This document shows, piece by piece, positions 1 through 64,000 of a stretch of DNA of 64,000 bases. The notes beneath the pieces were generated by a model. That model saw only the letters and a list, made by a program, of their open reading frames with translations, did no database searches and was not told where the DNA came from. Made by a program: the position numbers and the translations under genes. The first letter of the stretch is position 1; the number at the start of each line of letters is the position of its first letter. The stretch is taken from the NCBI GenBank assembly GCA_038046245.1, contig JBBSWO010000003.1, positions 13,879-77,878 of the forward strand, read 5' to 3'. The stretch is from Nanobdellota archaeon (GTDB taxonomy: Archaea; Nanobdellota; Nanobdellia; Pacearchaeales; GW2011-AR1).

Positions 1-109
1 AATGTTTACGCTTAATGTAAGACTCATGCTTTGCGAAGGAATCTGGAGTTTAAAAATTCACTGTTTTTGTTGGGGAAAAGTTTAAAACATAGGATATTAA
101 GACATATTT

Positions 110-685
110 ATGGATGACGAATTTCAAAGAAATATTGTATTTTACGAACACAAAAGATTAGTCGTTGCAGGAACAACTGGAACTATGGAAGAAAGATTAA
201 TAGAGGTAGAAGATCAAATAATGAAAGGATGTTGGCCCATTGAAGTTGCTCCTAGCAGAATAGAACCAGATAGACTCTTTAAGGCACTTTTCAAATTTAA
301 TCCTAAGACACTTAAGCCTGAATTTGATATAACTATAGATCAATACGATTCTATTCATCAGTCCAACTTTACCAACAATTCAATTGTGGGATATGGTTTA
401 GACAAGCCAAGATTAGCCGAAGCTATTGAAGAAGTGGCAAAAGCTGTTGGATTTGTTTCTTATCCTGTGGAAAAACCAGTTAAAAAAACATGGAGTAGAG
501 AATTTGAAATTGAAAAAGAAGGTTATAAAATGTTGGAAGAATTAGTCAATTTATCAAAAATTCCTATCGAAGATGCTTTTGGATTGGTAAGATATACTCA
601 TTTTCTAATTGCGTATCAAAATATGCCAGAAGTAAAAGCCCAAATACAGGCGGCAGAAAGATTTGGTATATCTTCAGACCGGTGA
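110..685 (+). CDS. hypothetical protein (191 aa)
   Basis: Long ATG-initiated ORF without a competing frame; no family recognised by eye. Confidence 0.45.
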   Translation: MDDEFQRNIVFYEHKRLVVAGTTGTMEERLIEVEDQIMKGCWPIEVAPSRIEPDRLFKALFKFNPKTLKPEFDITIDQYDSIHQSNFTNNSIVGYGLDKPRLAEAIEEVAKAVGFVSYPVEKPVKKTWSREFEIEKEGYKMLEELVNLSKIPIEDAFGLVRYTHFLIAYQNMPEVKAQIQAAERFGISSDR

Positions 686-714
686 TTTGATTTATAAAAT
701 TCTTTGAAAATAAA

Positions 715-796
715 CGCCACCACCAGGAATTGAACCTGGGAGCCCCGAAGGGCGCGGATTAGCAATCCGCTGCAATAACCGCTATGCGATGGTGGC
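715..796 (-). tRNA. tRNA-Ser (anticodon GCU)
   Basis: The reverse complement reads GCCACCA...TGGTGGC+G and folds as a cloverleaf. Anticodon stem GCGGA/TCCGC with loop TTGCTAA. Long variable arm (GCCCTTCGGGGCT) typical of Ser; T-arm GGTTCAATTCC. Confidence 0.9.
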
Positions 797-838
797 TTGA
801 AATTAAACACAAATTATAGCTTATAAGGTTTTTTGTTG

Positions 839-1141
839 TCAGAATTTATACAAAACCTTCTCAAAGTCAACCACTCTATTATTCTCAATTCTGACCCCTT
901 CTTTTTTAAGTAGTTTAATTTTGTTTTCACAGCCAGACGCAAAACCCCCAAGATTCCCGTTAGAATTAACGACTCTATGGCAAGGCACTTCAGGAGCGTA
1001 AGGATTTTTATTCATGGCCGTTCCAACAGCCCTGTAAGCTTTTGTTTTCAAAGCGCGAGCAATTTCTTTGTATGTCGTGACTTTCCCTTTTGGAACTTTC
1101 CGCAGGACAGTGTAACATTTTTCAGAGAAGCTTTTTTCCAT
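839..1141 (-). CDS. ogt: methylated-DNA--protein-cysteine methyltransferase (MGMT/Ogt, single C-terminal domain)
   Basis: Active-site motif VPCHRVV within a ~100 aa protein with the MGMT DNA-binding-domain pattern (KVPKGKVTTYKEIA...NPYAPEVPCHRVVNSNG). The ATG at 1141 is preferred over the TTG at 1150. Confidence 0.8.
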   Translation of the reverse strand: MEKSFSEKCYTVLRKVPKGKVTTYKEIARALKTKAYRAVGTAMNKNPYAPEVPCHRVVNSNGNLGGFASGCENKIKLLKKEGVRIENNRVVDFEKVLYKF

Positions 1142-1172
1142 GCAAAACAATAGAAAGAGGAATTTATAAAAA

Positions 1173-1248
1173 TAGCGGGGGCGGGATTTGAACCACGCGA
1201 CCTCCGGGTTATGGGCCCGGCGAGCACTCCAGGCTGCTCCACCCCGCT
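1173..1248 (-). tRNA. initiator tRNA-Met (anticodon CAU)
   Basis: The reverse complement is AGCGGGG...CCCCGCT+A with an A1:U72 pair. The anticodon stem ends in three G:C pairs (CCGGG/CCCGG) and the loop is CCCATAA. These are the archaeal initiator hallmarks. Confidence 0.9.
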
Positions 1249-1345
1249 GTACATATTTCTGAGATTTTAGGCTCTTTTAAACTTAACTAAATATACCTTC
1301 AAAAAACACAAATCTTTTTTAACTATTTTTGCACTTCTGTTTTTT

Positions 1346-2248
1346 ATGGATGAGAGATATAAATTTGTTAGGGGTGGCCCTTTTGATGGTTTAGACGATT
1401 ATGCTTCTGCACCTGAAATAAACATGAAGAATAAGACATTGGTTTATCCAATTGTACAAAGAGAAGCACAAATATCTTTTCAGGGCTTTTATAGTCAAAG
1501 ACAACTAAATGAAAACTTGGGCTTCTTCTTTGAATTGATCGCCCAAGGAATTTACGGCGGTGAATTGACAAACAGGAATTTCATCAGCCCCCAAATTAAT
1601 TTGTTTACGGGCAGGGAAGAAATAATTTAGCAGGATCTAGTAATTGATGAAAGACATTATAAGGAAGTAAAAGGTTGTGAAACGGGTGAGCCCCTTAAAC
1701 TTCAAATTTTGCAACTTGGTAAATATAGATCAACTTTGCGTTCAATGGTGGTTGAAGGCCATATTCCTGAATTGGAGTTTGAGATATTTAGGCATTGCGT
1801 AAAAGACTTGGATGCGAATTTCAAAACAAAATCACTAGAAGAGTTAACAGCCTCACTTTGTTCGCAGGTTAAATACGGAGTCTCTCTTCCGGCCAGAGTA
1901 ATTTATGAAATATATGCTCATGGGGTAAATTACAGCAATACTTATGTCGCTATGGATAATCAAGAAAATGGTTCTAGAGTTAAGTTCAAATCACGAGGTC
2001 AGAATGATATCATTGCCTATACAGATGAAACTCTGAAAAAACTTGGGTTCAAAAACCCAGAAGAATTTGAAAAAATAAAATATAAATTTCCAAGCGATGT
2101 AACAGTGAATGGAATCCCCGTTGTTCCATTTCCATTTTTAGTAATAAAAGATAAAAAACATGAAGAGTGGACTAAAGCACTGGCAGGTATAAGCCCATCC
2201 GAAGCAGAGTTTATGACTGACTTGATGACATTAGAGCTCCCTTTCTAA
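1346..2248 (+). pseudogene. hypothetical ~300-codon ORF interrupted by one in-frame TAG (1628-1630)
   Basis: ORFs 1346-1630 and 1709-2248 are in the same frame. No other stop lies between 1631 and 2248. The downstream part has no ATG before 1745. Confidence 0.4.
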
Positions 2249-2280
2249 AACTTTAATAACTGACAAATCTTTTTTATGGC

Positions 2281-3471
2281 ATGCTAAAGAGGCCTATAGC
2301 TTTTGGAAAAAGAGAGCCGATAAAAAAATTAGGTTTCGTGATTTTTATTTTGACTATAGCGTTTGCTTTGACAAGCAGCGTCATGGCTTTGTACATAAAT
2401 TCGTTTTTACACAGTGAAGCAAAAGTCGGGCTGACATTTTCTTTTTTGATAGTGGTATCTTTTCTCTCTTTCTTTTTGATAATTCCTATTATTGAATCTT
2501 CCGACAAATATAGCTTGACGATAAAATCATTAATATTTTCAGTTGTTGGTTATTTCTTATATTACTTCATAGGAAATTTTTATTTATTTTTGGCTTTGGC
2601 AGCTATAATCTCTGTAATATCCACAGTAAGAATATCCGCAATGGGTCTGCTAGTCAAGGAAAATTCCAAAAGAAAAACTCTCTCAAAAAATGAAGGCTAC
2701 ATCTACTCTCTTTCAAACCTATCTTTCACAATAGGTTCCCTGCTGATTATCCCCCTGATCTTTTATCTTGGCCTAAGATCTGTTTTCCTTGCAGCTTCTT
2801 TAGTAATACTTATCTCAATGTTGTTGATTCATTTTTTAAAAATTAATCATGGCGGAAGAAAGAAAAGAGTTGATGGGAACGTTTTCAAAAATTTCGTCGC
2901 TTTTTTCAAGGATAAGGCAAGAGTTAAGTCATATCTTTTAAGGGCGGGTGTAACATTTTGGTGGTCATTGTCTTATGTCTATCTTCCTTTGCTCATAATA
3001 AAAAAGCTTCCAGAATTTTGGGTGGGAGTGTTTTTGGCTGCAATAACAATTCCTTTGATATTTTTAGAATATCCATTCGGAAAAATGGCCGGAAGACTAG
3101 GCTACAAGAAATTTTTCTTTTTAGGATTTTTAATCCCAGCAATAATGTCTCTGCTTTGCTTTATCTTTTACCAGAACATATTCTTCATAATGGGCGCAAT
3201 CACTTTAGCAAGCGTAGGCCTTGCTATGTTGGAACCAAACACAGAATCATATTTCTTTGATATTGTCAAAGGAAAAGAGCATCTTAGGTTTTATTCAGCT
3301 CACAACACTTCCCTAGAAATAGGCCATCTTGCCGGTCAATTCATTCCGGCTCTTGTCCTGTTGCTTCTCCCTCTTAAGTTCGTTTTCCTTGTTTTTGGAA
3401 TCGGAACATTGCTGCTTTCTTTCCTGGCATTAAGTATAAAAAATATAAAAGAATCAAGAAGAAAATCCTAA
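2281..3471 (+). CDS. multi-pass membrane transporter, MFS-like
   Basis: 396 aa with about 10-12 hydrophobic helices in two halves separated by a basic loop (HGGRKKRVDG). This is MFS-like topology; the family was not verified. Confidence 0.5.
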   Translation: MLKRPIAFGKREPIKKLGFVIFILTIAFALTSSVMALYINSFLHSEAKVGLTFSFLIVVSFLSFFLIIPIIESSDKYSLTIKSLIFSVVGYFLYYFIGNFYLFLALAAIISVISTVRISAMGLLVKENSKRKTLSKNEGYIYSLSNLSFTIGSLLIIPLIFYLGLRSVFLAASLVILISMLLIHFLKINHGGRKKRVDGNVFKNFVAFFKDKARVKSYLLRAGVTFWWSLSYVYLPLLIIKKLPEFWVGVFLAAITIPLIFLEYPFGKMAGRLGYKKFFFLGFLIPAIMSLLCFIFYQNIFFIMGAITLASVGLAMLEPNTESYFFDIVKGKEHLRFYSAHNTSLEIGHLAGQFIPALVLLLLPLKFVFLVFGIGTLLLSFLALSIKNIKESRRKS

Positions 3472-3481
3472 CTATTAATAA

Positions 3482-3682
3482 TTAGAATTTCTTATGTTTT
3501 TGGTAACAATCTTTGCAATAAACTGGTTTTCCTTCTGTTGGTTTGAAAGGAACTTCACAATCTTGCTTACATTCAGAGCAGACAGCTTTGTGCATTTCTC
3601 TTGGGCCAAAACTTCCGCCGAATCCGCCACTTCTGCTACCGCCGCCGAATCTTCCCTTACTTCGATTATCGAATCTATCCAT
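3482..3682 (-). CDS. small zinc-ribbon protein, CxxC-x17-CxxC type with an RGG-rich N-terminus
   Basis: CSECKQDCEVPFKPTEGKPVYCKDC gives two CxxC pairs 17 residues apart. It is preceded by a GRFGGGSRSGGFGGSFG tract. Confidence 0.7.
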   Translation of the reverse strand: MDRFDNRSKGRFGGGSRSGGFGGSFGPREMHKAVCSECKQDCEVPFKPTEGKPVYCKDCYQKHKKF

Positions 3683-3779
3683 TTTTAACTCCTGTTGTTT
3701 TATTTGTTTAAGAACTAGTCTTAAAGTTAAGACAGAAAAATATCTCGGGTTTAAAAATGTTTGTAGAGGGGTTTTTTCC

Positions 3780-4691
3780 CTAAATATTAGTCTGAATAGG
3801 CATTTCTCTTAGTCTCTTGTTTTTCATGTACTTAGCAAATAAAAATATCCCAATTATAGCAAACAATCCTAAAGTTATGTAGACGGCCACTTTTACTGTT
3901 CTTGTTGTGCTATCTTCTACACTCACGGCTTTTTGTGCACTGCCATTTGTCTCAGTAGCGTTTTGAGATGAATTAATATTCGAATCATTGGTGTTGGAGT
4001 TCAAACCGGTATCCGACGCATTCAACGTCTGATTGTTGACTGAAGCATTTGTTGCGTTGACTGTGTTTTGCGTTTGGACGGGCACATCTGCAACAAAATT
4101 TATTACTGCGCTTTCATTCACGCATTTGCTAATATCAATGATGGCGCTGCTTTGAGATGCAGAAAACAGTTGCAAAACGAATTTTTGATTATTAAAAGTT
4201 ATGATGGTGGCATTGGAATTTGGCAGAATAAGCTCATCTTTTCCAACCATGACAGTCACGCTTCCTGTTCCAGGAAAATCTCCAGTAGATTTTGCAAGGA
4301 AAACTTTGTAGCCCCCCATAGTTGCTATTTCTCCAACGTCAACCGCTTTTGTTTCTGAATTTATCTGAATAGCCGCATAACTGAATGTTGAATTCACTAG
4401 GCTGACATTATATTTTGTTAAATCAACAAATTCTCCTTCAACTATGCTATTATCTGTAAGTGTAAAACTTCTTGAGTCTAACAGCAATCTTGCCTCCATT
4501 TGTTTTATTACTGGAGTTTCTATTCCTCTCGTCAGTCCAGCGTAAACCCCATTCAAATTTCTGCTCTTCCATAAATCTATCTCTTCCCTGCTTTTTGAAA
4601 GATTGTTTCCATCAGAACAGACATAAGAAGCTGAAGCAAAACTTGCAGTAAGTACTAAAATTATTGCAAGAATATAAACCCCTTTTTTCAT
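3780..4691 (-). CDS. secreted, C-terminally membrane-anchored surface protein (Asn/Ser/Thr-rich stalk)
   Basis: N-terminal signal peptide (MKKGVYILAIILVLTASFASA). Many N-x-S/T sequons in an NATNASVNNQTLNAS tract. C-terminal TM helix plus basic tail. Confidence 0.6.
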   Translation of the reverse strand: MKKGVYILAIILVLTASFASASYVCSDGNNLSKSREEIDLWKSRNLNGVYAGLTRGIETPVIKQMEARLLLDSRSFTLTDNSIVEGEFVDLTKYNVSLVNSTFSYAAIQINSETKAVDVGEIATMGGYKVFLAKSTGDFPGTGSVTVMVGKDELILPNSNATIITFNNQKFVLQLFSASQSSAIIDISKCVNESAVINFVADVPVQTQNTVNATNASVNNQTLNASDTGLNSNTNDSNINSSQNATETNGSAQKAVSVEDSTTRTVKVAVYITLGLFAIIGIFLFAKYMKNKRLREMPIQTNI

Positions 4692-4741
4692 GACTGAATT
4701 AGTGAATTGGGGTTAAAAAATGTGACGATTGAAACAAAACT

Positions 4742-5881
4742 TTAATCTAAGAGCCCAACCAACTCTCCTTCTTCCATCAGCATGACTTCCTTGCCCAAAA
4801 TTTTTAAAACAGCTGTAGGATTTCTCATGACGTTATCGTAATGTGTGGATGCCTCAGCATCGTTGTCATAATTACTTCCAAATGCAAGATGTATTGTTCC
4901 CCTTACTTTTTCCGCTTCTAACATACTGTCTACTAATCTTGCTTTTTCATTAAGACCAATTCCTAGCTCTCCAATATGAAGACTATTTTTGATAAATCCT
5001 TCTGGCTTTCCTAACTCTCTTGATTTTGCCATTCCCATTTCTAAAGATTCTCTGACTTTTGATGCTTCTTCTCCAGCACCGCTAACTGATTCAAGTTGAA
5101 CATATCCTCCTTTAATACCCATCTGCACTGGATTTTTAACAATTATCGCTCTATCGTAAGCAGAAATAACTCCATCAAAAACAACAATACCTTCTGCAGT
5201 CTCATTGACTGGAGAAATAAAAGCTTCTCCTGCAGGAATATTGCCTCCTTTTACACCCTTTGAGCGATAGTTTCCATCATCTTTGAAAGCAACTCTACCT
5301 TCAAGATTAATTGTTAAATCGGTTCCTGCTTTAGAGGTAATCCTTATTGAGCTCGCATTAGTTAATAATTTATGAATTTTATCCGCATCTTTTTCAAGTT
5401 TAGTATAGTCTATATCTGCTGTTCTTATCCATGAGTCTAATGTTATCCCTGGAGACCAAAAGGCCCTTGAAGTTCCTTCACTTACAAGAACGTGTTGATA
5501 TTCAGATCCCACACCTCCTCTCGGTCCTCTATATACATGTCCTTTTAGTCCAAGCTCATCTTTTCCAAGTTTGTTTTTGCTTATGGATATCCAAACATCA
5601 GGGTTAGAAAAAAATGCCTGCTGAACAGCGAATTCTCTAAAATCTGACTGAGTTTTGGATGGTTGGTATATAATTGTTGGTTTACCTTCGCACTCAATGC
5701 AGGCGTGATAAAGGGAACGTGAAATAGTGTCAACGTCATAATCTGGGTTTGTAATAATTAGGACTGTTTCTTTTTGTTTTAGTCCAACAGACTCAAATAT
5801 AACTTTTCTAGATACTCTTATAGCATTAGCATAGTCTTCTTCAGAAACGGCGGGCAACTTTCCAAAATCAGTTGAGTCCAT
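4742..5881 (-). CDS. aminopeptidase, M29 (AmpS/PepS-like) family
   Basis: 379 aa with blocks resembling the thermophilic metalloprotease M29 family (GGNIPAGEAFISP, HIGELGIGLN, TIHLAFGSNYD). Confidence 0.7.
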   Translation of the reverse strand: MDSTDFGKLPAVSEEDYANAIRVSRKVIFESVGLKQKETVLIITNPDYDVDTISRSLYHACIECEGKPTIIYQPSKTQSDFREFAVQQAFFSNPDVWISISKNKLGKDELGLKGHVYRGPRGGVGSEYQHVLVSEGTSRAFWSPGITLDSWIRTADIDYTKLEKDADKIHKLLTNASSIRITSKAGTDLTINLEGRVAFKDDGNYRSKGVKGGNIPAGEAFISPVNETAEGIVVFDGVISAYDRAIIVKNPVQMGIKGGYVQLESVSGAGEEASKVRESLEMGMAKSRELGKPEGFIKNSLHIGELGIGLNEKARLVDSMLEAEKVRGTIHLAFGSNYDNDAEASTHYDNVMRNPTAVLKILGKEVMLMEEGELVGLLD

Positions 5882-5940
5882 ATCTTTCTGTAATTTAATT
5901 TCTTTAAAAAGATTTATGTTCTAGATAAGTTAAAGTAAAA

Positions 5941-6021
5941 CGCCTACTCCAGGAGTCGAACCTGGGCACCCCGAAGGGTCGGCCTTTCCAGGGCCGTGCA
6001 ATACCGTTATGCGAAGTAGGC
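5941..6021 (-). tRNA. tRNA-Ser (anticodon GGA)
   Basis: The reverse complement is GCCTACT...AGTAGGC+G. Anticodon stem CGGCC/GGCCG with loop CTGGAAA. Long variable arm; T-arm GGTTCGACTCC. Confidence 0.9.
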
Positions 6022-6117
6022 TTGATTAACTTTTATAAATTCAATCTTTTTAAAGTTATTTTAGTACATTTTCTAGAGACTAATTAAGTTTAAAAATGAA
6101 AAGCATTTTTCCCATTT

Positions 6118-6789
6118 ATGTTAACATTAGGAATTGACGATGCGGGCCGGGGTCCTGTCATAGGTCCAATGGTTCTTGCAGGTTGTTTAATCAATGATGA
6201 AGCCTCAAAGGAATTCAAAAAATTAGGCGTTAAGGATAGTAAGCAGTTAACCCAAAAAAGAAGAGAAATTCTTGTTGAGACAATAAAAGAAAAGGCTGAG
6301 ACATTTGAAGTGGTTGTAGTTTACCCCGAGCAGATTGACGGGACAGATGAGTTCAGAATAAATCTTAATGAATTGGAGGCTTTGGCATGTGCGGAAATAA
6401 TCAACAGGATAAACAAAGGATTTTCAAAAATAAAAGTCATTGTTGATTGTCCTTCAACCAATATAACCAAATGGACAGATTTTTTGAAGTCTAAAATAGA
6501 AAACCTTTCAAATTTGGAAATTTCTTGTGAGCACAAGGCAGACGTGAACCACATTTCAGTCTCAGCAGCATCTATAATAGCCAAATCATTAAGGGAAAAA
6601 GAAATGGATGATATAAAGAAAAAATACGGGAGCAAAGTCGGTTCTGGTTATTCTTCAGATCCTCTGACAAAAAAATTCATTGAAAATCATGGCAGTGAGT
6701 TTAAAGATCATGGAATAATAAGGAAAAGCTGGGCAACCTGGAAAAATTCTGTGGCTTTTAAAGAGCAGAAAAAATTGAACGAGTTTTGA
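6118..6789 (+). CDS. rnhB: ribonuclease HII
   Basis: N-terminal GIDDAGRGPVIGPMV catalytic block, DSKQLT, and downstream ADVNHISVSAASIIAK typical of RNase HII. Confidence 0.9.
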   Translation: MLTLGIDDAGRGPVIGPMVLAGCLINDEASKEFKKLGVKDSKQLTQKRREILVETIKEKAETFEVVVVYPEQIDGTDEFRINLNELEALACAEIINRINKGFSKIKVIVDCPSTNITKWTDFLKSKIENLSNLEISCEHKADVNHISVSAASIIAKSLREKEMDDIKKKYGSKVGSGYSSDPLTKKFIENHGSEFKDHGIIRKSWATWKNSVAFKEQKKLNEF

Positions 6790-6865
6790 AGCCGCGTTTA
6801 CACTTCCAAAAAACCTTTAAAAATAAGAGTTATTTCTTCTTATTGTACACTTTGTATATCTTACA

Positions 6866-9730
6866 ATGGCTTACATAAAAAGATTAGTGATGCATGGATT
6901 CAAGAGTTTCCCAAGAAAAATAGAAATACCTTTCACTCAGGGAATTAATGTAGTTCTTGGTCCGAATGGTTCAGGAAAATCAAACATTTCAGATGCTTTA
7001 TGCTTTGCTCTTGGAAGATTAAGCATCAAGTCGATGAGAGCTGAAAAAGCGCACAACTTGATTTTTTTGGGTTCTAAAGTGGCCTCACCTTCCAAAGAAG
7101 CAATTGTCGAAATGGTATTTGATAATTCTGACGAGACATTTTCAATAAATTCCAAAGAAATTTCAATAAAAAGAATTGTAAGAAGGAATGGTCAGAGTAT
7201 CTATAAAATCAATGACGAAACGAAAACCAGGCAGGAAATACTCGCTCTTTTGGCCCAGGCAGGAATAGATCCAAACGGGTTTAACATAATTTTGCAAGGG
7301 GAAATCCAGAATTTTGTAAACATGCACACAGAAGAGAGACGTAAGGTAATCGAGGAAGTTTCAGGAATCTCAGTCTATGAACTTAGAAAAGAAAAATCTC
7401 TTAAGGAACTAGAAAGAACCGAAGAGAAATTGAAAGAGGTCCAGGCGATATTAAGAGAAAGAACTGCTTACTTAGCAAATCTTGAAAAAGAAAGACAGCA
7501 GGCTTTGAAATTTAAAAAGCTCGAGGAGGATATAAAAAAATTCAAGGCAAGTATAATCAACTCTGATCTTGTAAAAAACAAAAAAGAAGTTGAAAGGATA
7601 ACTTCAGAAATTGAAAAGAAAAACAAAGAGCTCGAAAATTCAAGGAAAGCAATATCCGTTCTAAGAGCTTCAATAGATAATTTTCAGTCTAAGATAAGTT
7701 CCATAAATTCTGAAATACAAAAATCGACCGGTTTAGAACAGGAAAGACTGAATCAAGAGATTGCCAATATCCGGGCAGAGATTGCAGGAACTTCGGTAAG
7801 GATAGAAAATTTTGAGAACAAAATTTCAAATATCTTAAAACAAAAGCATGATCTGGAAGAAAGCATAAAAGAAAATGAGTCTTCTATAAAAGATTTGAAA
7901 AAAGATTCTGGAGTTGATGTTGCCAAGGGAAGCCAAAGAGCTTTGGAGGCAAAAAAACGTGAGCTTGAGGTCCTTGAAGACCAAAGAAAAAAATTTTATA
8001 CTTATAAATCAGAGTTTAAGTCAATCAAAGACAGAATAGATGATAAGAAAAGCTTGTTCCAAAGCTACTCGACAGAATCAGATTTCCTTCTAAACCAGAT
8101 GAAATCTTTGTCTCACGAACTTTTTGACAGAAACAGCGACGCCAATTTGCTTTCATCCTTGAGAATATCTCTCTCTGAGAAAAAAACAATGTTAGAGGAA
8201 CTTAATAAAAGGGAAAAAGAACTTGAAAAGTCATCTTCAACAAAAGAGTATGAGATAGAAAAACAGGGCTCTCTGGTGTCAAATATCGCTAAGATGGATG
8301 TCTGTCCGATATGTAAAAGTAAAATTACCAAAGATCATGTTCATAATATAGACAAAGAAGTAAAAGAAAAAATAACTCTCCTTAAAAAACAGATTGAGGA
8401 AGTCGACAAAGAACTTTCAGAAGTTTACAAAAAAAGGGATTTCATAATTAAAGACAGCGAGCAAATTTCCATTGAAACATCCAAAAGAGAAGCTGATTTG
8501 ATAAAGATTTCTTCGATAAACGAAAAAAAAGATCAGGTTAAAGTTCTTCGTGACAAAACAGAGAGTCTGAAGAGTGAGATTACTGAGTTAGAAAAAATAA
8601 GGAAAAGATTAGAGGAGAATATAGAACAAAATTCCAGCATAGAACAGAAATGCGAGACTGCAAGAGTTGAGTTTCAGGAAATATCAATAAGAAGTGATGA
8701 GACAGTAACGTCAGAGATTTCATTTAAACAAAGAGAGCTTGAAAGATCAAAAATCTCTCTTAAGCAGTTGGTAAGGGAAGAATCAGAAATAAGAGAAGAG
8801 CTTGATGCTGTAAAAAAAGATTTGGAAGAAAACGAAGAAATTTTGGCTAAAAAAAGAAAACAGGAAGAAGAGCTTACAAAAAAATTCGAGTCTTTGCTTT
8901 CTCAAAGAGATGAATTGCAAAGAAAGGTTAGAGACACAGAGATTGAAATTTCAAAAAAGCAAAATGATTTGCACAATGTTGAGATAAATATAAATGACTT
9001 TAAAATAGAAAAGGCAAAATTTGATGCAATGGTTGAAAACCTAGAGACGGAAATGCTCGGTTTTCCCGATGTAGAATTAATCAAAGCTCCCAAAGAATCT
9101 CTTTTGTCAAGATTGAGCAGCGCGCAAGACACTCTATCCAATCTTGGAACTGTCAATTTAAGGTCGCTTGAAGTTTATGATTCTGTCAAAAAAGAATACG
9201 ATACTGTCCAGGAAAAAGTTGACATAATAACAAAAGAGAAAGAAGGAGTAATGAGAATAATTCATGAGATTGATGTCAAGAAGAAAAAAACTTTCCTCAA
9301 GACTATTGATTCATTGAACGAAACTGTCTCAAGAAATTTCTCTCAACTAAGTCCTAAGGGAGAGGTTTCACTTGAGTTGGAAAACAGAAAAGAACCTTTT
9401 GAAGGGGGGGTTAATATAATTGTCAAAACCGGACATGGAAAATATTTCGATGTAAAATCTCTTTCGGGGGGAGAACAAACTCTAATTGCACTCTCTTTGA
9501 TATTTGCAATTCAAGAGTATAAGCCTTATTCATTCTATATTCTTGATGAAATTGACGCCGCGTTAGACAAAAGAAACTCAGAGAGACTTGCAGGATTGCT
9601 GAATAAGTACATGCAGAAAGGCCAGTATATAATAATAACTCACAATGATGAGGTTATTTCAAAAGCTACAACTCTTTATGGTGTCAGTATGCATGAAGGA
9701 GTTTCTAAAATAGTGAGCCTTAAATTATAG
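6866..9730 (+). CDS. smc: SMC-family chromosome ATPase (954 aa) with a CPxC motif at the coiled-coil apex
   Basis: The heads are SMC-type: GFKSF and GPNGSGKSN (Walker A) at the N-terminus, LSGGEQTLIALSLIFAIQ (signature) and FYILDEIDAALD (Walker B) at the C-terminus. The middle is ~700 aa of K/E-rich coiled coil. CPIC sits at residues 480-483 (nt 8303-8314). Confidence 0.85.
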   Translation: MAYIKRLVMHGFKSFPRKIEIPFTQGINVVLGPNGSGKSNISDALCFALGRLSIKSMRAEKAHNLIFLGSKVASPSKEAIVEMVFDNSDETFSINSKEISIKRIVRRNGQSIYKINDETKTRQEILALLAQAGIDPNGFNIILQGEIQNFVNMHTEERRKVIEEVSGISVYELRKEKSLKELERTEEKLKEVQAILRERTAYLANLEKERQQALKFKKLEEDIKKFKASIINSDLVKNKKEVERITSEIEKKNKELENSRKAISVLRASIDNFQSKISSINSEIQKSTGLEQERLNQEIANIRAEIAGTSVRIENFENKISNILKQKHDLEESIKENESSIKDLKKDSGVDVAKGSQRALEAKKRELEVLEDQRKKFYTYKSEFKSIKDRIDDKKSLFQSYSTESDFLLNQMKSLSHELFDRNSDANLLSSLRISLSEKKTMLEELNKREKELEKSSSTKEYEIEKQGSLVSNIAKMDVCPICKSKITKDHVHNIDKEVKEKITLLKKQIEEVDKELSEVYKKRDFIIKDSEQISIETSKREADLIKISSINEKKDQVKVLRDKTESLKSEITELEKIRKRLEENIEQNSSIEQKCETARVEFQEISIRSDETVTSEISFKQRELERSKISLKQLVREESEIREELDAVKKDLEENEEILAKKRKQEEELTKKFESLLSQRDELQRKVRDTEIEISKKQNDLHNVEININDFKIEKAKFDAMVENLETEMLGFPDVELIKAPKESLLSRLSSAQDTLSNLGTVNLRSLEVYDSVKKEYDTVQEKVDIITKEKEGVMRIIHEIDVKKKKTFLKTIDSLNETVSRNFSQLSPKGEVSLELENRKEPFEGGVNIIVKTGHGKYFDVKSLSGGEQTLIALSLIFAIQEYKPYSFYILDEIDAALDKRNSERLAGLLNKYMQKGQYIIITHNDEVISKATTLYGVSMHEGVSKIVSLKL

Positions 9731-9760
9731 TCATGACTTCGTAAACTTCGTTTCCGTCGT

Positions 9761-9802
9761 ATGCACGAGGGAGTTAGTAAAATCGTAAGTTTGAAACTAT
9801 AA
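9761..9802 (+). repeat. synonymously recoded duplicate of the last 13 codons plus stop of the SMC-like gene
   Basis: 9761-9802 translates to MHEGVSKIVSLKL*, identical to 9689-9730. 11 of 42 nt differ, all synonymous, and the copy is in the same frame as the gene. Confidence 0.85.
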
Positions 9803-9836
9803 CAATTTATTTATATCTGAACGTCTTCTATAATCG

Positions 9837-10445
9837 ATGGACAAAAGCGAACTTTTGGATTCTTTAAGAAAACAGGGTTTTTCTGAGAAAATCGTCAACG
9901 CTTTTTCTACAGTTGATAGAGAGAAATTTCTCCCGCAATTGATCAAATTCTTGGCTTATGATGACAATGCGTTGCCGATTGGTCATGGTCAGACAATTTC
10001 ACAGCCGCATACAATCGCAGTGATGTTAGACTTATTGCACCTAAAAAAAGACCAAAAAGTTTTGGAAGTTGGATGCGGTTCTGGTTATGTCTTGGCGTTA
10101 ATCTCGGAAATTGTTGGCGAAAATGGAAAAGTTTACGGTTTAGATATAATAAGAGATTTGGTTGAAAGATCAAAAAAACCTTTGTACAAATATCAAAATG
10201 TCCAGGCTCTTTACGGTGACGGTAGATTCGGCATGTATGAAAAAGCCCCATTTGACAGGATTTTAATCAGCGCAGCAGTTACTTCTATTCCTGATGCTCT
10301 GCTGGCCCAATTAAATGATGAAGGCATCCTTGTTGCTCCTCTTGGCTCTGATAATATGCAAAACTTAGTTTCATTCAAAAAATCGAAAGAAGGTTTGTCA
10401 ATCCTGGAACAAGTTCCAGGATTTGTTTTCGTGAAGTTCGTTTAA
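9837..10445 (+). CDS. pcm: protein-L-isoaspartate O-methyltransferase
   Basis: GQTISQPHTIAVML and the SAM-binding block VLEVGCGSGY; size (202 aa) is typical of PIMT. Confidence 0.85.
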   Translation: MDKSELLDSLRKQGFSEKIVNAFSTVDREKFLPQLIKFLAYDDNALPIGHGQTISQPHTIAVMLDLLHLKKDQKVLEVGCGSGYVLALISEIVGENGKVYGLDIIRDLVERSKKPLYKYQNVQALYGDGRFGMYEKAPFDRILISAAVTSIPDALLAQLNDEGILVAPLGSDNMQNLVSFKKSKEGLSILEQVPGFVFVKFV

Positions 10446-10520
10446 CAGAGCTCCCGCACTTTGTAAAAAATAAAAAAGAGTAAATAAAAATAAAAAAAGA
10501 AAAGTTAAAAATAAAAGATT

Positions 10521-11780
10521 TTAGTAATAACTTTCTCCAAATTCTCCTGATTTTTCAGGTTTCTTTCCAATTAATACTATCAAAACAATTAACAATACGA
10601 TAAAGATTATCGCAAGTACAACTGTTAAGATAACAATTGGGCTAGTCTTTGTTGCTGATTCTGTTTCTGTCTTTCCAGATGTGTTTCCGCTAAATTCTAT
10701 TGAGTTTAGGGTTTCACCTTTCAAGCTGAAAACATTAACTTTGAAGTTATATTCTCCGCTTGTGTTTGGATCAACTGTAACAGTTTTACTTCCGCCAGCA
10801 GGCACGAAAACGATTGTATCGCTTAGTGTAGCCGGTGATTCTGCAACAAGTCTGTAACCAATAACGCTGTCAGTTGGGTTTACAAGCCAGATGCTGTTTC
10901 CAGATTTGAAAACAGTGCTGTCAAAATCGTTTTGGACAACAACTTCAACATTTTGTGTTGATGTAGTGTCTTCGTTTTGGACAGTCAATTCTAGGTTGTA
11001 CTTACCAGCTTGAACGTCGTATGGTAATTCTAGATTCAATGTAGCGCTTACGCTGTCAGTCTTGTCCTCAACACATTTTCTGTTTATATCAAGGCCATAG
11101 TTATTTACAGCTGAATCGCCTTTAACACAACCCTCAATTGCAACAAGGTCTCCAAAGTAACCGCTCTTTTGAATTCCAAGAGTGGCTATTTTAGCTGTTA
11201 CGTAAAGGTCGTTTAAGTCATTGTAACCAATGTTTTTCAAAACAATCTGAACTGGGAATGTTTCTCCAGCTTTCAATGTTTGATCAACACTTACAGATTT
11301 TATAGCAACATCGTAAGGAGTTCTTTGGATGTAAAGAGGTATCGAAATTTCATCACTTTCGTGATCTTTTCCTTCAACCTTTATTTTAAGGCTAAAGTCG
11401 TTACTCAAATCATCCTTAAGCTCGTTTGGTACTACTAGTGTCAATGTTCTTTTGTAACTCTTGTTCTCTTCAACGTTGAAGGGATTTGAATCAACATTAA
11501 CATTAGAGCCATGTCCTTTAATTTCAGCGTTTATTACAACGTCCTGATCATATTGATTTGCAGTAAACCACACATCAATTTTCACAGTGTCGCCAGCTTG
11601 TACACTTAAGTCAGTTAAAGAGGTTCCATAGACAGTAGCACCATCTACATCAACTCTTGTAACGTCACCCAAGTTGTCAGCACTTACGCTAGAAATTACG
11701 CACAATATTGCCACAACCGCTAGGAAAGAAACCAAATATTTTTTGGCTTCCATTGTTTGTTTCATTAGATTTAATTGCAC
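10521..11780 (-). CDS. secreted surface protein with C-terminal membrane anchor (beta-rich, S-layer/adhesin-like)
   Basis: Signal/anchor helix (YLVSFLAVVAILCVISSVSA). Long beta-rich ectodomain. C-terminal TM (IVILTVVLAIIFIVLLIVLIVLI) followed by a short charged tail. Confidence 0.55.
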   Translation of the reverse strand: MQLNLMKQTMEAKKYLVSFLAVVAILCVISSVSADNLGDVTRVDVDGATVYGTSLTDLSVQAGDTVKIDVWFTANQYDQDVVINAEIKGHGSNVNVDSNPFNVEENKSYKRTLTLVVPNELKDDLSNDFSLKIKVEGKDHESDEISIPLYIQRTPYDVAIKSVSVDQTLKAGETFPVQIVLKNIGYNDLNDLYVTAKIATLGIQKSGYFGDLVAIEGCVKGDSAVNNYGLDINRKCVEDKTDSVSATLNLELPYDVQAGKYNLELTVQNEDTTSTQNVEVVVQNDFDSTVFKSGNSIWLVNPTDSVIGYRLVAESPATLSDTIVFVPAGGSKTVTVDPNTSGEYNFKVNVFSLKGETLNSIEFSGNTSGKTETESATKTSPIVILTVVLAIIFIVLLIVLIVLIGKKPEKSGEFGESYY

Positions 11781-11916
11781 AAAGAATCTTTATTCTTTGT
11801 TAAAAGTATGACCTAAAAATGATTTATAAACTTTATGGTGTTGTTGTAATGATGGAGTTACACTAGCACTGAAAGTACTGACATTTAGTGGCTTAAAATC
11901 AGGTTTTCACTGATTG

Positions 11917-12690
11917 TTATAACTTACCATAAACCTTAAGGCTTTTTACTGCATCAGCGACGGGATTTGGAGCTTCATTTATTATTATATAACTGTTGCT
12001 TTTAGGTAGGCTTGTTAAAAGTTTTTTTATTTCTGGCTCAGCAGTTTCTTTGTGTTTTTTCTCCCCTTTTTCACCATATTCAATACCTGAAAAATGGATA
12101 TGCCATTCTTTTTCTTTGGTAAAAAGCTTTGCGGCTTTTTCAAAATTGTAATCTTTTTCTCTGGCTAAAATATGTGCAAAATCAATACAAAAACTGCACC
12201 CAGTTTCATCAACAAGTTTCTGTATTTCTTCAAGACTTCCAAAAACATTCACTTTTCCAGTTGTTTCTGGTGCTAATTCTGGAGTATATTTTTTTTCTTT
12301 CCTTATTTTTTGTATTTCAATTATCTCGCTCTTTATTTTTTCGTACGTGTCTTCTTTTCCAGACTTCCCATAAAAACCAGGATGGAATATAACTCTTTTA
12401 GCTTTTAGCCATGTCCCAACTTTCAAGCAATCAAGTATCCTTTCTTTGCTTTTTTCTATCTTTTCTTTTTCAGTAGAATTTAGATTGATAAAATAAGGTG
12501 CATGGATGCTCAAATAAATTCCAAGTCTCTCTGCAGCTCGGCCAATTTCTTCAGCGACTTTTTGTTCCTTTATGTACACACCATAAGTGAATGCAATCTC
12601 ACATGCTCTTAATCCAAGCTTGTGATATTCTTCCAGATTTGAAATTGCCTCATTCACGCCACCGAGGCCCGAAGGGCCGAATTTTATCAT
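11917..12690 (-). CDS. nfo: AP endonuclease family 2 / endonuclease IV-like TIM-barrel protein
   Basis: Blocks LSIHAPYFINL, RVIFHPG, APETTGK and CIDFAHI resemble the metal-binding blocks of endonuclease IV. The start MIKFGPSG at 12690 is preferred. Confidence 0.65.
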   Translation of the reverse strand: MIKFGPSGLGGVNEAISNLEEYHKLGLRACEIAFTYGVYIKEQKVAEEIGRAAERLGIYLSIHAPYFINLNSTEKEKIEKSKERILDCLKVGTWLKAKRVIFHPGFYGKSGKEDTYEKIKSEIIEIQKIRKEKKYTPELAPETTGKVNVFGSLEEIQKLVDETGCSFCIDFAHILAREKDYNFEKAAKLFTKEKEWHIHFSGIEYGEKGEKKHKETAEPEIKKLLTSLPKSNSYIIINEAPNPVADAVKSLKVYGKL

Positions 12691-12740
12691 GTAAATAGTT
12701 GCTGGCAAAATTTTATAAAGCTTCTGCTCAAGGAACAATT

Positions 12741-13052
12741 ATGGATGAATCAAAAAAATTAGCTATTGAAATAGTTGGAGAGCTTGAACCTCAAGGCAGA
12801 GTTACAAAAGAAAACTTGCTGGCAAAAGTTGCCGAGTTAGGGGGAATAAGTGTAGAGGACTTAACAGATTACCATAAAAGAGAGCCAGCCAGGTCTTTAA
12901 GAAATGCTGCATATTATCTTGCATATAACTCTCTTGGTTTATCTCTTAGCGAAACTGCTTCTCTTTTGAACAGAAAAAATCATACGACTGTTATGAATGG
13001 AATTGGTGTAATGGCAACAAACATTTACGAATTCACTAGAAGAAGTTTCTAA
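12741..13052 (+). CDS. stand-alone DnaA domain IV-like helix-turn-helix protein (103 aa)
   Basis: ARSLRNAAYYLAYNSLGLSLSETASLLNRKNHTTVMNG parallels the bacterial DnaA C-terminal DNA-binding block (R..AMYL...SL.eIg..fg.rDHTTV.ha). Confidence 0.55.
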   Translation: MDESKKLAIEIVGELEPQGRVTKENLLAKVAELGGISVEDLTDYHKREPARSLRNAAYYLAYNSLGLSLSETASLLNRKNHTTVMNGIGVMATNIYEFTRRSF

Positions 13053-13070
13053 ATTTTAAAGAAGTTTTGA

Positions 13071-13583
13071 TTAATTCTTTCTCTTACCATGCACTTTTTC
13101 CCAATCCTCAAACTCATAAAAAGGTGTCACACAATGTTCCTTATTGGAATCTAAAATTCCGTCACAAACAACTCTTAATTCTAAGAAGCCGTTTCTAGAT
13201 GGGCTAAATGCATGTCTTCTCCCTTTAGGAATTTCAACTTCCGATTCATTGAATGAAGAAATATCTGGTGTGGATATTTCCCCTTTATATTTAGAAAAAA
13301 CATAACCTTTCCCACCAATAACTTTGACAAATTCATTTACATCTTCATGAAAATGCACATCTGTTGGTCTTAAAAATCCAACGTCAATTATTGTTTGGCT
13401 CATCTTTTGCAAAAATTCTTCACTAAAAAGTTTTCTAAAAAACAATCCTGATTTAGGATCAGCAGTATATCCTCTTGACTCTAAATCTTTAGCCATTCCA
13501 TTAATATTTGAAATTAAACAATGCTCATCATACCATCTTATAACATGTTCATTCTCAAGGCTATGAAAATAATCAACCATCAT
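13071..13583 (-). CDS. hypothetical protein, possibly cupin-fold
   Basis: 170 aa. HFHEDVNEFVKVIGGKGYV ... EIPKGRRHAF loosely resembles the two cupin motifs. Confidence 0.4.
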   Translation of the reverse strand: MMVDYFHSLENEHVIRWYDEHCLISNINGMAKDLESRGYTADPKSGLFFRKLFSEEFLQKMSQTIIDVGFLRPTDVHFHEDVNEFVKVIGGKGYVFSKYKGEISTPDISSFNESEVEIPKGRRHAFSPSRNGFLELRVVCDGILDSNKEHCVTPFYEFEDWEKVHGKRKN

Positions 13584-13624
13584 TTCTCAAATTTTTCTCC
13601 CTTTTTAAGAATTATTGTGTTTAA

Positions 13625-13915
13625 TCAGTTATGCTGAAAAGGATTTTCTAAATCTACTTGATGGCTGTCAACCTCAACAGTATTTTTAGGATCAAAATCT
13701 CTTAATTTTTTTGCTAAACCTTCAATAAACTCACTAGTCTCTGACACAAATTCTATTATCCCTTTTCCAGGCATTTTCCTCAAATCATATCCCACCAAAT
13801 GAGCTTGTTGTTCCTCTGCATAATCTATTGCAACCGCTGTTAACTTATCAATGTAATTTGATTCTCTTGCGTTATCAGATCTTACTATAACAACATGTCT
13901 CATATGTGGTTTCAT
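13625..13915 (-). CDS. hypothetical protein (96 aa)
   Basis: ATG ORF in the same orientation as, and directly downstream of, dnaG; no family recognised. Confidence 0.4.
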   Translation of the reverse strand: MKPHMRHVVIVRSDNARESNYIDKLTAVAIDYAEEQQAHLVGYDLRKMPGKGIIEFVSETSEFIEGLAKKLRDFDPKNTVEVDSHQVDLENPFQHN

Positions 13916-13961
13916 TTTTTGTATAGTATTTTATAAAAAATCATTTAAAAATCTTCTCTTT

Positions 13962-15149
13962 TCACAAACTGAACAATTGTATATTTGTGTCAGCCGTTGA
14001 GAAATTGTTCGCTACTATGACTTTTACTCTTGCATCTTCCGCAGCCCTTATTATCGGCGTTGTGGCTGCTCCGTCAATTATGATTATTGCAGGTTCAATC
14101 CTGTTTTTGTTTATGAATAATGTTAATGTTTTCAATGAGATTCTTTTTATTTCCTTGAAATTTTCGTCGAGTAATATTGCCTGCTTTGAACCCTGGTTCT
14201 CTTCTGAAAGTTTTTTTAATAGCTCAAGATTTTCTTCACTCAATATTTCTTTTTTCTGAGGGGGTCGATATTCTCTTCTCTCTTCTCTTTGATTATTACC
14301 TCTGGAAAAGCCAGAGAAGCTTCCGTTCCTTTTTTCCCTTGAAAAAAATTCTTCAGGTGTTACTCTTTTTCTAAGGTTCATTAGGATTTCTTTTCCCGTA
14401 AGCTCCTCTACTTCTTTTCCTTCAGGCGCAACACATATGTATTTGACTTTTGCGTTGTCAATGACATTCTGTGCAATGAGTTTTCCGCCTCTGTCGCCGT
14501 CTATAAATAAAATAATGTCCTTTTCATTGCTTAGTCCTTTGATCTCTTCAGGAAGCTTTGTTCCGTTCATTCCGATGACATTCTTGACCCCATTCTTAAG
14601 CAAGTTCAAAACATCTGCTCTTCCTTCAACAACGATAACTTCTGGGTCAGATAAATCTCCACATGGAAGTTTTCCTTCTCCATATTCTCTGAGTTCAGCC
14701 ATCTTGGTTGACTCTTTTATCTGGGTTGTTATCTCTCGGCTGTTTGTTCCTTCTTGAAGTCCCTGCATAAGTTTTTTCGCTCTGTCAATTATGTATTCTC
14801 TCTTGCTGCCTCTTACGTCCTCGATTTTCGTGACTTCAATCTGGGAATCGCAAGGTCCTATTCTTTCAATAGTCTCCACAGCAGCAGCTATCAATGTCGT
14901 TTCAGACTGGTCCAAGGCAGTTGGAATCATTATTTTTCCAGTGGTCTTCTTGTCGCTTCTTTCAAGCTCTACCTCAATTCTTCCGATTTTCCCTTCTTTC
15001 TGAAGCTCTCTCATTTCGAGATCAGATCCCAAAAGACCTTCTGTCTGTCCAAATATGGCCCCAATTATGTCTGGTTTTTCCAAAGCGCCTTCGGCAATAA
15101 AATTCGCATGAATCATGTATTTTATCGATACCGGGCTTATTTTTGCCAT
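13962..15149 (-). CDS. dnaG: archaeal DnaG-type primase (TOPRIM protein)
   Basis: Conserved archaeal DnaG N-terminus (IKYMIHANFIAEGALEKPDIIGAIFGQTEGLLG). TOPRIM blocks VVEGRADVLNL and FIDGDRGG. Confidence 0.85.
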   Translation of the reverse strand: MAKISPVSIKYMIHANFIAEGALEKPDIIGAIFGQTEGLLGSDLEMRELQKEGKIGRIEVELERSDKKTTGKIMIPTALDQSETTLIAAAVETIERIGPCDSQIEVTKIEDVRGSKREYIIDRAKKLMQGLQEGTNSREITTQIKESTKMAELREYGEGKLPCGDLSDPEVIVVEGRADVLNLLKNGVKNVIGMNGTKLPEEIKGLSNEKDIILFIDGDRGGKLIAQNVIDNAKVKYICVAPEGKEVEELTGKEILMNLRKRVTPEEFFSREKRNGSFSGFSRGNNQREERREYRPPQKKEILSEENLELLKKLSEENQGSKQAILLDENFKEIKRISLKTLTLFINKNRIEPAIIIIDGAATTPIIRAAEDARVKVIVANNFSTADTNIQLFSL

Positions 15150-15340
15150 GTTTTCTCCTATGTTTATTTAATTTGAAATCTATGATTTCTAGAAAAATAC
15201 CGCGTTTACTAACTAACTGACTTAAACTGTCTCACGAGAAATGAATGTGAGTGTGAAAGTGATGTGATAATATGATGATATTTTCCTGCGTCTATGAAGC
15301 GTGGAGCTTTTTTAAGGTTTGTGGTTTCTGTTGTTTATTA

Positions 15341-15826
15341 TTACTGCTTTAAAACGAATAAAATCGCCATCAAAGAGTCATCTATCGTTGAGAATACTTT
15401 TGCTTTGTGAAGTAACTTTGCTCTTTCAACAAGTTCTATAAATCTTGCTGGCTTGAAACATCTTATTTTATCGTCACAAATACTCTCAAAATCTCCTTCA
15501 TTCTCGCTTAAAATAATAACCTTTCTTGAATTAGATTCTGATTCAGCCACCCATCTTATTGCTTGAATAATATTATAATCAGTAACTCCTCTTGCAGAAT
15601 TATCAATACGATAAGTTTTTTCAAAAAATACTTTGTGGTCTGGAAGAAGTTTTGGTTCAATAATTTTTTCGTATAAAATGCCCTCAATTAAAACATCTAC
15701 ATCGCCTAAACTCATCAAGTCCGTAGATACATCAAAGGCCACCCTTCTTAATTCACCACCACTACTTTGAATATTATTATCAACATTAGCTTTCATAACT
15801 TCAATAGAGGGGATAATTGTAATCAT
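15341..15826 (-). CDS. hypothetical protein, weakly PIN/NYN-like
   Basis: 161 aa. Acidic residues are spaced as in PIN domains (AFDVSTD ... DYNIIQA ... LSENEGDF). Weak, by eye only. Confidence 0.35.
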   Translation of the reverse strand: MITIIPSIEVMKANVDNNIQSSGGELRRVAFDVSTDLMSLGDVDVLIEGILYEKIIEPKLLPDHKVFFEKTYRIDNSARGVTDYNIIQAIRWVAESESNSRKVIILSENEGDFESICDDKIRCFKPARFIELVERAKLLHKAKVFSTIDDSLMAILFVLKQ

Positions 15827-15848
15827 CTAAGTTTAACAAGAAAATGAG

Positions 15849-16055
15849 TTAATCTTTTTCAGCAACTTCTAAAAAATTGCCTTTACTTCGAAGGTACTCT
15901 CTTATTCCTCCCCCTTTAATTGCTATAATATTTTCTCTCAAATCAGGGTTTAGACTTTCAATTATGATAAGTCCTTCTTTTGGAAGTGAAAATTCTTTCC
16001 TTTTCTCATCAGACAAGTTTTCTGCCCTGCCCAACCTAATATTTTTTAAAGCCAT
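15849..16055 (-). CDS. hypothetical small protein (68 aa)
   Basis: ATG ORF 22 nt upstream of, and co-oriented with, 15341-15826. Confidence 0.35.
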   Translation of the reverse strand: MALKNIRLGRAENLSDEKRKEFSLPKEGLIIIESLNPDLRENIIAIKGGGIREYLRSKGNFLEVAEKD

Positions 16056-16185
16056 TTTAAAAACCAGTATAGCATCCTTTTAAAGATTTCTACAATCCAG
16101 AATAAGTGTACCTCCTTTTTATTATCATATCTTTCTGAGGCAGCACTAATATATAAACTTTATGAATGAGATAGTTTGTCACAAG

Positions 16186-16992
16186 TTATTGCTTAAAACA
16201 AGTAGCAGAATTAATTTTGTAATAAACTAAAGATGCTACGGGATTATTAAAGACCACTGCGTCATTAGAATTATCTCTTCCCATAATAAGGTTTATTTTA
16301 TAATATGTATTTGTTGTTTTTCCTATTGTACCCTCATTTGAAACATTAGTAACAGATTTTGAATAATCAAAACTACAATAAAAATAATTTATATTTTCTC
16401 CTTCTGACGAACCTTGATGACATGGTGGATTAAAAAAGTCGTATTCTATAGGGCTTCCATCATTCCAAGATGGAGTAACTGATCCAGCTTGTGTAAAAGT
16501 ATTTCCTGACGTTAAACTTAGTGTAAGCGTCGGTATCTTATTTTCAGTGATTAATAATTTGTCAGGTATAATTCCTTCAGGGCATGTATTTTTTGAGGCA
16601 GAGATACTACTATGTTGCTGGACATAACTAAATAGTATCACTAGTCCTATTATAATAACTAAATACACAAAAATTTTTTGAGTGTTTTTTTTGTTTAAAG
16701 TAAGAATTAAGTGGTAGATTATTATCAAAAAACATACAGTCATTATAACATAATAGAAAATTTCTAAAAGAACAATAAATACAATCTTAAAACCTAAAAA
16801 AAGTCCTGCTTGTAAAGATTGTCCAAGAATATTAATTGAATTTGTATAATTTTTCCAGAAAAAATTAACAAACACTAAATGATGGTTTTTTATTGATTGC
16901 CATACTATTCCTACTATTGAAGCAATTATAAACCAAATTAATGGTTTTCTAATTTCATTAGGAATGTATACTCTAAAATCTCTAGCCTTCAT
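16186..16992 (-). CDS. integral membrane protein with C-terminal extracytoplasmic domain
   Basis: Four to five hydrophobic helices in the first ~125 aa, then a Ser/Thr/Asn-rich soluble domain. Confidence 0.5.
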   Translation of the reverse strand: MKARDFRVYIPNEIRKPLIWFIIASIVGIVWQSIKNHHLVFVNFFWKNYTNSINILGQSLQAGLFLGFKIVFIVLLEIFYYVIMTVCFLIIIYHLILTLNKKNTQKIFVYLVIIIGLVILFSYVQQHSSISASKNTCPEGIIPDKLLITENKIPTLTLSLTSGNTFTQAGSVTPSWNDGSPIEYDFFNPPCHQGSSEGENINYFYCSFDYSKSVTNVSNEGTIGKTTNTYYKINLIMGRDNSNDAVVFNNPVASLVYYKINSATCFKQ

Positions 16993-17026
16993 TATCTTTC
17001 AAAAGAATTCTACTATAAAAAACTAT

Positions 17027-17698
17027 TCACAACCCCAACTCTTTATCCAAATCCCATTCATCACTAGATGCAGGTTTGGCAGCAGGCCTTTCAGTTCTTC
17101 TTTGCTCTCCTCTCGTCGTCTTGTTCTCTTTTATCGTGAAATATTCTTTTATCTTTCCGGTCTGTTCGTAAAGGGCCATTAACTTGCTTTTTATGTCCTG
17201 TCTTTCAGAATCAGAAAGTCTCATCTGCAAAAGTTTTTCATAAATTTTTATTGCATTTGCCCTTCTTCTCTCTTTGACATAAACTTCTGCCTGTCTTTTG
17301 CAAAAATCTTTCACAGCAGAAAAAAGCCCCTCTCTTTCTTTTAGCGGTGCTTCTCCAAGGGCCTTTTTCAAAGCTTCGTCAAGCATCATCAAATCTCCAC
17401 CCTTGACATAAAATTCAACTTCTTTCATGTGTGCATTCACTTTGTCTTTAAAAGTCGTTGAAAGAATAGAAACATTATTGTACATTTTGGCAGCCTCGAC
17501 AAACATACCTTTTTTATCATAAAGCTCAGCAAGTTTCATATACAAAAATTTCTTCTTATCTGTCGCTAAATCTTTTTCCTTGACCATTCGCGTCAAATGG
17601 TCTACTTGCACAAAATCTCCTTTGCCTTTCAAGAAAGCTTCAATCTCACTCTTAGACATATCACTTTTTGTCGTCTCTCTTTTTAACATAAAATACAT
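17027..17698 (-). CDS. hypothetical helical-repeat (TPR-like) protein with basic C-terminal tail
   Basis: 223 aa with repeated ~34-aa helical hairpin-like segments (..A.LY.K.G.F.EAAKMY..). No motif verified. Confidence 0.4.
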   Translation of the reverse strand: MYFMLKRETTKSDMSKSEIEAFLKGKGDFVQVDHLTRMVKEKDLATDKKKFLYMKLAELYDKKGMFVEAAKMYNNVSILSTTFKDKVNAHMKEVEFYVKGGDLMMLDEALKKALGEAPLKEREGLFSAVKDFCKRQAEVYVKERRRANAIKIYEKLLQMRLSDSERQDIKSKLMALYEQTGKIKEYFTIKENKTTRGEQRRTERPAAKPASSDEWDLDKELGL

Positions 17699-17742
17699 AA
17701 TAAAATCAGCTTTTTAAGCATTACTGATATTGAGAATATGAA

Positions 17743-18117
17743 TTAATTTTCTTCAACCATCTTTGTTATTTCAGCAGTGAATTGCAGCAAAAGACCGACA
17801 TTTCTTTCAAATGGTTTTTCTATTACTACTGCCCCAAGATCCCGTGCAGTTGTTTTTACAGCTTCTCTTAATCTCTCACCGGCCAATGCAACTGTTCTCA
17901 GGCCCTTTTTCTTTGATAGTCCCAAAATGTCTAAGTTTCGCTCATCTAAATTTCCAATAACCACTCCTAAAATTTCTCCATTGTTGCCATTAGCGAGTCT
18001 GCTTCTCAATTCGCTTGGGTCAGAAATTACTTCATAATCAAATCTGCCGTGATTATAACCTGCAGTTAAAGCAGCATCCAAAGGACTTCCATTTTCAAGA
18101 TATAGTATGCTCCTCAT
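17743..18117 (-). CDS. hypothetical protein (124 aa)
   Basis: ATG ORF immediately downstream of tuf on the same strand; no family recognised. Confidence 0.4.
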   Translation of the reverse strand: MRSILYLENGSPLDAALTAGYNHGRFDYEVISDPSELRSRLANGNNGEILGVVIGNLDERNLDILGLSKKKGLRTVALAGERLREAVKTTARDLGAVVIEKPFERNVGLLLQFTAEITKMVEEN

Positions 18118-18128
18118 TTTTCAAAGAA

Positions 18129-19406
18129 TTACTTCTGTTTGACAATCTCAATGCAGACGCCTGCAGCAACAGTTGAACCAGCATCTCTTACAGCGAATCT
18201 ACTCATGAATGGGTTGTTCTTCTGTGTTTCCAAAGCAAGGTTTCCCTGAGGCTTTATTCTTACTTTAGCAACGTCTCCATTTTTCAAGAAGTCAGGATTT
18301 TCCTTTATGACTTGCCCTGATTTTGGATCAATCTGTGCTATAAGCTCAGTGAACTGGCATGGCACTTGTGCTGTGTGAACGTGAAATACTGGTGTGTAAC
18401 CTTTAGCCAAAACAGTTGGGTGGTTTATTACTGCAATCTGTGCAATGAATTCCTCAACGATTGGAACTGGGTGGTCAGCTGCGCATATAACATCTCCTCT
18501 TGCAATATCTTTCTTTCCAACTCCTCTTACGTTTATTCCGACATTATCTCCTGCAAGTGCTTCAGGAAGTGATTCGTGGTGAGCTTCTATTGTTTTTATC
18601 TCGCCATCAATTCCTTTTCCTGTTCTTCCAGGCAATACTTTGACTTTCATTCCAACTTTCATCCTTCCAGTTTCAATCTTTCCTACTGGAACAGTTCCTA
18701 TTCCTGTAATTTCATAAACATCCTGAACCGGCATTCTCATTGGAAGTTCTGTTGGAAGCTCTGGTTGTGGGAACAAATCAAATTGCTCTAATATTGTTGG
18801 CCCAGTGTACCAAGACATGTTTGCAGATTTATTCTTAACATTATCTCCTTTAAGTCCAGAACATGCGACATAAGCAGCAGCGGTTATTCCAACCTGGCCC
18901 AAAAGCTTTGTAACGTCTTCTTTAACTTTGTTGAATCTAGCTTGATCATAATTTACAGCGTCCATCTTGTTTATTGCAATAGCAACTTGCTTGACTCCCA
19001 TTGTTCTCAAAAGCCACAAGTGTTCAGTTGTCTGAGGTTCGACTCCTGAAGGTGCAGCAACAACGAGGAAAGCACAGTCAGCCTGTGAGGCTCCAGTAAT
19101 CATGTTCTTAACAAAGTCTCTGTGTCCTGGTGCGTCAATGATTGTAATCTGGAATTTCTGGGTCATAATCTTCCTATAAGCTAAGTCAATTGTAACTCCT
19201 CTTTCTCTTTCTTCTTTAATCTTGTCCATAACATAAGCGAACTCGAAACCGACTTTACCGTGTTTTTCAGCTTCAGCTTTTAACTTTGCCATTTCCTGTT
19301 CAGTAACAGCTCCAGTATCGAAAAGCAATCTTCCGACTACAGTTGACTTTCCAGCGTCAACGTGACCGACGAAGACAACGTTCATGTTTGGTTTTTCTCT
19401 TGCCAT
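18129..19406 (-). CDS. tuf: translation elongation factor EF-1 alpha
   Basis: GHVDAGKST (G1), DAPGHRDF (G3) and NKMD (G4). The archaeal-type N-terminus MAREKPNMNVVFVGHVD places the start at 19406. Confidence 0.95.
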   Translation of the reverse strand: MAREKPNMNVVFVGHVDAGKSTVVGRLLFDTGAVTEQEMAKLKAEAEKHGKVGFEFAYVMDKIKEERERGVTIDLAYRKIMTQKFQITIIDAPGHRDFVKNMITGASQADCAFLVVAAPSGVEPQTTEHLWLLRTMGVKQVAIAINKMDAVNYDQARFNKVKEDVTKLLGQVGITAAAYVACSGLKGDNVKNKSANMSWYTGPTILEQFDLFPQPELPTELPMRMPVQDVYEITGIGTVPVGKIETGRMKVGMKVKVLPGRTGKGIDGEIKTIEAHHESLPEALAGDNVGINVRGVGKKDIARGDVICAADHPVPIVEEFIAQIAVINHPTVLAKGYTPVFHVHTAQVPCQFTELIAQIDPKSGQVIKENPDFLKNGDVAKVRIKPQGNLALETQKNNPFMSRFAVRDAGSTVAAGVCIEIVKQK

Positions 19407-19534
19407 TTTGTTTGTTTTTTGTATCAATTTTCCGTAGAAAATTTAAGTAATGATGTAAAAAAATTGTGGTTTATAAAGTTTTTGGTAATACTGATTTTAA
19501 CAAAATTTAAAAACACCCTTTAAGAATTCTAATT

Positions 19535-20027
19535 ATGCAAACTAAAACAAGATCTGAAAAAAGCGCAAACAAGGATTCCTGGAAACTTGTTCATACTAGC
19601 AAGTATTCTCACATATTCACGAGAGACCAAACTATTTTAGGTAAAAGTGTTATTGACGGGAATAATCATGTAAATAACGCAGGATATGCCGGATTTATTG
19701 AAACGATAAGACAAGACCAATTTTTGCCAAGTTATGGGTTTAGCGACCATATCTTTAATGAAATGGGCTGGCCAACAAATAAGAAGGAGCATTGAATTTA
19801 CTTTCGGACGAGGATTGCAAGAAGGGGAGAGAACAGAAGTCAATCTTGAGGTTTATGTTGAACCAAGAACACTTTTTCACATGGTTTTTGATTTTTACAA
19901 TTCTCACGGAAAACCAGCAGCACAAGCAGTAACCAATGATTTCTTCAAAAGAAATATCGGCGGAGCATGGACACTTTACTCTAAACCTGTTCCAGAATTT
20001 TTCTTAGAGAAAATCAGAAACGTTTGA
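19535..20027 (+). pseudogene. hotdog-fold acyl-CoA thioesterase (4HBT-like), apparently frameshifted near 19770-19795
   Basis: ORF 19535-19795 carries the N-terminal half (NNHVNNAGYAGFIETIRQDQFL). Overlapping ORF 19734-20027, in another frame, carries the C-terminal half (IEFTFGRGLQEGERTEVNLEVYVE...HMVFDFYNSHGKPAAQAVT). Confidence 0.5.
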
Positions 20028-20123
20028 TAAAACCAAATCATCTATTTTTATCATATAATTATTTAGAAAAATTCTTTTGATGGGTTGGTCTTGTTCAATC
20101 TTTTCTAAAAAGATTATTGTGTT

Positions 20124-22313
20124 TTACTGATTTTCACTCAAGCCCTTTCTAGTTCTTATCTTCCTTATTACATCGTCCTGCAAAGAGGCCGGTGTTTTCT
20201 CGAAGAACTGATCAGATAAAGATGAAACTCCTCTTCCCTCTGTTGCAGATCTCAAATCAGAACTCCATCCAAGCATTTCAGCGACGGGAAGTTTTGCTTC
20301 GATTGTGACTCCAGCATCGTCCTGCTTCACATCTAAAAGCTGTCCTCTTTTGCTGGATATTAACTTATTTACCTCTCCTAAAAATGAAGTTGGCGCTTCT
20401 ATTATGTGGACTTGAATAGGCTCAAACATTGACGGTGAAGCTTCTTTCATTGCTTCTTTGATTGACTCTCTTACAGCAGGATAAACCTGTGCAGGACCCC
20501 TGTGGATCGCGTCCTCGTGTAGTTTTATATCTGCCAAAGAAATTTTCATCTTCATACAAGGCTCTCTTGCCAAAGGCCCTTGGTCTATCACCATTTCAAA
20601 TGCGTCCAAAACCATTTCTATTACTTCACCAAGATGGACTTCTCCTCTCGTTTCATCAACCAACATGTTTCCTTTGTAAATATCTCTGACGCCTCTTATT
20701 GAATCTCCATCCCATCCTATTTTTGAAAGCACATCAAAGACTTCCTGGCTTTTCTTTTTTATTCTTCCTTCTCTTAATTCTCCATTCCTTATCGCCTGAT
20801 AAACATCATCTTCTAATGGCTCAACTTTCATGAAGAAACTATTGTGTTTGTTAGGACTTCTTCCCTCAACAGCGTCGGATTTTTTTAAAACTGTTTCTCT
20901 GTAAACAATAATTGGCGAGGAAGTTTTTATTGAAAGCCCCTTTTCAGTCCTTATCCTGTTTTCAATAATCTCTAAATGCAATTCTCCCATTCCAGACATA
21001 AGATTTTCTCCAGTCTGCTCGTTGATTTCAATTTTTATTGATGGATCTTCCTTTCCAACTTTTTTCAATATTTCAACAAGCTTTGGAAGATCAGCTGTTT
21101 TCTCAACTTCAATGGCTTTGGTAATAACTGGCTCAAAAATATGTTTCAATTCTTCAAATGGAGTTTCTGGTTCAAGTGTGATGGTCTCTCCAGCTTCGCC
21201 TGCAATTCCTGATATGGCCAAAACATTTCCTGCAACGATTTCGTCAATTTGTTCAGGCTTTATCCCATTATAGACAAACAGCTGCTGTATTTTCTGTCTT
21301 TGTTTCGCGAGATTAAGATAAACTTCTGTTCCAGACTTTAGCGTCCCTGAAAAAAGTCTTCCAGCAGAAATTTCTTTTCCAGACCTTGGCTCAATAACAA
21401 TTCTTGTAATGACAAAAGCGATTTCTCCTTTTGGATTACAATCCTTCAAATCTTTTCCGAAAGTGGTTTCAGAGTCCCCATGCCATATTTTTGGAATTCT
21501 GTATTTTTGGGCCTCTACAGGGTTTGGAAGATGCTTTACTACCATGTCCAAAAGAACCTCATAAAGAGGTGCGTTCTTCCAACACCACTCTTTTCTATCT
21601 TCTTCAGTCATTTCATAAAGTGCTAAAATATCTTTGAAATTAATTCCTTTTTTCTGCATGAATGGAACAGACATCGCCCAGTTTTCTCTTGCCGATCCGA
21701 ACGCAACACTTCCATCTTTTATGTCAACAGCCCAACTTTCTTTAAATTCACCTTCAGCAACTTTTCTTATCAATTCGTTGAATTCGTGGAAAATTTCAAC
21801 AAATCTTTGCTGCATTTGCTCCGGAGTCAACTTTAATTCTTTTATTAATCTGTCAACTTTGTTTATGAACAAGACCGGCCTCACTCTTTCCCTCAATGCT
21901 TGTTTGACCACTGTTTCTGTTTGGGGCATTATTCCTTCAACAGCGCAGACAAGAACAATAGTTCCGTCAATTGCTCTCATGGCTCTTGTAACATTTCCAG
22001 AGAAATCAACGTGTCCGGGGGTGTCAATTAAATTAATTAAATATTCTTCCCCATGATAGTCGTGGACCATTGAAACATTTGCAGCGTCAACAGTCATAAG
22101 CCTTTCCTGCTCGTCAGAGTGCTGCCATGTTGCCATTCCTGCCTCAAGATCTCCTGCAGATTTTGAAGCCATGTAACCTGATGCGGCAAGAAGATTGTCT
22201 GTCAAAGCAGTTTTACCATGGTGAATGTGTGCAGATGTTGCAATATTCCTAATATTCTTTTGATACTTGTTGATTCTCTTTATCTTGTCAAATTGTGATT
22301 CTTTGTCTGCCAT
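20124..22313 (-). CDS. fusA: translation elongation factor EF-2
   Basis: AHIHHGKTALTDNLL and DTPGHVDF GTPase blocks. The diphthamide-loop motif HEDAIHRGPAQ is diagnostic of archaeal/eukaryotic EF-2. Confidence 0.95.
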   Translation of the reverse strand: MADKESQFDKIKRINKYQKNIRNIATSAHIHHGKTALTDNLLAASGYMASKSAGDLEAGMATWQHSDEQERLMTVDAANVSMVHDYHGEEYLINLIDTPGHVDFSGNVTRAMRAIDGTIVLVCAVEGIMPQTETVVKQALRERVRPVLFINKVDRLIKELKLTPEQMQQRFVEIFHEFNELIRKVAEGEFKESWAVDIKDGSVAFGSARENWAMSVPFMQKKGINFKDILALYEMTEEDRKEWCWKNAPLYEVLLDMVVKHLPNPVEAQKYRIPKIWHGDSETTFGKDLKDCNPKGEIAFVITRIVIEPRSGKEISAGRLFSGTLKSGTEVYLNLAKQRQKIQQLFVYNGIKPEQIDEIVAGNVLAISGIAGEAGETITLEPETPFEELKHIFEPVITKAIEVEKTADLPKLVEILKKVGKEDPSIKIEINEQTGENLMSGMGELHLEIIENRIRTEKGLSIKTSSPIIVYRETVLKKSDAVEGRSPNKHNSFFMKVEPLEDDVYQAIRNGELREGRIKKKSQEVFDVLSKIGWDGDSIRGVRDIYKGNMLVDETRGEVHLGEVIEMVLDAFEMVIDQGPLAREPCMKMKISLADIKLHEDAIHRGPAQVYPAVRESIKEAMKEASPSMFEPIQVHIIEAPTSFLGEVNKLISSKRGQLLDVKQDDAGVTIEAKLPVAEMLGWSSDLRSATEGRGVSSLSDQFFEKTPASLQDDVIRKIRTRKGLSENQ

Positions 22314-22382
22314 TTTCTGATATACCTTAATTGAAAAAATGCTTTTTAAAGTTGTTGGTGAGAAAAATAAAGAAAGTGATGA

Positions 22383-22865
22383 TTAAGTACGTTTGTATCT
22401 TAATTCAAAATTATCAGGCAAATTACTTTGTATCTTTGCCATAGAATCCCCATTAGCCCCATAATCATCTACATTAACAACTCTACCTACAAGATCTATA
22501 TCAACTGACATTCCTCTTGAACCGTGAAGATTGCTTAGTCTTATATGCTCAATTTTTAATGTTTTTTTACCTTGCCAGGGTAGAGGAACTATTAGATTAA
22601 GATTTTCATTCTTCTCAGTCTCAGAACTAAACCATTCAGAGTACAGTCTTAAAACTTCTTTTTTTTTGCAGTATGACTCTCCTTTGATAGGTGTAGTTGC
22701 TAAGCTAACAGGCTCCTGAACAACTTGTCTGATCTGTTGAGCCAGATTATCAATGCCAAAATAATCAAAACCAGAATCTCTATCTATTGAAAATTCAACT
22801 TGTGCCTTTTCAATTGGGATAACTTTTAATATTTTTTCTAAATCAGGAAGTTTTATTGCATCCAT
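22383..22865 (-). CDS. hypothetical protein (160 aa)
   Basis: ATG ORF without a competing frame; no family recognised. Confidence 0.4.
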   Translation of the reverse strand: MDAIKLPDLEKILKVIPIEKAQVEFSIDRDSGFDYFGIDNLAQQIRQVVQEPVSLATTPIKGESYCKKKEVLRLYSEWFSSETEKNENLNLIVPLPWQGKKTLKIEHIRLSNLHGSRGMSVDIDLVGRVVNVDDYGANGDSMAKIQSNLPDNFELRYKRT

Positions 22866-22984
22866 TTTAAATTCACAATTTCTTCCTTTAAAAGAATTAT
22901 TGTGATAAGCTATGCTGTATCGTAACGCTCCTCAATTGACATTTTAGTGCAAAAACTTATAAATAAAATTCTGTCAAAGTTTAA

Positions 22985-23407
22985 ATGGAAGGAGTTAACA
23001 TATCTGGAATTTATCCTGCAGACTTAAATGACCCAAGAGGTATGACCTATGAATGGTGCAAGGGAATTCTAGGGCTTCAACTAACAGTGTTTGAGAGAAA
23101 AAAAGGTACAGTTTTCGGAGGCCATTATCATAAAGGATTAGACCCTTCAAAAAATCCTGAAAGATTATTTTTAATAAAAGGGCAGCTTAAACTTTTAGCA
23201 CACAACGGAATGATTGACTCGAGTCTGGAAGAGACAGTGAATGAGGGTGAAGAACTTTTAATTTTTCCAGGAATAATCCACAGCTTTCATTCATTGACAG
23301 ACATAATTATTTTAGAATACAGATCAACAATATTTGATAGAAATAATTCAGATACTTTTTCCCCTGAAACATACCAAACTTATATTGATTCAATGAAAAA
23401 ATTATAA
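22985..23407 (+). CDS. cupin-fold protein (sugar epimerase/WxcM-like)
   Basis: GGHYHKG ... LIFPGIIHSF fits the cupin two-motif pattern; 140 aa. Confidence 0.5.
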   Translation: MEGVNISGIYPADLNDPRGMTYEWCKGILGLQLTVFERKKGTVFGGHYHKGLDPSKNPERLFLIKGQLKLLAHNGMIDSSLEETVNEGEELLIFPGIIHSFHSLTDIIILEYRSTIFDRNNSDTFSPETYQTYIDSMKKL

Positions 23408-23408
23408 T

Positions 23409-24020
23409 TTACCTTGCAGAATCAGCCTGCGCTTCAGCTTCCTTTTTCTTCCTGACAGCAAAACTATCTCCGTTGTTGTCTGCGGCAAGCATTATTTCTT
23501 CAGACAAGCCCTGGACAATATTTTTCTTTTTTCCGAAAGCCTTATCTGATGCCCCGTGAACAATATGTTTTACTGCAAGGTTGACCCTTCTCAAAGGTGA
23601 GACATCAACAGCCTGAGGATATCTTGCTCCACCATATTCTATGACGGTGATTTCATCTCTAGGTGCAGAATTTTCTATAGCCTTTATTAAAACTTGAACC
23701 GGGTTCTTTCCAGTCTTTTCAGCAACTATTCTCAATGCGTCTAAAACAATACTCATGTTTTTCGTATATTTCCCGCTTGATCTTCCGAACATTATCCTGT
23801 GTTTCTTACCTCTGTGTCCTGCGACAGCAAGTTTATTCATTAGCCTTTCAACAATATTCACTTTTAACTGGCCCATTTTTTGCACGTTTCTTCCATAACT
23901 TTTTAGAATTAATTTTGGTTCAAGATTTATCACGTCTTTTAGTCCTGGATCTTCAACAACAATTTCTTGAATATCGTAAAGATCGAATATCTTGAAGACT
24001 GGAAGTTTATTGTGTGTCAT
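23409..24020 (-). CDS. rps7: 30S ribosomal protein S7 (uS7)
   Basis: Archaeal uS7 pattern (KLAVAGHRGKKHR ... ALRIVAEKTGKNPVQVLIKAIENSAPRDE ... GARYPQAVDVSPLRR) and its position in the str cluster. Confidence 0.9.
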   Translation of the reverse strand: MTHNKLPVFKIFDLYDIQEIVVEDPGLKDVINLEPKLILKSYGRNVQKMGQLKVNIVERLMNKLAVAGHRGKKHRIMFGRSSGKYTKNMSIVLDALRIVAEKTGKNPVQVLIKAIENSAPRDEITVIEYGGARYPQAVDVSPLRRVNLAVKHIVHGASDKAFGKKKNIVQGLSEEIMLAADNNGDSFAVRKKKEAEAQADSAR

Positions 24021-24184
24021 TTTTTTACCTCTCTATATTCTAAAAACACTCCACCACTCGAAGTTGTTACAACATTTAATTCTTTTCCCACCAACGTTGG
24101 AATTAATTTTCTGACTAATCCTTTTCCTAACTGAACTGTTCCAACCGTTTCATATTTTGTCTGATTATAATTATTCTCTGCCAT
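24017..24184 (-). CDS. small ORF (55 aa) between rps12 and rps7, weakly AbrB/SpoVT-like
   Basis: ATG at 24184, one nt after the upstream stop (TAAAATG). Its stop overlaps the rps7 start (ATGA). VQLGKGLVRKLIPTLVGKELNVVTTSSGGVFLE loosely resembles a swapped-hairpin motif. Confidence 0.45.
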   Translation of the reverse strand: MAENNYNQTKYETVGTVQLGKGLVRKLIPTLVGKELNVVTTSSGGVFLEYREVKK

Positions 24185-24185
24185 T

Positions 24186-24428
24186 TTAATCGAAAACTCC
24201 TTCTTCCACATGCAAGGGCGTAACAACAAGAGCCAATCCCTTTTTATTCCTTCTTTTGTTTTCTCTTTGTTCTACTGTTGCATTGTTGAATTGAGAAGGA
24301 TGGTAATTTTTACCCCTTATTCTAACATCATCAACGGCCAGGTGTTTTATTCCTCCGTGAACCGTTTGATTATTGACATATAATACCTCTTTAGGAACTA
24401 CGTCGTGTAGATAAAATTCTCTTGCCAT
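24186..24428 (-). CDS. small ORF (80 aa) between rps12 and rps7, unknown function
   Basis: It starts one nt after the rps12 stop codon (24430-24432) and fills the whole interval; no family recognised. Confidence 0.5.
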   Translation of the reverse strand: MAREFYLHDVVPKEVLYVNNQTVHGGIKHLAVDDVRIRGKNYHPSQFNNATVEQRENKRRNKKGLALVVTPLHVEEGVFD

Positions 24429-24429
24429 C

Positions 24430-24852
24430 TTATCTTCTACCCTTTTCTATTTTGCCTTGCACTAAAAGATGCAGAGGCTGATCATTTACTTGAATTACTT
24501 GGAATCTGACTCCAGGAATATCTCCTTTACTTCTCCCCTGTTTTCCACCGATTCTTTCTATAAGAACTTCATCGTGTTCATCAATGAATTTTTGTGCCAA
24601 ATTGCCCGGAATAAAAGCGGTCACGGATTTTCCATTCTTTTTAAGCTGGACCTTGCAGCATTTTCTCATTGCTGAGTTTGGCTGCTTCGCTTCTTTTTGA
24701 ATCTTTGAGAGAACAATTCCTCTTGCTTGATTCGCTCCTTCCAACGGATCTGATTTTGCATAAAGATTTAGAGTCCTAGATATGTAGTGTCTATCACTCC
24801 ATCTGAATCTTTTCCTGTCCTTTACTTTCTTTTTTGCAGCTTTTAATGACAT
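24430..24852 (-). CDS. rps12: 30S ribosomal protein S12 (uS12)
   Basis: [28 protein letters not shown] and GVRFQV blocks are typical of archaeal uS12. Confidence 0.9.
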
Positions 24853-24909
24853 ATGATTATACTATAAAATTAGTTTAAAAAGGTTTCCTTGGGAAAATCT
24901 GAAATGCAT

Positions 24910-25326
24910 TCACTGTATCCTAAACTCTTTGCCGAAAAAATCTTTTATGATTTTTTGCATTTCTAGAAGTCTTCTTTTGTTTCTTCCTATAAGCGCGGCT
25001 TTGTTCTGCGAGCTTGCGTTTAGCACAATTTCTCCTTCGTTTATGCTTAGATCCTTGAATGTTATTGGGTCAACAATATTTTGCACGAATTGTTTTGCAT
25101 ATTCAATCCCCTCAGGCATTGGAATAACTCTTATTCTTCTTCCGAGGATTTCGCTAAGCCTTCTTATATTTCTGGCCTTTTCCCCCAAAGCTCTTGCAAT
25201 AAGGGGTCTTGGAACACAGTAAAAAATTGTCTCATTATACCTAAAACAAAAATTAGTCCTTATTCTTGTGACTTTCTCAAACAAATTGAGATGTCTCATG
25301 ATCTGCATGTCAATAGTTGTATCCAT
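24910..25326 (-). CDS. nusA: archaeal NusA-like KH-domain transcription factor
   Basis: ~140 aa two-KH-domain pattern (LFEKVT...CF....IFYCVPRPLIARALGEKARNIRRLSEILGRRIRVI). Canonical position between rpoA and rps12. Confidence 0.8.
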   Translation of the reverse strand: MDTTIDMQIMRHLNLFEKVTRIRTNFCFRYNETIFYCVPRPLIARALGEKARNIRRLSEILGRRIRVIPMPEGIEYAKQFVQNIVDPITFKDLSINEGEIVLNASSQNKAALIGRNKRRLLEMQKIIKDFFGKEFRIQ

Positions 25327-25393
25327 AGTGTATTACTCTCTTAAAAAAATTTTGTTTATAAAACTTTGTAATTAGAAAAATTCAAATTAAATT

Positions 25394-28300
25394 TTACTTA
25401 TTTGCTCTATCAACAACTTCACTCTTTGCAGTCTTTAACTCTGACTCTTTTTTCTTCAAAGGCCCGACAACTTGCACAAGAAGTCCTGGTAATCCAGTCC
25501 CGACGGGAACAGGTTGATTCAAGATTATGTTTTCTATTACGCTTGTTAATTTATCCTTGCTTCCCTTTATTGTTGCATTGACAAATTGTTTTACAGGAGT
25601 TTCGAATGTCGCCCTTGCCAAAATAGAAGCTTTCTGTGCTATGATACCAATTCTTGTGACTCCTTTAACATCTCCAGTATTGGTCATCGCATCTGCAACA
25701 AGTTTCAAATGTCTTTCATCAATATCAAGCCCCTGAGGTTTTATGACTGCCCTGATTTCTTCAATAATCAATTGTCTTGCAACTTCGATTCCGAAAACTT
25801 CTGCAACTTCGTGAAGATCGTTTGAAATTGTCTTGTGAGGATTTATTTCTTTGAACAATAAAACTTTCTTCAGATTAGTCCCAAGTGTGACAATGACATA
25901 ATCTCCATCTCTCTTTACAATCAAAACTTGCCTGACCCCTTTTATTCCAGAGATGACTGTATCCTTTATTTTTTCCTTAAGATTGTAAATTTCTTTGAAT
26001 CCCTGATCTTCTAAACTCAAAGATATAGCGTCTCCCTTATCTTTAACTTTGAATCCAAGCTCGTTTAATCTTGACACAACGCTTCCAACAGACATATGGA
26101 CTTTTCTTAATCCTTCCTTATCAATTTTTATTTCAACTTTTTTGTCAGTAAAATCAAGATTGACTTCAGAGGCTATCTCTTTCATAGTGACTTCTTTAAT
26201 TTTCTCAGCAAGAACCTTGGCGTCTTTCTCATTGTTATACTCTTTTTTCAGATATATCTCCATCTTTGGTGAAGAAGGTTTTTTTCTTGCGTCAAATATT
26301 TCGATAAGTCTTGGCAGACCTTGTGTAACCTGCATTTCAGAGACTCCAGCATAGTGGAATGTTCTCAATACCATCTGCGTTGATGGCTCTCCGAATGATT
26401 GTGCAGTTACAATTCCTATTGCTTCCCCAGGTTCAAGTTGCTCTTTGGTGTATTGTTTTGCGACGTCGATTCCGTCGTCTCCGTAAATGAACTGTATTAT
26501 GTTATTATTGCTGTCTCTTATTGTTCCATCGTATTCCTTTCTCAGGTCTTGCAAAGCATTTGCCAATCTTCTATACAAATAACCGGATTTAGGAGTTCTC
26601 AGGGCAGTATCCATAAGTGTTGCTCTTCCTGTTATTGCTCCAAAGAAAAATTCGCTGGGCCTTAAGCCCTTAATGAATGAACTTGCAATAAACCCTCTTG
26701 ATTGAGGAGAAAGATCTCCTTTCTTGAAGAAAGATAAAGTTCTTCCAGTGTAACCGATGTCAATTCTTTTCCCTTCCAAGTCCTGTTGTCCAACGCAACA
26801 AGCCATCTGTGTTATGTTAAGTATGTTTCCGCCACCACCACTTCTTATCATGTATGTAACTGGGTTTTCTTCAGGGAACTGATCTTTTATCAGCTCTCCA
26901 ATCTTTGTTCTTACTTCATTCAATGTTCTAAGTATTTTTATCTCTCTTGATTCCTCTATACTTTTTCCAGGAAGCATCTCAAGTGTTCCGTTAGTGCATT
27001 CATCTATTATTTCATAAGATTTCTTTTCAGCTCTTTCTATAATCCTCTTAGACTCTTCAGATATTTTTTCATCGACGTCAAAATCCTCCAATGCAATTGT
27101 GATGCCCTTATCATTCAAATAGTTCTTTCCAAGATTGAATGCTTTTTTTATTGTCTCAAAAGTTTCGTATCTTCCGAATTTTCTGTCAAGCTCTCTTATC
27201 AACTCTCCATCTTCTTGTCCGAATAATGTTTTATCAATTATCCCTTTTATCACTTCTCCATCTTTTATCGTAATGGATTTGTTTGAAAAGGTGACTTTTG
27301 GAAGTATGTTCGAGAAGATTTCTAAACCAGAAATTGTTTTCTTGGAGAAAATGTTGTCTATTCCGGATTGATAAAACAGCTGATTGACATATTCTTTTGA
27401 AAAGTTTTCCAGGCCTAAAAGATAATTTCCAGTTATTGAATCGGCTATACATCCTATCTGATTCGTTCCATTCTTTGAAGAAATCAAATTTTCTTTTACA
27501 TCTAAAAGCACTTTTGCTTCTGCTCTTGCTTCCTCTGTCTGAGGCGAGTGTATGTTCATCTCATCTCCATCAAAATCCGCGTTATAAGGGGCAGCGACTG
27601 CAGGATGAAGCCTGAAAGTCCTGCCTGGCAAGACTCTTACATAATGCGCCATCAAACTTCCCTTGTGCAAACTTGGGTGTCTGTTGAATAGAACAATATC
27701 CCCATTTCTCAAATGTCTCTCGACTTTATATCCTGGTGACAATTCACTTATTATTTCATCTTTTAGATCTGCGGTTATTTTTTTTCTCTTTCCATCAGGT
27801 CTTATAACATAATTTGCTCCAGGGTATTCTTCACCCATTTTTATTAATCCTTTCATGTTTTCAAAATTAAGATCATTAACAGTTTCTGCAACTGTGACTA
27901 CCCTTGCAATTTCATATGGAATTCCGACTTCATTAATTTGGATTGATGGGTCAGGAGAAATGACTGTCCTTCCAGAATAGTTTACTCTTTTACCGGCAAG
28001 ATTCTTTCTTATTCTCCCCTCTTTACCTTTGATTCTTTCAGAAATTGTTTTTAATGGTTGACCGCTTCTGTGTCTTGCAGGAGGGATTCTTGCAACAGTG
28101 TTATCAAAGAAAGTTGTTACATGGAACTGCAATAAATCCCATAAATCTTCTATGATCACTTCGGGTGCTCCGGCGTTTAAGTTTTCCCATAATCTTTGAT
28201 TTGCTCTTATGATATCAGAAAGTTTATGTGTTAAATCATCTTCACTTCTTTCTCCAGTTTCAAGAATGATACTTGGTCTAACAGTTACTGGGGGGACTAA

Positions 28301-28882
28301 AAGTCCAGTTAAAACTCCCCACTCAGGTCTGCATGAACTTGGTTCAACTCCAATTTTTCTTAATTCAGCATCGGGAATATTGGAAAGAATTTCTCTTATT
28401 TCTGTTGGGAACATTCTTGATTTTCCTTTGTAAAAAGTTGTTGGTTTTTCAAGTTTAACTTTTTCATTAGGCGTTTGACAATGGGGGCACTTCTTGACGT
28501 CTTTTGCTTTTTTTACTCTTTGGCTTGGAGGATATTTTGTAAGGTCCTTGTCTTCAAGCATTAATTTTCCACAAGATTTGCAGAAACATCTTAATCCCAT
28601 TTCTATCAAAGGAACATAATTAAGGTGGATGACCGATCTTGCAAGGTCAATACTTCCAGGATGTCCTAAACATTCTTTTATTCTCCCGCCACAAGTTCTA
28701 CACCTTACTCCAGGATCAATTGCCCCGAGTCTTAAATCCATCAAACCACCATCAACTGGATAGCCGTCAATGTCATAAAGTTCTGGTGTTACAATCTTTG
28801 CGGCAGACAATTTTTTAATCTGCTCCGGGTTGAATAAGTTAAATCTTATTTCTCCGATTTTTTTTCTTAATTGTGTTTTCAT
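25394..28882 (-). CDS. rpoA: DNA-directed RNA polymerase largest subunit, unsplit (A' and A'' parts in one ORF)
   Basis: N-terminal zinc motifs (CRTCGG, CKSCG, CPHC) and the catalytic [10 protein letters not shown]. The A''-type block [17 protein letters not shown] follows in the same frame with no stop. The A'/A'' junction equivalent is near nt 26440. Start [14 protein letters not shown] at 28882. Confidence 0.9.
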   Translation of the reverse strand: [1162 protein letters not shown]

Positions 28883-28883
28883 T

Positions 28884-29144
28884 TTATTTATTTCCGAAAT
28901 TATAATCCTGGACTGTTTGATCCATTGGATTAGGATAATTTGAATGTGGTGGAACATTTACTCCTTCTGTTGATGCTGGAAAGTCTACTCCAGATGTTCT
29001 TACAAAGTGTGAAGGTAGCTGAGATTCAAGAGAGTCTCGTCTTCCAATTAGTGCTCTTGCTGTGATTCGAGGTGAATCAAGATCGCCTTCTCCAAGAGGC
29101 TCAAATCCATTCATATAGTGTTCATTTAATCTGTCTATTGTCAT
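28884..29144 (-). CDS. uncharacterised 86-aa ORF between rpoB and rpoA
   Basis: It starts 5 nt after the rpoB stop and ends 1 nt before the rpoA ATG, filling the whole interval; no family recognised. Confidence 0.55.
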   Translation of the reverse strand: MTIDRLNEHYMNGFEPLGEGDLDSPRITARALIGRRDSLESQLPSHFVRTSGVDFPASTEGVNVPPHSNYPNPMDQTVQDYNFGNK

Positions 29145-29149
29145 TTTAT

Positions 29150-32100
29150 TTATTCATACTTATTCTTTAATCCAAATGTTGTGTGAATGTGCAGTCCTTG
29201 CAATTCTTCAACTAGCAATTTAAATGCATATGAAATTTCAACAAATTCTACTTTTTCGCTGCCGCATATGGGGCATGAAACTTTCTTTCTTATGTTGTCG
29301 TCAACCGCCGTAGCTCCGCATTTAACACATATCGGTAAAACAACTTTGTCAGAGCTATATCTTTCTTTTAACAATAAAGCTGCTCCATGTGCAACTAAAA
29401 CCTGTTGCTCCATTTCTCCAAGTCTCAATGCTCCGCCTCTTGCTCTTCCCTCTACCGGCTGTCTTGTAAGCAATGCGATCTTTCCAGAAGCTCTTCCGTG
29501 AAGCTTGTTTCCGACCATGTATTTTAATTTCAAGTAATAAAGATTTCCTACAAATATCTTAGATTCTATTTTTCTTCCAGTGACTCCATTGTACATTATT
29601 TCTTTTCCGTCATACCTGAATCCCAGCGCCTTAAGCTGCTCTTCAAGTTCTTTTTTGCTTTCACCAGCAAAGCAAGTTCCGTCGATAACTTTTCCCCTCA
29701 AACATCCAACTTTTCCAGCAAGCAATTCCAAAAGATAACCTACAGTCATTCTAGATGGAAGTCCGTGAGGGTTGAACATTACATCTGGTCTGACTCCTCT
29801 TGCTGTGAATGGAACATCTTCTTCTGGGACTATCAATCCAAGAACTCCTTTCTGTCCGTGTGAAGTTGCAAATTTGTCCCCAACCTCTGGAATCCTTTGG
29901 TCCCTTGTTTTTACCTGTGCGATTTTGTTTCCTTCATTATCTTCGGTAATAAAAACAGACTCGACAGTTCCGTGCTCTTCCTGCCTCATCGTTACGCTTG
30001 ATTCTTTCTTTGTTCTGACGGAAATCTCTCTGGCCTCAGACAAGAACTTTGGCGGAGAAACTTTTCCTATCAAAACATCCCCTTCAGAGACTTCAGCTTC
30101 AGGGTATGTTATTCCGTCATCGTCTAAAAGTCTGTAACTTGTTTCTGTTCTGTATCCTGAAGAATCTTTTTCTGGAATTCCAACTTCATCACTTAATCCT
30201 CCAGCGTAATGCATTTCAACAGCCGAATAGGGTCTGTAATAGAAGCTTCTTCCAACTCCTCTGTCAACACTTCCCTTGTTGAACACGAGTGCATCTTCCA
30301 TATTGTATCCTTCATGGGTCATTATTGCAACAACAAGATTTTGTCCTGCAGGATAAATATTCAAAGTGTCATAGACGAAACTTTTTACAATCGGCTTTTG
30401 GGGATATTGCAAAATACTTACATCAGTGTCGATCCTGCACAAATAATTTGCAGCGTAAATTCCCAAAGCCTGCTTTTGAGTTTTACTTCCTCTGTTCAAT
30501 CTCGAGCTCTGGTCGTGATTACCATAAGGAACAAGACTTGTAACAACCCCAAACAAATCTAAAGGATCAATTTCAAGATGAGTATGTTCTGAAGTTATTT
30601 CTTCTTCATAAAGTGCAACCAATGAGTTTTCCTCTTCTGAAGCGTCTAAATACTCAATGATCCCATTTTCAGTCAAATACTGCCAATTAATTTCATCTTG
30701 TTCTAATCTTACAATGTGTTCGTTTTTCAGTCTTGAAGAACCATTGTCGACAATTATTAAAGGTCTCAAAACTCTTCCTGCTTCAGTGGATATCAAAACA
30801 GTCTGGAATTTGTCATTATCTCTCACATTGAGCTGGATGGGAAGCTGATTGTTTCTTCTTTTTTCTCTTATCTTGGTTACAAAATCTTTTGGATTTTCAA
30901 TAGTACCAATGAACATTCCGTTTAAAAAAACATCAGTCTCTTTTCTATTATTATTTTCATCTTCTTCTGTTCTTAATCCGAAATTTTGGAGGTCTTTTGT
31001 GAATTTTTCTTCGTCAAGCTCGATTCTCGTCGATACTCTGCTCAATATTGCAAGATTTTTTCTCAAACCGATTTCTGTTCCTTCAGGAGTTTCTATTGGA
31101 CAGAATCTTCCATAATGGGTTGGATGCAAAGTTCTTGCCTTGAAATTTTCTTGATCACTTGAAAGCATACTCGAAACTCTCTGAAGCTGTGAGATTGTTG
31201 CAAGATAGTTTGTCTTATCCATGTTCTGGGTTATTCCAGACCTCTCTCCTGTCCAGCTTCCTGTCGCAATTGCAGATTCAACCCTGTGTGAAAATAATGT
31301 GGACTTGGCGATTATCTTTATAGAAAAGAATTTTTTTCTTTTTGAAGATTTTTGCAGGGAATACTGTATGTCCCTAATCAAAATTCCCAAATTTACTCTG
31401 AATAAAGTTGCCAAAAGGTCTCCAGAAAGCCTTACTCTCTTGTTTGCATAATGGTCTTTGTCTGTTCTTAATTCTGGATTTTCCTTGGAAAGCAAAAACT
31501 GCTTTATTAATTTACAAAGTGTGACTGCTTTTTTTATTCTGTCTTCCTTCTTTTGTCCGATGTGGGGAAATAAGTATGAATCAATCCTTTGTTTTACTCT
31601 GTCAAGAATTTCTTTTTTTGTCCCCTGCAGACTTGTTTTTTCGGCAATAAACATCATGGCATCTTCTTTTGTTGCGATGTTGACGAATTCATACAGGTTA
31701 ACAATAACACTATCTGTTTCTTTCTTTATGTATTTGGCTATGTCTGATTCTTTTGTCAACCCTAAGGCTTTAAGCAGAACGATTGCAGGAATATTTTTGA
31801 ATTTGCCGAATGAGACTTCGAAAAGTCCTTTTTTGTCTTCAGTGATAGTTGTGGGGATTCTGTAAGTTCCCTTTAATGAGAAAAGCTTCAAAACTAAATT
31901 TCCTCTTGAGTCTGTTTCAACAAAAGGTTGGTTCTCGGCAAGGTCTTCAGCCATGACCATCACTCTTTCATTTCCTTTTATCAAGAAATATCCGCCCGGG
32001 TCTAAAGGGTCGACATAATTTGAAATCATGTCCTCTTTTCCCATACCCCATGTGTTGCATATCTTACTTCTTACCATGACTGGAATCTTTCCTATTTCAA

Positions 32101-32485
32101 CTTCCTCAGAATCGACTTGTCCGTCTTTCTTTACAGTCATTTCTAAATGAATGGGGGCAGCGTATGTAAGATTTCTGATTCTTGCATCAGACGGCATTAT
32201 CATTGAAGAGCTTCCGTCAGCTTCGGTTATAATGGGCCTGCCGATTTTTATTTTTCCAAGAGTTATTTCAAAATCATTGTTTTCTATTGTTGAAGCAATT
32301 TCGTCAACAATCTCCTGCATTCTTTTTTCTATAAAATTATTGAAAGAAATTACATTTGACTCTACGAGTGAGTGCTTTTCAAGATATTTTTTTACAATTA
32401 AATGTTGTGTATCTTTAGGCATTTTGTTTTCCTTTATTCTTATCAAAATGACTTTTGCGGAATCTTTTGATTCCAGCTTAGGCAT
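29150..32485 (-). CDS. rpoB: DNA-directed RNA polymerase subunit B (unsplit)
   Basis: GDKFATSHGQKGV, the hybrid-binding blocks, and a C-terminal zinc ribbon CVKCG...CPICG. An alternative start at 32422 (MPKDTQHL) is possible. Confidence 0.95.
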   Translation of the reverse strand: MPKLESKDSAKVILIRIKENKMPKDTQHLIVKKYLEKHSLVESNVISFNNFIEKRMQEIVDEIASTIENNDFEITLGKIKIGRPIITEADGSSSMIMPSDARIRNLTYAAPIHLEMTVKKDGQVDSEEVEIGKIPVMVRSKICNTWGMGKEDMISNYVDPLDPGGYFLIKGNERVMVMAEDLAENQPFVETDSRGNLVLKLFSLKGTYRIPTTITEDKKGLFEVSFGKFKNIPAIVLLKALGLTKESDIAKYIKKETDSVIVNLYEFVNIATKEDAMMFIAEKTSLQGTKKEILDRVKQRIDSYLFPHIGQKKEDRIKKAVTLCKLIKQFLLSKENPELRTDKDHYANKRVRLSGDLLATLFRVNLGILIRDIQYSLQKSSKRKKFFSIKIIAKSTLFSHRVESAIATGSWTGERSGITQNMDKTNYLATISQLQRVSSMLSSDQENFKARTLHPTHYGRFCPIETPEGTEIGLRKNLAILSRVSTRIELDEEKFTKDLQNFGLRTEEDENNNRKETDVFLNGMFIGTIENPKDFVTKIREKRRNNQLPIQLNVRDNDKFQTVLISTEAGRVLRPLIIVDNGSSRLKNEHIVRLEQDEINWQYLTENGIIEYLDASEEENSLVALYEEEITSEHTHLEIDPLDLFGVVTSLVPYGNHDQSSRLNRGSKTQKQALGIYAANYLCRIDTDVSILQYPQKPIVKSFVYDTLNIYPAGQNLVVAIMTHEGYNMEDALVFNKGSVDRGVGRSFYYRPYSAVEMHYAGGLSDEVGIPEKDSSGYRTETSYRLLDDDGITYPEAEVSEGDVLIGKVSPPKFLSEAREISVRTKKESSVTMRQEEHGTVESVFITEDNEGNKIAQVKTRDQRIPEVGDKFATSHGQKGVLGLIVPEEDVPFTARGVRPDVMFNPHGLPSRMTVGYLLELLAGKVGCLRGKVIDGTCFAGESKKELEEQLKALGFRYDGKEIMYNGVTGRKIESKIFVGNLYYLKLKYMVGNKLHGRASGKIALLTRQPVEGRARGGALRLGEMEQQVLVAHGAALLLKERYSSDKVVLPICVKCGATAVDDNIRKKVSCPICGSEKVEFVEISYAFKLLVEELQGLHIHTTFGLKNKYE

Positions 32486-32531
32486 TTTTTCTCTGTTTTA
32501 CTAAATAAATTTGATATTTATTTAACTCAAA

Positions 32532-32741
32532 CTAAACAACAACTCTGTAATATGACACAGTTTTGTCTTCGAATTTTCTTTCAATCTCTATTACGTCTCC
32601 GATTTGGCAGCCTTCTGGCAAACTTGGATCAGTTAAAAGTATTTTTGGGAGTTGTGCTTTAGAAACATTCAATTTTATAGTAATCTCTGAGACTTCTTTT
32701 TCAGATAATTTCACGTGTTTTGGTTGTAGAATATGTGACAT
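32532..32741 (-). CDS. rpoH: DNA-directed RNA polymerase subunit H (Rpb5-like)
   Basis: HILQPKHVKLSEKE...LPKILLTDP...GDVIEIER...YYRVV matches the RpoH/Rpb5 C-terminal domain pattern. It lies directly upstream of rpoB. Confidence 0.85.
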   Translation of the reverse strand: MSHILQPKHVKLSEKEVSEITIKLNVSKAQLPKILLTDPSLPEGCQIGDVIEIERKFEDKTVSYYRVVV

Positions 32742-32850
32742 ATTAGCAGTAAGTGGAAAATTTTAGCGAATCATCTTTGGGTTTAATTAGCAACTCTAGG
32801 ATAATAAAAGATAACAAAAAATGGTTTTTAAAGGTTTCTGTTTTTCGCTT

Positions 32851-33408
32851 TCAAACTTCTTTATACCTAAAACAAGAGGTCACATGGTCGTTTACCATTC
32901 CTGCCGCTTGCATGAATGCGTAGCAAATAGTGCTTCCAACAAACTTAAATCCTCTTTTCTTTAAATCTTCGCTCATTTTGTCAGATTCTTTTGAGGTTGC
33001 TGGGAGTTCCCTAGTTGTTTTGAAATTATGTCTTATTGTTTTGTGGCCTGTAAACTGCCATATATATCTAGCAAAACTGCCAAATTCTTTCCTAACTTCA
33101 AGAAATTTTTGTGCATTTGTTATTGTTGCTGTGATTTTTTGTCTGTTTCTTATGATATTAGCGTCACTTAGAAGCCTGTTCGTATCCTTTTCACCATATC
33201 TTGCAATTTTTACTGGGTTAAAATTATCAAACGCATTCTCAAAACCCTTTCTTTTTTTAAGAACGATTTCCCAGCTTAACCCTGCCTGAAATGCATCAAG
33301 AACCAAGAACTCAAATAGCTTTCTATCATCATGAAGCGGAACTCCCCACTCTTTGTCATGATAGTCAATCATCAATTCATTCTGGCCGGGCCATTCGCAT
33401 CTTTTCAT
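32851..33408 (-). CDS. tag: DNA-3-methyladenine glycosylase I
   Basis: DYHDKEWGVPLHDDRKLFEFLVLDAFQAGLSWEIVLKKR is the characteristic Tag N-terminal block; 185 aa. Confidence 0.85.
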   Translation of the reverse strand: MKRCEWPGQNELMIDYHDKEWGVPLHDDRKLFEFLVLDAFQAGLSWEIVLKKRKGFENAFDNFNPVKIARYGEKDTNRLLSDANIIRNRQKITATITNAQKFLEVRKEFGSFARYIWQFTGHKTIRHNFKTTRELPATSKESDKMSEDLKKRGFKFVGSTICYAFMQAAGMVNDHVTSCFRYKEV

Positions 33409-33453
33409 CTACTCTAAAATCGGAAGAAGTTTAAAAGGTTAGTTATTTTTTGT

Positions 33454-33762
33454 TTAGTGTCTTTGGAACTTCTTTTCCAAACCAAGTCTTTCTGCCGCAA
33501 GTTCAATGCGCACATTAAAACTAACTTCCTTAAGACTTAATCCCTTTGGGCTCTTTGGTAGTGTTGCATATTTATAATCAACATGCATTCTGTAATGCTC
33601 TAACCCAATTTCAGTTTTTCTGCTTATTTCATCTAAAAGTTCTTTGATAGAATAACTCTTACTTCCGCAAAACACGGTTTTTTCATCCTGGTTCTTAATC
33701 TGTAACAATTCACTTCTTAAGTTAGCTAAGATTACGGGATCATATTCAACATTATCTGCCAT
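33454..33762 (-). CDS. hypothetical protein (102 aa)
   Basis: ATG ORF without a competing frame; no family recognised. Confidence 0.4.
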   Translation of the reverse strand: MADNVEYDPVILANLRSELLQIKNQDEKTVFCGSKSYSIKELLDEISRKTEIGLEHYRMHVDYKYATLPKSPKGLSLKEVSFNVRIELAAERLGLEKKFQRH

Positions 33763-33824
33763 AATAAAACAAGGAAGTTTTCTGTTTTTAAGTTTTATTG
33801 CACTGAAGAATTAACAAAAAAACG

Positions 33825-33898
33825 TGGCCCCGATGGGATTTGAACCCACGACACCTGGATTAAAAGTCCAGTGCTCTACCAGGCTGAGCTACGGAGCC
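33825..33898 (-). tRNA. tRNA-Lys (anticodon UUU)
   Basis: The reverse complement is GGCTCCG...CGGGGCC+A. Anticodon stem CTGGA/TCCAG with loop CTTTTAA. T-arm GGTTCAAATCC. Confidence 0.9.
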
Positions 33899-33948
33899 AT
33901 ACAACTTGTAGATCAGATGGTTTTACGGAAAATTTTTGTTTTCCAGTT

Positions 33949-33972
33949 TACCAGGCTGAGCTACGGAGCCAT
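33949..33972 (-). repeat. exact 24-bp duplicate of the tRNA-Lys 5' end (acceptor + D-arm plus 2 upstream nt)
   Basis: taccaggctgagctacggagccat occurs at 33877-33900 (inside or abutting the tRNA) and again at 33949-33972, 48 bp upstream in the tRNA orientation. Confidence 0.85.
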
Positions 33973-33995
33973 CTAAATTAAGGATTAAAAATAGT

Positions 33996-34895
33996 TTATA
34001 AAATCTGTGGTTTAAAGTATTTTCTTCTTCCTCTCCCATTTTTGATGTTCCAGTATTTCCTAAACTCACACAAAGAGCTTTCAATGTTAGTCAATGATAA
34101 AAAAGGATAGTGAGAAAATGCGTTTTTGTAGGCAATTTCCTTCCAAGTTAAAGGCTCTTTTACTTTATTGTTAATATTTTCAAGCATTTTATCCTGAATA
34201 TTATAAAGATAAATCAATTTTTCTTCTTGTTCTTTTTCACCTAACTTTTTGCTATAAATAATTTCAAGCCCCCATTTTGCTCCAGGTCCAATATAAAAAA
34301 TATCATTATCCGTCCATTTTTGTCTAAAAAAATCAAAATATGTTAAATCAGTGATTATTTCATTGGCGAGAAATGGACCAACTAAAGGAATTTTTTGTAA
34401 TACCTGCGAGGCCTCGCCAAGTGAGCCAGAATTATCCACCTCTTTAATCAATTCTTTAAAATCAATTTTTTCTAAATTTTGCAGTATCTCTATATGTTTT
34501 TTACTTCCTTTTTTTCCAGAAGATATTAAATATGCGTTATTGAAAATTTTCAGGCCATTTTCCTTATATTTACTAAATTTCATTTCTAGATATTTAGTAT
34601 CAATTTTATCTAACAAAGAAATCTCCAAATTTTCATATAAACCAAATTGATTAAAAAACCTGTAAAAAATAACATTAATAAGAATCTTTTCTCTGTTTTT
34701 TATATTCTTTAATTTATTAACAAGATAAAGTGTGCATTTGTCAAGTTCCCTATAAACATTTATTATTTTATACTTTAATAGAACTTCATCATTAGTCCAT
34801 GGAGGTTTTTCTTTTAAAACAAATCTTTTATACCAAATTAATTGTCTTTTATAGACAAATCTGAAAAATTCTTCCTCAATTTGATTTAAAGCCAT
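33996..34895 (-). CDS. all-helical protein resembling the 5-hmdU DNA kinase helical / aGPT-pyrophosphorylase domain family (tentative)
   Basis: The N-terminal pattern FFRFVYKRQLIWYKRF...KPPWTNDEVLLKYKIINVYRELDKCTLYL resembles, from memory, the conserved ..eRq.I...R...PWT.D.iL..y.FtNvYR..Dr.sqyL block of that family. No clear P-loop. Confidence 0.35.
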   Translation of the reverse strand: MALNQIEEEFFRFVYKRQLIWYKRFVLKEKPPWTNDEVLLKYKIINVYRELDKCTLYLVNKLKNIKNREKILINVIFYRFFNQFGLYENLEISLLDKIDTKYLEMKFSKYKENGLKIFNNAYLISSGKKGSKKHIEILQNLEKIDFKELIKEVDNSGSLGEASQVLQKIPLVGPFLANEIITDLTYFDFFRQKWTDNDIFYIGPGAKWGLEIIYSKKLGEKEQEEKLIYLYNIQDKMLENINNKVKEPLTWKEIAYKNAFSHYPFLSLTNIESSLCEFRKYWNIKNGRGRRKYFKPQIL

Positions 34896-34928
34896 TAGTT
34901 GTAAAGAAACCGAGATATTAATTTCTTT

Positions 34929-35267
34929 CTAAGCAAACTTCTTCAGTTCTTCTTCAAAATCCTCTTCTGACCTAGAACCTATAAACTGCTTGGATATTTT
35001 TCCGTCTTTGAACAAAACAAAATTAGGTATGGACCTGACTCCAAATTTTTGTGCGAGTATTTGATTGTCTTCAATGTTGACTTTGCCGAATTTTATTTTT
35101 CCTTTGAATTTGCCATTAAGTTCCTCGATGACAGGAGCCATCATAACACACGGCATGCACCAATCTGCAAAAAAATCAACGAGTACTGTCCCACTTTTTA
35201 TGAAGCTTTCAAATTCTCCGTTAGTTAACTCAGGAACTTCATGATTTTTTGTCATTTTAATCTCCAT
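34929..35267 (-). CDS. trxA: thioredoxin
   Basis: Active site WCMPC in the context VDFFADWCMPCVMMAP, then IPNFVLFKDG; 112 aa. Confidence 0.8.
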   Translation of the reverse strand: MEIKMTKNHEVPELTNGEFESFIKSGTVLVDFFADWCMPCVMMAPVIEELNGKFKGKIKFGKVNIEDNQILAQKFGVRSIPNFVLFKDGKISKQFIGSRSEEDFEEELKKFA

Positions 35268-35346
35268 GTATATGTTTTAAGAAAGATCAGGATTTATAAA
35301 AGTTTTGAAAAGCTTGAGGTTTATCCAAATGCTTCCATCAAAGGTT

Positions 35347-35877
35347 CTACGGCTGTTTTTGCCCAAAGCTCAAATTAATATTTTTCCGGTCAAATTTTAA
35401 TGTTTCATATTTGACTTCAGCCGAATCAAACATTCTTTTTGCGGCAATGACATTATCGGCATTTGCATATTTATCTTCCAAATAAACAATCTTTTTTATT
35501 CCGACCTGGATTATCGCCTTTGCACATTCATTACATGGGAAAAGTGCCACGTAAAGTGTTGATCCATTAAGATTTCTTCCCATGCTGTTAAGAATCGCGT
35601 TTATTTCCGCATGGCACACATAAGCATATTTTGTTTCTAAATAATCTCCCTCTCTACTCCAGGGAAAATTTTCATCAGAACATCCTCTTGGAAAGCCATT
35701 ATACCCAATACCAACAATCTTTTTGTCAGAATCAACAACACAGGCTCCAACTTGCGTGTTCGGATCTTTACTTCTTTGAGCAGACAAAAGCGAAATTCCC
35801 ATAAAATATTCGTCCCATGAAAGATAATCTTCCCTTTTTTTTATTTTCATTTCATCCAGTGCATCCAGCACATCCAT
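35347..35877 (-). CDS. dCMP deaminase (cytidine/deoxycytidylate deaminase family)
   Basis: Zinc-binding motifs CHAEINAI and PCNECAKAI. The WDEYFMGISLLSAQRS N-terminus is typical of dCMP deaminases. Confidence 0.85.
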   Translation of the reverse strand: MDVLDALDEMKIKKREDYLSWDEYFMGISLLSAQRSKDPNTQVGACVVDSDKKIVGIGYNGFPRGCSDENFPWSREGDYLETKYAYVCHAEINAILNSMGRNLNGSTLYVALFPCNECAKAIIQVGIKKIVYLEDKYANADNVIAAKRMFDSAEVKYETLKFDRKNINLSFGQKQP

Positions 35878-38800
35878 TACTCATTTCTTCCGAGAATTTT
35901 ATCACTTTTCCATTTCTTAGGATAGATGGCCTACTGTCTCCATCTTCTTTTAATTCAACTTTACCCTTGGCAGCGATTATTTCTCTCAAAGTAACATCTC
36001 CCATATTATACCTGTCAAGTTTTTCTCTCATTGAGTCTTCATCGAAATTTGTTCCGTCTTCAGTCAGGTATCTCATAACATAAAGAGTATTTAGCCTTGC
36101 CTGACATGTCGTTGCTCCTGTAACCTCAAATCTTTTTCTTTCTTTCGAACCTTCGGGCATAACTGCCTCATCTACAACTAATCCTTGTTGTGCTCCACGT
36201 TGACTTATTTTTTCAAGGTCTCCTATCGCTTCCCCTATGGTTCTTCCTCCTTTGAATGATCTTGATTTTTCTATGTTTAGCTCTATCAATGAACTTAGTC
36301 TCTCAGGATCGACGTCAGATACTGCTTGGAACATTCCAGTCACTCCATGATTTTTTTCGTTATATGCTATTATTGTAAATACTCTATCTGGGTCAAAGTC
36401 CTGATCTCCTGCATGATTATTTGGCATACTTGATATATACGGAAGTTCAACAACCTTTGCGTCTTGAACCAGCGGTCTTCTTTTGCTTCTTGCTTTTGCT
36501 GCTTTGGTTTCTTTAACATCTACATTTAGTATCTGGAATTCTCTACTTTTGTCTCTGTACATAGTTCCTCCCTTTGCTCCAGACCTCCATATATCTAACC
36601 AAGCATCCCTTACCATATCAACCGTTGCACTCTTTGGTAAGTTGATAGTCTTACTTGTTGCACTGTCATTGTATCTTTGGAATGCAGACAGCATTGCAGC
36701 ATGCTGGGTGTGAGTTATCTCATAACTATTTTCATCTTCTCCACCAGCAGCAGTTACCAGAGCATCTCTGACATCCTCAGGAATTTGGCTTAAAACTTCT
36801 GCAGCCGCCTTTGGAGTATAAGAGTAAACAAATGCACTCCCACTATTTTCTTTTATTGCATTTAATGTCCTTTCAACATCAAAACCTTCTTGTTCTAAAA
36901 GCTGAGCTGCTGCCCCAGCCCAATCATACACTTCGGAGTTAAGTATATTTGACTGCTCTCTTATTGTGAATATAGGCTCAATCCCAGAAGAAATCACCAA
37001 ATTATCCAATCCATGATTTTTTTCTCCTGCGCTTCTTCTTATTGTTCCTGTTGGTGCTTGAGTTGTTCTTGCTGTATTTCTTATTGGGCCTCCTCCGTAT
37101 GTCATTACCTTATCTCTTTTGACCCTGTCGCTTAGTTTTCTACTTCCTCTAAATTTATCAGGAATTGTCTTTGGATTTGACATCAACCACCTATATAATT
37201 CTGAATTTGGATTGTGGAAGCTAGTTTCATACATTGGATAAGCTCCTCTTTCTCTTGCCAGCTGTTGGGACGCTATCATAGTTCCTTCATGAAGAACTTT
37301 CCCTAATTTTTCTGCAAATTTTATTGATTCTTCTGACCCATATCTCATTTTCATCAAAACCATAGCATCCCATGTCCCCATAAATCCAAGACCAGTGTTC
37401 CTATATTGTTTCACGGCTTGTTCTATTTTTTTAGAAGGAAAATCACTTCTGTCAATGACATTGTCTAAAAATCTTGCCGCGTTTGGGATAATTTCTTCCA
37501 ATCTGTTCCAATCAAATCTTCTGACACCTATTTTGCCATCTTTTCTTATTTGAGATTTAGCAAATTCATCTCCCTTCATTGCAAGCTCAGCATCTTCTGG
37601 CTTTTCATAGACCTCGTATCTCACAAATTTTCCTAAATTGATCGATCCTAAGTTACATGCATCATAAGGGGGCAAAGGTTGTTCACCGCAAGGATTCGTT
37701 GCTTCAATTTCTTCATCAAATAAATTTGGATTGAATTCATTCATTCTATCCAAGAATACCATTCCAGGTTCTCCATTTGAATGTGACAACTTTGCAAAAG
37801 TCTCGAAAATTTTTCTTGCATAAATTTTTACCTCTCCATCAATAATAATCCCGATAGATTCTCCGTTATATGCATTTACGACAGTTGTTCCATCATTATC
37901 AATATACATATTGGGTGTTGTTAAAGGATTGAAAGTATTCTTTTCATTCTTTTTTAGAATTTCTTCAAATTGCGATCGTGTAGCCAAATCTTCCTTCCTG
38001 ACAATCTCTGGATTTTGAACACCATATTTCTTTTGGAGAACTCTTTTGTTGTCGGGTTTTGCCCTTAGAGGATTATACAGAGTGTAAGTCCCATCATTCT
38101 CTACAGCTTCCATAAATTCATCTGTGACTGCAACGCTTAAGTTGAAATTTTTCATTCTACGTTCTTTTCTATGCTTGTCCCTGCCAAATTTAGCAAACAT
38201 ATGATCCAAGAAATCCATATGATCAATCCTTTGTATTCCCATGTTGGCACCTCTTCTGCTATTTCCTTGTTTTACGGCGTCCGTTGATGCATTAAAGTCG
38301 TGTTCTAAAAAAGATTCATATCCTGAAGAAACCCCTCTGCCACCTTCCCAGTTAATCGATCTCATACCATCAACAGCAGGATTATATCCGATCAATGAGC
38401 CTTTCGGTCTTAATCTCTGGAAGGAAAAACCCGTTCCACCTCCGCCCTTGTGAACTTGTTGTTGAGTTACCCAAGCTTCCAATATTCCATCCTGGAGATT
38501 TTCAACACTTTTTCCGAATGTATCCTCAACAGGGAGTACAAAACACGCAGAACCTAATTGACTAAGCTGATGATAAACTCCAGTTAATTCTCCATCTCTG
38601 TTATATTCTGGTTCCCACCTCCCCATATTTATATTAGTAGGAGTGTTTGCTCTGAATTCATTGGTTACATACATTTCAAGATTTGTTCTTGCCCTCTCTC
38701 TCACCCTTTGAATTTTTTCTTCTTGAGGCATATCTTGAGGCAGATATTTCATATCAGCGCTTGCAATGTCCACGGCCACAGCTGCCATTCTATAAGGGAC

Positions 38801-38953
38801 AGTTTCTTTGTCTCCACTTTCAAGATTTTTTAAATAAACTTCTTCAAATATCTTATATGCGTTAGAGCTTAGGTTCAATTTTTCTTCTGCATATTTCGCC
38901 AGCTCATTTCTTATCCCAGTAAATGTTTGGTAATCTAAAAATTGTTCAGGCAT
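35852..38953 (-). CDS. nrdJ: adenosylcobalamin-dependent (class II) ribonucleotide reductase
   Basis: Thiyl-radical loop NPCGEQPLPPYDACNLGSINL, the GGGTGFSFQRLRPKG block, and a C-terminal redox Cys pair (CAGC). Confidence 0.9.
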   Translation of the reverse strand: MPEQFLDYQTFTGIRNELAKYAEEKLNLSSNAYKIFEEVYLKNLESGDKETVPYRMAAVAVDIASADMKYLPQDMPQEEKIQRVRERARTNLEMYVTNEFRANTPTNINMGRWEPEYNRDGELTGVYHQLSQLGSACFVLPVEDTFGKSVENLQDGILEAWVTQQQVHKGGGGTGFSFQRLRPKGSLIGYNPAVDGMRSINWEGGRGVSSGYESFLEHDFNASTDAVKQGNSRRGANMGIQRIDHMDFLDHMFAKFGRDKHRKERRMKNFNLSVAVTDEFMEAVENDGTYTLYNPLRAKPDNKRVLQKKYGVQNPEIVRKEDLATRSQFEEILKKNEKNTFNPLTTPNMYIDNDGTTVVNAYNGESIGIIIDGEVKIYARKIFETFAKLSHSNGEPGMVFLDRMNEFNPNLFDEEIEATNPCGEQPLPPYDACNLGSINLGKFVRYEVYEKPEDAELAMKGDEFAKSQIRKDGKIGVRRFDWNRLEEIIPNAARFLDNVIDRSDFPSKKIEQAVKQYRNTGLGFMGTWDAMVLMKMRYGSEESIKFAEKLGKVLHEGTMIASQQLARERGAYPMYETSFHNPNSELYRWLMSNPKTIPDKFRGSRKLSDRVKRDKVMTYGGGPIRNTARTTQAPTGTIRRSAGEKNHGLDNLVISSGIEPIFTIREQSNILNSEVYDWAGAAAQLLEQEGFDVERTLNAIKENSGSAFVYSYTPKAAAEVLSQIPEDVRDALVTAAGGEDENSYEITHTQHAAMLSAFQRYNDSATSKTINLPKSATVDMVRDAWLDIWRSGAKGGTMYRDKSREFQILNVDVKETKAAKARSKRRPLVQDAKVVELPYISSMPNNHAGDQDFDPDRVFTIIAYNEKNHGVTGMFQAVSDVDPERLSSLIELNIEKSRSFKGGRTIGEAIGDLEKISQRGAQQGLVVDEAVMPEGSKERKRFEVTGATTCQARLNTLYVMRYLTEDGTNFDEDSMREKLDRYNMGDVTLREIIAAKGKVELKEDGDSRPSILRNGKVIKFSEEMSNGCAGCTG

Positions 38954-38954
38954 A

Positions 38955-39392
38955 CTACAACTCCTTTATCTCACGTTTAAAATCATTTATGTCTTTGAAG
39001 TCTCTATATACGGAAGCGAATCTTATGTAAGCCACGTTGTCGAGTTTTTTTATTTTTTTCATTGCAATCTCTCCTATGATAGAACTCTGCACCTCTTTTT
39101 TCCCCCTCTTTCTCATTTGTTCCTCGATTTCGTTTATCATCTTTTCAATTTCCTCTTTTGACACAGGTCTTTTTTCGAAAGCCCTATGGATCCCAGTCTC
39201 GAGTTTTTCCCTCTCAAATCTCTCTCGTCTGCCGTCTTTCTTTATCACGTAAAAGTCACCCTTACTCATTTTTTCGTAAGTTGTGAACCTTTTTCCGCAT
39301 TTCAGGCATTCTCTTCTCCTCCTTGTTCCCTCAGGCGAGTCTCTCTTGTCTGTAACTTTTGAATCTGAATGTGAGCAATATGGGCAAATCAT
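38955..39392 (-). CDS. nrdR: transcriptional repressor NrdR (zinc ribbon + ATP-cone)
   Basis: MICPYCSHSDSKVTDKR...CLKCGKRFTTYE zinc ribbon followed by an ATP-cone-like region (VIKKDGRRERFEREKL). It ends 1 nt before nrdJ starts. Confidence 0.9.
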   Translation of the reverse strand: MICPYCSHSDSKVTDKRDSPEGTRRRRECLKCGKRFTTYEKMSKGDFYVIKKDGRRERFEREKLETGIHRAFEKRPVSKEEIEKMINEIEEQMRKRGKKEVQSSIIGEIAMKKIKKLDNVAYIRFASVYRDFKDINDFKREIKEL

Positions 39393-39414
39393 GTATTTTT
39401 ATGACATCTCTCAA

Positions 39415-39463
39415 ATACAACAGGTTGTATGTCATTTTCTCCTAAACACCTATAGGTTGTGTT
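39415..39463 (-). promoter_or_regulatory. two palindromic NrdR-box-like sites upstream of nrdR-nrdJ
   Basis: ATACAACAGGTTGTAT (39415-39430) and AACACCTATAGGTTGTGTT (39445-39463, core palindrome ACCTATAGGT). Their centres are ~30 bp apart. A TATA-like CTTTAAATA lies at 39488-39496 on the coding strand. Confidence 0.45.
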
Positions 39464-39579
39464 TGCTATTTTTGAATATCTAAGTCGTATTTAAAGGTTT
39501 ATGATTATTTTTAAGTGATAAGACTGATGTTATACTTTTTCACACAAATCCTTAAATACAAGCTCCAAATCAAAAAAAC

Positions 39580-40086
39580 ATGGACTTGGAAATAATTACC
39601 AGATTCAGATTTGAAGATGGGAGAGCATATATTTTCAATTCAAATTTTGAAACAGCTTATAAGAGTATCTTTAATGCAGTAAATCATTTGGATGAAACGA
39701 TTCACAGCAAGAATATAGAAGAAGTTCAAGGTTATTTATTCAGCCTAACCCATGCAATAATGTGGGGAGATGATAATGGGAACAAAATGATAGACTTTTT
39801 TGGAATAGGTAAAAATTGTTCTTTAGATGGTGATTGGAATTCAAATCCAGATATTTTTTCTTGGGTTACTAGGGATGGGTTAATTGTTCCTCGTGAAAGT
39901 ATTTCAGAAGTTACATGCGGTAAAGGTTTTATTATCCTAGGTGAAGAAGAAAGATATAGAAGATCAACTTCACAAGAGACTTATCTTTCAATACCCCCCA
40001 AAATAGAAGGGTTGGTTCTTAGAGCAAAAGATTATTCGACTGAGCAAGGAAGAGTTGAACTGGGTCAGTTGATGAAATCCAGATAG
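39580..40086 (+). CDS. hypothetical protein (168 aa)
   Basis: ATG ORF without a competing frame; no family recognised. Confidence 0.4.
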   Translation: MDLEIITRFRFEDGRAYIFNSNFETAYKSIFNAVNHLDETIHSKNIEEVQGYLFSLTHAIMWGDDNGNKMIDFFGIGKNCSLDGDWNSNPDIFSWVTRDGLIVPRESISEVTCGKGFIILGEEERYRRSTSQETYLSIPPKIEGLVLRAKDYSTEQGRVELGQLMKSR

Positions 40087-40144
40087 CTTCAAACCAGTTT
40101 GAACCCTTCGCTTCATTTATAAATATCTTGTTCTTTTGTTTGTC

Positions 40145-40738
40145 ATGGCAGAAAAATACTTGATGTTTTCAATGGAAGACGAAAAGATAGAAAGTCTTGC
40201 AAAAGTCTTAAGCAATAAAACCTGCAAGAAGATTCTAGAATTTTTGGCAGAGACAAAAGAAGCAAGCGAACAGGATATTGCAAAATCTTTGGGTATGCCT
40301 CTGAATACAGTTGAGTACAATTTGAAAACTCTCTTGGAAGTCAAGCTTATTGAAAAAACAAAAAACTTTTTTTGGAGCCAAAAAGGAAAAAAAATTCCAA
40401 CTTATAAAGTTTCAAACAAATCAATAATTATTTCTCCAAAACATGATTTTTCAAAATTAAAGATGTTTTTGCCGACAGCACTAATATCTATAATTGGTGC
40501 GCTCATATTGAGGCAAATAGTCTCCTCAAAGGAAGCAGTAAATACTATTGCCCAGAAATCTACAGACATGATGGCAGCCGCTCCAAGTGCGGCGGGATCT
40601 TCAGCATCAGAATCAATAAGCATTGCATCTCAGCAGTCAATAAAGCTCATTCCAGCCGGAGATGTATGGGCCTGGTTCTTGTTTGGAACATTGTTTGCAG
40701 TGATACTCTTTATAGTTTTAAACTGGAGGAGAGCATAA
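40145..40738 (+). CDS. ArsR-type winged-helix protein with C-terminal transmembrane segments
   Basis: LAKVLSNKTCKKILEFLAETKEASEQDIAKSLGMPLNTVEYNLKTLLEVKLIE is a wHTH pattern. Two hydrophobic helices follow. A TATA-like TTTATAAATA sits ~25 nt upstream of the ATG at 40145. Confidence 0.55.
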   Translation: MAEKYLMFSMEDEKIESLAKVLSNKTCKKILEFLAETKEASEQDIAKSLGMPLNTVEYNLKTLLEVKLIEKTKNFFWSQKGKKIPTYKVSNKSIIISPKHDFSKLKMFLPTALISIIGALILRQIVSSKEAVNTIAQKSTDMMAAAPSAAGSSASESISIASQQSIKLIPAGDVWAWFLFGTLFAVILFIVLNWRRA

Positions 40739-41526
40739 TGCACAAAAATTCAATAATCAAGATGAAAGGAGGTAAGACACAAATGGATAAATCAGTATCA
40801 ATCGCTTTGATTGTAGTCATCGGTGTTCTAGCATTGGCAGGAATAAGCTACGCCGTTTTTTCTTCAATGAACCCGTCCATGTCAAAAACAATTACTGGAA
40901 ATGGCCAGGCTTCAATAGATGTAAACCCTGACTTAGTAAAAGTTTACTTCAATGCGGAAACAAGCGGAGCAACAAGCCAGGAAGCTAAAGACAAAAATTC
41001 TGAGATTGTTGACAACATGATAACGGCACTCTTGAAAGAAGGATTTGAAAGAAAAGACATCCAGACTCAAGGATTCAACATTTACCCAGATTACTCTTGG
41101 GACAATGGAAAACAAACTCTTAAAGGATACAAAGCCACACACTCAATTGTTGTACAGCTTTCAACTGCGCAAACAGACAAGATAGGAAAAGTAATAGATG
41201 CAGGAGTTGACTCTGGCGCTTTAATAAGTTACATAAATTTTGAACTTAGCACGGAAAAACAGAACGAATACAAAGCCCAGGCAATAAAACTTGCTGCAGA
41301 AGATGCAAGAGTCAAGGCTCAAGCATTGGCAGACGGATTGGGAAAAGAGCTTGGAAGTCTTATTTCCGTATCTGACAACAACTTTGATTATAGGCCTTGG
41401 CCAATGTATGCAGCTGCAGATTCTGGAGGAGCAAGCGTTGCAATGGCAAAAGAAGCAGCAACAAACATACAACCTGGAACAGAACAAGTCACAGCAAGCG
41501 TGACGGCAGTATTCAGAATCAAATAA
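40738..41526 (+). CDS. SIMPL/DUF541-family secreted protein
   Basis: Signal anchor, then ITGNGQASIDVNPDLVKVYFNAETSGATSQEAKDKNSEIVDNMITALLKEG...GYKATHSIVVQL, the typical DUF541 pattern. The start overlaps the upstream stop (TAATG). Confidence 0.65.
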   Translation: MHKNSIIKMKGGKTQMDKSVSIALIVVIGVLALAGISYAVFSSMNPSMSKTITGNGQASIDVNPDLVKVYFNAETSGATSQEAKDKNSEIVDNMITALLKEGFERKDIQTQGFNIYPDYSWDNGKQTLKGYKATHSIVVQLSTAQTDKIGKVIDAGVDSGALISYINFELSTEKQNEYKAQAIKLAAEDARVKAQALADGLGKELGSLISVSDNNFDYRPWPMYAAADSGGASVAMAKEAATNIQPGTEQVTASVTAVFRIK

Positions 41527-41545
41527 TTTTATTTTTTATTTTTAT

Positions 41546-42208
41546 TTATTTTAATTCCTCTAAAACATAAAGTTTCCAATTAAGGTTTTGAAATTTTTCT
41601 TCAAAAATATTTATTATCTGGTAATTGTATTTTTTAATCAATTCTAAAAGTTTCTTTTCATTAGCCACATCACCACTAGGGATAAAGATTTTTCCATTTT
41701 TGGTTAAGTGATTTTTTGCATCTTTTAATAATCTCTCATGAAGTTTAAAACCCGCATCAAACAAAAAATGTCCAACTTCACTTTTATAGTCTACATCTGC
41801 AAAAGGCAGTTGAGAAATTATTAGGTCAAATTTTTCTTCTTTTTTAATATTTTCAAACAAGTCACTTTTTCTTACTTCAATTATTTTGTTTAGTTTGTGA
41901 AAAGTGACATTTTCTTTTACATTTTGTAAAGAATTATTATCAATATCTATTGCTAAAACTTTTCTTGCCCCTCTTTTGGCAGAGATTATGGCTTGAACAC
42001 CAGTCCCTGTCCCAACATCTAAAACGGCCCCTGCATTATTAGGAATTCTTTTTGCAGTCATTTCAGAAGAAAATGAAAAGGGTGAGTCAACAGGAAAAAC
42101 ATTTTTATTAATGATTATTTCATATCCTAAAAAATCAACAACTCGTTTCTCTCGTGTTTGAATGTCTTTGATAAAATTTAATGTAATATCTTGTGGTTGT
42201 TTATACAT
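41546..42208 (-). CDS. class I SAM-dependent methyltransferase (PrmC/Mtq2-like)
   Basis: SAM-binding VLDVGTGTGVQAI, AIDID, and a degenerate NPPY-like motif (SQLPF). Confidence 0.6.
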   Translation of the reverse strand: MYKQPQDITLNFIKDIQTREKRVVDFLGYEIIINKNVFPVDSPFSFSSEMTAKRIPNNAGAVLDVGTGTGVQAIISAKRGARKVLAIDIDNNSLQNVKENVTFHKLNKIIEVRKSDLFENIKKEEKFDLIISQLPFADVDYKSEVGHFLFDAGFKLHERLLKDAKNHLTKNGKIFIPSGDVANEKKLLELIKKYNYQIINIFEEKFQNLNWKLYVLEELK

Positions 42209-42252
42209 TTAATATCTAAATATTTATTATTTATAATATTATTCTTTTTCCA

Positions 42253-42308
42253 AGTTACACCACCTCTCTTTTTCTCTATATGACAAATTTTATATAGTTA
42301 CACTACCT
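42253..42308 (+). promoter_or_regulatory. direct 13-mer repeat flanking a TATA-like element upstream of the surface-protein cluster
   Basis: AGTTACACCACCT (42253-42265) and AGTTACACTACCT (42296-42308), with TTTTATATA at 42288-42296 between them. The first gene starts (GTG) at 42341. Confidence 0.3.
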
Positions 42309-42340
42309 TATAAAATAAGTCAAAAAAGGGGTTTTGAAAA

Positions 42341-45300
42341 GTGAATTTTTACAAGAGGTATATAAACAAAAACGGCAAGAAGCTTGGCCCATATTATTAT
42401 TCTAGCAAGAAAGTTGACGGAAAAGTGATATCAACATATCTAGGTACAGAACCACCCAACAAACTCAGGCAGCTTAACCTTCCTAAATTTTCCAAAAAAA
42501 CTCTTACAATCTCTGCAATAGTCTTGTCATTAATAATAGTTGTCTTGTTAGTCAATCTTATATTTCATCTAGAATTATTTTCAACAGGAAACATTCCCTT
42601 GTCAACTGTTGATGATACAATACCTATAAAGGACATTCCAGAAAAAACATTAACACCTCCTATAACAACTCCTGCAGAAAACGCTCCAATAATTAACACA
42701 GTTCAGGAGCAGGCAACAATAAATCAGCCTGTAAAATGGCAGAAAGAAATATCTCTTTCCAACTCTGGAAAAACAACAGTTCAACTGCCAAGGGAAGCAC
42801 AAAATATAGCAGTTTACAAAATCAATTCAAATGGACAAAAAGAAAAAGTTAATGATCAGCAAGTATCAATCACTGCAAAAGCATCATCTGAGATAAATAT
42901 TGGGCAAATACAGGAAAACAAGGATACGCCAATACTAAAGTTCTTCAAAAAAATAATAAGCTTCATAACCGGAAAGGCGATAACAATTCAAGACACCCAA
43001 GAAATAAAAGAAGTCGTTATAAATGAAAATTCCAGAGAGTATTTAGTTGAATACGAAACTCCATTTCCTACAGTAACAGAACAAGAATCAGCAAACGGAA
43101 AAACAATTGCACTCTCTAATGCAGGCAGTGTAGCCTATCAAAATGTTTTAGTCTTCACTAATATCCCAGAAAACCTGAATGCAAAAGGTCCAGAGAATGT
43201 GAAGATTTACTGGGTTGAACAAAATGAGTTTATTCAACCTGAAAAAGTTGAAGATAAAGACAGCAACGGAATCTATGATTATGTCGAATTTATCGCTCCA
43301 TATTCAAACTCGACTTTCGAGATAATTGTGATAACAAAAGCTGAGCATCTTGATGGAAACAGGGTTTTCATCTCTGATATTTACAATCAGGTGAAAGAGC
43401 TTGACAACAATTGGAGTGAAGAAATACAAAGTACGGAATATGTGAGAGTCACATTTGAAAAAAATCTTACGAACCAAAATGACATCACTCTCTATCCAAG
43501 AATAATAAAAGGAAATCCAAAGATAGAAGTCTATGAAGAAAACTCTGATATAAAGATTGCAGAATTCACAGACATAATCCCGGAAGAATACAACACAGTT
43601 TATTTGACAGAGTTACAAGGGGAGCAAGATACTTTTGACCTTAGGATTTTAGGTGGAAGTCTTGAATTTAATCATATAATTGATCCGATAGTTGTTTTTG
43701 CAAACATTCAGGGAGTTAACGATATAGGCTTGACTCCTTTAGACAATGAAAGTTTTGTTGTTGCTTACATCAATATCTCCTCAAACAACGCAGAATTTGC
43801 GATTTGGTACACAAACGGAACGAGAAAATTAGCCCCAATAACAATCGCGGCAGCAGTTGGAACAACAGTCTCAAGAATCTCTGTCCTGTCTATAAATTCA
43901 ACTCACTTTGTTGTAGGATTCACAACATCAGGGGGTTTAGACAGGAGAGTTGGTTATACGACCTCAGGAGCAGCTTATTTCTCATTGGCAAGCGGAGATG
44001 GTGCGATAGGTGCAAATTTCCACGACATAAAACTGGCCTACATAGGCGGGAATATAATGTATTGCTATATAGATTCAACAGAAGGAGATTCTGACACAAG
44101 AATATACAACTCTATAACAGGCGCGCTCATTGGAGGGGAAGCAAACATAAATACAGCAGTCAGTCCATCAACAAATCTTAATAATATCTTAGACTGTGTT
44201 GGAGTTGGCTCTTCAGCTGTTGTATTGTTTGAATATGATGATGCTACGGATGACGATGCAACATACCACTTCATAAACAGCGCAAACACAGAGACTGTGC
44301 CAGACACAGATATAGACACAACTGTAGGAAATGCAGGCCAGATTACTGTAGCTTCTTTAGACCAAAACAAATTTGTTTTGTTATGGTATGACTCTGTTGA
44401 TCAGGATATTACAATGGCTATAAGAGATATAAATAATATTCCAATACTTGCTCCTACAGACATAGACACAACTGTGGGAACAAGCTCAAGGATTGCAGCA
44501 GCAACAGTAAAAAATCCAACAACAGGCCTGGACAATTTTGTAGTGACATGGTATGATCAGGCAACGACAGATATTTTGGCGGCAGTGTATGATTCTTCAG
44601 GAAGCGTTGTAACCTCTCAGTTCGTTGTTGATAGTAATCCTTCAACAACACCAAGATTGATGTATGCTCTTGGAGAAAACGATGCGACAGGAATATCTCT
44701 CTGCCCAGGAAATTTTATAATAGCCTACACAAATTCCACAGTTTCATCTGTTTTCAAGACATACAACATAAATGGCAGTGAATGGAACGGAAACTGTCCA
44801 ATTCCAAGTCTGCCTCCATCAGCGTATTCTGTCGAACCAATTCCAAGCATGCCTCCTTTGGAAGGCGCAATAAGGCCAATAACATTCAATGTCTCTGTCT
44901 CTGATTCAAACGGATATTTGGATATTACAAATGTTGCTGCACAGTTTAGCATGCTCGGAGAGCCAACAAGAATAAACTCGTCATGCATATTACAAAGTGG
45001 AGCAGGAAATAATGCTAACTATTCATGTACCATAAACATGCAGTATTATGACAAAGACGGAAATTGGAATGTGACAATTAATGCAACAGACTCTCAGGCA
45101 CAGCAGGGCACAAATACTTCACAAACATTTACATACCAGCTTTTGAAAGCAATGGTAATAAATTCTCCGGTTGGAGGATTGACGTGGCCAATACTCACGT
45201 CAGGCCAGACTAATATACAGTCTAACAACGATCCAACAATAATTGAGAACACAGGAAATTATGAAGGTCCCATAATAATAACATCCAAAGACTTAGTCGG

Positions 45301-45538
45301 AGAGACAACTCCAAGTGATGTAATTTTGGCATTGAACATAAAGGCAAGCCCAATATCGGGATCAGAATGTTCGGGAACACAACTCACAGACTCTTTCCAG
45401 ATAACAATTTCAGGTTCCAACTTGCCAAGAGGCCAGAGTGCAACAGAAGACATTTATTATTGCATGGCTTTTGTTCCAACAGTCACCGCACAGACATATT
45501 CTGCAAAAGGCGCAAATGCATGGATAATTGAAGTATAA
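42341..45538 (+). CDS. large (1065 aa) membrane-anchored surface protein
   Basis: Short basic cytoplasmic N-terminus (NGKKLGPYYYSSKKVDGKVISTYLG), a single TM (LTISAIVLSLIIVVLLVNLIF), then a long Thr/Asn/Ser-rich beta ectodomain. The last ~220 aa are paralogous to ORF 45573-46460. Confidence 0.65.
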   Translation: MNFYKRYINKNGKKLGPYYYSSKKVDGKVISTYLGTEPPNKLRQLNLPKFSKKTLTISAIVLSLIIVVLLVNLIFHLELFSTGNIPLSTVDDTIPIKDIPEKTLTPPITTPAENAPIINTVQEQATINQPVKWQKEISLSNSGKTTVQLPREAQNIAVYKINSNGQKEKVNDQQVSITAKASSEINIGQIQENKDTPILKFFKKIISFITGKAITIQDTQEIKEVVINENSREYLVEYETPFPTVTEQESANGKTIALSNAGSVAYQNVLVFTNIPENLNAKGPENVKIYWVEQNEFIQPEKVEDKDSNGIYDYVEFIAPYSNSTFEIIVITKAEHLDGNRVFISDIYNQVKELDNNWSEEIQSTEYVRVTFEKNLTNQNDITLYPRIIKGNPKIEVYEENSDIKIAEFTDIIPEEYNTVYLTELQGEQDTFDLRILGGSLEFNHIIDPIVVFANIQGVNDIGLTPLDNESFVVAYINISSNNAEFAIWYTNGTRKLAPITIAAAVGTTVSRISVLSINSTHFVVGFTTSGGLDRRVGYTTSGAAYFSLASGDGAIGANFHDIKLAYIGGNIMYCYIDSTEGDSDTRIYNSITGALIGGEANINTAVSPSTNLNNILDCVGVGSSAVVLFEYDDATDDDATYHFINSANTETVPDTDIDTTVGNAGQITVASLDQNKFVLLWYDSVDQDITMAIRDINNIPILAPTDIDTTVGTSSRIAAATVKNPTTGLDNFVVTWYDQATTDILAAVYDSSGSVVTSQFVVDSNPSTTPRLMYALGENDATGISLCPGNFIIAYTNSTVSSVFKTYNINGSEWNGNCPIPSLPPSAYSVEPIPSMPPLEGAIRPITFNVSVSDSNGYLDITNVAAQFSMLGEPTRINSSCILQSGAGNNANYSCTINMQYYDKDGNWNVTINATDSQAQQGTNTSQTFTYQLLKAMVINSPVGGLTWPILTSGQTNIQSNNDPTIIENTGNYEGPIIITSKDLVGETTPSDVILALNIKASPISGSECSGTQLTDSFQITISGSNLPRGQSATEDIYYCMAFVPTVTAQTYSAKGANAWIIEV

Positions 45539-45572
45539 AAAACTTTAAAAACAACTAAACCTTGAAACTATC

Positions 45573-46460
45573 ATGGAGAGTAAAAGAGGATTGTATTTTG
45601 CAATTTTAGTCTTTATTATTTTGGTTTCTCTTTCAATTGTCTCTGCAGGAATTCTTGACTGGTTTAAAGGAACAGGAAAAGCATCTTCGCAGTCTCAAAA
45701 TGTTTCAGTCACAGTCGCAGGTTCAAACACAGTAACAATAGAAGTGCCAACACTTTCTTTAAACCCAATTGAAAACAATCCAGTAACTTTTGTTTTCACA
45801 GCAAATGTTTCTGATGCAGATGGTGTAAGTGACATAAATGATTCAAGCGTGACAGCAAAGTTAACATTGGGTGCAACAACGAGGCAAGGATCATGCTCAT
45901 GGAGTGCAGATATAAGCTCAACAAAAGCAAACTATTCATGTTCAATAACCCTTTGGTATTTTGATTCTTCAGGTTCAGGATGGACCTTGAATGTTTCTGC
46001 AAGCGATTTTGGAACTGGAATCTTAATAAGCAATACATCCGTTTTCACATATAACGAGCTAAAGGCAATGGTTATCTCTCCTCTAACTTTAACTTGGGCA
46101 ACAGTTACTACAGGAGCAGTAAACCAGGCATCCAGTAACGATCCAACAATAATCAACAACACTGGAAATTACAACGGACCAATCTCTGTGACGGCAAAGG
46201 ATTTAATAGGAGAGACAAATGCCCTAGAATCAATTCCAGCTTCATCATTCACATCTGGGTCAACATCTGGCACAGAATGTATCTCAACGGCTTTGGTCAA
46301 TAATGTCGTCACATCTATCGCAGGAAGTAACTCAAATCCTGGAAACTTGAGTGCGGGAGGAGGGCAAGCAAATCTTTATTACTGTATTCCGTCTGTTCCA
46401 TTAGTCTCGTCACAAGTATACTCAACAACAGCAGGAGGAAGCTGGGCAGTACAATATTAA
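45573..46460 (+). CDS. secreted protein paralogous to the C-terminal module of the preceding gene
   Basis: N-terminal MESKRG + hydrophobic helix. Residues ~70-295 align by eye with 44876-45535 (FTYxxLKAMVI, NDPTIIxNTGNYxGPI, KDLxGET, YYC). Confidence 0.6.
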   Translation: MESKRGLYFAILVFIILVSLSIVSAGILDWFKGTGKASSQSQNVSVTVAGSNTVTIEVPTLSLNPIENNPVTFVFTANVSDADGVSDINDSSVTAKLTLGATTRQGSCSWSADISSTKANYSCSITLWYFDSSGSGWTLNVSASDFGTGILISNTSVFTYNELKAMVISPLTLTWATVTTGAVNQASSNDPTIINNTGNYNGPISVTAKDLIGETNALESIPASSFTSGSTSGTECISTALVNNVVTSIAGSNSNPGNLSAGGGQANLYYCIPSVPLVSSQVYSTTAGGSWAVQY

Positions 46461-46461
46461 A

Positions 46462-46986
46462 ATGAAAACAAAAACAGTCTTACCAATATTAATAGTCCTT
46501 TCTTTATTTAGTCTTATTGGCGCAGCAGGAATCGCCTCACCTTATTGGGAAAGCAATCCTCTAGAAATGCATTATGGTGAGACAAGAATAATAAGCCTGA
46601 ATCTTCAAAACATGGTTGGAAACGAGGATGTCACGGTCAAAGTAATAATCAAGCAAGGTTCTGACATCGTCACACTTCCAAAAGATACATACACTGCTAA
46701 AGTCGGGACATCTGACACAGTAATCCCCTTGACAATCGCAGTTCCAGAAAATTACGGAAAACAATTACAGACAGTTGAGATAGAGGCAAAAACCGTGACA
46801 TCTGGCGAGGGCGGGATGGTTACTCTTGGAACTGGATGGACAACCAAGTTTGACGTTGTTTTATCTCAAAAATCTTCTTCCACACAAAGCTCTTCTTCAA
46901 CAGGAAAGATAATTGCATTGATTATAGCGATAATAGTCTTGATTATTATGATTACATTCATCATGAAGAGGAAAAAAAGCGCCTGA
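46462..46986 (+). CDS. secreted protein with C-terminal membrane anchor (174 aa)
   Basis: Sec-type signal peptide, a beta-rich domain, a Ser-rich linker, then C-terminal TM (IIALIIAIIVLIIMITFIM) + KRKK. It starts 2 nt after the previous stop. Confidence 0.55.
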   Translation: MKTKTVLPILIVLSLFSLIGAAGIASPYWESNPLEMHYGETRIISLNLQNMVGNEDVTVKVIIKQGSDIVTLPKDTYTAKVGTSDTVIPLTIAVPENYGKQLQTVEIEAKTVTSGEGGMVTLGTGWTTKFDVVLSQKSSSTQSSSSTGKIIALIIAIIVLIIMITFIMKRKKSA

Positions 46987-47031
46987 GAATCTTCCCACAA
47001 AATTTATAATCTATTTTTACTGTTTTAATTG

Positions 47032-48234
47032 ATGAAAAGGTTTGTATCAATGTTCGCGATATTTCTTTTATTAACACTAATGCCAAATTTTGCCAAAGCA
47101 GAAATTACTGGAGGCATGGCTTCTCAACCCCAAAATGTTTCTATTTTTGTAATGTCTGGACCGCCAGTGATTAATATTTATTCTCCTCAAAACACAAATT
47201 ATACAAACACAAGCGTTTTACTAAACTATTCCATATCAAACAATTTCAGTTCAGCCTGGTACACTCTTGATAGTTCTGAGAATGTATCACTTCCAAACTC
47301 GCCAAATTATTCAACAGTACTAACAGCTTCTTTTGGAAGTCATGTTCTTTATTTATACGCCAATAACAGTCAAGGAATTAGTTTTTCAAGAGTTGATTTC
47401 GGTGTTTTGAGTCAATCCACACAACCCCCAAGTTCTGGCTCAAGCGGCGGTGCTGGAGGTGGTGGAGGAAGTGGGGGCTCATCCTCAGGGGTAACTGCAT
47501 TTGATCTTGAAAAAAATCTGCTTCAAACATCATTGACGCAGGGAGAATCTAAAACAGAAATTATAAAGATAAAAAATGTTGGAACTTCAAAGATTACAGT
47601 TTTAATAGAAACTTTAAACTTAGATAATTTTGTGTTGATTGAAGACAAAAATTTGACTCTTAATGTTGGAGAAACAAAAGAATTAGAGGCTCGTTTTTTT
47701 GCATTGTCAACTTTTCCTCCAGGAATTTATTTTGGAAAGATAATTTTTACTTCTGGAAGCTTTAAAGAATCAGTTGTTTCAGTTATTGATGTGAAGCAAA
47801 AAAATGCTCTTTTTGATGTCAATCTTGAAGTATTGCCAAACTACAAAACAACTTCTCCAGGAAAAAAGATTTCTACTCTCATAGACATGACTAATATTGC
47901 ATTTAGGGGGACAGCCGTTGACGTTGATTTATTTTTGAAGATAACAGATTTGGACAAAAAAATAGTCTACGAATCTTCAAAAGAGACAATTGCCGTAAGG
48001 GATAATTTGTCAATAACAAGGCAGCTTCAGTTGCCAAAAGATCTTGCATCTGGAACATATTTTGTCTTGGGAGAGATTTTGTACAATAATGTTTCTGCAA
48101 GCTCTTACGATACGATTGATGTCAAGAGTAATGCAGTTTCTATCTGGATTGTTTTGTTAGTCATCTTGGCTTTTATCGTTTGGGCATTTTTTATATGGCT
48201 GAAAGTTCACAAGAATAAGAAGAAGAGAAAGTGA
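47032..48234 (+). CDS. secreted protein with Gly/Ser linker and C-terminal membrane anchor
   Basis: Signal peptide (FAIFLLLTLMPNFAKA), SSGSSGGAGGGGGSGGSSSG linker, beta-rich domain, C-terminal TM + KNKKKRK. A TATA-like AATTTATAAT lies at 47001-47010. Confidence 0.55.
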   Translation: MKRFVSMFAIFLLLTLMPNFAKAEITGGMASQPQNVSIFVMSGPPVINIYSPQNTNYTNTSVLLNYSISNNFSSAWYTLDSSENVSLPNSPNYSTVLTASFGSHVLYLYANNSQGISFSRVDFGVLSQSTQPPSSGSSGGAGGGGGSGGSSSGVTAFDLEKNLLQTSLTQGESKTEIIKIKNVGTSKITVLIETLNLDNFVLIEDKNLTLNVGETKELEARFFALSTFPPGIYFGKIIFTSGSFKESVVSVIDVKQKNALFDVNLEVLPNYKTTSPGKKISTLIDMTNIAFRGTAVDVDLFLKITDLDKKIVYESSKETIAVRDNLSITRQLQLPKDLASGTYFVLGEILYNNVSASSYDTIDVKSNAVSIWIVLLVILAFIVWAFFIWLKVHKNKKKRK

Positions 48235-48239
48235 AAACC

Positions 48240-49022
48240 TCACTTCCATATTCCAAAACCATGACCACGCTCAAGGCCACTATAGCCTGCCCTAATAATA
48301 AGGGAATTGCTCGAGAATCTTGCGTGGATTGTAGACACTTCTTGTTCTAATGTGTAGATTAACCTCCTATCTTCAAGTGCAACAATATAAGGTTGATTTT
48401 TGAATTTGGTGGAAACTTCTGCAAGTTTTTGAGCTCCTTCTTCACCATAACTTGCAATAACAAACCCATTTTTTGCTAGAAAATCTGGAGTGTTAAACTC
48501 TAAGTTATAAGTCTCTTTTGGAGCAAATCTTACTTTTTCATCTTTGCTAAATCTAACTCCTCTAATCTCTTTACTATTTTCAAGCATTACTTCAAGCTCA
48601 TTTTGATCTAAATCCTGTTTTATTCCTATTGCTTCTGGATCTTGTTGGACAACATAAACTCCCTTTTTTGTCCATAAGGTTTTATTAAATACCCAAAAAC
48701 CTACAGTATCTGATGCTCCTTCTTCCATTATATTCCTAATTTCTCTAAATTCTGGCTCATTTTTAAGGTTAGAACAATACGCAGCATAAATGACTGAAGC
48801 TGTTTGGTCTCCTGTCGCAATCAATTGGTGTTGTTTAAGGATTTGTGATTTAACAGAAGGATCGGTACTAGCACCAGAAAAGTCTTGAGTCCACGATCTT
48901 GCTTTTCCATTACTATAAGGGTTAGCCCCAGAAAAAGGGTAAGCAACTTTTATTTCTTTTTCCCTATGGGGAATTATCAATTCGACTCTTCCTCTTACAA
49001 TTCTTGGTTCTTGCGTTTCCAT
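48240..49022 (-). CDS. hypothetical cytoplasmic protein (260 aa)
   Basis: ATG ORF without a competing frame; no family recognised. Confidence 0.45.
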   Translation of the reverse strand: METQEPRIVRGRVELIIPHREKEIKVAYPFSGANPYSNGKARSWTQDFSGASTDPSVKSQILKQHQLIATGDQTASVIYAAYCSNLKNEPEFREIRNIMEEGASDTVGFWVFNKTLWTKKGVYVVQQDPEAIGIKQDLDQNELEVMLENSKEIRGVRFSKDEKVRFAPKETYNLEFNTPDFLAKNGFVIASYGEEGAQKLAEVSTKFKNQPYIVALEDRRLIYTLEQEVSTIHARFSSNSLIIRAGYSGLERGHGFGIWK

Positions 49023-49077
49023 ATTTTTCCCAGAAATATCCTCTTTTTAAAGATTGTTATAAAATTATAAAATAACC

Positions 49078-51090
49078 CTAAATCCTTTTCTTTCTCAGCA
49101 AATTAGCGTTCATCACAACAGTTATGCTAGATGCAGCCATTGCTATCTCAGCAATTATTGGATGTAAAATTCCCGCAATGGCTGCTGGAATCGCAACAAC
49201 ATTATATGCAAAAGCCCAGAACAGATTCTGTTTTATCTTTGAGAATGTGGCTTTTGAAAGACTTATTGCTGCAACAACGCCCATCAAAGACCCTCTTGCC
49301 AAGACCAAATCTCCAGCCTCAATCGCGATATCTGTCCCAGTTCCCATCGCAATTGCAACATTGGCTTGCTTCAAAGCAGGAGCATCATTGATTCCATCTC
49401 CAACAAAAGCGACCATTCCAAATCTTTGAAGTTCTTCAACTTTTTTCGCTTTGTCTTCAGGAAGGACGTTTGCAATCACTTCTTTGATTCCGACCTCTCT
49501 GGCTATAGTTCTAGCAGTTCTTTCATTATCTCCGGTTATCATGACTGTTTTATATCCCTGAATGTTAAGTATGCTTATGGCCTTGACAGAGTCTTCTTTA
49601 ACCCCATCAGCAATTCCGATTATTCCAATTGCCTTCCCATTTTCTGAAACAGTGACAGTTGTGTAACCTCTGTTTTCAAATTCCTCGATTTTCTCACTTA
49701 AATCGTTTAACTTTATTTTTCTCTCATTCATGAGTGTAGAATTGCCAATAACAATAATTTTCTTACCGATTTTTCCTTCAACACCTCTTCCTCTCAAAAT
49801 TTTGAAACCTTTGACATCTTTGTATTTTTTCAGATTGGCTTTGTTGACAATAGCTTTTGACAGAGGATGTTCACTCAATTTTTCAAGACTTCCTGCAATT
49901 TCCATCAGATAATTCTCTTTCACTTTAGAATAAACGTCTCTGACTTCAGGCTTGCCTTTTGTTATTGTTCCCGTTTTATCAAAGACGATAATTTTTACTT
50001 TTTTCATCGTCTGAATCGCTTCCCCTTTTCTTATGAGTATTCCTTTTTTTGCGCCAATACCTGAACCAACAGTGAGGGCAATTGGCACAGCCAATCCCAA
50101 AGCACAAGGGCATGCAATGACCAGGACAGAAATTGCAACACCTAAAGATCTTCCCAGTTCTCCGTTAAAATACCACCATCCTAAAAAAGTTAAGACAGAA
50201 ACAATCAAAATTGTTGGTACGAAAATGCTTGTAATCTTGTCAGCAAGTTTTTGTATGGGGACTTTGGTTCCTTGAGCTTCCTCGACAAGTTCAATGATAT
50301 GTGACAAAAAAGTGTCTTTCCCGATTTTTGTAGCTTTGATGTAAAGGATTCCATCTTGATTTATAGTGGCCCCGATAACGTTGCTGTCTTTTGTTTTGTC
50401 AACAGGCAGACTTTCTCCCGTCACCATAGATTCGTCAACAGCACTTTCACCTTTGACAACAACACCGTCCGTCGGGATTTTTTCTCCAGGTTTGACAATT
50501 ATTATGTCTCCAATCTTTAATTCAGAAACGGGAATTTCAACTTCTTCTTTTCCTCTCAAGACTCTTGCATTTTTTGCTCCAAGTTCTAGAAGTTTTTTTA
50601 TTTCCTGGGTTGCTCTTCCCCTTGCTTTAGCTTCTATATATTTTCCAGTTACAAAAATGGCCATTATCATTGCAGCAACCCCCGAATAATCGTTTATCTT
50701 CATGACAAAAGTTAATATTCCTGTAAGATAAGCAATGAGTGTTCCCAAAGAAATCAAAGAGTCCATATTAAAGTAGAAAGTAAAAAGGCCTCTTAGCCCA
50801 GATTTTAATGTTGAAAATCCAAATACAAACACTACTGGAAATCCAAGGACTAATAAGATTGTTATTGAGATTTGCTCGTTAAACAATTCCATTCCAAAAA
50901 ATCTCATTAAAATCATTAATACTGCTACTGGAATTGCAAAAATCCAGCTTCCTATTAATTTTTTCTTCCAGTTCCTTATTTCAGAATCTTCTACTGGCGC
51001 AGAATGATCATGATCTTCATGCCCCATATTCTTCATGCCTGAATGATTGTGCTCAGACATTTTCTTCATGCCGTTATATTGATGTTCCAT
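49078..51090 (-). CDS. copA: copper-translocating P1B-type ATPase
   Basis: CPC in [10 protein letters not shown], phosphorylation site DKTGTIT, hinge [12 protein letters not shown] actuator motif. The N-terminus is His/Met-rich ([16 protein letters not shown]) instead of an HMA domain. Confidence 0.9.
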
Positions 51091-51092
51091 TA

Positions 51093-51305
51093 TTATTCTA
51101 TAGAAATTGCTTTGTAACCAGTTCTTGCAACAGCTTTTTTAAGTTCTTCGGGATCGGTTTTCTCATCAATCTCCACGAATGCTTTTTTTCCGATCAGACT
51201 GACGCTAACTTCTTTAACACCAGAAACTTTTTTCAAACTTCTTTCAACATTTGTTGCACAGCTTGCACAGTCCATTCCTTCTATGTTTATTTTAATTTTT
51301 TTCAT
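51093..51305 (-). CDS. copZ: copper chaperone (HMA domain)
   Basis: GMDCASC metal-binding motif; 70 aa ferredoxin-like pattern. It ends 2 nt before copA starts. Confidence 0.85.
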
Positions 51306-51315
51306 GTTACAAAGA

Positions 51316-51368
51316 TATGTATTTATTTATCATATGATAACGTAAACCATATGACTATTTAAATGTTT
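51316..51368 (-). promoter_or_regulatory. copZ-copA promoter/operator module: TATA + two TCATATGA-type palindromes
   Basis: The coding strand reads AAAACATTTAAATAG-TCATATGG-TTTACGTTA-TCATATGA-TAAATAAATACATA. It is ~85% identical over ~52 bp to the module at 53646-53697. Confidence 0.5.
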
Positions 51369-51452
51369 TGTTGCAAAAAAAGGGAGAGGTCATAAGGAAA
51401 ACCGTAGCTCTCTTAAGGGAAGCTTCATAAAAGAAACCGTAGGTGTCTTTTA

Positions 51453-51836
51453 TTAATTGACTACTAAAGTCCCATAACCCATTCCCATCCCACATTGGAA
51501 CTTATATGTTCCTGCCTTTGTTGGTGTGAACTCGACATAATCGCTCGTGGATTGAAGGCTTTTTCTTACATTAAGACTCGGTATTGTAAACGTTCTGTAA
51601 CATCCAACAACACTATTATCTAGACTTATTCTAACTGGTTCATTTGCCTTTACAGTTACAGTATTAGGATAATAATTGTAATCTTTCATGCTTAGGACAA
51701 CATTTTGTATTTGTCCTGGTTGAGTGTTTGGAGGTATGACTGAACTTCCTGCAGTATTATCCCCTTTATCTTTAAAGATAAATATCCCTCCAACAACTAA
51801 AACTATAAACAAAATAACATAGACATATGTTTTCAT
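51453..51836 (-). CDS. cupredoxin-like domain protein, membrane-anchored (127 aa)
   Basis: N-terminal TM, then a beta-sandwich pattern ending EFTPTKAGTYKFQCGMGMGYGTLVV. The start overlaps the upstream stop (ATGA). Confidence 0.5.
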   Translation of the reverse strand: MKTYVYVILFIVLVVGGIFIFKDKGDNTAGSSVIPPNTQPGQIQNVVLSMKDYNYYPNTVTVKANEPVRISLDNSVVGCYRTFTIPSLNVRKSLQSTSDYVEFTPTKAGTYKFQCGMGMGYGTLVVN

Positions 51837-52315
51837 AGTAAGGCGGCTCCCCCGCAACCACATCCGCCGCCTGAGCCGCCACAGCTAGCTCCTGCTGCAA
51901 GAGGTTGTTCGGCGTATGCTGATTTGCTCCCATCATTTTCCAATACTGTGAAAGTTCCTTTGTACATGTTCATTGAGCACGCAATATTGAAAGTTCCAGC
52001 TTTGTCAGGAGTGAATTCTATTGTATTATCATTGCTGTTTAAATTTTTTCTAACATTGAATGAAGGTATGACCACTGATTTTGAGCATCCCGGCATTTTT
52101 GAAACATCTCCTTCAATTCTTACTGGAACACCTTTTGTCACAGTTGATGGTGTTAAAACATATTTTCCTCCTTCGACATACATCTTTATGATCTGGACAT
52201 TTCCCTGTGCTGGAAGTTTTTGTTCAATTGCTGAAACACTTTGGGAAAACACAAAGTAGCCAACTATAAAAATCACAAGAATGCTTAGCGCTCCAAACAC
52301 AGTACTTTTTTTCAT
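51833..52315 (-). CDS. cupredoxin-like domain protein with Cys/Gly-rich C-terminal tail
   Basis: Paralogue of the downstream gene (EFTPDKAGTFNIACSMNMYKGTFTV). The tail is GASCGGSGGGCGCGGAALL. The start overlaps the upstream stop (ATGA). Confidence 0.5.
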   Translation of the reverse strand: MKKSTVFGALSILVIFIVGYFVFSQSVSAIEQKLPAQGNVQIIKMYVEGGKYVLTPSTVTKGVPVRIEGDVSKMPGCSKSVVIPSFNVRKNLNSNDNTIEFTPDKAGTFNIACSMNMYKGTFTVLENDGSKSAYAEQPLAAGASCGGSGGGCGCGGAALL

Positions 52316-52995
52316 CCGAATAATAAACTCCTTGGTCCGAAGACCATTAGCCATGCAGTCACCGCAGTTAAAATAAAGCTCACGACTATTGTTGAAAAAT
52401 GATCAGCGAAATGTTCCCTGTCTTTTTCTTTAGTCTCTCCGTAAATCATATAGCTTAAACCAACCAATATAACTCCGCAGACTCCAAATATTATTATAGA
52501 CGCATATTTAAGATTATCGTTTAGCATCATGACTGCAGTCATAGCTCCCATTAGCCCTCCCATAAACCCGGCCATTGCTCCTTCCATAAATCCCATCACT
52601 CCACAGGTTAATCCATTCCAAATTCCTAATGCCATTCCTATGACAATCCCAAAGACACTTCCCCAGAACATTCCGTTAGTTGCTCCAATATAGAACCCTG
52701 CCAAAAATCCAGCAATCATTCCAATAGTCATCCCAATCATCATTCCAGACATGCATGAGAAAAACTTGTAAGCCTGAACCTGCCTTACAGTTGGAAGAAT
52801 AAGAGCATAGCTCAAAACAGCAAAAAACAAATAGAACCCATATTTGGGCATAAAGTTTTCAATAAACCTGAATCTGAGATAATACATAACTGCCAAGAGA
52901 ACAAACGAAGTTATCAAAGATATGAAAATAGTCTTGACAATTTCTCCTTCGACTCTCTTGCCATTTAACTCCTTGATGAATTCTTTTACGGCCAT
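52312..52995 (-). CDS. Met/Gly-rich polytopic membrane protein
   Basis: 227 aa, about 6 TM. The helices are dominated by G, M and A (MSGMMIGMTIGMIAGFLAGF..., MEGAMAGFMGGLMGAMTAVMM). Confidence 0.5.
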   Translation of the reverse strand: MAVKEFIKELNGKRVEGEIVKTIFISLITSFVLLAVMYYLRFRFIENFMPKYGFYLFFAVLSYALILPTVRQVQAYKFFSCMSGMMIGMTIGMIAGFLAGFYIGATNGMFWGSVFGIVIGMALGIWNGLTCGVMGFMEGAMAGFMGGLMGAMTAVMMLNDNLKYASIIIFGVCGVILVGLSYMIYGETKEKDREHFADHFSTIVVSFILTAVTAWLMVFGPRSLLFG

Positions 52996-52996
52996 T

Positions 52997-53308
52997 TTAT
53001 TTTTGTATTTGTTTAATAAGCCAGACTATGAGCAAAATTATCGCTATCGTTATCAAAATCATAAAAAACCACCCAAACGCATTCATTCCATATCCGCCAT
53101 AAAAACCACTCATCATGCCGCCGTACCCGCCATAACCCATCATCCCATATCCAAAACCCCCGATTAAAATGAGTCCAAATAAGGCAATCAATACAATAAC
53201 TAAAGTGTTGTTGGTTTTAGCAGATTTATTGAATTTTCTGGTTGCAGGATTATTGTACTTTCCGGTTGCAGGATTCATAAAAACCCGCCGGTGGTTTTTA
53301 TTTTTCAT
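52997..53308 (-). CDS. small membrane protein with Gly/Tyr/Met-rich loop
   Basis: Two TM helices flank GYGMMGYGGYGGMMSGFYGGYGMN. It overlaps the arsR stop by 11 nt. Confidence 0.5.
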   Translation of the reverse strand: MKNKNHRRVFMNPATGKYNNPATRKFNKSAKTNNTLVIVLIALFGLILIGGFGYGMMGYGGYGGMMSGFYGGYGMNAFGWFFMILITIAIILLIVWLIKQIQK

Positions 53309-53663
53309 ATTTCATTTCCCTCAATATATGGATGCAATTTCCAGCCATGTGTTTCTCAATAATGTCCATCATGGGCTTTATAGTCTCTTCGTTCAGCTCG
53401 TAATACCTGAACTTTCCTTCACTTTCAACTTTTACAAAACCACATCTTTTTAATCTTGCCAGATCATGTGAGGCTGATGTTTGGTCCAAATCCAATTCCT
53501 GCATAATTTCAGAAACATTCTTTTTTCCTTTTCTTAAAAAATTGATTATTTTAAGCCTTGATTCTGAGACAAGAGTTCCGAAAAATATTTTGTATGCTCC
53601 GTAAAGTTCATTCTCGTTATAACCTTCATGGTGGGCGTGATGCAGTATGTTTTTGTTTATCAT
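53298..53663 (-). CDS. ArsR/SmtB-family metalloregulator
   Basis: wHTH block LKIINFLRKGKKNVSEIMQELDLDQTSASHDLARLKRCGFVKVESEGKFRYYEL with a His-rich N-terminus (HHAHHEG). ATG at 53663 (MINKNILHH) is preferred over the TTG at 53675. Confidence 0.75.
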   Translation of the reverse strand: MINKNILHHAHHEGYNENELYGAYKIFFGTLVSESRLKIINFLRKGKKNVSEIMQELDLDQTSASHDLARLKRCGFVKVESEGKFRYYELNEETIKPMMDIIEKHMAGNCIHILREMKYEK

Positions 53664-53697
53664 ATGAGAGCCCAAATCATATGACTATTTAAAGTTT
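53646..53697 (-). promoter_or_regulatory. arsR-operon promoter/operator module: TATA + two TCATATGA palindromes, the second containing the start codon
   Basis: The coding strand reads AAAACTTTAAATAG-TCATATGA-TTTGGGCTC-TCATATGA-TAAAC. The ATG lies ~22 nt after the TATA element, which implies a leaderless mRNA. Confidence 0.5.
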
Positions 53698-53747
53698 TCT
53701 CTAAGAACAAAAAATAAGAATTAAAATTATAAAACAAAAATAAAAAA

Positions 53748-54488
53748 TTAAGCAGCCAAAGCCGCGTCAATAGCACTCTGGAATGCAGCAAAAGGCTGTG
53801 CACCGCTTATTAATCTGCCATCTACAAAGAATGCAGGCGTACCCTGAACTCCATAGTTCTGGCCTTCTGTAGAATCTTTTTGAACTTCAGCGGTCATTGC
53901 TCCAGAATCTAGACATGTGGCAAATTTAGTTGCGTCAAGCCCTGATTCCTGTGCATACTTCTTAAGGCTGGCAACATCCAAAGCTCCCTGATTTGCGAAC
54001 ATTTTATCATGCATCTTGAAGTAGGCACTGTCTCCGCCCTGTTCTCCAGCACATTCAGCAGCTTCTGCAGCTTTTTGTGCAAAGGGATGTATACTATTCA
54101 AAGGAAAGTCTCTAAAGACTAACCTGACTTTTCCAGTATCAATATAGTTTTTTTGTATCTGAGGTAACGTGTCTGTCCAGAATCTTCCACAGAATGGACA
54201 TTGGTAATCAGAGAATTCAACTATTGTGACTTTGGCATCTTTTTTTCCAGTCATTGCATCGTCATCAATGCTTACTTTAACAGCGCTTGGCGTTGGTGCA
54301 GTAGGATTTGCAGTAGGTGTTGGCGCGACAGCTGCTCCTGTTGTTGGAACCCCGTTTTTTCCCAATCCGAAACCTCCTGTAAAAAGGCTTATCACTAAAA
54401 GTGCAGCGAAAACAAAAGTTGCTCCTTTCCACAGACTATCTTTCTTTATCGTTATTGCTCCACTTTCTTCGTTTTTTTCTTCACTCAT
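53748..54488 (-). CDS. membrane-anchored DsbA-family thiol:disulfide oxidoreductase
   Basis: N-terminal TM, Ala/Pro/Thr linker, then a thioredoxin-fold domain with CPFC (EFSDYQCPFCGRF) and the GTPAFFV cis-Pro region. Confidence 0.75.
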   Translation of the reverse strand: MSEEKNEESGAITIKKDSLWKGATFVFAALLVISLFTGGFGLGKNGVPTTGAAVAPTPTANPTAPTPSAVKVSIDDDAMTGKKDAKVTIVEFSDYQCPFCGRFWTDTLPQIQKNYIDTGKVRLVFRDFPLNSIHPFAQKAAEAAECAGEQGGDSAYFKMHDKMFANQGALDVASLKKYAQESGLDATKFATCLDSGAMTAEVQKDSTEGQNYGVQGTPAFFVDGRLISGAQPFAAFQSAIDAALAA

Positions 54489-54587
54489 TTTTATACCTCC
54501 TTACATTGATTAAGTATCACAAAATTTCACCAAAATAAGTAAAAATCCTAATAACTTATTTTTTATAAACTTTCTGGTTCTTCAAAG

Positions 54588-55256
54588 CTATTTTTCAGTT
54601 ATTATAAAGTCCTCTTCAGCACCAAGTTCCAAAAGGCTGTTTTTTATGTCTTTCACAAAAAATGGCGGGCCGCATATGTAAAAATGCTGGCCAAAATCTT
54701 TTATTCTGTCTTTTAAAAATTTCTTGTTTATTTTTCCATATTCATAACCTTTTTTCTTCTCTTCAGTCAAAACCAAAACCAAATTTTCCTTAAACATATC
54801 AACCAATTCTTTTTCAAAAAGAATGTCTTCCTTTTTTTTATTCGAGAATATCAAAGTGTTCCCATCCAACTTATTTTCTTTTTTAAGCTGTCTTGATATT
54901 GCGATAAATGGAGTGACTCCCGCCCCTCCAGCGATGAAAACTCCTTTTCCTTTGTAGCTTATTGTTCCAAACGGGTCTTCTATGATAAGTTCATCTCCAG
55001 GTTTTAATTCATGAAGCTTTTCAGTGACTCCATCTTTGTATTTTTTTATTGTGAACTCAAGGACTAAATCATCATTTAAGCCACATATCGTGAAAGCTCT
55101 TTTTTTCATCTCAAATCCTGGTTTGTTTATCGAGACATCCGCAGCCTGTCCGGGCATAAATCTGTAACCATTTGGTTTTTCAACAATGAAACTTTTGACA
55201 TTGTGGCTTACAAAATCTGTTTTCATGACTTTTAGAATTTTAACCTTATGCTGCAT
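54588..55256 (-). CDS. FNR-like FAD/NAD(P)-binding oxidoreductase
   Basis: RAFTI (RxYS-type FAD motif) and GGAGVTPF (NAD(P) motif); 222 aa, two-domain size. Confidence 0.7.
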   Translation of the reverse strand: MQHKVKILKVMKTDFVSHNVKSFIVEKPNGYRFMPGQAADVSINKPGFEMKKRAFTICGLNDDLVLEFTIKKYKDGVTEKLHELKPGDELIIEDPFGTISYKGKGVFIAGGAGVTPFIAISRQLKKENKLDGNTLIFSNKKKEDILFEKELVDMFKENLVLVLTEEKKKGYEYGKINKKFLKDRIKDFGQHFYICGPPFFVKDIKNSLLELGAEEDFIITEK

Positions 55257-55492
55257 TATTTTCCCTTTCTCCTATTCAGCTCTTTCACCAATTCTTCAAC
55301 ATCTTTTTTTGTCATGCCATGCACAGCTGCTCCCTGCTCGATTGTTTCATGAACAGACATTGGGCATCCAACACAACCAAATCCAACATCATAAAGTGTT
55401 TCCATTGCCTCCGGATTTTCCTCAATAAGATCTCCGATTTTCATGTCCGCAGTTATTTTTTTCTTGACTTTTGTAGTTTTTTTTGTTCTCAT
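55256..55492 (-). CDS. DUF1858-type small redox protein
   Basis: IGDLIEENPEAMETLYDVGFGCVGCPMSVHETIEQGAAVHGM matches the DUF1858 pattern. It overlaps both neighbours by 1-4 nt. Confidence 0.65.
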   Translation of the reverse strand: MRTKKTTKVKKKITADMKIGDLIEENPEAMETLYDVGFGCVGCPMSVHETIEQGAAVHGMTKKDVEELVKELNRRKGK

Positions 55493-56625
55493 TTCAGCAC
55501 CTTCCTCAACTTCTCAACGATTCTATTTAATTTTTCCAAGAAATAATCAACATCTTCTTTTGTTGTGTACTTGCTTATGCTTATTCTTATAGAGCCTGCT
55601 AGTTGTTTTTGATTTAATCCTATTGCCTTCAAGACATGGCTTGATTCTCCGGAATGTGAAGAGCACGCAGAGCCTGTTGAAACATATATTCCATCATTTT
55701 CTAAATATCCTCCCAAAGCCTCTCCATCTATGTTGCCGAATGAAACATTTACATTGTTGCAAAGCCTTTTTTCTTTCGGTCCGTTGAGGTTTGTGTTAGG
55801 AATTTTCAAGATTTTTTCCATTAAATAATTTCTTAACTCTGTCATATTTTTCACATCTTTTTGATTTGCAACTTCGACAGCCTTGGCAAACCCAACAATT
55901 CCAGAAACATTTTCTGTTCCTGACCTCAATTTTTTTTCGTGTCCTCCCCCATGTAATAAAGGATCAATCTTTATTCCTTCTCTTATGTACAAGGCCCCAA
56001 CTCCCTTTGGTCCGTGAATTTTGTGGGAATTTATTGTCATCAAATCAATATTCATTTTTTTCACATCAATTGGAACTTTCGTGAAACTCTGGCAAGCGTC
56101 TGTGTGAAATAAAACTCCCTTTGCCTTGCATATTTTTCCAATCTCTTCTATATTCTGTATAGTACCTATCTCATTGTTGCCATGAATTATTGAAACAAGG
56201 AAAGTCTTTGAAGTAATTGCTCTTTCAACGTCTTTAAGATTTACAAAACCCTCTTTATCAACATCTAAATAAGTCACTTGTGCGACATGTTTTTCAAGAT
56301 ATTTGCAGGTATTTAGCACACAGTCATGTTCTATTTTAGAAGTTATTATGTGTGTTTTGGAAGGATAGTTTGCATAGCTTAATCCCGTGATCGCAAAATT
56401 ATTGCTCTCTGTTCCTCCAGAAGTAAAAATAATCTCCGAAGGTTTTGCATTTATTGATTTGGCTATCACTCGCCTGGAATTTTCCAGAGCGTTTTTTGCT
56501 TCAACTCCAAAAGCGTGGACAGAAGAAGCGTTTCCATACTTCTCGCTAAAATAAGAAAGCATCTCTTTCAAAACTTTTTCGTCAACTTTTGTAGTTGCTG
56601 CGTTATCAAGATAAATTTGTTTCAT
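55489..56625 (-). CDS. nifS: cysteine desulfurase (NifS/IscS class V aminotransferase)
   Basis: PLP-lysine block INSHKIHGPKGVG and active-site loop STGSACSSHSGE; the N-terminus IYLDNAATT is typical. Confidence 0.9.
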   Translation of the reverse strand: MKQIYLDNAATTKVDEKVLKEMLSYFSEKYGNASSVHAFGVEAKNALENSRRVIAKSINAKPSEIIFTSGGTESNNFAITGLSYANYPSKTHIITSKIEHDCVLNTCKYLEKHVAQVTYLDVDKEGFVNLKDVERAITSKTFLVSIIHGNNEIGTIQNIEEIGKICKAKGVLFHTDACQSFTKVPIDVKKMNIDLMTINSHKIHGPKGVGALYIREGIKIDPLLHGGGHEKKLRSGTENVSGIVGFAKAVEVANQKDVKNMTELRNYLMEKILKIPNTNLNGPKEKRLCNNVNVSFGNIDGEALGGYLENDGIYVSTGSACSSHSGESSHVLKAIGLNQKQLAGSIRISISKYTTKEDVDYFLEKLNRIVEKLRKVLK

Positions 56626-56626
56626 T

Positions 56627-56959
56627 TTAGGCTAGCTTATGACTGACTTTTCCACACTTAGAACAAGGAGTTTTGCAAAAATTAGTGGAATGTTTGTTGA
56701 TTAAATCTAACATGGGCAATATTGTTTTTCTGTTCAAGAAATAAATCCTTTCTTTTCCTTTCTTTTTGGATTCAACAATATTGCAGCATCTTAACGCAGC
56801 CAAAGCATGAGAGAGCTTGCTCTGTTCAACTCCAAGTTCTTTATACAATTTAGTTACACTTTTCTCTTTGTCCCTTAAACTCAAGATTATATCAATCCTT
56901 AATGGGTTTGCAAGATTGCTGAAAAAGAAGTGATAAGCTCCATTGGCTGAATTACTCAT
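56627..56959 (-). CDS. ArsR-family wHTH regulator with C-terminal Cys cluster
   Basis: LANPLRIDIILSLRDKEKSVTKLYKELGVEQSKLSHALAALRCCNIV wHTH, and a C-terminal CKTPCSKCGK. It ends 1 nt before nifS starts. Confidence 0.7.
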   Translation of the reverse strand: MSNSANGAYHFFFSNLANPLRIDIILSLRDKEKSVTKLYKELGVEQSKLSHALAALRCCNIVESKKKGKERIYFLNRKTILPMLDLINKHSTNFCKTPCSKCGKVSHKLA

Positions 56960-56990
56960 ATGAAGCCATATTCATATATATTTATAAATG
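56956..56990 (-). promoter_or_regulatory. third TATA + TCATATGA-type module (arsR-nifS operon)
   Basis: The coding strand reads CATTTATAAATATA-TATGAATA-TGGCT-TCATATGA-GTAAT. The ATG start lies inside the proximal palindrome, the same geometry as at 53660-53667. Confidence 0.4.
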
Positions 56991-57005
56991 TTTGGATAAC
57001 AAAGC

Positions 57006-60000
57006 CTACGCAATCATTTTTCCCGTAAGAGAAGCCTTGTTTTCCCAGGATTCTGGTTGTTCGTTTTCATCCATAAATTGTTTGCACTCTTCTGCGTTCT
57101 TTGAATCTTCGCAGTATTCTGTGCATTCTTCTTCGCTCTGGCATCCTCCTGGTCCCTCTCTTCCCTCATCTTTCTTTTCACCGCCCCCCATGACTTTCTC
57201 AAAAAATTGTTTTGCAAAGAATTTTCCACTATTCTTTGCGCCTTCAGGGGTGACTTTTATAGAATTCATCAGGCTTGAAAACATGAAATACATTTTTGCA
57301 CCGTCGACAACGCCTTTTACCAGCCCGGTTTCCTGTCTTCTATCCCAAGGAGGGCTTTGAAGCTCGACTCTTCCGCTTTCTTCAAACTCAATTATGTCAA
57401 GCAGTTTGTTAACATCCAGCTCAACTTTAACATTTTCTGCAGGGTTTTGCTCAGGAGGCATTGGTTCAAAATAAATCAGATCATTTTCGTTTATTCTCAT
57501 GTAAACATTGAATGCAATTTCTCCGGTTTCAAAATCCTTCAGCTGAAGCACAAGATTCTCCCCGTATTTTTCATTGAGATTCCTTACCTCTTTCATAAAC
57601 TTATCATCACTCCTTAAATCCTGTTTTTGCTCTTCAGAAAGAGTGTCCATTTTTTCACCTTCTGGGCCAGGAAGCTCGTGATCCTCCATTGATTTTTGCA
57701 TCTCGAACTTGAAGAATTCTCTTGAAGGGAAAAGCCACGTCCTCATGTAAGGTGAAATAATTTCTTTTTGCTCTCCAAATTCATTTGTTGTTTTTATCTC
57801 TTCCCAAAATTCAACACTTCCATATTCTGTCTCGTACTTGAAATTTATCAGGTTGTAAGCAGGAAGCGAATTCTCATTCAAGCATCCAATCCTTTCTGTA
57901 ATCTGCCTAGACAAATCAACATCTCTCCAGTAAAGCTCGAATATACCTGAAATGTGTTCTTCCCATTTTTCAGCAGAATTTGCAACATATTTCTCAAAGA
58001 ACCATGCAGCGAACTCTTCATTTAATGATTTTTCAAGCTCTTTTCTCTGCTTTACTAAATTTTCAAGATCTTCCTTGCACCAGTCATTTCCTCCTTGAGA
58101 ATAATACTTGTTTTTTATTAGATGGAAATTGCTGAATTCATCATTTTGGTTTCCGGCCCATCCACCAAACCAGATAAATCCCTCTGTCTTTCCCTGCGCT
58201 TCTCTGCACGAACCACCGACGGTAAACACAAACCTTTCTTCCTTGTACTCTTCTTTTTCAGGCTCAACCCATGTATCTTCCCCTTTAAGGCATTTTCCAG
58301 AGCATTCTTCTGTGCACGAGCTGATATCATTTTCTTTGCATTTTGCCTCGCAGCTCACTCTTACTTCATCAACATTGCACTCCAGCTCCTCCCCGCAATC
58401 TTCTCTGATGCATTTTTCAACACACGGCCTTACTTCCCTGTCATAACACTCTCTGTCACATCTCTCGCCGCACTCATTTTCTCTTCTTTCTCTTTCATCT
58501 TCCCTTTGTCTGTCTCTGTCTTCATCTCTGTTTTGTTCTTCAGGCTGTGCAAAGTTTTCTTCTGGTCCCTGGACAGGAGGTTGCTCTCCCTGCTGTTGTT
58601 CGCTGCTAGGCTCACTGGCTGTATTTTCTCCAGGATTGCTCGTGCTTTCACTCGAGCCACTTGAACTGCTATCTGGGCTTCCGGAATTACTTCCACTGTC
58701 TCCAGAACCACTGCTTGCCTCATCTCCGACGGCAAATCCTGTTACTTTGGCAATTGACCTGAAAAAAGAGAAAATTACATTTCCTGTCACGCTGCTTTGC
58801 TCTCCACTGGCTTCTTGCGGCTCTGGTTCAGATTCCCGAGTTCCTTGTTGCTCCGATGCGGGCTCTGTTGTTTCCTCTGCATTAGTTTCTGGTTCTCTTG
58901 TTTGTTCTTCTTCAGTATTAGTTTCAGGCTCTTCCTGCACTTCAATTTCTCCCTCACTTTCTACCTCTTCAGCTTGAGGAATTGTGACACATCTTCTGTT
59001 GCTGCAGACATCATTTTCATTCCCACAATCACTGATTACAGAGCACTCATCCCCAACAACTTCTGCTTCTTCAACTTTTGCCTCTTCTGTTTCTGCAGCA
59101 CCTTCCTCACACTCAACACCAGTTTCTGCCCACAATCCATTGACACATCCTTCTACCACAATATCTTCTCCTGATGAACAATGGTTTATTTTTTCCTCGC
59201 CATCAACACACTCTGCTTCTCTGCATTCTGTTAACTCTGTGATTTGGCACACACCTTCTACACAAGACGCATTTCCACACAAAGGATTAGTGCAGTCATC
59301 ATCTGTTGTGCACGTTAAATTTTCAGCCAAACATACTGGCTCAAGCGGGCATCCGTCCTCGCCTGTCCCTGAAAATATGACATTGCCTGAACATTCTAAT
59401 GCATCATATTGGACGCAGGTTGCGCAGTCATCAGGGCAGGTTGTTTGCTCATTCTCCTCGCAAATATGGTTTCCGCAAACAGACACATTCACTTCATGAA
59501 CAATCTCCTCTTTTGCCTGGCATGTGCTTGCAATGCAGTACAATTCCACTTTTTCCTCTACTGTCTGGTTATTCTCATCAAGGCCTGTTCTAGTTTCATA
59601 TCCGCAGACTTTTCCTCCGCACTGCGAGTCACCACAATCTATCTGTTCGTTTTCATTGTCATCAACATTATTATTGCATATTTCCTCTCCTCTTTCCTTG
59701 AACTCTTCAACAAGCCTTTTTTCCCACTGCTCCTGTTCGTAATAAGATTCTTTCTTTTCATAGCTTGAGAACAACTCAATGTAGAAGTTTTTTCTTTCTT
59801 CATAATTTGCTTTTCTTAGTCTGGTTTCTTCCTGCCTTCTCTCTTGATCCTTTTTAATCCAGCAGTAGGTTTCTCCGCATTTCATTCTCTCCTCTTCAGA
59901 CATAGTGTTCCAGAAATCCTGGTATTTTTTGTCAAGAGTCTGCCAGACATTGTTTGACTGCTCGTTCCAGGCCTCTGTCAACATTCTCAGCTCATTGGAT

Positions 60001-60980
60001 TTTCTCATTGCTGATTCATAATTTCCAGAAGCTATCAGGCTTTTTATCTCTTCAATCATATCTTTAGTGCCTTGCTTGAAACTTTCTGTTGTGTAGCTGG
60101 AATATTTTTCCCTCGAGAAATCACCGTTTTCTTGATTTTCAGGCTGCTTGAATCCTTTCCCTCTTCCCTCGATCCACATGTTTAGGTTTATCCAGTTCCA
60201 CATGCAGTCATCACACATCTCAAACCTCATCATTGCATCAAAATTTTCTCCCTCGTAGAAATCAATCTCCCACATTATCAGGTTTTGGTTTTCTCTCTTG
60301 TTTTCAGAGCCAATGACTTCATTCATTAATTCTCTGCATTGTGAAGGATTTTGATTAAAGTATTTATTGAAGGCTTGCTCTATGCCCACAGTTTTGCTTG
60401 CAAGGTTTTCCAAAATTTCCTTGCTTGGGTTTTTGGAATATCCCTCGGCCAGAGTTTTTGCCTCTTCTATTTTTTCCTTTATATTAAGCTGCTCTTCAGG
60501 GCTTTTGAACCTTGTTTCAAGATTCAGCCTATAATACAAAACATCTTCATTATTTTTTGCAATAATACTTGGCCAAGCACCAAGCCATATCTGCATCTTC
60601 TTGCCGTCGAATATCAGTTTTCTCCATGCAGAGACTCCGTTTTCAACTTTTTTTTCATGACCATTGCCATTTCCTTCCTCAACCCAAACCCATCTTGTCG
60701 TCTCCGTGGGTTTTCCAAGGGCTTTTTCAAGCTGCTCTGTTTTTAGAACTGGATCGTGTTCCTGAAAACTAGCCCCCATTGCCTTAGAAAGGTCCTGCCT
60801 CAAAGAAGCTGTGTACACTATAAGCTGTGCATAATTTATATTCCCTGCTTCGTATTGTTCTGCCTGGTATGTTACTTTTTCAATTGAATCTTCTATTTCG
60901 CTGGCAGCAACAGGCTTGATTAAAATGGATATAGTTAAAAATAGAATTACAAAAAACAGAATCAAGCCCCTCTTTTTCAT
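57006..60980 (-). CDS. giant (1324 aa) secreted Cys-rich, highly acidic protein
   Basis: Signal peptide MKKRGLILFFVILFLTISILIKPVAASE. Two clusters of closely spaced Cys (for example CGNHICEENEQTTCPDDC, CTTDDDCTNPLCGNASCVEGVC, CGERCDRECYDREVRPCVEKC). These are separated by Glu/Ser/Thr/Pro low-complexity linkers. No C-terminal TM. Confidence 0.7.
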   Translation of the reverse strand: MKKRGLILFFVILFLTISILIKPVAASEIEDSIEKVTYQAEQYEAGNINYAQLIVYTASLRQDLSKAMGASFQEHDPVLKTEQLEKALGKPTETTRWVWVEEGNGNGHEKKVENGVSAWRKLIFDGKKMQIWLGAWPSIIAKNNEDVLYYRLNLETRFKSPEEQLNIKEKIEEAKTLAEGYSKNPSKEILENLASKTVGIEQAFNKYFNQNPSQCRELMNEVIGSENKRENQNLIMWEIDFYEGENFDAMMRFEMCDDCMWNWINLNMWIEGRGKGFKQPENQENGDFSREKYSSYTTESFKQGTKDMIEEIKSLIASGNYESAMRKSNELRMLTEAWNEQSNNVWQTLDKKYQDFWNTMSEEERMKCGETYCWIKKDQERRQEETRLRKANYEERKNFYIELFSSYEKKESYYEQEQWEKRLVEEFKERGEEICNNNVDDNENEQIDCGDSQCGGKVCGYETRTGLDENNQTVEEKVELYCIASTCQAKEEIVHEVNVSVCGNHICEENEQTTCPDDCATCVQYDALECSGNVIFSGTGEDGCPLEPVCLAENLTCTTDDDCTNPLCGNASCVEGVCQITELTECREAECVDGEEKINHCSSGEDIVVEGCVNGLWAETGVECEEGAAETEEAKVEEAEVVGDECSVISDCGNENDVCSNRRCVTIPQAEEVESEGEIEVQEEPETNTEEEQTREPETNAEETTEPASEQQGTRESEPEPQEASGEQSSVTGNVIFSFFRSIAKVTGFAVGDEASSGSGDSGSNSGSPDSSSSGSSESTSNPGENTASEPSSEQQQGEQPPVQGPEENFAQPEEQNRDEDRDRQREDERERRENECGERCDRECYDREVRPCVEKCIREDCGEELECNVDEVRVSCEAKCKENDISSCTEECSGKCLKGEDTWVEPEKEEYKEERFVFTVGGSCREAQGKTEGFIWFGGWAGNQNDEFSNFHLIKNKYYSQGGNDWCKEDLENLVKQRKELEKSLNEEFAAWFFEKYVANSAEKWEEHISGIFELYWRDVDLSRQITERIGCLNENSLPAYNLINFKYETEYGSVEFWEEIKTTNEFGEQKEIISPYMRTWLFPSREFFKFEMQKSMEDHELPGPEGEKMDTLSEEQKQDLRSDDKFMKEVRNLNEKYGENLVLQLKDFETGEIAFNVYMRINENDLIYFEPMPPEQNPAENVKVELDVNKLLDIIEFEESGRVELQSPPWDRRQETGLVKGVVDGAKMYFMFSSLMNSIKVTPEGAKNSGKFFAKQFFEKVMGGGEKKDEGREGPGGCQSEEECTEYCEDSKNAEECKQFMDENEQPESWENKASLTGKMIA

Positions 60981-61060
60981 TCCTTTACCGAGGAAACACT
61001 GGTATTTAAATTATATGATAATAACCTTAATAAATCCAACATCGTTGATAAAAACCCAAC

Positions 61061-63646
61061 ATGACACAAATCCTCGAAGCAAAACAAAGAAATGCAGAAG
61101 AAGTCAAAGAGATACTCCACCCTCTTGTAAAGGAATGGTTTTTCACAAAGTTTGAAGACTTATCTTTAACACAGAAATATGGAGTTTTGAATATTTGGGA
61201 AAGGAAAAATATTCTTATTTCAGCACCAACAGGAGGAACAAAAACCCTCACGGCTTTTCTTTCCATACTAAATTACCTTGTAATAAAAGCTGAAAAAGGA
61301 GAATTAGAAGACAAAATTTATGCAGTCTATGTCAGCCCTCTTAAAGCTCTCTCTAATGACATACAAAAAAACCTTGTTGAACCTTTAAACGAGATAAACG
61401 AACTGGCAAAATCAAAAGACATTAAACTTCAAAAAATAAGAGTTGCCCTGAGAACAGGAGATACAACTGCCTCAGAGAAATCAAAGATGTCGAAAACCTC
61501 CCCGCATATAATGATAACGACTCCGGAGTCTTTGGCAATAGTGCTCACATCAAAAAAGTTCGTTGAAAACCTTCATGATGTTGAGTTTTGCATTGTTGAC
61601 GAAATCCACGCTTTGGATAATAAAAGAGGAACATATCTAAGCTTGAGTTTGGAAAGACTTAACGAAGTTTCCAAAACATTTCCATCAAAAATAGGATTAA
61701 GTGCAACAATAGCTCCTTTGGAAGAGGTTGCAAAGTTTTTAGTTGGAATTTCTGATGACAGAAAAGTCCACATTGCAGAAGTCCCTTTGGACAAGAAAAT
61801 AGACATACAGGTCCTCACTCCTGTAAAAGACTTGGTTGAAGACGGAGAGGTTCACACAAAGATGTATTCTTTAATGTCAGATTTGATAAAAGAGCACAAA
61901 ACCACTTTGATTTTCACAAACACAAGATCGGCAACAGAAAGGGTTGTAAACTATCTTAAAGAGAAATTTCCAACAGAATATGGGGACGACAACATTGCAG
62001 CACATCATTCTTCTTTAAGCAAGATTCATAGGTTTGATATTGAAGAAAGATTGAGACAAGGAAAACTGAAAGTTGTTGTTTGTTCAACTTCTTTAGAATT
62101 GGGAATTGACATCGGTTATATTGACTTGGTAATAATGTTAGGCTCGCCAAAATCTTCTGCAAGGGCCTTACAAAGGCTTGGAAGATCAGGCCACAAACTC
62201 CACGATGTCGCAAAAGGAAACTTTATAGTTGTTGATAGAGATGACCTTGTTGAATGTGCCATAATACAGAAAGAGATGATTGAAAGGAAAATAAACAAAA
62301 TAAGATTCCCTAAAAACTGCCTTGATGTCTTGAGCCAGCAGATTTTCGGCATGGCCATATACAAAGTATGGAAAATAGATGAGTTGTTAAATGTAATAAG
62401 AAAAAGCTATTGTTATTCTGATTTGCCAAAAAATGATTTCCTTGACATTATAAGCTACCTTTCTGGAGAATATGACCTTGAAAAAAACTCTGTCTATGGA
62501 AAAGTTTGGTATGACAAAGATTCTGGAGAGGTAGGCAAGAGGGGAAAGATGGCAAGAGTTTTGTATATGACAAATCTTGGAACGATTCCTGACGAATCTT
62601 TCATAACAGTAAAACTTGCAGGAGGAAGCGATGAGCATATTGGAGTTATAGACGAAGGGTTCATGGAAAGGATGAAAAAAGGAGATGTTTTTGTTCTCGG
62701 AGGAAAAAAATATATCTATCAATACACAAAAGGAATGAATCTTTATGTAAGGGGAACAGTTGACAGGTCTCCCACAATTCCATCATGGTTTTCAGAGATG
62801 CTTCCTTTAAGTTTTGATTCTGCTTTGGAGATAAATGAGTTCAGAAAACTCATGAGAGAAAAACTTGGCTCAGACCAGCCAAAGTCAAAAATCGTACAAT
62901 TCATTAAATCTTATCTTTACCTTCCAGACCAGACAGCAGAGGCAATATACAATTATTTTTTAGAGCAGGCGAGTTTCCTTGAAATTCCTGACAGGAACAA
63001 TATTCTTATTGAAAAATTCATAGATAATGAGAAAAAATATCTTTTGTTCCATTCTCTTTTTGGAAGAAGGGTTAACGATGCCCTGTCAAGGGCAATGGCT
63101 TACATTATAGGATTTTTAGGTGGAAGAGATGTTGAAGTAGGAATAACTGACAATGGATTTTATCTTTCTGGTGGGAACATGCCTTTGAACAGGGCTCTCG
63201 CGGAACTTAAAGAAAAAGATTTGGAAAAAATACTGAAAGAGGCTTTGGATAAAACAGATGTTCTGGCTAGGCGTTTTCGCCATTGTGCAACACGTTCTTT
63301 GATGATATTAAGAAGTTACAAGGGCAGGAGAAAAACAGTGGGAAAACAGCAGATGAAATCACACTTCCTTTTAGCAGCAGTAAAGAAAATATCAAACGAA
63401 TTCCCCATACTGAGAGAAGCAAGAAGAGAAGTCTTGGAAGATTTGATGGATATTGAGAACACAAAGTTAGTTTTAAGGGAAATAGAGTCCGGCAAAATAA
63501 AAATAAAAGTCGTTGAAACTTCCCTCCCTTCTCCATTCGCATTAAATCTCATTTTGCAAGGCCATACTGACCTAATAAGGATTGAGGACAAGCAGGCATT
63601 CTTGCGAAGAATGCATGAACTGCATGTGAAGAAGTTATTGGGGTGA
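61061..63646 (+). CDS. lhr: Lhr-family ATP-dependent DNA helicase (superfamily 2)
   Basis: APTGGTKT (motif I), VDEIH (DExH), TSLELGIDIG, QRLGRSGH (motif VI), and a long C-terminal Lhr-type extension; 861 aa. Confidence 0.85.
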   Translation: MTQILEAKQRNAEEVKEILHPLVKEWFFTKFEDLSLTQKYGVLNIWERKNILISAPTGGTKTLTAFLSILNYLVIKAEKGELEDKIYAVYVSPLKALSNDIQKNLVEPLNEINELAKSKDIKLQKIRVALRTGDTTASEKSKMSKTSPHIMITTPESLAIVLTSKKFVENLHDVEFCIVDEIHALDNKRGTYLSLSLERLNEVSKTFPSKIGLSATIAPLEEVAKFLVGISDDRKVHIAEVPLDKKIDIQVLTPVKDLVEDGEVHTKMYSLMSDLIKEHKTTLIFTNTRSATERVVNYLKEKFPTEYGDDNIAAHHSSLSKIHRFDIEERLRQGKLKVVVCSTSLELGIDIGYIDLVIMLGSPKSSARALQRLGRSGHKLHDVAKGNFIVVDRDDLVECAIIQKEMIERKINKIRFPKNCLDVLSQQIFGMAIYKVWKIDELLNVIRKSYCYSDLPKNDFLDIISYLSGEYDLEKNSVYGKVWYDKDSGEVGKRGKMARVLYMTNLGTIPDESFITVKLAGGSDEHIGVIDEGFMERMKKGDVFVLGGKKYIYQYTKGMNLYVRGTVDRSPTIPSWFSEMLPLSFDSALEINEFRKLMREKLGSDQPKSKIVQFIKSYLYLPDQTAEAIYNYFLEQASFLEIPDRNNILIEKFIDNEKKYLLFHSLFGRRVNDALSRAMAYIIGFLGGRDVEVGITDNGFYLSGGNMPLNRALAELKEKDLEKILKEALDKTDVLARRFRHCATRSLMILRSYKGRRKTVGKQQMKSHFLLAAVKKISNEFPILREARREVLEDLMDIENTKLVLREIESGKIKIKVVETSLPSPFALNLILQGHTDLIRIEDKQAFLRRMHELHVKKLLG

Positions 63647-63667
63647 AGTGGAGAGAGCTTAATGATC

Positions 63668-63946
63668 TTAGATTAAACCCCATTTTCTTTCGAGAAAGCT
63701 TATTTCATCAAATAATTTCTTTTTTAAATCAAATTCTTTTTCTGCAAGTTCTATTTTTTGTTCTCTAGGCATAACTTTTCCAGGCTCATATCTTTTTTCT
63801 TCAACTTCTTTCTGCAATTTTTGGCTTAAATATGGCTTAATGCTTGCATAGAAAGAAGTTTCTTTGAATATATCTGGGTTAAACCGATTTTTGTTTATTA
63901 TTTCTTTACATCTACTTATTAATTCCTTTCTCCACCGGAGTTTCAT
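63668..63946 (-). CDS. hypothetical protein (92 aa)
   Basis: ATG ORF convergent with lhr; no family recognised. Confidence 0.35.
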   Translation of the reverse strand: MKLRWRKELISRCKEIINKNRFNPDIFKETSFYASIKPYLSQKLQKEVEEKRYEPGKVMPREQKIELAEKEFDLKKKLFDEISFLERKWGLI

Positions 63947-64000
63947 TTTTTTCTTTTCTACTCCCCATTTACTCCATGGTGCAACTAATGATGCAATAGT

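Follow-up and report, generated by a model that had tools for sequence, protein, structure and literature searches.

Recoded copies of the smc gene end in Pacearchaeota-like DPANN archaea: probable traces of recurrent insertion of small DNA cassettes

The smc locus and its second terminus

The window is the whole stretch of DNA that was analysed, 64 kb in length. It carries an smc gene of a Pacearchaeota-like DPANN archaeon, homologues of which bear the names Pacearchaeota, Nanoarchaeota or Woesearchaeota SMC (Table 1). Genes for RNase HII and an M29 peptidase lie upstream of smc, and pcm and a gene for a PKD-like protein lie downstream. On the + strand, pcm adjoins smc more often than any other gene in related loci (59 ORFs in the PCMT cluster), and the region before it aligns with the pcm-proximal sequence of two of these loci, L003 and L006 (ctaattatttatat...). 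The TATA-like stretch in this region may act as a promoter of pcm.

The last 13 codons of smc, which are the target of insertion, are present twice in the window: as the in-gene terminus (W1) and, after a 30-nt spacer, as a downstream copy (W2). The preliminary description had presented W2 as a recoded copy that differs from W1 only synonymously and had placed an in-frame TGA in the spacer, and both statements were confirmed. The two copies differ at 11 of 42 nt, spread over nine codons and the stop; all 11 differences are silent, and they include the codon-family switches TCT/AGT and CTT/TTG. The probability of at least 31 matches in 42 is ~3.5e-10 per position. Only 25 of the 126 single substitutions possible in W1 are silent, which gives a naive probability of 1.9e-8 for 11 silent changes, and none of 300,000 simulations yielded an all-silent outcome for 11 changes. 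In a repeat search the pair appears as a 43-nt direct repeat that reaches 2 nt (GT) further upstream, with starts 72 nt apart and in the same frame (frame 0). The core common to W1 and W2 is (GT)ATGCA, and in most loci it is ATGCATGA(YGG); the same stretch is also fixed by the codons for Met-His-Asp/Glu, so the shared core is not independent evidence of a strand-exchange site.

Table 1. Features of the smc-pcm region in the window.
Feature	Position	Strand	Sequence or evidence
smc gene, 954 aa	6866..9730	+	Pfam SMC_N 1.4e-52
W1, in-gene smc terminus	9689-9730	+	ATGCATGAAGGAGTTTCTAAAATAGTGAGCCTTAAATTATAG, translated MHEGVSKIVSLKL, stop TAG
Spacer, 30 nt, proposed 3' part of insert	9731..9760	+	opens TCATGAC, ends TCGT abutting the ATG of W2 (proposed old terminus)
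Inner hairpin of spacer	CGTAAAC 9740-9746, loop TTC 9747-9749, GTTTCCG 9750-9756	+	alignment of 14 short spacers
W2, downstream terminus copy	9761-9802	+	ATGCACGAGGGAGTTAGTAAAATCGTAAGTTTGAAACTATAA, translated MHEGVSKIVSLKL, stop TAA
Native smc-pcm intergenic region, with A+T-rich TATA-like stretch (ATTTATTTATATCTG) before pcm	9803..9836	+	alignment with L003 and L006
pcm (protein-L-isoaspartate O-methyltransferase), conserved right-hand neighbour of the hotspot	9837..10445	+	Pfam PCMT 2e-59

Read-through into an extended SMC isoform was rejected, as the closest homologue (P0002, 978 aa) owes its extra length to an upstream start call and is extended only at its N-terminus. A diversity-generating retroelement was likewise rejected because the differences (T>C, A>G, TC>AG, A>C, G>A, C>T, T>G and others) are not confined to adenine; in five neighbouring proteins of the window, no Pfam match to a reverse transcriptase was obtained.

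An assembly chimera of two co-existing strains, one of the readings offered earlier, can hardly be credited. Hainich groundwater does contain two related strains, and one Logan contig ends exactly at 9760, but this break arises because the co-occurring L006-like strain shares the spacer 31-mer with a different preceding base; strain co-occurrence suffices, and no exotic cause is needed. An independent ENA assembly from Hainich groundwater (L001) has the same W1-spacer-W2 structure, with 3 mismatches to the window over 8,865 nt, and the spacer fits neither allele of a simple bubble. Moreover, architecture, stacks and cargo recur over the contigs and metagenome-assembled genomes (MAGs) of many projects: more than 25 of them, with names that indicate different projects and assemblers (SPAdes-style NODE, MEGAHIT-style k141, JGI and ENA), show the same architecture.

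Terminus copies in related genomes

Extra downstream copies of the 13 codons were found in 25 of 149 distinct smc loci of Pacearchaeota-like DPANN archaea (~17%). There are 27 extra full copies, one or two per locus, all on the + strand and downstream of smc; nearly all begin at the Met codon (ATGCATGA), 28-650 nt past the stop, and they occur in any frame. The in-frame position stressed earlier is thus true of the window but incidental, with frames 0, 1 and 2 all seen in related loci. About six further loci have truncated relics or the spacer motif alone. The distribution is patchy: in a neighbour-joining tree of the C-terminal 200 aa of SMC, the nearest neighbours of L009, L013 and L056, among other insert-bearing loci, are insert-free. 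The spacers fall into at least five families that have no evident sequence similarity to each other and one common junction position, and most of them open with a CATG-containing motif. Terminus copies at other genes were found for 1 of 711 other ORFs in these loci, and no gene of the window besides smc shows one. In L045, a cassette without a hairpin is flanked by an identical 41-nt repeat of the terminus of an aIF5B-like gene. A virus-borne attachment site was rejected, as the degenerate 42-nt terminus pattern had no match in IMG/VR viral contigs.

Which of the two copies is native was judged from the relatives. At informative sites, compared with the nearest insert-free relative, 55 agree with the downstream copy and 19 with the in-gene copy, and it is therefore the downstream copy that matches the 3' end of smc in related genomes. 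For L009 against L112 the counts are 10 and 1, and the downstream copy retains the clade's own ...SLRV ending. No mosaic pattern is seen along the copy, which places the crossover within the first 9-15 nt; the closest insert-free relatives are 7-25% diverged, too far for the left breakpoint to be mapped finely. Downstream copies are spelled with the codons of single-copy termini, but in-gene copies are not: in insert-bearing loci the latter are enriched in TCN at Ser6 (p = 0.018), CTN at Leu11 (p = 0.0009) and TAG (p = 0.0045), in Fisher tests against 110 single-copy termini in which loci are treated as phylogenetically independent. W1 is similar to the middle copy of L003 (L2; 4 differences). 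W2, which directly adjoins the pcm upstream region, has its orthologues in the last copy of L003 (2 differences over 33 nt), in copy C2 of L006 and in the 16-nt remnant next to pcm in L006. Some relatives have an empty site and others an occupied one, in which the distal repeat represents the native sequence. Judged by these alignments, W1 is the foreign terminus, which arrived with the insert, and W2 appears to be the displaced native smc terminus, an intact ORF here but a relic. The earlier suggestion that a diverged allele had replaced the gene's 3' part and stranded the resident terminus through one illegitimate junction was right about which copy is resident and which is foreign; the single junction is not compatible with an architecture found in 25 of 149 loci, with stacks, a conserved hairpin, cargo in a few loci and a junction that is nearly always at the Met codon.

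The direct repeats, 72 nt apart, together with near-identical pairs in L056 (1 difference) and L061 (none), could also suggest a local tandem duplication of the gene end in the window genome, followed by divergence. This is very unlikely: the spacer would recur after W2, which it does not; neutral divergence would not be all-silent; and the copy that departs from relatives is the in-gene one.

Stacks reach three copies. Their layouts are A-spacer-B-N in L003, A-spacer-N with a 16-nt N remnant in L006, and B-spacer-N in the window. Where decay is visible within a stack (L003, L082), it has gone furthest in the most distal copy. Although 22 of the 27 downstream copies are still intact ORFs, five are broken: the start codon is lost in L070 and in copy C3 of L082 (ATA or ATT stands in place of ATG in decayed copies), a stop interrupts the copy of L087, that of L018 no longer ends in a stop, and that of L102 lacks 10 nt through a deletion. 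Several loci have 5'-truncated copies, and downstream substitutions fall at residues that are invariant in real SMC (MHGR, MSDR, IHDS). The old copies of the window, L006 and L003 differ from one another only synonymously, which requires either independent recent displacements or some residual constraint. These intact copies, W2 among them with its run from ATG to stop, are what could be said for a separately translated 13-aa micropeptide mimicking the C-terminal strand of SMC, another reading put forward earlier. The broken starts and stops, the truncations and the nonsynonymous changes in relatives make such a peptide scarcely plausible; in addition, frames vary, the start context is inconsistent, no Shine-Dalgarno-like or promoter motif was seen in the spacer, and a second copy is wholly absent from 83% of related genomes.

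Some units contain genes. Complete toxin-antitoxin pairs of one family, a PBECR2/DUF4258-like toxin with a DUF2283 partner, lie between full copies in L127 and L082; in L092 and L119, HicAB is followed by a truncated copy; and other loci have toxin-antitoxin genes beside the stack. The stretch right after smc often bears ParE/RelE, MazF or HicAB pairs and, once, a reverse transcriptase. Inserts range from 70 nt to 1.4 kb and contain toxin-antitoxin genes or small ORFs only. The possibility that the terminus travels with the ParE/RelE, MazF and HicAB cassettes was rejected, the termini of cassette-sharing loci being not clearly more alike than their smc bodies. An intein or homing footprint was rejected as well, as the inteins of two SMC homologues are placed in the P-loop rather than at the C-terminus. 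No integrase or recombinase gene was found inside the inserts (all up to 1.4 kb) or, by Pfam searches of part of the flanking ORFs (the larger neighbours that were checked), in 2.5-3 kb flanks, and a motif scan of the ORFs of the 64-kb window gave no tyrosine-recombinase motif. Nor does an integron integrase gene lie beside the insertion site, where the neighbours are RNase HII, M29 peptidase, pcm and the PKD-like protein.

The spacer hairpin and the route of entry

In an alignment of 14 short spacers, the 3' end of the unit shows an imperfect hairpin, conserved at its ends and variable along a stem whose paired positions covary. In the window the inner helix is extended by an outer pairing of AC (9736-9737) with GT (9759-9760). 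Of the nine pairs of the inner helix, with the two of AC/GT type counted in, seven change on both sides; none of 500 shuffles attained the covariation score, which lies far above slid controls. A T-C or C-T mismatch recurs in 8 of the 14 spacers. Across loci the spacers begin (T)CATGAC... and end ...TYGT immediately before ATGCATGA. The spacers of L006 and L089 match that of the window at 30/31 and 29/31 positions, although 4-fold sites differ by 51-61%; over the lineages compared, spacer identity of 29-30/31 goes with 4-fold differences of 51-66%. The period-9 motif noted earlier in the spacer is not conserved among relatives; the conserved feature is the hairpin. Since ATGCAT is palindromic, the opening motif has two possible readings: an inverted repeat of the start of the copy, or a direct copy that has been truncated. 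Shuffling driven by restriction sites at ATGCAT was rejected, since ATGCAT, TCATGA and CATG are not avoided in the window (ATGCAT, 19 observed against 18 expected).

The spacer is unique in the 64-kb window (no second copy with up to 3 mismatches), and no hairpin motif away from smc was found in ~830 kb of related DNA scanned on both strands. A dispersed repeat, a MITE or an IS200/IS605-derived PATE was rejected on this absence of copies at unrelated sites. Rfam covariance models detected only tRNAs at gathering thresholds and nothing relevant at E up to 5, which also set aside a known structured RNA family. A bulge-helix-bulge intron does not agree with the predicted fold (one 3-nt bulge, a 2-bp helix and a 2x2 internal loop rather than helix-bulge-4 bp-bulge-helix), and a kink-turn would need another bulge orientation.

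The comparisons show that the copies recur, that the downstream one is native, that copies stack and decay, that some units carry cargo and that the hairpin is constrained; how the unit recombines is inferred, since the searches revealed no integrase. The window is probably the scar of a small DNA cassette inserted in the last 13 codons of smc, one instance of a recurrent, terminus-replacing integration. The incoming 72 nt (9689-9760) would comprise a foreign synonymous copy of the 13 codons, its own stop and the 30-nt hairpin element. Recombination would take place inside ATGCAYGA (codons Met-His-Asp/Glu), the sole nearly nucleotide-invariant stretch of the terminus, and would thus leave SMC intact. 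SMC would now end in the copy supplied by the cassette, with the resident terminus (9761-9802) pushed downstream, outside any gene. The all-synonymous differences between W1 and W2 would date from a time when the two copies were genuine SMC termini of separate lineages, and would not reflect present-day selection on W2. New units would enter gene-proximally while old termini pile up downstream and slowly decay; a few units would carry toxin-antitoxin genes between the copies, and the cargo-free unit of the window would be a minimal one.

The hairpin and the downstream copy could instead be kept as an RNA-level 3'-UTR element of smc, with roles in mRNA stability, processing or insulation from the downstream toxin-antitoxin or pcm genes, the duplication being merely its origin. 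This is an improbable alternative. It would account for near-identity of the spacer across lineages with saturated 4-fold sites and for the covarying stem, and four wobble pairs, G-T/T-G on the + strand (A-C mismatches on the complement), weakly favour folding of the + strand; the spacer start can also pair with AUGCAUGA of either copy. However, the hairpin has no Rfam match at permissive thresholds and is thermodynamically weak (z-scores -0.1 to -2.2), the U-tract expected of archaeal termination is absent, and the foreign in-gene copy is left unexplained. Approximately 116 of 121 insert-free loci have no comparable sequence after the smc stop, indicating that smc does not depend on the hairpin.

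For the cassette itself, we tentatively propose that the hairpin and the ATGCATGA core form a recombination site served by a recombinase encoded elsewhere. The layout would be a gene-proximal core, a payload and a folded site abutting the next core, as in integron cassettes or CTX-type single-strand attachment sites; a counterpoint is that, at 72 nt, the unit is too short for its mobile form to be a double-stranded circle.

Almost as likely is that no dedicated machinery exists and that 'terminus - spacer - terminus' was spread and reshuffled by ordinary RadA-dependent homologous recombination. This could proceed by a double crossover in which the smc body provides the left homology arm and the copy the right one, or by looping-out and Campbell-type re-integration of repeat-flanked circles, and the shared ATG junction would be inherited or set by microhomology rather than specified by an enzyme. 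Consistent with such exchange, no recombinase was found and the junction varies in some loci: it extends at least 6 nt upstream in L127, lies at the Gly codon in copy L3 of L003 and at the Lys codon in the relics of L092, L119 and L053, and the L006 remnant has only 16 nt. The copies of one genome have residues peculiar to their lineage in common (Q in L013, E in L100, D in L003 versus E in the window), which points to related donors, as homology-dependent exchange would yield. The two identical copies and repeated flank of L061 are the expected trace of a recent homologous or tandem event, and the hairpin-free repeat of the aIF5B-like gene also agrees with this route. On the other hand, dissimilar spacer families share an identical junction position, 42-nt arms at 70-90% identity are poor substrates, and hairpin conservation, covariation and the CATG-containing opening motif are left unexplained.

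A more specific and rather doubtful extension of the recombination-site proposal is an integron-like cassette system in Pacearchaeota-like DPANN archaea, with the last 13 codons of the essential smc gene as attachment site. Each cassette would have to carry a working synonymous copy of these codons and a short folded hairpin site, and the mover would be a recombinase encoded elsewhere, possibly a host Xer-type enzyme acting on single-stranded DNA. The cassettes would deliver toxin-antitoxin and defence genes, with the cargo-free 70-nt units as the minimal mobile form. Under this model, the TCN/CTN/TAG enrichment would stem from common cassette descent or from selection against recombination with the stranded copy.

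Comparison with known mobile systems

The smc units resemble integron cassettes in entering gene-proximally and in their order of core start, payload and imperfect hairpin abutting the next core. As in attC, the ends of the hairpin are conserved, its stem varies by covariation and a mismatch recurs; the cargo, often a toxin-antitoxin pair, is small, and a recombinase of their own is lacking. However, the 14-spacer alignment contains no RYYYAAC/GTTRRRY boxes (R boxes), no IntI gene was seen, the hairpins (~25 nt) are much shorter than attC and the arrays are short (1-3 units). Unlike in integrons, the equivalent of attI would lie inside an essential gene, and every unit must therefore carry 13 of its codons. 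Integrons are reported in Archaea in one source (PMC9668308).

Small cassettes, often with toxin-antitoxin genes, that use a host recombinase in trans are also found in Xer-dependent modules (Acinetobacter pdif, CTX-type phages), in which the DNA, once integrated, has the folded attachment site at one of its ends. The smc units are likewise small, some with toxin-antitoxin genes and with a folded site at one end, but the surroundings of ATGCAT show no 11-6-11 site of the dif kind, and the smc site is not at a replication terminus. Tn7 targets the conserved end of glmS (attTn7) and inserts downstream, without codon replacement or duplication of codons; it makes a 5-bp duplication and carries its own transposase. 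The smc terminus is similarly a conserved, safe and universal landing mark beside a permissive intergenic region, but the smc unit duplicates and replaces terminal codons and has no recombinase of its own.

The conserved ends of tRNA genes, and of a few protein genes, are known landing sites of mobile DNA, which supplies them with a replacement end, and tycheposons leave stacks of tRNA remnants. Among the targets of archaeal integrated elements are the 3'-distal parts of protein-coding genes, and elements at a single site can form tandem arrays; 14 of 68 thaumarchaeal elements lie in the 3' ends of protein genes, and the archaeal att sequence has a median length of ~45 bp (PMC6563490). The smc case has in common with these elements a conserved housekeeping gene end as target, an incoming copy that restores the gene, an old end that remains as a downstream direct repeat, stacks formed by re-use of the site, and repeats of 42-44 nt, close to the archaeal att median. 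As in att-flanked elements, direct repeats flank the inserted DNA and one of them overlaps the end of smc, in the window and across the 25 of 149 loci. In contrast to such elements, the smc inserts are tiny (70 nt to 1.4 kb) and have no integrase in or near them, the repeats are identical only over 8-15 nt and otherwise differ synonymously, and many units have a dedicated hairpin. No description of smc as an insertion target or hotspot was found in the literature searched.

In practice, a stack of recoded termini is a concrete sequence signature for insertion hotspots in uncultured genomes and a natural record of successive insertions, and it offers candidate recombination-site sequences that are open to in vitro testing. 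In annotation, short recoded copies of gene ends should not be called micropeptide genes or assembly errors. Set beside the systems above, the smc case would represent the logic of terminus replacement on a very small scale and with high frequency, in a group, the DPANN archaea, about whose mobile elements and routes of gene exchange little is known.

The recoded smc terminus and its recurrence

The smc gene of the window, downstream of a gene for RNase HII, ends in 13 codons (W1) that recur beyond its stop codon as a second copy (W2). The 11 of 42 nt at which the two copies differ are all silent changes, codon-family switches for Ser (TCT/AGT) and Leu (CTT/TTG) among them. Of the 126 single substitutions possible in W1, 25 are silent; the naive probability of 11 silent changes is ~2e-8, an outcome reached in 0 of 300,000 simulations, and a 31/42 match has a chance of ~3.5e-10 per position. 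In a repeat search the pair ranked first among the direct repeats of the region, reaching 2 nt further upstream. An independent ENA assembly from Hainich groundwater (L001; 3 mismatches to the window in 8,865 nt) has the identical arrangement. The recoded copy reported in the preliminary description is thus confirmed, and its suggestion of an assembly chimera found no support. A Logan contig (L002) breaks off precisely where the spacer between the copies ends, a break attributable to a co-occurring strain like that of L006, a close relative, which has the same spacer 31-mer preceded by T instead of G. Two related populations whose terminus stacks differ thus live side by side in the same groundwater.

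Features of the smc 3' region in the window and in related loci
Feature	Position	Strand	Remarks
SMC gene, 954 aa	window 6866-9730	+	Pfam SMC_N, canonical SMC
W1, end of SMC gene	window 9689-9730	+	encodes MHEGVSKIVSLKL and stop
W2, downstream copy	window 9761-9802	+	encodes MHEGVSKIVSLKL and stop
pcm, methyltransferase gene	window 9837-10445	+	downstream of SMC gene
Contig L002, 3,056 nt	window 6705-9760		three samples
~91-nt spacer family	L056:3014-3104, L096:3032-3123, L070:575-665		between smc termini
~91-nt spacer family	L061:3032-3127, L100:3032-3184, L053:3032-3203		between smc termini
29-nt unit CTAATTGCCGAAGCGTATGGCTAATCGCA	L058, +1 to +78 after smc stop		twice, 20 nt apart, between termini
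Paired CTATAG motifs	first 70 nt after smc stop in L019, L025, L039, L074, L088 and L036, L047, L050, L104		just upstream of antitoxin start
Reverse transcriptase, 440 aa	L163, +57 to +1379 after smc stop	-	Pfam RVT_1, 3.4e-13; between smc and pcm
Terminus repeat of aIF5B-like GTPase gene (580 aa)	L045:4823-5389		JGI contig Ga0208375_1001522; next after smc

Relatives of the window SMC all lie in MAGs labelled Pacearchaeota, Nanoarchaeota or Woesearchaeota (DPANN archaea). The loci around them numbered 160 (80 metagenome contigs and 80 GTDB species genomes); 5 more were added by exact-protein look-up, and 149 were left after removal of duplicates. In 25 of the 149 the last 13 codons and stop are found again at full length, in one or two further copies, always downstream of smc and on its strand, between +28 and +650 nt, and about six more loci hold truncated relics or the spacer motif alone (among them L092, L119, L120, L010 and L151). 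The downstream copies occur in frames 0, 1 and 2 relative to smc, so that the in-frame placement of W2, previously remarked on, is a coincidence. In a neighbour-joining tree of the C-terminal 200 aa of SMC, the insert-bearing loci are scattered, several beside neighbours with a single terminus.

No terminus copy was found at the other genes of the window, and a comparable one was found in 1 of 711 other ORFs of at least 100 aa at the same loci, the aIF5B-like GTPase gene of L045. The final 41 nt of its coding sequence are repeated 483 nt downstream, identical save for the stop codon (TAG vs TAA), and the repeats enclose a minus-strand ORF of ~117 aa for which Pfam gave no match. A second gene thus has a terminus duplication like that of smc; it looks recent and is devoid of the smc-type hairpin. 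Two SMC homologues from Pacearchaeota, P0012 (1478 aa) and P0050 (1486 aa), carry an intein of ~525 aa with a LAGLIDADG domain in the Walker A/P-loop (after GPNGSGK), and the window SMC has none; an intein footprint was rejected as the origin of the duplicated terminus.

Native and inserted copies

The polarity of the duplication was assessed at loci with a reasonably close insert-free relative, scoring only the sites at which the two copies differ. The terminus of the relative agrees with the downstream copy at 55 sites and with the in-gene copy at 19. The clearest case is the comparison of L009 with its relative L112 (10 to 1), in which the downstream copy retains the clade's own ...SLRV ending and differs from the L112 terminus at 2 of 42 nt, the in-gene copy ending in ...SLKI. 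Downstream-like sites range from about position 9 through the stop, which places the exchange point within the first 9-15 nt. Codon usage agrees with this polarity: in Fisher tests uncorrected for shared ancestry, in-gene copies differ from single-copy termini in TCN at the first Ser (14/25 vs 32/110, p 0.018), CTN at Leu (14/25 vs 23/110, p 0.0009) and TAG as stop (11/25 vs 17/110, p 0.0045), and none of these three features sets downstream copies apart from single-copy termini. W2 is accordingly the stranded native end of smc, and W1 with the spacer the insert, since W2 adjoins the native upstream sequence of pcm and is orthologous to the copies found there in two close relatives: in L003 the last copy, with 2 differences in 33 nt, and in L006 the pcm-adjacent copies. 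The earlier proposal that a diverged allele had replaced the 3' part of the gene and stranded its old terminus was largely right in its outcome.

In the three closest genomes, terminus types A, B and N are combined in three different ways. The window reads B, spacer, N; L006 (Hainich H41; smc ~84% nucleotide identity) reads A, spacer, N, followed by a 1.4-kb insert and a 16-nt remnant of N; and L003 reads A, a variant spacer, B and an N truncated at its 5' end. By this comparison, each new unit comes in on the gene side of the stack. Loss of units is possible too, the simplest route being recombination between the repeated parts.

Decay is visible in two stacks, L003 and L082, and in both the most distal copy is the most decayed: the third copy is the truncated one in L003, and in L082 it begins with ATT and has 5 amino-acid changes. 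The three copies of L013 are all intact. Of the downstream copies, 27 in all, 22 still form intact ORFs; the other 5 are broken, by lost starts, an internal stop, a lost stop or a 10-nt deletion (L102). With L102 excluded, codon differences between copies comprise 161 synonymous and 32 non-synonymous changes, several of them at residues invariant in functional SMC (MHGR, MSDR, IHDS). This pattern argues against a conserved 13-aa micropeptide, another reading offered in the preliminary description, which is left unsupported. It fits a history in which the copies would have diverged while both were real termini in different lineages, the 42-nt relic then decaying slowly.

Spacers, hairpins and cargo

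In 14 loci, including the window, the spacer is 28-34 nt long and of one family. In its layout (T)CATG(G)AC-TY precedes a hairpin with a 5-9-bp stem and a 2-6-nt loop, and the second stem arm is followed by TYGT, which directly abuts ATGCATGA of the old copy. Across these spacers 7 of 9 pairs of the inner helix change on both sides, and the covariation score is 0.348, against 0.148 +/- 0.02 for shuffled sets (0 of 500 reaching it) and at most 0.147 for slid controls. A T-C or C-T mismatch occupies one stem position in 8 of 14, and stability is modest (z-scores -0.1 to -2.2). The 'period-9' motif described previously is simply the two arms of the window hairpin and is not conserved. The window spacer matches those of L006 and L089 at 30 and 29 of 31 positions; smc 4-fold sites among the three genomes differ at 51-66%, and the copies on either side show many silent differences, so the spacer is constrained on its own sequence. 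It is unique within the window, absent elsewhere in ~830 kb of related DNA, and has no match in Rfam.

Other loci have spacers without evident similarity to that of the window, among them families of ~91 nt and 47-103 nt and the twice-repeated 29-nt unit of L058. Most of these open with TCATGCA(C), 0-7 nt after the new stop codon. Since ATGCAT is its own reverse complement, this motif may be either the start of the copy repeated in inverted orientation or a direct copy cut short. The ~91-nt family has at least two covarying-looking helices; one, GCGATTTC/GAAATCGC, is compensated in L100 to CGATTTTT/AAAAATCG. A GAGGAA motif is conserved, the terminal hairpin is flanked by A and T runs, and L100 and L053 have large insertions in the first loop. 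The family has no Rfam match; it may represent a small structured RNA, or else a larger recombination site.

Some inserts carry cargo. In L127 and L082 a two-gene toxin-antitoxin cassette (a PBECR2/DUF4258-like nuclease and a DUF2283 partner) lies between two copies, with a CATGAC-type hairpin ahead of the old copy in L082; in L092 and L119 a truncated copy of 24 nt comes after a HicAB cassette. Clustering of all ORFs in the 2.6 kb after smc revealed the smc-pcm stretch as a variable islet, often with ParE/RelE, MazF or HicAB pairs and once with a reverse transcriptase (L163), which suggests that the hotspot also gathers defence-type genes. A promoter-like region with paired CTATAG motifs (e.g. 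ctatagt...ctatag) is common to the cassettes of ParE/RelE type and of MazF type and probably serves as an autoregulatory operator. Neither the inserts and flanks nor, in a motif scan, the 64-kb window showed an integrase.

Mechanism and known systems

Where its last 13 codons begin, smc has repeatedly received a foreign terminus and hairpin, sometimes with cargo; the gene stays intact and its old end is stranded. Our preferred guess, a tentative one, is that a recombinase encoded elsewhere would act in trans as the mover of these units, using the hairpin and the ATGCATGA core as its recombination site. This reading draws on a junction position common to spacer families without evident similarity, a constrained, covarying hairpin exactly at the 3' edge of the insert, the gene-proximal entry of new units, and the small size of a cargo free of recombinases. 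Homologous recombination or microhomology at ATGCAYGA, the sole nucleotide-invariant stretch, might instead spread and reshuffle repeat-flanked units between related lineages, which we regard as only slightly less likely. It would accord with the lack of any recombinase found, the variation of some junctions, the identical repeats of L061 and L045, and lineage-specific residues common to copies within one genome, which imply related donors, but it leaves the conservation of the hairpin unexplained. Duplex DNA of 72 nt cannot close into a circle; the minimal unit must therefore move single-stranded or by double crossover, or be a cargo-deleted derivative.

Recombination in trans at the hairpin would share its topology with integron cassettes and with single-strand hairpin attachment sites. 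The smc units work like an integron cassette array, but have no R boxes and no IntI nearby, and an smc-anchored integron-like cassette system in DPANN archaea is the most novel description, though an unlikely one. Diversity-generating retroelements (DGR), a dispersed miniature transposon and a known RNA were each rejected as the identity of the units. In archaea, mobile elements integrate in the 3'-distal part of tRNA or protein genes, replace the gene end and form arrays at one site (PMC6563490), and this is the closest known kind. The smc units differ from such elements in that they are miniature and have no integrase within them, identity between their repeats is confined to the core, with silent differences beyond it, many have a dedicated hairpin, and the target is smc. 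The replacement of the smc terminus is real and more than a one-off scar, and its core is a variation on a known theme.

Follow-up and report, generated by a model that had tools for sequence, protein, structure and literature searches.

The gene at positions 6866..9730 (+ strand) of the 64,000-nucleotide stretch of archaeal DNA analysed here (the window) is an ORF with an ATG start, encoding 954 aa plus a stop, and it raises the question of whether a natural SMC protein can carry the apex of another family. The families are defined by their apex and their partners, which are a hinge and a kleisin for SMC, and a zinc hook and Mre11 for Rad50 (PMC10586767, review). The initial annotation had proposed a hybrid with SMC heads and a zinc-hook apex, and the SMC heads, the lack of a hinge and a Rad50-like hook at the apex of a hairpin were all supported. 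The protein (hereafter hook-SMC) was matched by SMC_N over aa 3-947 (Pfam, 1.4e-52), and an identical protein was carried by 7 metagenome contigs.

On sequence grounds, the heads of hook-SMC are unmistakably of the SMC type. The motifs that had suggested this were all found: GFKSF (aa 11-15), SIKSMRA (aa 53-59), LSGGEQ (aa 866-871) and FYILDEIDAALD (aa 890-901). The N-terminal half of the head (aa 1-169; 6866..7372, +) could be aligned to the Pyrococcus Smc head (5xei/5xns) from residue 1, with an arm helix starting at aa 169 in the model, and the C-terminal half (aa 831-954; 9356..9727, +) to the C-terminal part of the same head. The catalytic motifs were all there, and were invariant or nearly so among 70 family members. 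These are the Walker A or P-loop GPNGSGKS (aa 32-39; 6959..6982, +; N34-N40 invariant, G32 and P33 at least 90%), the Q-loop LQGEI (aa 143-147; 7292..7306, +; L143-N149 invariant), the invariant ABC signature LSGGEQ (9461..9478, +), the Walker B and D-loop FYILDEIDAALD (9533..9568, +; F890, Y891, D894-A898, L900 and D901 invariant, A899 at least 90%) and the H-loop ITHND (aa 924-928; 9635..9649, +; I924 and H926-D928 invariant, T925 at least 90%). The head and neck were the most conserved parts of the protein, with 80-95% column identity. In some relatives, Walker A is also the site where an intein is inserted.

In profile searches, the heads matched SMC, whereas the middle region was fitted better by ASRP and Rad50 models than by SMC models (NCBIfam). 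The best solved match was the Pyrococcus Smc head (3e-101, with ~50% identity across both head halves), compared to ~1e-16 for the Rad50 heads in the PDB. In NCBIfam, hook-SMC scored 518 bits with SMC_prok_A and 511 bits with SMC_prok_B, against 60-106 bits with Rad50 models (cutoffs 700-1087) and 120 bits with the ASRP model NF045487 (cutoff 300). The equivalog cutoffs for SMC itself were missed (518 vs 729 bits for TIGR02169 and 511 vs 567 bits for TIGR02168), and the SMC match was broken into two stretches because the part corresponding to the hinge is missing. In a neighbour-joining tree of the heads (446 head columns, 107 sequences, built without a Rad50 or ASRP outgroup), the hook clade was sister to the hinge-bearing archaeal SMCs of ~1150 aa. 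Placement of the heads within Rad50 is therefore contradicted both by the far higher SMC scores in NCBIfam and the PDB and by the position of the clade beside archaeal SMCs.

The hinge itself could not be found. SMC_hinge (PF06470) gave no Pfam match even at E<=1, either with the whole protein or with the middle 260 aa. As the same Pfam library detected SMC_hinge in the closest hinge-bearing relatives with E = 1e-31 to 1e-33, this silence is meaningful. A globular apex was absent in both structure models, and within aa ~400-560, where a hinge had been said to be lacking, the AlphaFold model showed a mere 13-residue non-helical turn (476-488). The protein had also been described as shorter than a canonical SMC; its canonical relatives have 1130-1197 aa, and hook-SMC is therefore ~200 aa short.

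A comparison with the hinge-bearing relative P0150 by BLASTP located the missing part. Residues 1-346 aligned without gaps to residues 1-346 of P0150 (46% identity) and residues 587-954 to residues 786-1157 (37% identity), while residues 347-785 of P0150 had no homology to the middle of hook-SMC. The head-proximal arm strands are thus collinear with those of canonical SMC, both the N-terminal strand (aa 170-346; 7373..7903, +), which is an unbroken helix at 169-344 in the model, and the C-terminal strand (aa 587-830; 8624..9355, +), with helices at 592-828. Between them, a distal arm and hook module (aa 347-586; 7904..8623, +), flanked by breaks in the helix at 345-356 and 589-616, stands in place of the canonical distal arm and hinge, with ~240 residues where the canonical protein has ~440. 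The proposal that a hook stands instead of the hinge therefore held, but the replaced module is larger than the hinge, comprising the distal third of the arm as well.

The CPIC motif, with the predicted zinc-ligand pair Cys480 and Cys483 (8303..8314, +), lies where it had been placed, at 0.503 of the length of the protein, and inside the non-helical turn at 476-488 in both models. The whole protein has four cysteines only (46, 480, 483 and 596). All 120 of the close homologues had CP[LVIMTK]C at their midpoint, and CPxC was found in all 55 complete and both apex-covering partial archaeal genome loci among the matches listed, as well as in every representative of the 50% clusters that is collinear, with identities as low as 38%. 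It was invariant over >200 sequences, as the proposal of a functional Cys pair would have it, and the coiled coil around it was otherwise 56-74% conserved. Judged from these alignments, the conservation of the pair is far beyond chance. It extends past the cysteines, with C480, P481, C483, T488 and H491 invariant in 70 members, and, in the larger set of 212 hook sequences, T at +8 in 198 and H at +11 in 203.

The reading of this motif as a Rad50 hook was borne out by profiles and by structure. Rad50_zn_hook (Pfam) was matched by 20 of 23 apex segments, with a best E-value of 6.9e-6; hook-SMC itself scored 15-20 bits, which is under the gathering threshold of 24.3. Among the NCBIfam models, Rad50_Sulf was matched by 23/23 apex segments at profile positions ~386-471 of 872, where the hook lies, PRK03918 Rad50 by 22/23 and ASRP by 21/23, and no SMC model was matched by any of them. 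A phmmer search of the PDB with a single apex sequence gave nothing useful and a family profile was needed; with it, the extended hook motif DVCPICKSKITKDH (aa 478-491; 8297..8338, +) fell in register with CPVCGRELTDEH of P. furiosus Rad50 (PDB 1L8D), at E = 0.35. The apex was modelled as a helix-turn-helix (pLDDT 93.5), with the turn between helices 426-475 and 489-588. In a Foldseek search of this model against 350,542 PDB chains, the top three were the Rad50 hooks 1l8d_A, 1l8d_B and 5gox_A (prob 1.00, TMq 0.70, E-values 0.05-0.15). Three independent libraries thus pointed to the hooks of Rad50, ASRP or arcadin-4. In the full-length model, two helices (169-475 and 489-828) are joined by the hairpin 476-488, and the heads are of low confidence (pLDDT <50). 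This suggests a long intramolecular antiparallel coiled-coil arm, although we infer the antiparallel packing over its full length.

With a probability of roughly 80%, therefore, we read this gene as encoding the condensin-type SMC ATPase of a DPANN archaeon of ultra-small size, in which a Rad50-type distal coiled coil tipped by a CPxC zinc hook has taken the place of the hinge and of the distal third of the arm. Based on the models, each chain would double back to form an arm of ~45 nm (~300 residues per strand), with Cys480/Cys483 at its tip and the two halves of the SMC head at the opposite end. A pair of chains could then share one Zn2+ through four cysteines, and the zinc-bridged pair would be the constitutive dimer that is normally supplied by the hinge. 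The intact Walker A, Q-loop, signature, Walker B and H-loop would drive ATP-dependent engagement of the heads. Such a protein may act in chromosome folding and segregation in partnership with a kleisin, and could be the condensin of the organism. One recombination event with a Rad50/ASRP-like gene could have produced the hybrid.

Hook SMCs were found throughout the lineage of the source archaeon. As the hook clade is sister to the hinge-bearing archaeal SMCs, the swap was probably a single ancient event in the Pacearchaeota/Woesearchaeota-type DPANN archaea. No MAG with both a hook-type and a hinge-type SMC was present among the 80 loci listed. Some close relatives of hook-SMC were observed to have lost both hinge and hook.

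The genomic surroundings are those of a core chromosomal region, with genes for RNase HII, a primase-like Toprim protein, RNA polymerase, ribosomal proteins and EF-2/EF-1alpha. The RNase HII gene (6118..6789, +; PF01351) is the conserved upstream neighbour, adjoining hook-SMC in 45/59 loci, and is given here as context. Apart from hook-SMC, neither the window nor the ±10 kb around 59 related loci contained an ATPase of the SMC family, and a second SMC/Rad50-like ATPase was found in none of the flanks. The gene for the Mre11/SbcD nuclease usually adjoins rad50; none of the genes annotated in the window, and none of the conserved neighbours tested, was of the Mre11 type.

That ScpA and ScpB are not encoded nearby, as the initial annotation had stated, was also found here. 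Neither had a Pfam match among the window genes that were annotated (precomputed annotation for ~1-41 kb) or scanned (ten larger ORFs beyond), and ScpA (PF02616) was found nowhere in the window by six-frame phmmer and HMM searches. The ScpA HMM was built from 33 ScpAs and the B. subtilis protein, the latter a sequence validated against the PDB, and was searched against six-frame translations of the window and the loci (1.44 Mb); neither the window nor the ~1.4 Mb of sequence surrounding the related loci had a match near any hook-SMC. Pfam searches of the recurrent neighbours of hook-SMC identified no kleisin either, and their conserved 419-aa neighbour resembles a PKD/Ig-like membrane protein and no kleisin. 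By comparison, the Aenigmarchaeote locus L072, with a hinge-bearing SMC, has an archaeal scpA directly downstream of smc, which was detected with the B. subtilis ScpA as query. Large ScpA homology searches returned only Aenigmarchaeota-type ScpAs among the matches listed, and one contig labelled 'Nanoarchaeota' carried scpA-scpB without an SMC. Kleisin genes are often unlinked to smc.

The same hybrid could therefore work without a kleisin, as an ATPase with two arms linked by zinc, bridging or clamping DNA like Rad50 or ClsN, and not as a loop-extruding ring closed by a kleisin. Besides the absence of ScpA and ScpB from the window and the vicinity of the 59 related loci, the similarity of the distal module to Rad50/ASRP speaks for this, and so does the existence of close relatives without both hinge and hook, as this loss points to a weaker constraint on closing the ring at the apex. 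However, kleisin genes can lie apart from smc, as in P0310, where an scpA-scpB operon has no smc beside it, and the head and neck, where the kleisin binds in known SMCs, are precisely the parts that are conserved most. We therefore consider a kleisin-free mode of action unlikely, although it is the most credible of the alternatives. It is much less plausible that the CPxC is not an intermolecular zinc hook at all and has, say, a redox or structural role inside a single chain, the dimer being formed at some other site. The modest hook-model scores and the persistence of relatives without the whole apex would fit with that. Against it, there are only two cysteines at the apex, so that, as in Rad50, it takes two chains to complete a tetrahedral Cys4 site; the pattern C-P-x-C-x4-T-x2-H is in register with the P. 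furiosus hook; the three libraries agree on a hook of Rad50, ASRP or arcadin-4; and the motif sits exactly at the hairpin tip in both models.

The other two alternatives concern the identity of the protein. The ASRPs (ClsN, Sph) are archaeal, SMC-related and zinc-hooked (PMC9389158), and their model matches nearly all of the apex segments, which could make hook-SMC a paralogous chromosome-compartment factor of this kind and not an SMC orthologue. The 120 bits obtained with this model are, however, far under both its cutoff of 300 and the 518 bits for SMC, the protein is much longer (954 aa, compared to 593 model positions), its heads are ~50% identical to Pyrococcus Smc and sister to canonical SMCs in the head tree, and none of the MAGs among the 80 loci listed has a hinge-type SMC alongside the hook-type one. 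Membership of the ASRPs was therefore rejected on head scores and cutoffs, and we regard it as very improbable. A misnaming by annotation pipelines, with the gene being the Rad50/SbcC break-repair ATPase of the lineage, would account for a CPxC hook at the midpoint, for a length near that of archaeal Rad50 (~880 aa) and for the repair-flavoured neighbours (RNase HII and an AP endonuclease). It is hardly credible, as the heads score ~400 bits better on SMC than on Rad50 models, with a similar gulf in the PDB, and the annotated genes of the window and of the conserved neighbourhood include none of the Mre11 type; the head comparisons effectively refute it.

An SMC ATPase with a zinc-hook apex, the reading we prefer, resembles several known systems in part. 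With canonical archaeal Smc (Pyrococcus Smc-ScpA; 5xei, 5xns, 4i99), hook-SMC shares the heads, the catalytic motifs and the proximal two thirds of the arms, all of them collinear and with 37-50% identity, as well as a core chromosomal location, but it has a CPxC hairpin as its apex in place of the hinge, is ~200 aa shorter, falls under the NCBIfam SMC equivalog cutoff and has no adjoining kleisin gene. With the Rad50 hooks (P. furiosus 1L8D; human 5GOX), its best structural matches, it shares an antiparallel coiled-coil hairpin tipped with CPxC, CPxCxxxxTxxH in register and the Pfam and NCBIfam hook matches, while its heads are those of SMC and Mre11 is not encoded nearby. The ASRPs (ClsN/coalescin, Sph1/2; PMC9389158) have SMC-superfamily heads and an apex zinc hook too, but are a separate, shorter family, whereas hook-SMC groups with true SMCs. 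The 'hinge-less' SMC variants from oceanic metagenomes also combine SMC-type heads and arms with the lack of a hinge; they are reported to be bacterial (Actinobacteria-like) and to be without a CXXC motif (Sussfeld et al. 2025, PMC12153180), whereas the hook clade is archaeal with an invariant CPxC.

The closest parallel was made in the laboratory. B. subtilis grows normally on rich medium with Smc(Zh), in which the hinge was exchanged for the Rad50 hook of P. furiosus (Buermann et al. 2017, PMC5344682; PMC7752040), and the converse swap, Rad50 with the MukB hinge, works in fission yeast (PMC6969161). Hook-SMC is the natural counterpart of this engineered, functional protein, with the same design of SMC heads and arms and a Rad50 zinc hook for the hinge. 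Smc(Zh) is, however, a construct in a bacterium with ScpAB, whereas hook-SMC is natural, ancient and widespread, and part of its distal arm has been swapped as well. Full-text searches of the literature found no prior description of a natural hook-bearing SMC, and the DPANN comparative-genomics papers that were checked do not mention SMC, Rad50 or ScpA. There is a systematic gap in annotation, in that hook-SMC proteins are named 'SMC' and the missing hinge goes unmentioned.

What the hinge of SMC does in DNA binding, in loading and in the opening of a gate is still a matter of debate, and the case for its being replaceable has rested mainly on one engineered B. subtilis chimera (PMC5344682). 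Here the same swap has been made by evolution and kept across a large and diverse archaeal clade. The clade offers hundreds of natural sequence variants with which to ask which functions of the hinge are truly required, how the length and geometry of the arms suit a different dimerisation module, and whether the partners have changed too. More tentatively, it is conceivable, though rather less likely than not, that the zinc-hook SMC is the only SMC of the whole Pacearchaeota/Woesearchaeota-type lineage, perhaps working without a recognisable kleisin, and that in some sub-lineages the hook was later deleted too. If this proposition is true, living cells would have done without the hinge, long taken to be indispensable for DNA loading or gating, for hundreds of millions of years, and the sub-lineages that lost the hook would constitute a natural deletion series of the SMC apex.

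The ORF at 6866..9730 (+ strand), which starts with ATG, encodes a 954-aa protein (hook-SMC) with only four cysteines, and its CPIC motif (aa 480-483, nt 8303-8314, + strand) lies at 50.3% of the protein length, the geometric centre noted in the initial annotation. The Pfam domain SMC_N spans aa 3-947 (E = 1.4e-52). Two prokaryotic SMC equivalogs in NCBIfam gave 518 and 511 bits, both under the cutoff, with the missing hinge part dividing the equivalog match in two; archaeal Rad50 models gave 60-106 bits. Among solved structures, the top match was the Pyrococcus Smc head 5xei (3e-101), with approximately half of the aligned residues identical and both head halves covered, followed by eukaryotic SMC1-4, and Rad50 heads appeared only at ~1e-16. 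The Walker A, Q-loop, signature motif, Walker B/D-loop and H-loop were invariant or nearly so in 70 family members. Based on the family-model, solved-structure and conserved-motif results, the heads are therefore SMC and not Rad50, as had been proposed from motifs that are indeed present, and Rad50 identity of the heads was ruled out by the NCBIfam and solved-structure scores.

The absence of a hinge between the heads was also upheld, as no SMC_hinge was found by Pfam even at E<=1 in either the whole protein or its central 260 aa. This is meaningful because the same library gave SMC_hinge matches at E = 1e-31 to 1e-33 for the nearest relatives that have a hinge. In the full-length AlphaFold2 model, where the arms are confident and the heads poor because the alignment was shallow, helices run toward the apex (aa 169-344, 357-418 and 426-475), a non-helical turn of 13 residues (aa 476-488) holds CPIC, and further helices (aa 489-588, 592-609 and 617-731) continue toward the C-terminal head, with no globular apex. 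A separate model of aa 440-530 (pLDDT 93.5) was a plain helix-turn-helix hairpin.

The likeness of the midpoint CPxC to the Rad50 hook was borne out by searches with the middle region alone. Rad50_zn_hook matched hook-SMC itself at aa 473-510 only below threshold. Of 23 apex segments taken from various family members, 20 matched it at E<0.01 (best 6.9e-6); a precomputed match was already in public data for two family members. The Sulfolobales Rad50 model of NCBIfam matched all 23 segments over its hook part (profile positions ~386-471 of 872), a second Rad50 model matched 22, the model for archaea-specific SMC-related proteins (ASRP) 21 and arcadin-4 16, and no segment matched an SMC model. 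The Foldseek top three for the aa 440-530 model, out of 350,542 PDB chains, were all zinc hooks of Rad50, two from P. furiosus (1L8D, chains A and B) and one human (5GOX), at prob 1.00 and TMq 0.70; their E-values of 0.05-0.15 show the weakness expected for a helical hairpin. The family profile was in register with 1L8D (CPlCkskiteeH against CPVCGRELTDEH), with threonine at +8 in 198/212 hook-SMC sequences and histidine at +11 in 203/212. These four independent lines, each with a score indecisive alone, converge on a Rad50-type hook.

The extent of the exchange can be seen against P0150, a canonical relative of 1157 aa with its hinge at 517-634. By BLASTP, aa 1-346 of hook-SMC align gap-free to P0150 1-346 (46% identity) and aa 587-954 to 786-1157 (37% identity), with no significant match between aa 346 and 587. 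From this collinearity, ~240 residues of distal arm and hook replace ~440 of distal arm and hinge, and the boundaries fall at helix breaks of the model (345-356 and 589-616). The central 260 aa gave E = 5e-9 to 1e-5 with ASRP/Rad50 models versus 6e-3 with SMC models, which would fit the gain of the distal module as one piece from a relative with a hook, a soft reading given coiled-coil composition. The calculated arm strand is ~300 residues (~45 nm), or some 25-35 residues less than canonical relatives have.

The cysteine pair is conserved in orthologues. CP[LVIM]C was at the midpoint in all 120 closest homologues (64-84% identity, ~950 aa), which are labelled in their sources as SMC of Pacearchaeota, Nanoarchaeota or 'archaeon'. 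An exhaustive search over 1.84 billion cluster representatives showed CPxC at ~residue 470-500 in every query-collinear protein (38-63% identity, 946-1023 aa). The next-best matches were CPxC-free and 1130-1197 aa long, agreeing with the earlier remark that hook-SMC is shorter than canonical SMC, and both that were tested had normal hinges. When one genome was scanned for each GTDB species, CPxC was present in 55/55 complete and 2/2 apex-covering partial loci among the matches listed; the MAGs concerned bear the labels Pacearchaeota, Woesearchaeota, Nanoarchaeota or Nanoarchaeia. The window also matched contigs of a 0.1-um-filtered groundwater metagenome.

In a neighbour-joining head tree (446 columns, 107 sequences), all hook proteins fell in one clade together with a few apex-deleted relatives, and this combined clade was sister to ~1150-aa hinge-bearing archaeal SMCs, including one from a Woesearchaeota-labelled MAG. 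The short forms, P0141 (804 aa), P0143 (779), P0144 (801) and P0146 (781), fall inside the hook clade or next to it, at 41-45% head identity, and have neither hinge nor apex cysteines, with ~150-175 residues around the apex deleted, hook included. Strict monophyly of hook-bearers alone had a bootstrap of 0/100, a consequence of the short forms nesting among them. The most parsimonious reading is a single exchange of hinge for hook, with secondary loss of the apex in some lines.

Some hook-SMC genes (P0012, P0050, P0122 and P0130; loci L036, L042 and L052, with SMC ORFs of ~1476-1490 aa) carry a ~525-aa intein with LAGLIDADG and intein-splicing Pfam domains in the Walker A P-loop, directly past GPNGSGK or GPNGSGKS, with the hook still present downstream. 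One MAG, CAZOAN01, has two hook-SMC loci (L012 and L013) with identical apex sequences, which probably arose through duplication during assembly or binning, not through true paralogy.

Other unusual SMCs were met in the searches. Spirochaetota/Treponema MAGs (L065, L066, L069-L071, L073-L075, L077-L080, L082, L083 and L085) encode bacterial SMC_N proteins of ~930-1030 aa, none of those listed with a central CxxC; the one checked (L065) had no Pfam SMC_hinge. They share a conserved central motif, F-DEFL-PEGIIT-KR, which may serve dimerisation as a divergent or miniature element. The 'mini' SMCs L072, P0152, P0158 and P0205 (818-963 aa) have a normal hinge and far shorter arms.

The hook-SMC gene is flanked by RNase HII and protein-isoaspartate methyltransferase, in a wider region with AP endonuclease, a Toprim/primase-like protein, EF-1alpha, EF-2, S7, S12, RNA polymerase subunits, ribonucleotide reductase and Lhr helicase. 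Across 59 related loci, RNase HII recurred in 45, AP endonuclease and the Toprim protein in 30 each, and a ~405-aa protein in 40; the last is here a 419-aa protein (10521-11780, - strand) with no significant Pfam family and weak PKD/Ig-like and C-terminal transmembrane signals. A 103-aa protein (~12741-13052, + strand; 15876-16187 in the numbering of scan locus L001) near the Toprim/primase-like gene matched PF08299, the C-terminal DNA-binding domain of bacterial DnaA, here in an archaeal genome. A 299-aa protein (33996-34895, - strand) with PF18723 (HMUDK_hel), a domain associated with phage DNA hypermodification kinases, clusters with nucleotide metabolism genes (NrdR, ribonucleotide reductase, dCMP deaminase and thioredoxin). 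Two very large ORFs of 1065 aa (42341-45538, +) and 1324 aa (57006-60980, -) had no Pfam match at E<=0.01.

Neither ScpA nor ScpB, both noted at first as missing from the window, turned up there or in any flank of the 59 related loci, nor did Mre11, Rad50 or a second SMC-like ATPase. The positive control for the kleisin search was the Aenigmarchaeota MAG locus L072 (10001-13191), where scpA overlaps the end of an 828-aa hinge-bearing SMC gene directly upstream and is followed by a short second ScpA-like ORF (13314-13505). Database-wide ScpA searches returned, among the matches listed, only Aenigmarchaeota-type proteins save one differently labelled contig, for which no tie to a hook-SMC genome was found. 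No MAG among the 80 loci listed had both hook-type and hinge-type SMC, a mildly suggestive observation.

A recent review pairs SMC with hinge and kleisin, and Rad50 with zinc hook and Mre11 (PMC10586767), whereas hook-SMC has the motor of the former and the dimerisation module of the latter. The hybrid architecture proposed initially is retained, with the hook a predicted one, and we put the probability of an SMC-clade protein whose hinge was replaced by a Rad50-type CPxC hook at about 90%. Membership of ASRP/ClsN was rejected, since that family, also archaeal and hook-bearing, is distinct and shorter (PMC9389158), and its model gave hook-SMC only 120 bits. The 'hinge-less' oceanic SMC of 2025 is reported to be bacterial and CXXC-free (PMC12153180), whereas hook-SMC is archaeal with CPxC, so identity with it was also rejected.

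The best-supported reading is that hook-SMC is the SMC orthologue of its lineage. In our full working model, which we consider likely, with less confidence than the hook replacement on account of the kleisin part in particular, and in which we infer the kleisin dependence and cellular role, each chain would fold into a ~45-nm antiparallel arm, and two chains would be joined permanently at their tips, by analogy with Rad50, through one Zn2+ bound by the predicted ligands Cys480 and Cys483 of both; the conserved heads would engage in an ATP-driven manner. Such a design is feasible because engineered swaps function in both directions: B. subtilis Smc with the P. furiosus Rad50 hook for its hinge allows normal growth while remaining dependent on arm geometry (PMC5344682; summary PMC7752040), and Rad50 carrying the MukB hinge works in fission yeast (PMC6969161). 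No description of a natural hook-bearing SMC was found in the full-text literature, a coverage that excludes most subscription-journal papers. Hook-SMC combines known parts in an arrangement otherwise seen only as a laboratory construct, and the natural hinge-to-hook swap is ancient, conserved and widespread.

Follow-up and report, generated by a model that had tools for sequence, protein, structure and literature searches.

Termination-reinitiation coupling of adjacent genes, as known from Haloferax and E. coli, needs an overlap or a very short distance between a stop codon and the next start codon, and little of it is left at a distance of about 20 nt (PMC10666635, PMC6728339). Subunits of heteromeric complexes are overrepresented among gene pairs with close spacing (PMC10666635). 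We analyzed a 64-kb stretch of DNA (the window) with the minus-strand polymerase operon of a groundwater DPANN archaeon, in which the gene order is rpoH, rpoB, ORF86 and rpoA. Like the coupled gene pairs of archaea and bacteria (PMC6728339, PMC10666635), ORF86 has stop-start borders of the few-nucleotide or overlapping type, lacks a Shine-Dalgarno motif, and lies in an operon that encodes the subunits of a complex. Unlike in the known pairs, two couplings appear to be chained here through an inserted, hypervariable, family-less ORF, and the coupling is read from the sequence.

Small, lineage-restricted polymerase subunits provide another comparison, and one of them, Rpo13, is restricted to some Thermoprotei (PMC13257274). 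Rpo13 and Rpo8/RpoG resemble ORF86 in being small and lineage-restricted, and theirs is an association with the polymerase; unlike Rpo13 and Rpo8, ORF86 has no sequence match, is missing in the closest relative, and is replaced by unrelated ORFs elsewhere. We know of no case in which Rpo13 or Rpo8 is encoded between rpoB and rpoA.

Morons usually carry their own promoter and terminator. Morons and fixed-site gene cassettes share with the rpoB-rpoA junction the presence of variable, unrelated small genes between conserved collinear genes, the existence of empty and occupied states, and short repeats at the borders. Unlike morons, the ORF86 insert has no signals of its own, its start and stop being borrowed from the duplicated junction, and no recombinase or attachment-site structure was found. 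The natural rpoB-rpoC fusions of Helicobacter and Wolbachia also carry extra sequence between the genes for the second-largest and the largest subunit, where it forms an in-frame linker within one polypeptide. Here, stop codons intervene and each border brings a +1 frame shift, which predicts three separate products. Orphan or de novo genes and the small Cys-rich (zinc-finger-like) micro-proteins of archaea are short, taxonomically restricted and fast-evolving, as are the ORFs found at this junction. The Cys pattern of the junction ORFs, C-P-x(4-7)-C ... C ... C, differs from the classic CPxCG/CxxC pairs; metal binding is only a candidate function here, and ORF86 itself contains no Cys.

ORFs between archaeal rpoB and rpoA are not described in the searchable literature, and to our knowledge the pattern reported here is new. 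The orphan small gene and the variable-gene slot are both of known kinds; what is unexpected is the highly conserved location. On balance, we lean towards reading ORF86 as an orphan gene that is real and translated, but also dispensable and young in evolutionary terms, and that occupies a recurrent insertion slot between the rpoB stop and the rpoA start in Pacearchaeota/Woesearchaeota.

The features of the operon to which the analysis refers are the following.

32532..32741, minus strand: rpoH, the operon's first gene (Pfam RNA_pol_Rpb5_C, E = 3e-15)
29150..32485, minus strand: rpoB, unsplit subunit B, 1111 aa, stop at 29150-29152 (Pfam Rpb2 domains 1-7 on the identical product)
29141..29154, minus strand: left copy of a 14-nt direct repeat, AATAAATAAAATGA, covering the rpoB TAA, the 5-nt spacer and the ORF86 ATG
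28884..29144, minus strand: ORF86, an orphan of 86 codons, ATG at 29144, stop at 28884-28886 (coding signature, no homologue or family)
28893..29140, minus strand: unique 248-nt segment between the repeat copies (no similarity in the window or in 84 related loci)
28879..28892, minus strand: right copy of the 14-nt direct repeat, covering the last two codons of ORF86, its TAA, the 1-nt spacer and the rpoA ATG
25394..28882, minus strand: rpoA, A' and A'' fused, 1162 aa, ATG at 28882 (Pfam Rpb1 domains 1-5)
24430-24852, same operon: rps12
24186-24428, same operon: family-less ORF of 80 aa between rps12 and rps7 (codon score 0.28)
ATG at 24184, same operon: family-less ORF of 55 aa between rps12 and rps7
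23409-24020, same operon: rps7

ORF86 spans 98% of the 267-nt gap between rpoB and rpoA and adjoins both genes. The spacer is 5 nt at the junction with rpoB (...TAT GAA TAA ataaa ATG ACA...) and 1 nt at the junction with rpoA (...AAT AAA TAA a ATG AAA..., which reads TAAAATG). The RpoB C-terminus reads ...GLKNKYE and is followed by TAA, and the second ATG (MPKDTQ..., about 32425) is the probable start of the conserved RpoB N-terminus. The rpoA ATG at 28882 opens MKTQLRKKIGEIRF..., its product begins M-K-T-Q-L-R-K-K-I-G, and the position of this start is conserved among relatives. The same RpoB end (..KNKYE*) and the same RpoA start (M-x3-4-[IL]RKKIG) were found in 78 related loci, indicating, in agreement with an earlier note on this DNA, that RpoB and RpoA are both complete and that ORF86 is not a detached part of either neighbor. 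An origin of ORF86 by duplication of the rpoA 5' end or of the rpoB 3' end received no support from blastn and tblastx, which detected no similarity. The coordinates and description in that note (the rpoB stop, the limits of ORF86 and the rpoA ATG) were all reproduced. The canonical archaeal order with separate rpoA' and rpoA'' that it cited does not apply here, as rpoA is one fused gene in this lineage.

Coding status was assessed with a codon model trained on the window's 31 ORFs of at least 200 aa. ORF86 scored 0.24 per codon in frame, where 86-codon windows of real genes had a mean of 0.256 (sd 0.083), and its other five frames all scored negative. Only 0.25% of the shuffles of the ORF86 nucleotides were stop-free, and the 1,015 stop-free shuffles scored -0.04 +/- 0.07 with a maximum of 0.156; the 218 natural stop-free stretches in wrong frames reached at most 0.217. 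ORF86 lies above all of these controls, and with a GC1/2/3 of 0.56/0.42/0.17 it shows strong three-base periodicity. By composition, then, ORF86 is protein-coding, and the genuine-looking gene of the earlier description carries a native-like codon score beyond every stop-free control.

A reading in which the region holds no gene at all, and is instead a chance-open spacer, an N-terminal extension of rpoA, or a structured RNA, could appeal to the lack of ORF86 homologues, to the low confidence of its structure prediction, and to an ATG in the rpoA frame at 28957 from which the frame is open through to 28882. However, the codon score and the GC1/2/3 values are gene-like, and over the 75 overlapping nt the ORF86 frame scored +0.17 per codon versus -0.09 for the rpoA-extension frame. 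The extension from 28957 was seen in no relative, so that the long rpoA start, which the earlier note had raised as a possible true frame, finds no support. Searches of the ORF86 region against Rfam gave no match at E <= 1, and the region showed no excess folding stability relative to shuffles (z = -0.12). We regard the absence of a gene here as very improbable.

The N-terminal half of the ORF86 protein (86 aa) is acidic and its C-terminal half is rich in Pro, Asn, Ser and Gly; the protein contains no Cys and a single Lys. Searches against Pfam and NCBIfam returned no family at E <= 10, and the best match among PDB sequences was a viral capsid protein at E = 0.17. A word-indexed search of 5.8 billion protein clusters recovered ORF86 alone, and an exhaustive HMMER search of 1.84 billion representatives recovered ORF86 and three long repeat proteins only. 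The three repeat proteins were rejected as homologues, since one short stretch was matched 6-17 times, which marks them as artefacts. No viral relative was found in IMG/VR. In total, ORF86 found itself alone among about 15 billion proteins; the statement that it belongs to no recognized family thus stands after Pfam, NCBIfam, PDB, Rfam and viral searches without a match.

The identical ORF86 protein was present on 12 contigs. Nine of these contigs were retrieved, from Hainich groundwater 0.1-um assemblies, sequencing-run assemblies and one NCBI MAG, and they were 99.93-100% identical to the window; they therefore represent one population without informative variation. AlphaFold2 prediction from the single sequence yielded a few short helices at low confidence (pLDDT 54, pTM 0.15), and the peptide is probably largely disordered. 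No donor or paralogue of the 248-nt segment was detected by blastn or tblastx in the window or in the 84 related loci. A donor was also absent from the 1.84 billion representatives, where one might be expected, an observation that speaks against a recent in-frame gene fragment. We also considered ORF86 as a frameshifted version of a four-cysteine gene found at this junction in relatives, and rejected this because no other frame of the insert encodes the motif. No significant similarity emerged when ORF86 was compared with all other ORFs from this slot by tblastn, by Smith-Waterman alignment against shuffled controls, and by phmmer; the best z was 2.8 among about 49 comparisons.

Relatives were fetched by the RpoB C-terminus; species-representative genomes yielded 38 loci and metagenomes 46. 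They all belong to MAGs of Pacearchaeota/Woesearchaeota/Nanoarchaeota, with RpoB C-terminal identities of 55-97%. Closest among the sampled relatives is L010 (the same as L048, from Hainich well H41); its RpoB and RpoA share 96% identity with those of the window at a dS of about 1. Its rpoB-rpoA junction is 7 nt only (GAA TAA ataaaaa ATG) and contains no ORF, indicating that ORF86 is dispensable for a near-identical polymerase. The next relative, L044, has an RpoB/RpoA identity of 82-84%.

Small ORFs were found in the junctions of 51 of the 79 loci (39 of 60 distinct Pacearchaeota/Woesearchaeota junctions), with gaps of 92-668 nt. One to three same-strand ORFs of 31-122 aa took up 90% or more of the gap at nearly all occupied loci. 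The slot ORF started between -17 and +10 nt from the rpoB stop, in nearly all cases within -11 to +6, and the last slot ORF usually ended within about 4 nt of the rpoA ATG; typical junctions were TAA-A-ATG, ATGA or an 8-nt overlap. Each of the 40 distinct gaps of at least 100 nt had a sense open frame longer than those of shuffles (P <= 0.042 each), and a frame that was at least 90% open occurred in the sense direction in 28 of these gaps versus 2 in the antisense direction. As a control, 30 of 34 of these genomes had a tight rpoH-rpoB junction.

The slot ORFs of at least 30 aa numbered 74 and fell into 51 clusters, and almost all of the multi-member clusters were the same genome sampled twice. 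GC1 exceeded GC3 in 40 of 41 occupants (mean GC1/2/3 of 0.40/0.33/0.21). Two orthologous pairs, both from Cys-rich families other than ORF86, gave dN/dS values of 0.28 (L054/L057, 72% identical, P = 1e-4 vs neutrality) and 0.32 (L053/L064, 63% identical, P = 7e-3 vs neutrality), against 0.02-0.07 for the flanking rpoB and rpoA of both pairs. The values of about 0.3 in these two pairs suggest that slot ORFs are heritable and under real but weak constraint at the protein level. They evolve roughly ten times faster than their neighbors.

About a third of the distinct occupants (17 of 50) contained at least four Cys, which in 75 residues has a chance of about 0.01, and Cys was more frequent in the occupants than in the proteins of the window (2.8% vs 1.1%). 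A recurring pattern, C-[PE]-x(4-13)-C ... C ... C-x-Y, was seen on deep as well as shallow branches; ORF86, with no Cys, falls outside this four-cysteine group. Three occupants shared a weak DP-x-TASEI motif, and the occupants of L040, L067 and L060 are likely membrane proteins, judging from a long hydrophobic stretch seen on inspection of their sequences. Searches of 24 slot ORFs against Pfam and PHROGs, and of 10 Cys-rich ones against Pfam, gave sub-threshold matches only. A profile of 13 four-cysteine proteins run against 5.8 billion proteins produced six matches, which were apparently members of the query or near-identical copies of them, and AlphaFold2 prediction of a Cys-rich member with a 6-sequence alignment gave a pLDDT of 39.

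The two borders of ORF86 lie within the two copies of the direct repeat. This 14-nt sequence occurs exactly twice in the 64 kb, where no copy is expected, and allowing one mismatch lengthens the repeat to 17 nt (29138-29154; 16/17, 94%). The A of the ATGA together with the 248 nt makes 83 codons, and the frame opened by the ATG of the left copy reaches the TAA of the right copy. ORF86 therefore takes both its start and its stop from copies of the original junction, and in L010 the empty junction matches one copy of the repeat (AATAAATAAAAAATG). In the right copy, two frames are stopped just before the rpoA ATG and the third runs into rpoA, and hence any open insert stays chained to rpoA. A perfect 14-nt repeat at both borders is a target-site duplication of the kind that transposable elements or MITEs leave; terminal inverted repeats were not found in the ORF86 insert, and a second copy, as a MITE would have, was not present in the window or in the 84 related loci.

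A second singleton occupant, in L062/L063, is also flanked by a 14-nt repeat (TACGAATAAAATGA). This repeat includes the last two codons of rpoB, which is why the ORF ends ..YYE* much as rpoB ends ..KYE*. The junction of L024, a close neighbor of L062/L063 in the tree, is empty. A homologue search with the L062 ORF showed that it is an orphan too, which left the idea of a captured fragment of a known gene without support. The old occupant in L054/L057, common across a dS of about 0.7-0.9, has kept only an 8-9-nt core of the repeat, and most other occupants keep the 7-nt core TAAAATG. The flanking repeat could be maintained in part by selection on the junction signal and not be a mark of recency.

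We consider a recent gain in the window lineage moderately probable; it is favored by the perfection of the repeat and by the orphan status of ORF86. The other history, which we think unlikely but next in rank, derives ORF86 vertically, with fast divergence, from an ancestral slot gene, perhaps of the four-cysteine family, that has sat at the junction since the base of the clade, with L010 having lost its occupant by recombination between the flanking direct repeats, a natural substrate for precise deletion. Of the 30 junctions in the crown clade around the window, 25 have an occupant, which favors a loss in L010, and parsimony alone would favor an ancestral occupant. The occupants near the window are alike in length (76-86 aa), and the Cys motif recurs across deep branches. 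Divergence in the slot is also fast, with slot ORFs at 72% identity in a pair whose RpoB/RpoA share 96-98%, and at 63% in a pair whose RpoB shares 90%, a rate at which homology would be undetectable at the RpoB/RpoA identity of L044. The descent of ORF86 from such a gene is hard to reconcile with its lack of Cys and of any significant similarity to about 50 slot ORFs (best z = 2.8). The repeat is perfect over 14 nt, although about 7-8 nt are functionally constrained and the old occupant keeps 8-9 nt. Turnover, rather than descent, better fits occupants whose lengths span 31-122 aa, that come as one to three ORFs per junction, and that include some membrane proteins. It is also conceivable, though improbable in our judgment, that a small mobile cassette carries ORF86 as its cargo and has the rpoB/rpoA junction as an attachment site of about 14 nt, with a selfish, defence or anti-defence role that takes advantage of constitutively strong expression and of the barrier to imprecise deletion. 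The 14-nt flanking direct repeats at two independent loci, the empty site with one repeat copy, and the hypervariable content of the slot are consistent with a cassette, as is the GC3 of the occupants, which is uniformly low (about 0.2) and weakly tracks that of the host (r = 0.32). The rpoB 3' end and the junction, being highly conserved across lineages, could serve as the target. However, the insert has no terminal inverted repeats and no second copy in the window or related loci, the slot clusters contain no identical or near-identical cassette in two divergent hosts, no recombinase gene is associated with it, no viral relative was found in IMG/VR, and PHROG and Pfam gave no convincing signal.

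The earlier note had read ORF86 as a lineage-specific accessory subunit or assembly factor of RNA polymerase, expressed in stoichiometric amounts with the two large subunits. This fits its location within the core polymerase operon with tight spacing on both sides, its real coding signature, the enrichment of closely spaced pairs for subunits of heteromeric complexes (PMC10666635), and the purifying selection, to some degree, on other slot ORFs. A subunit would be expected to be present in lineages with the same polymerase, and L010/L048, whose polymerase is 96% identical, has no ORF86 at its junction, an absence that the note itself had named in advance as refuting its proposal. No other genome contains a homologue. 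Profile searches of the kind that the note suggested, covering polymerase-subunit families (Rpo8/G, Rpo13, Rpo10/N, Rpo12/P, Rpo6/K, Rpo5/H and others) and transcription factors, found none in Pfam or NCBIfam at E <= 10, and the synteny comparison, besides the missing gene in the closest relative, revealed mostly unrelated ORFs at the junctions of other relatives. The structure prediction is of low confidence (pLDDT 54), and the occupants of the same slot are mostly unrelated to one another, some of them being likely membrane proteins. Equivalent orphan ORFs are also found between ribosomal protein genes: the two family-less ORFs between rps12 and rps7 are chained as TAA-g-ATG, TAA-a-ATG and ATGA, which suggests that the slot phenomenon is not specific to the polymerase. 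Together, the rps12-rps7 ORFs, the membrane-protein occupants and the empty junction of L010 disfavor the subunit reading, to which we give little credence; ORF86 is not a conserved polymerase subunit, and probably not a stoichiometric one. Some occupants, such as the Cys-rich ones, may bind the polymerase.

Shine-Dalgarno-like motifs are scarce in this genome, where they precede 11 of 64 genes against a background of 7.5%, and none was found before ORF86 or rpoA. The geometry of ORF86 is that of coupled pairs, with all three genes on the same strand and joined as TAA-5 nt-ATG and TAA-1 nt-ATG. The tight abutment on both sides, already described in the earlier note, gives the spacing that termination-reinitiation coupling requires, and we infer from this arrangement that ORF86 is translated and coupled to its neighbors.

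Under the favored reading of a young orphan gene in an insertion slot, the ancestral rpoB/rpoA junction (TAAAATG, ATGA) would have been of the coupled type. About 248 bp of foreign coding DNA would have entered a TAA-N-ATG junction like that of L010, and the insertion would have duplicated 14-17 bp of the junction. Ribosomes that end rpoB would then reinitiate 5 nt downstream on ORF86, and those that end ORF86 would reinitiate 1 nt downstream on rpoA, making ORF86 a translational relay created by a junction-duplicating insertion. A sizeable insert would break the coupling unless it were translated from the old start to a stop beside the rpoA ATG. Because an untranslated gap of about 20 nt abolishes coupling, only open inserts that abut both neighbors would survive, and such a filter would leave occupied junctions filled end to end by sense ORFs. 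The ORF86 peptide would ride on the expression of the polymerase operon and be an accessory product at most.

A bolder proposal, which we offer as speculative and rather doubtful, is that the rpoB-rpoA junction, and perhaps also rps12-rps7, is a dedicated cassette site with a duplication of about 14 bp and relay translation. Its occupants, including the four-cysteine proteins and orphans like ORF86, might be fast-evolving modulators of the polymerase or of translation, for example in a virus-host or symbiont-host arms race; or the site might be a nursery that forces captured DNA into translation and so gives birth to genes.

Taken alone, ORF86 is an orphan, and its importance lies in the slot pattern that it revealed. 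In a large DPANN clade, the rpoB/rpoA junction, which is among the most conserved junctions of archaea, is interrupted in about two thirds of lineages by ORFs that are hypervariable, tightly chained and coding-like. Their location also calls for caution, as a position in a core operon is no evidence for a function in the machine that the operon encodes. The slot represents a natural experiment on how translational coupling limits insertions in an essential operon, and it presents some 50 micro-proteins of unculturable organisms that evolve fast and whose expression is necessarily tied to that of RNA polymerase. It may also offer a view of gene birth or cassette capture in reduced genomes.

Among the slot ORFs, the small same-strand ORFs that fill the rpoB-rpoA gap in related loci (L-numbers denote these loci, a slash joining those with the same or an orthologous occupant), 17 of 50 (about one-third) encoded at least four cysteines, with the recurring pattern C-[PE]-x(4-13)-C ... 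C ... C-x-Y. This pattern was found in the gap at L011, L017, L022, L049, L052, L053/L064, L054/L057 and L055 (two ORFs), and further at L015/L056, L060, L076 and L078, and it was present on deep as well as shallow branches. The four-cysteine slot ORFs gave no above-threshold Pfam match, and a profile built from them retrieved only six proteins from a database of 5.8 billion, which apparently were members of the query set. AlphaFold2 modeling of a four-cysteine slot protein was uninformative (pLDDT 39).

Some slot ORFs, at L040 (for example, ..NVFNILFWILLAIGIGLLIWKIF..), L067/L088 and L060, contained a long hydrophobic stretch, and on the basis of sequence these are probably membrane proteins. 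The 118-aa ORF of L060 combined an N-terminal hydrophobic segment with 10 cysteines. Hydrophobic products of this kind do not fit easily with a role bound to the polymerase. A weak motif, [AS][RK]-x-D-P-x-[TQ]-A-[SA]-[EI], was common to three lineages and was located in the final ORF preceding rpoA; its carriers were L019, L015/L056/L091 (second ORF) and L055 (ORF at 3295-3543). The L019 and L015b ORFs were reciprocal best hits with E = 0.02 in a database of ~115 sequences, and the motif-bearing ORFs may constitute a second recurrent slot family.

We compared the GC3 of the gap with that of the flanking genes at the 41 occupied loci. Slot-ORF GC3 was uniformly low (mean 0.21) and tracked that of flanking rpoB/rpoA, which ranged from 0.11 to 0.50, weakly (r = 0.32, P = 0.04); at L025, GC3 was 0.18 in the slot versus 0.50 in the flanks. 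The low slot GC3 could result from relaxed selection under AT-biased mutation or from foreign origin.

At L062/L063, the 77-aa slot ORF, an orphan in the 5.8-billion-protein database, lay between two copies of a 14-nt direct repeat, TACGAATAAAATGA, near the stop codon of rpoB (2939) and the start of rpoA. Because the repeat takes in the last two codons of rpoB, the slot ORF ends in ..YYE*, like the ..KYE* of rpoB.

A second chain of orphan ORFs was observed in the same operon of the window as rpoB/rpoA, on the minus strand between rps12 and rps7 (24017-24428):
24430-24852, minus strand, rps12
24186-24428, minus strand, ORF80
ATG at 24184, stop at 24017-24019, minus strand, ORF55, between ORF80 and rps7
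23409-24020, minus strand, rps7

The chain is linked by TAA-g-ATG (rps12/ORF80), TAA-a-ATG (ORF80/ORF55) and ATGA (ORF55/rps7). No Pfam family was found for ORF80 or ORF55, and the codon score of ORF80, from a model trained on the window's ORFs of at least 200 aa, was gene-like (0.28). The two ORFs share TAA.ATGGCA(A)GAGAAT at their starts, which may represent another junction duplication.

Further noncanonical content in this conserved gene string was observed between rps7 and a putative EF-2 gene (22383-23407):
22985-23407, plus strand, 140-aa ORF
22383-22865, minus strand, 160-aa ORF
20124-22313, putative EF-2 gene, 729 aa

In the window, rpoB is unsplit and rpoA (25394-28882) is a single fused A'+A'' gene of 1162 aa. 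Between rpoA and the following gene there is no L30e-like gene; that following gene (138 aa, 24910-25326) occupies the position where nusA usually sits and lacks a Pfam match at E <= 0.01.

The rpoH-rpoB junction was tight in 30 of 34 relatives; expanded junctions measured 467 nt in L020, 178 nt in L040 and 97 nt in L019. The first rpoB ATG of the window (32485) lies 20 residues ahead of the conserved MPKDTQ start; therefore, the true start may lie near 32425, leaving ~106 nt past rpoH (32425-32531).

Of the 64 predicted genes in the whole window, only 11 had a Shine-Dalgarno-like 4-mer in front of them (background frequency, 7.5% of random 20-mers), and many same-strand neighbors overlapped or stood 1-2 nt apart. 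The scarcity of these 4-mers and the tight spacing fit heavy reliance on coupling (termination-reinitiation between adjoining genes) or leaderless initiation.
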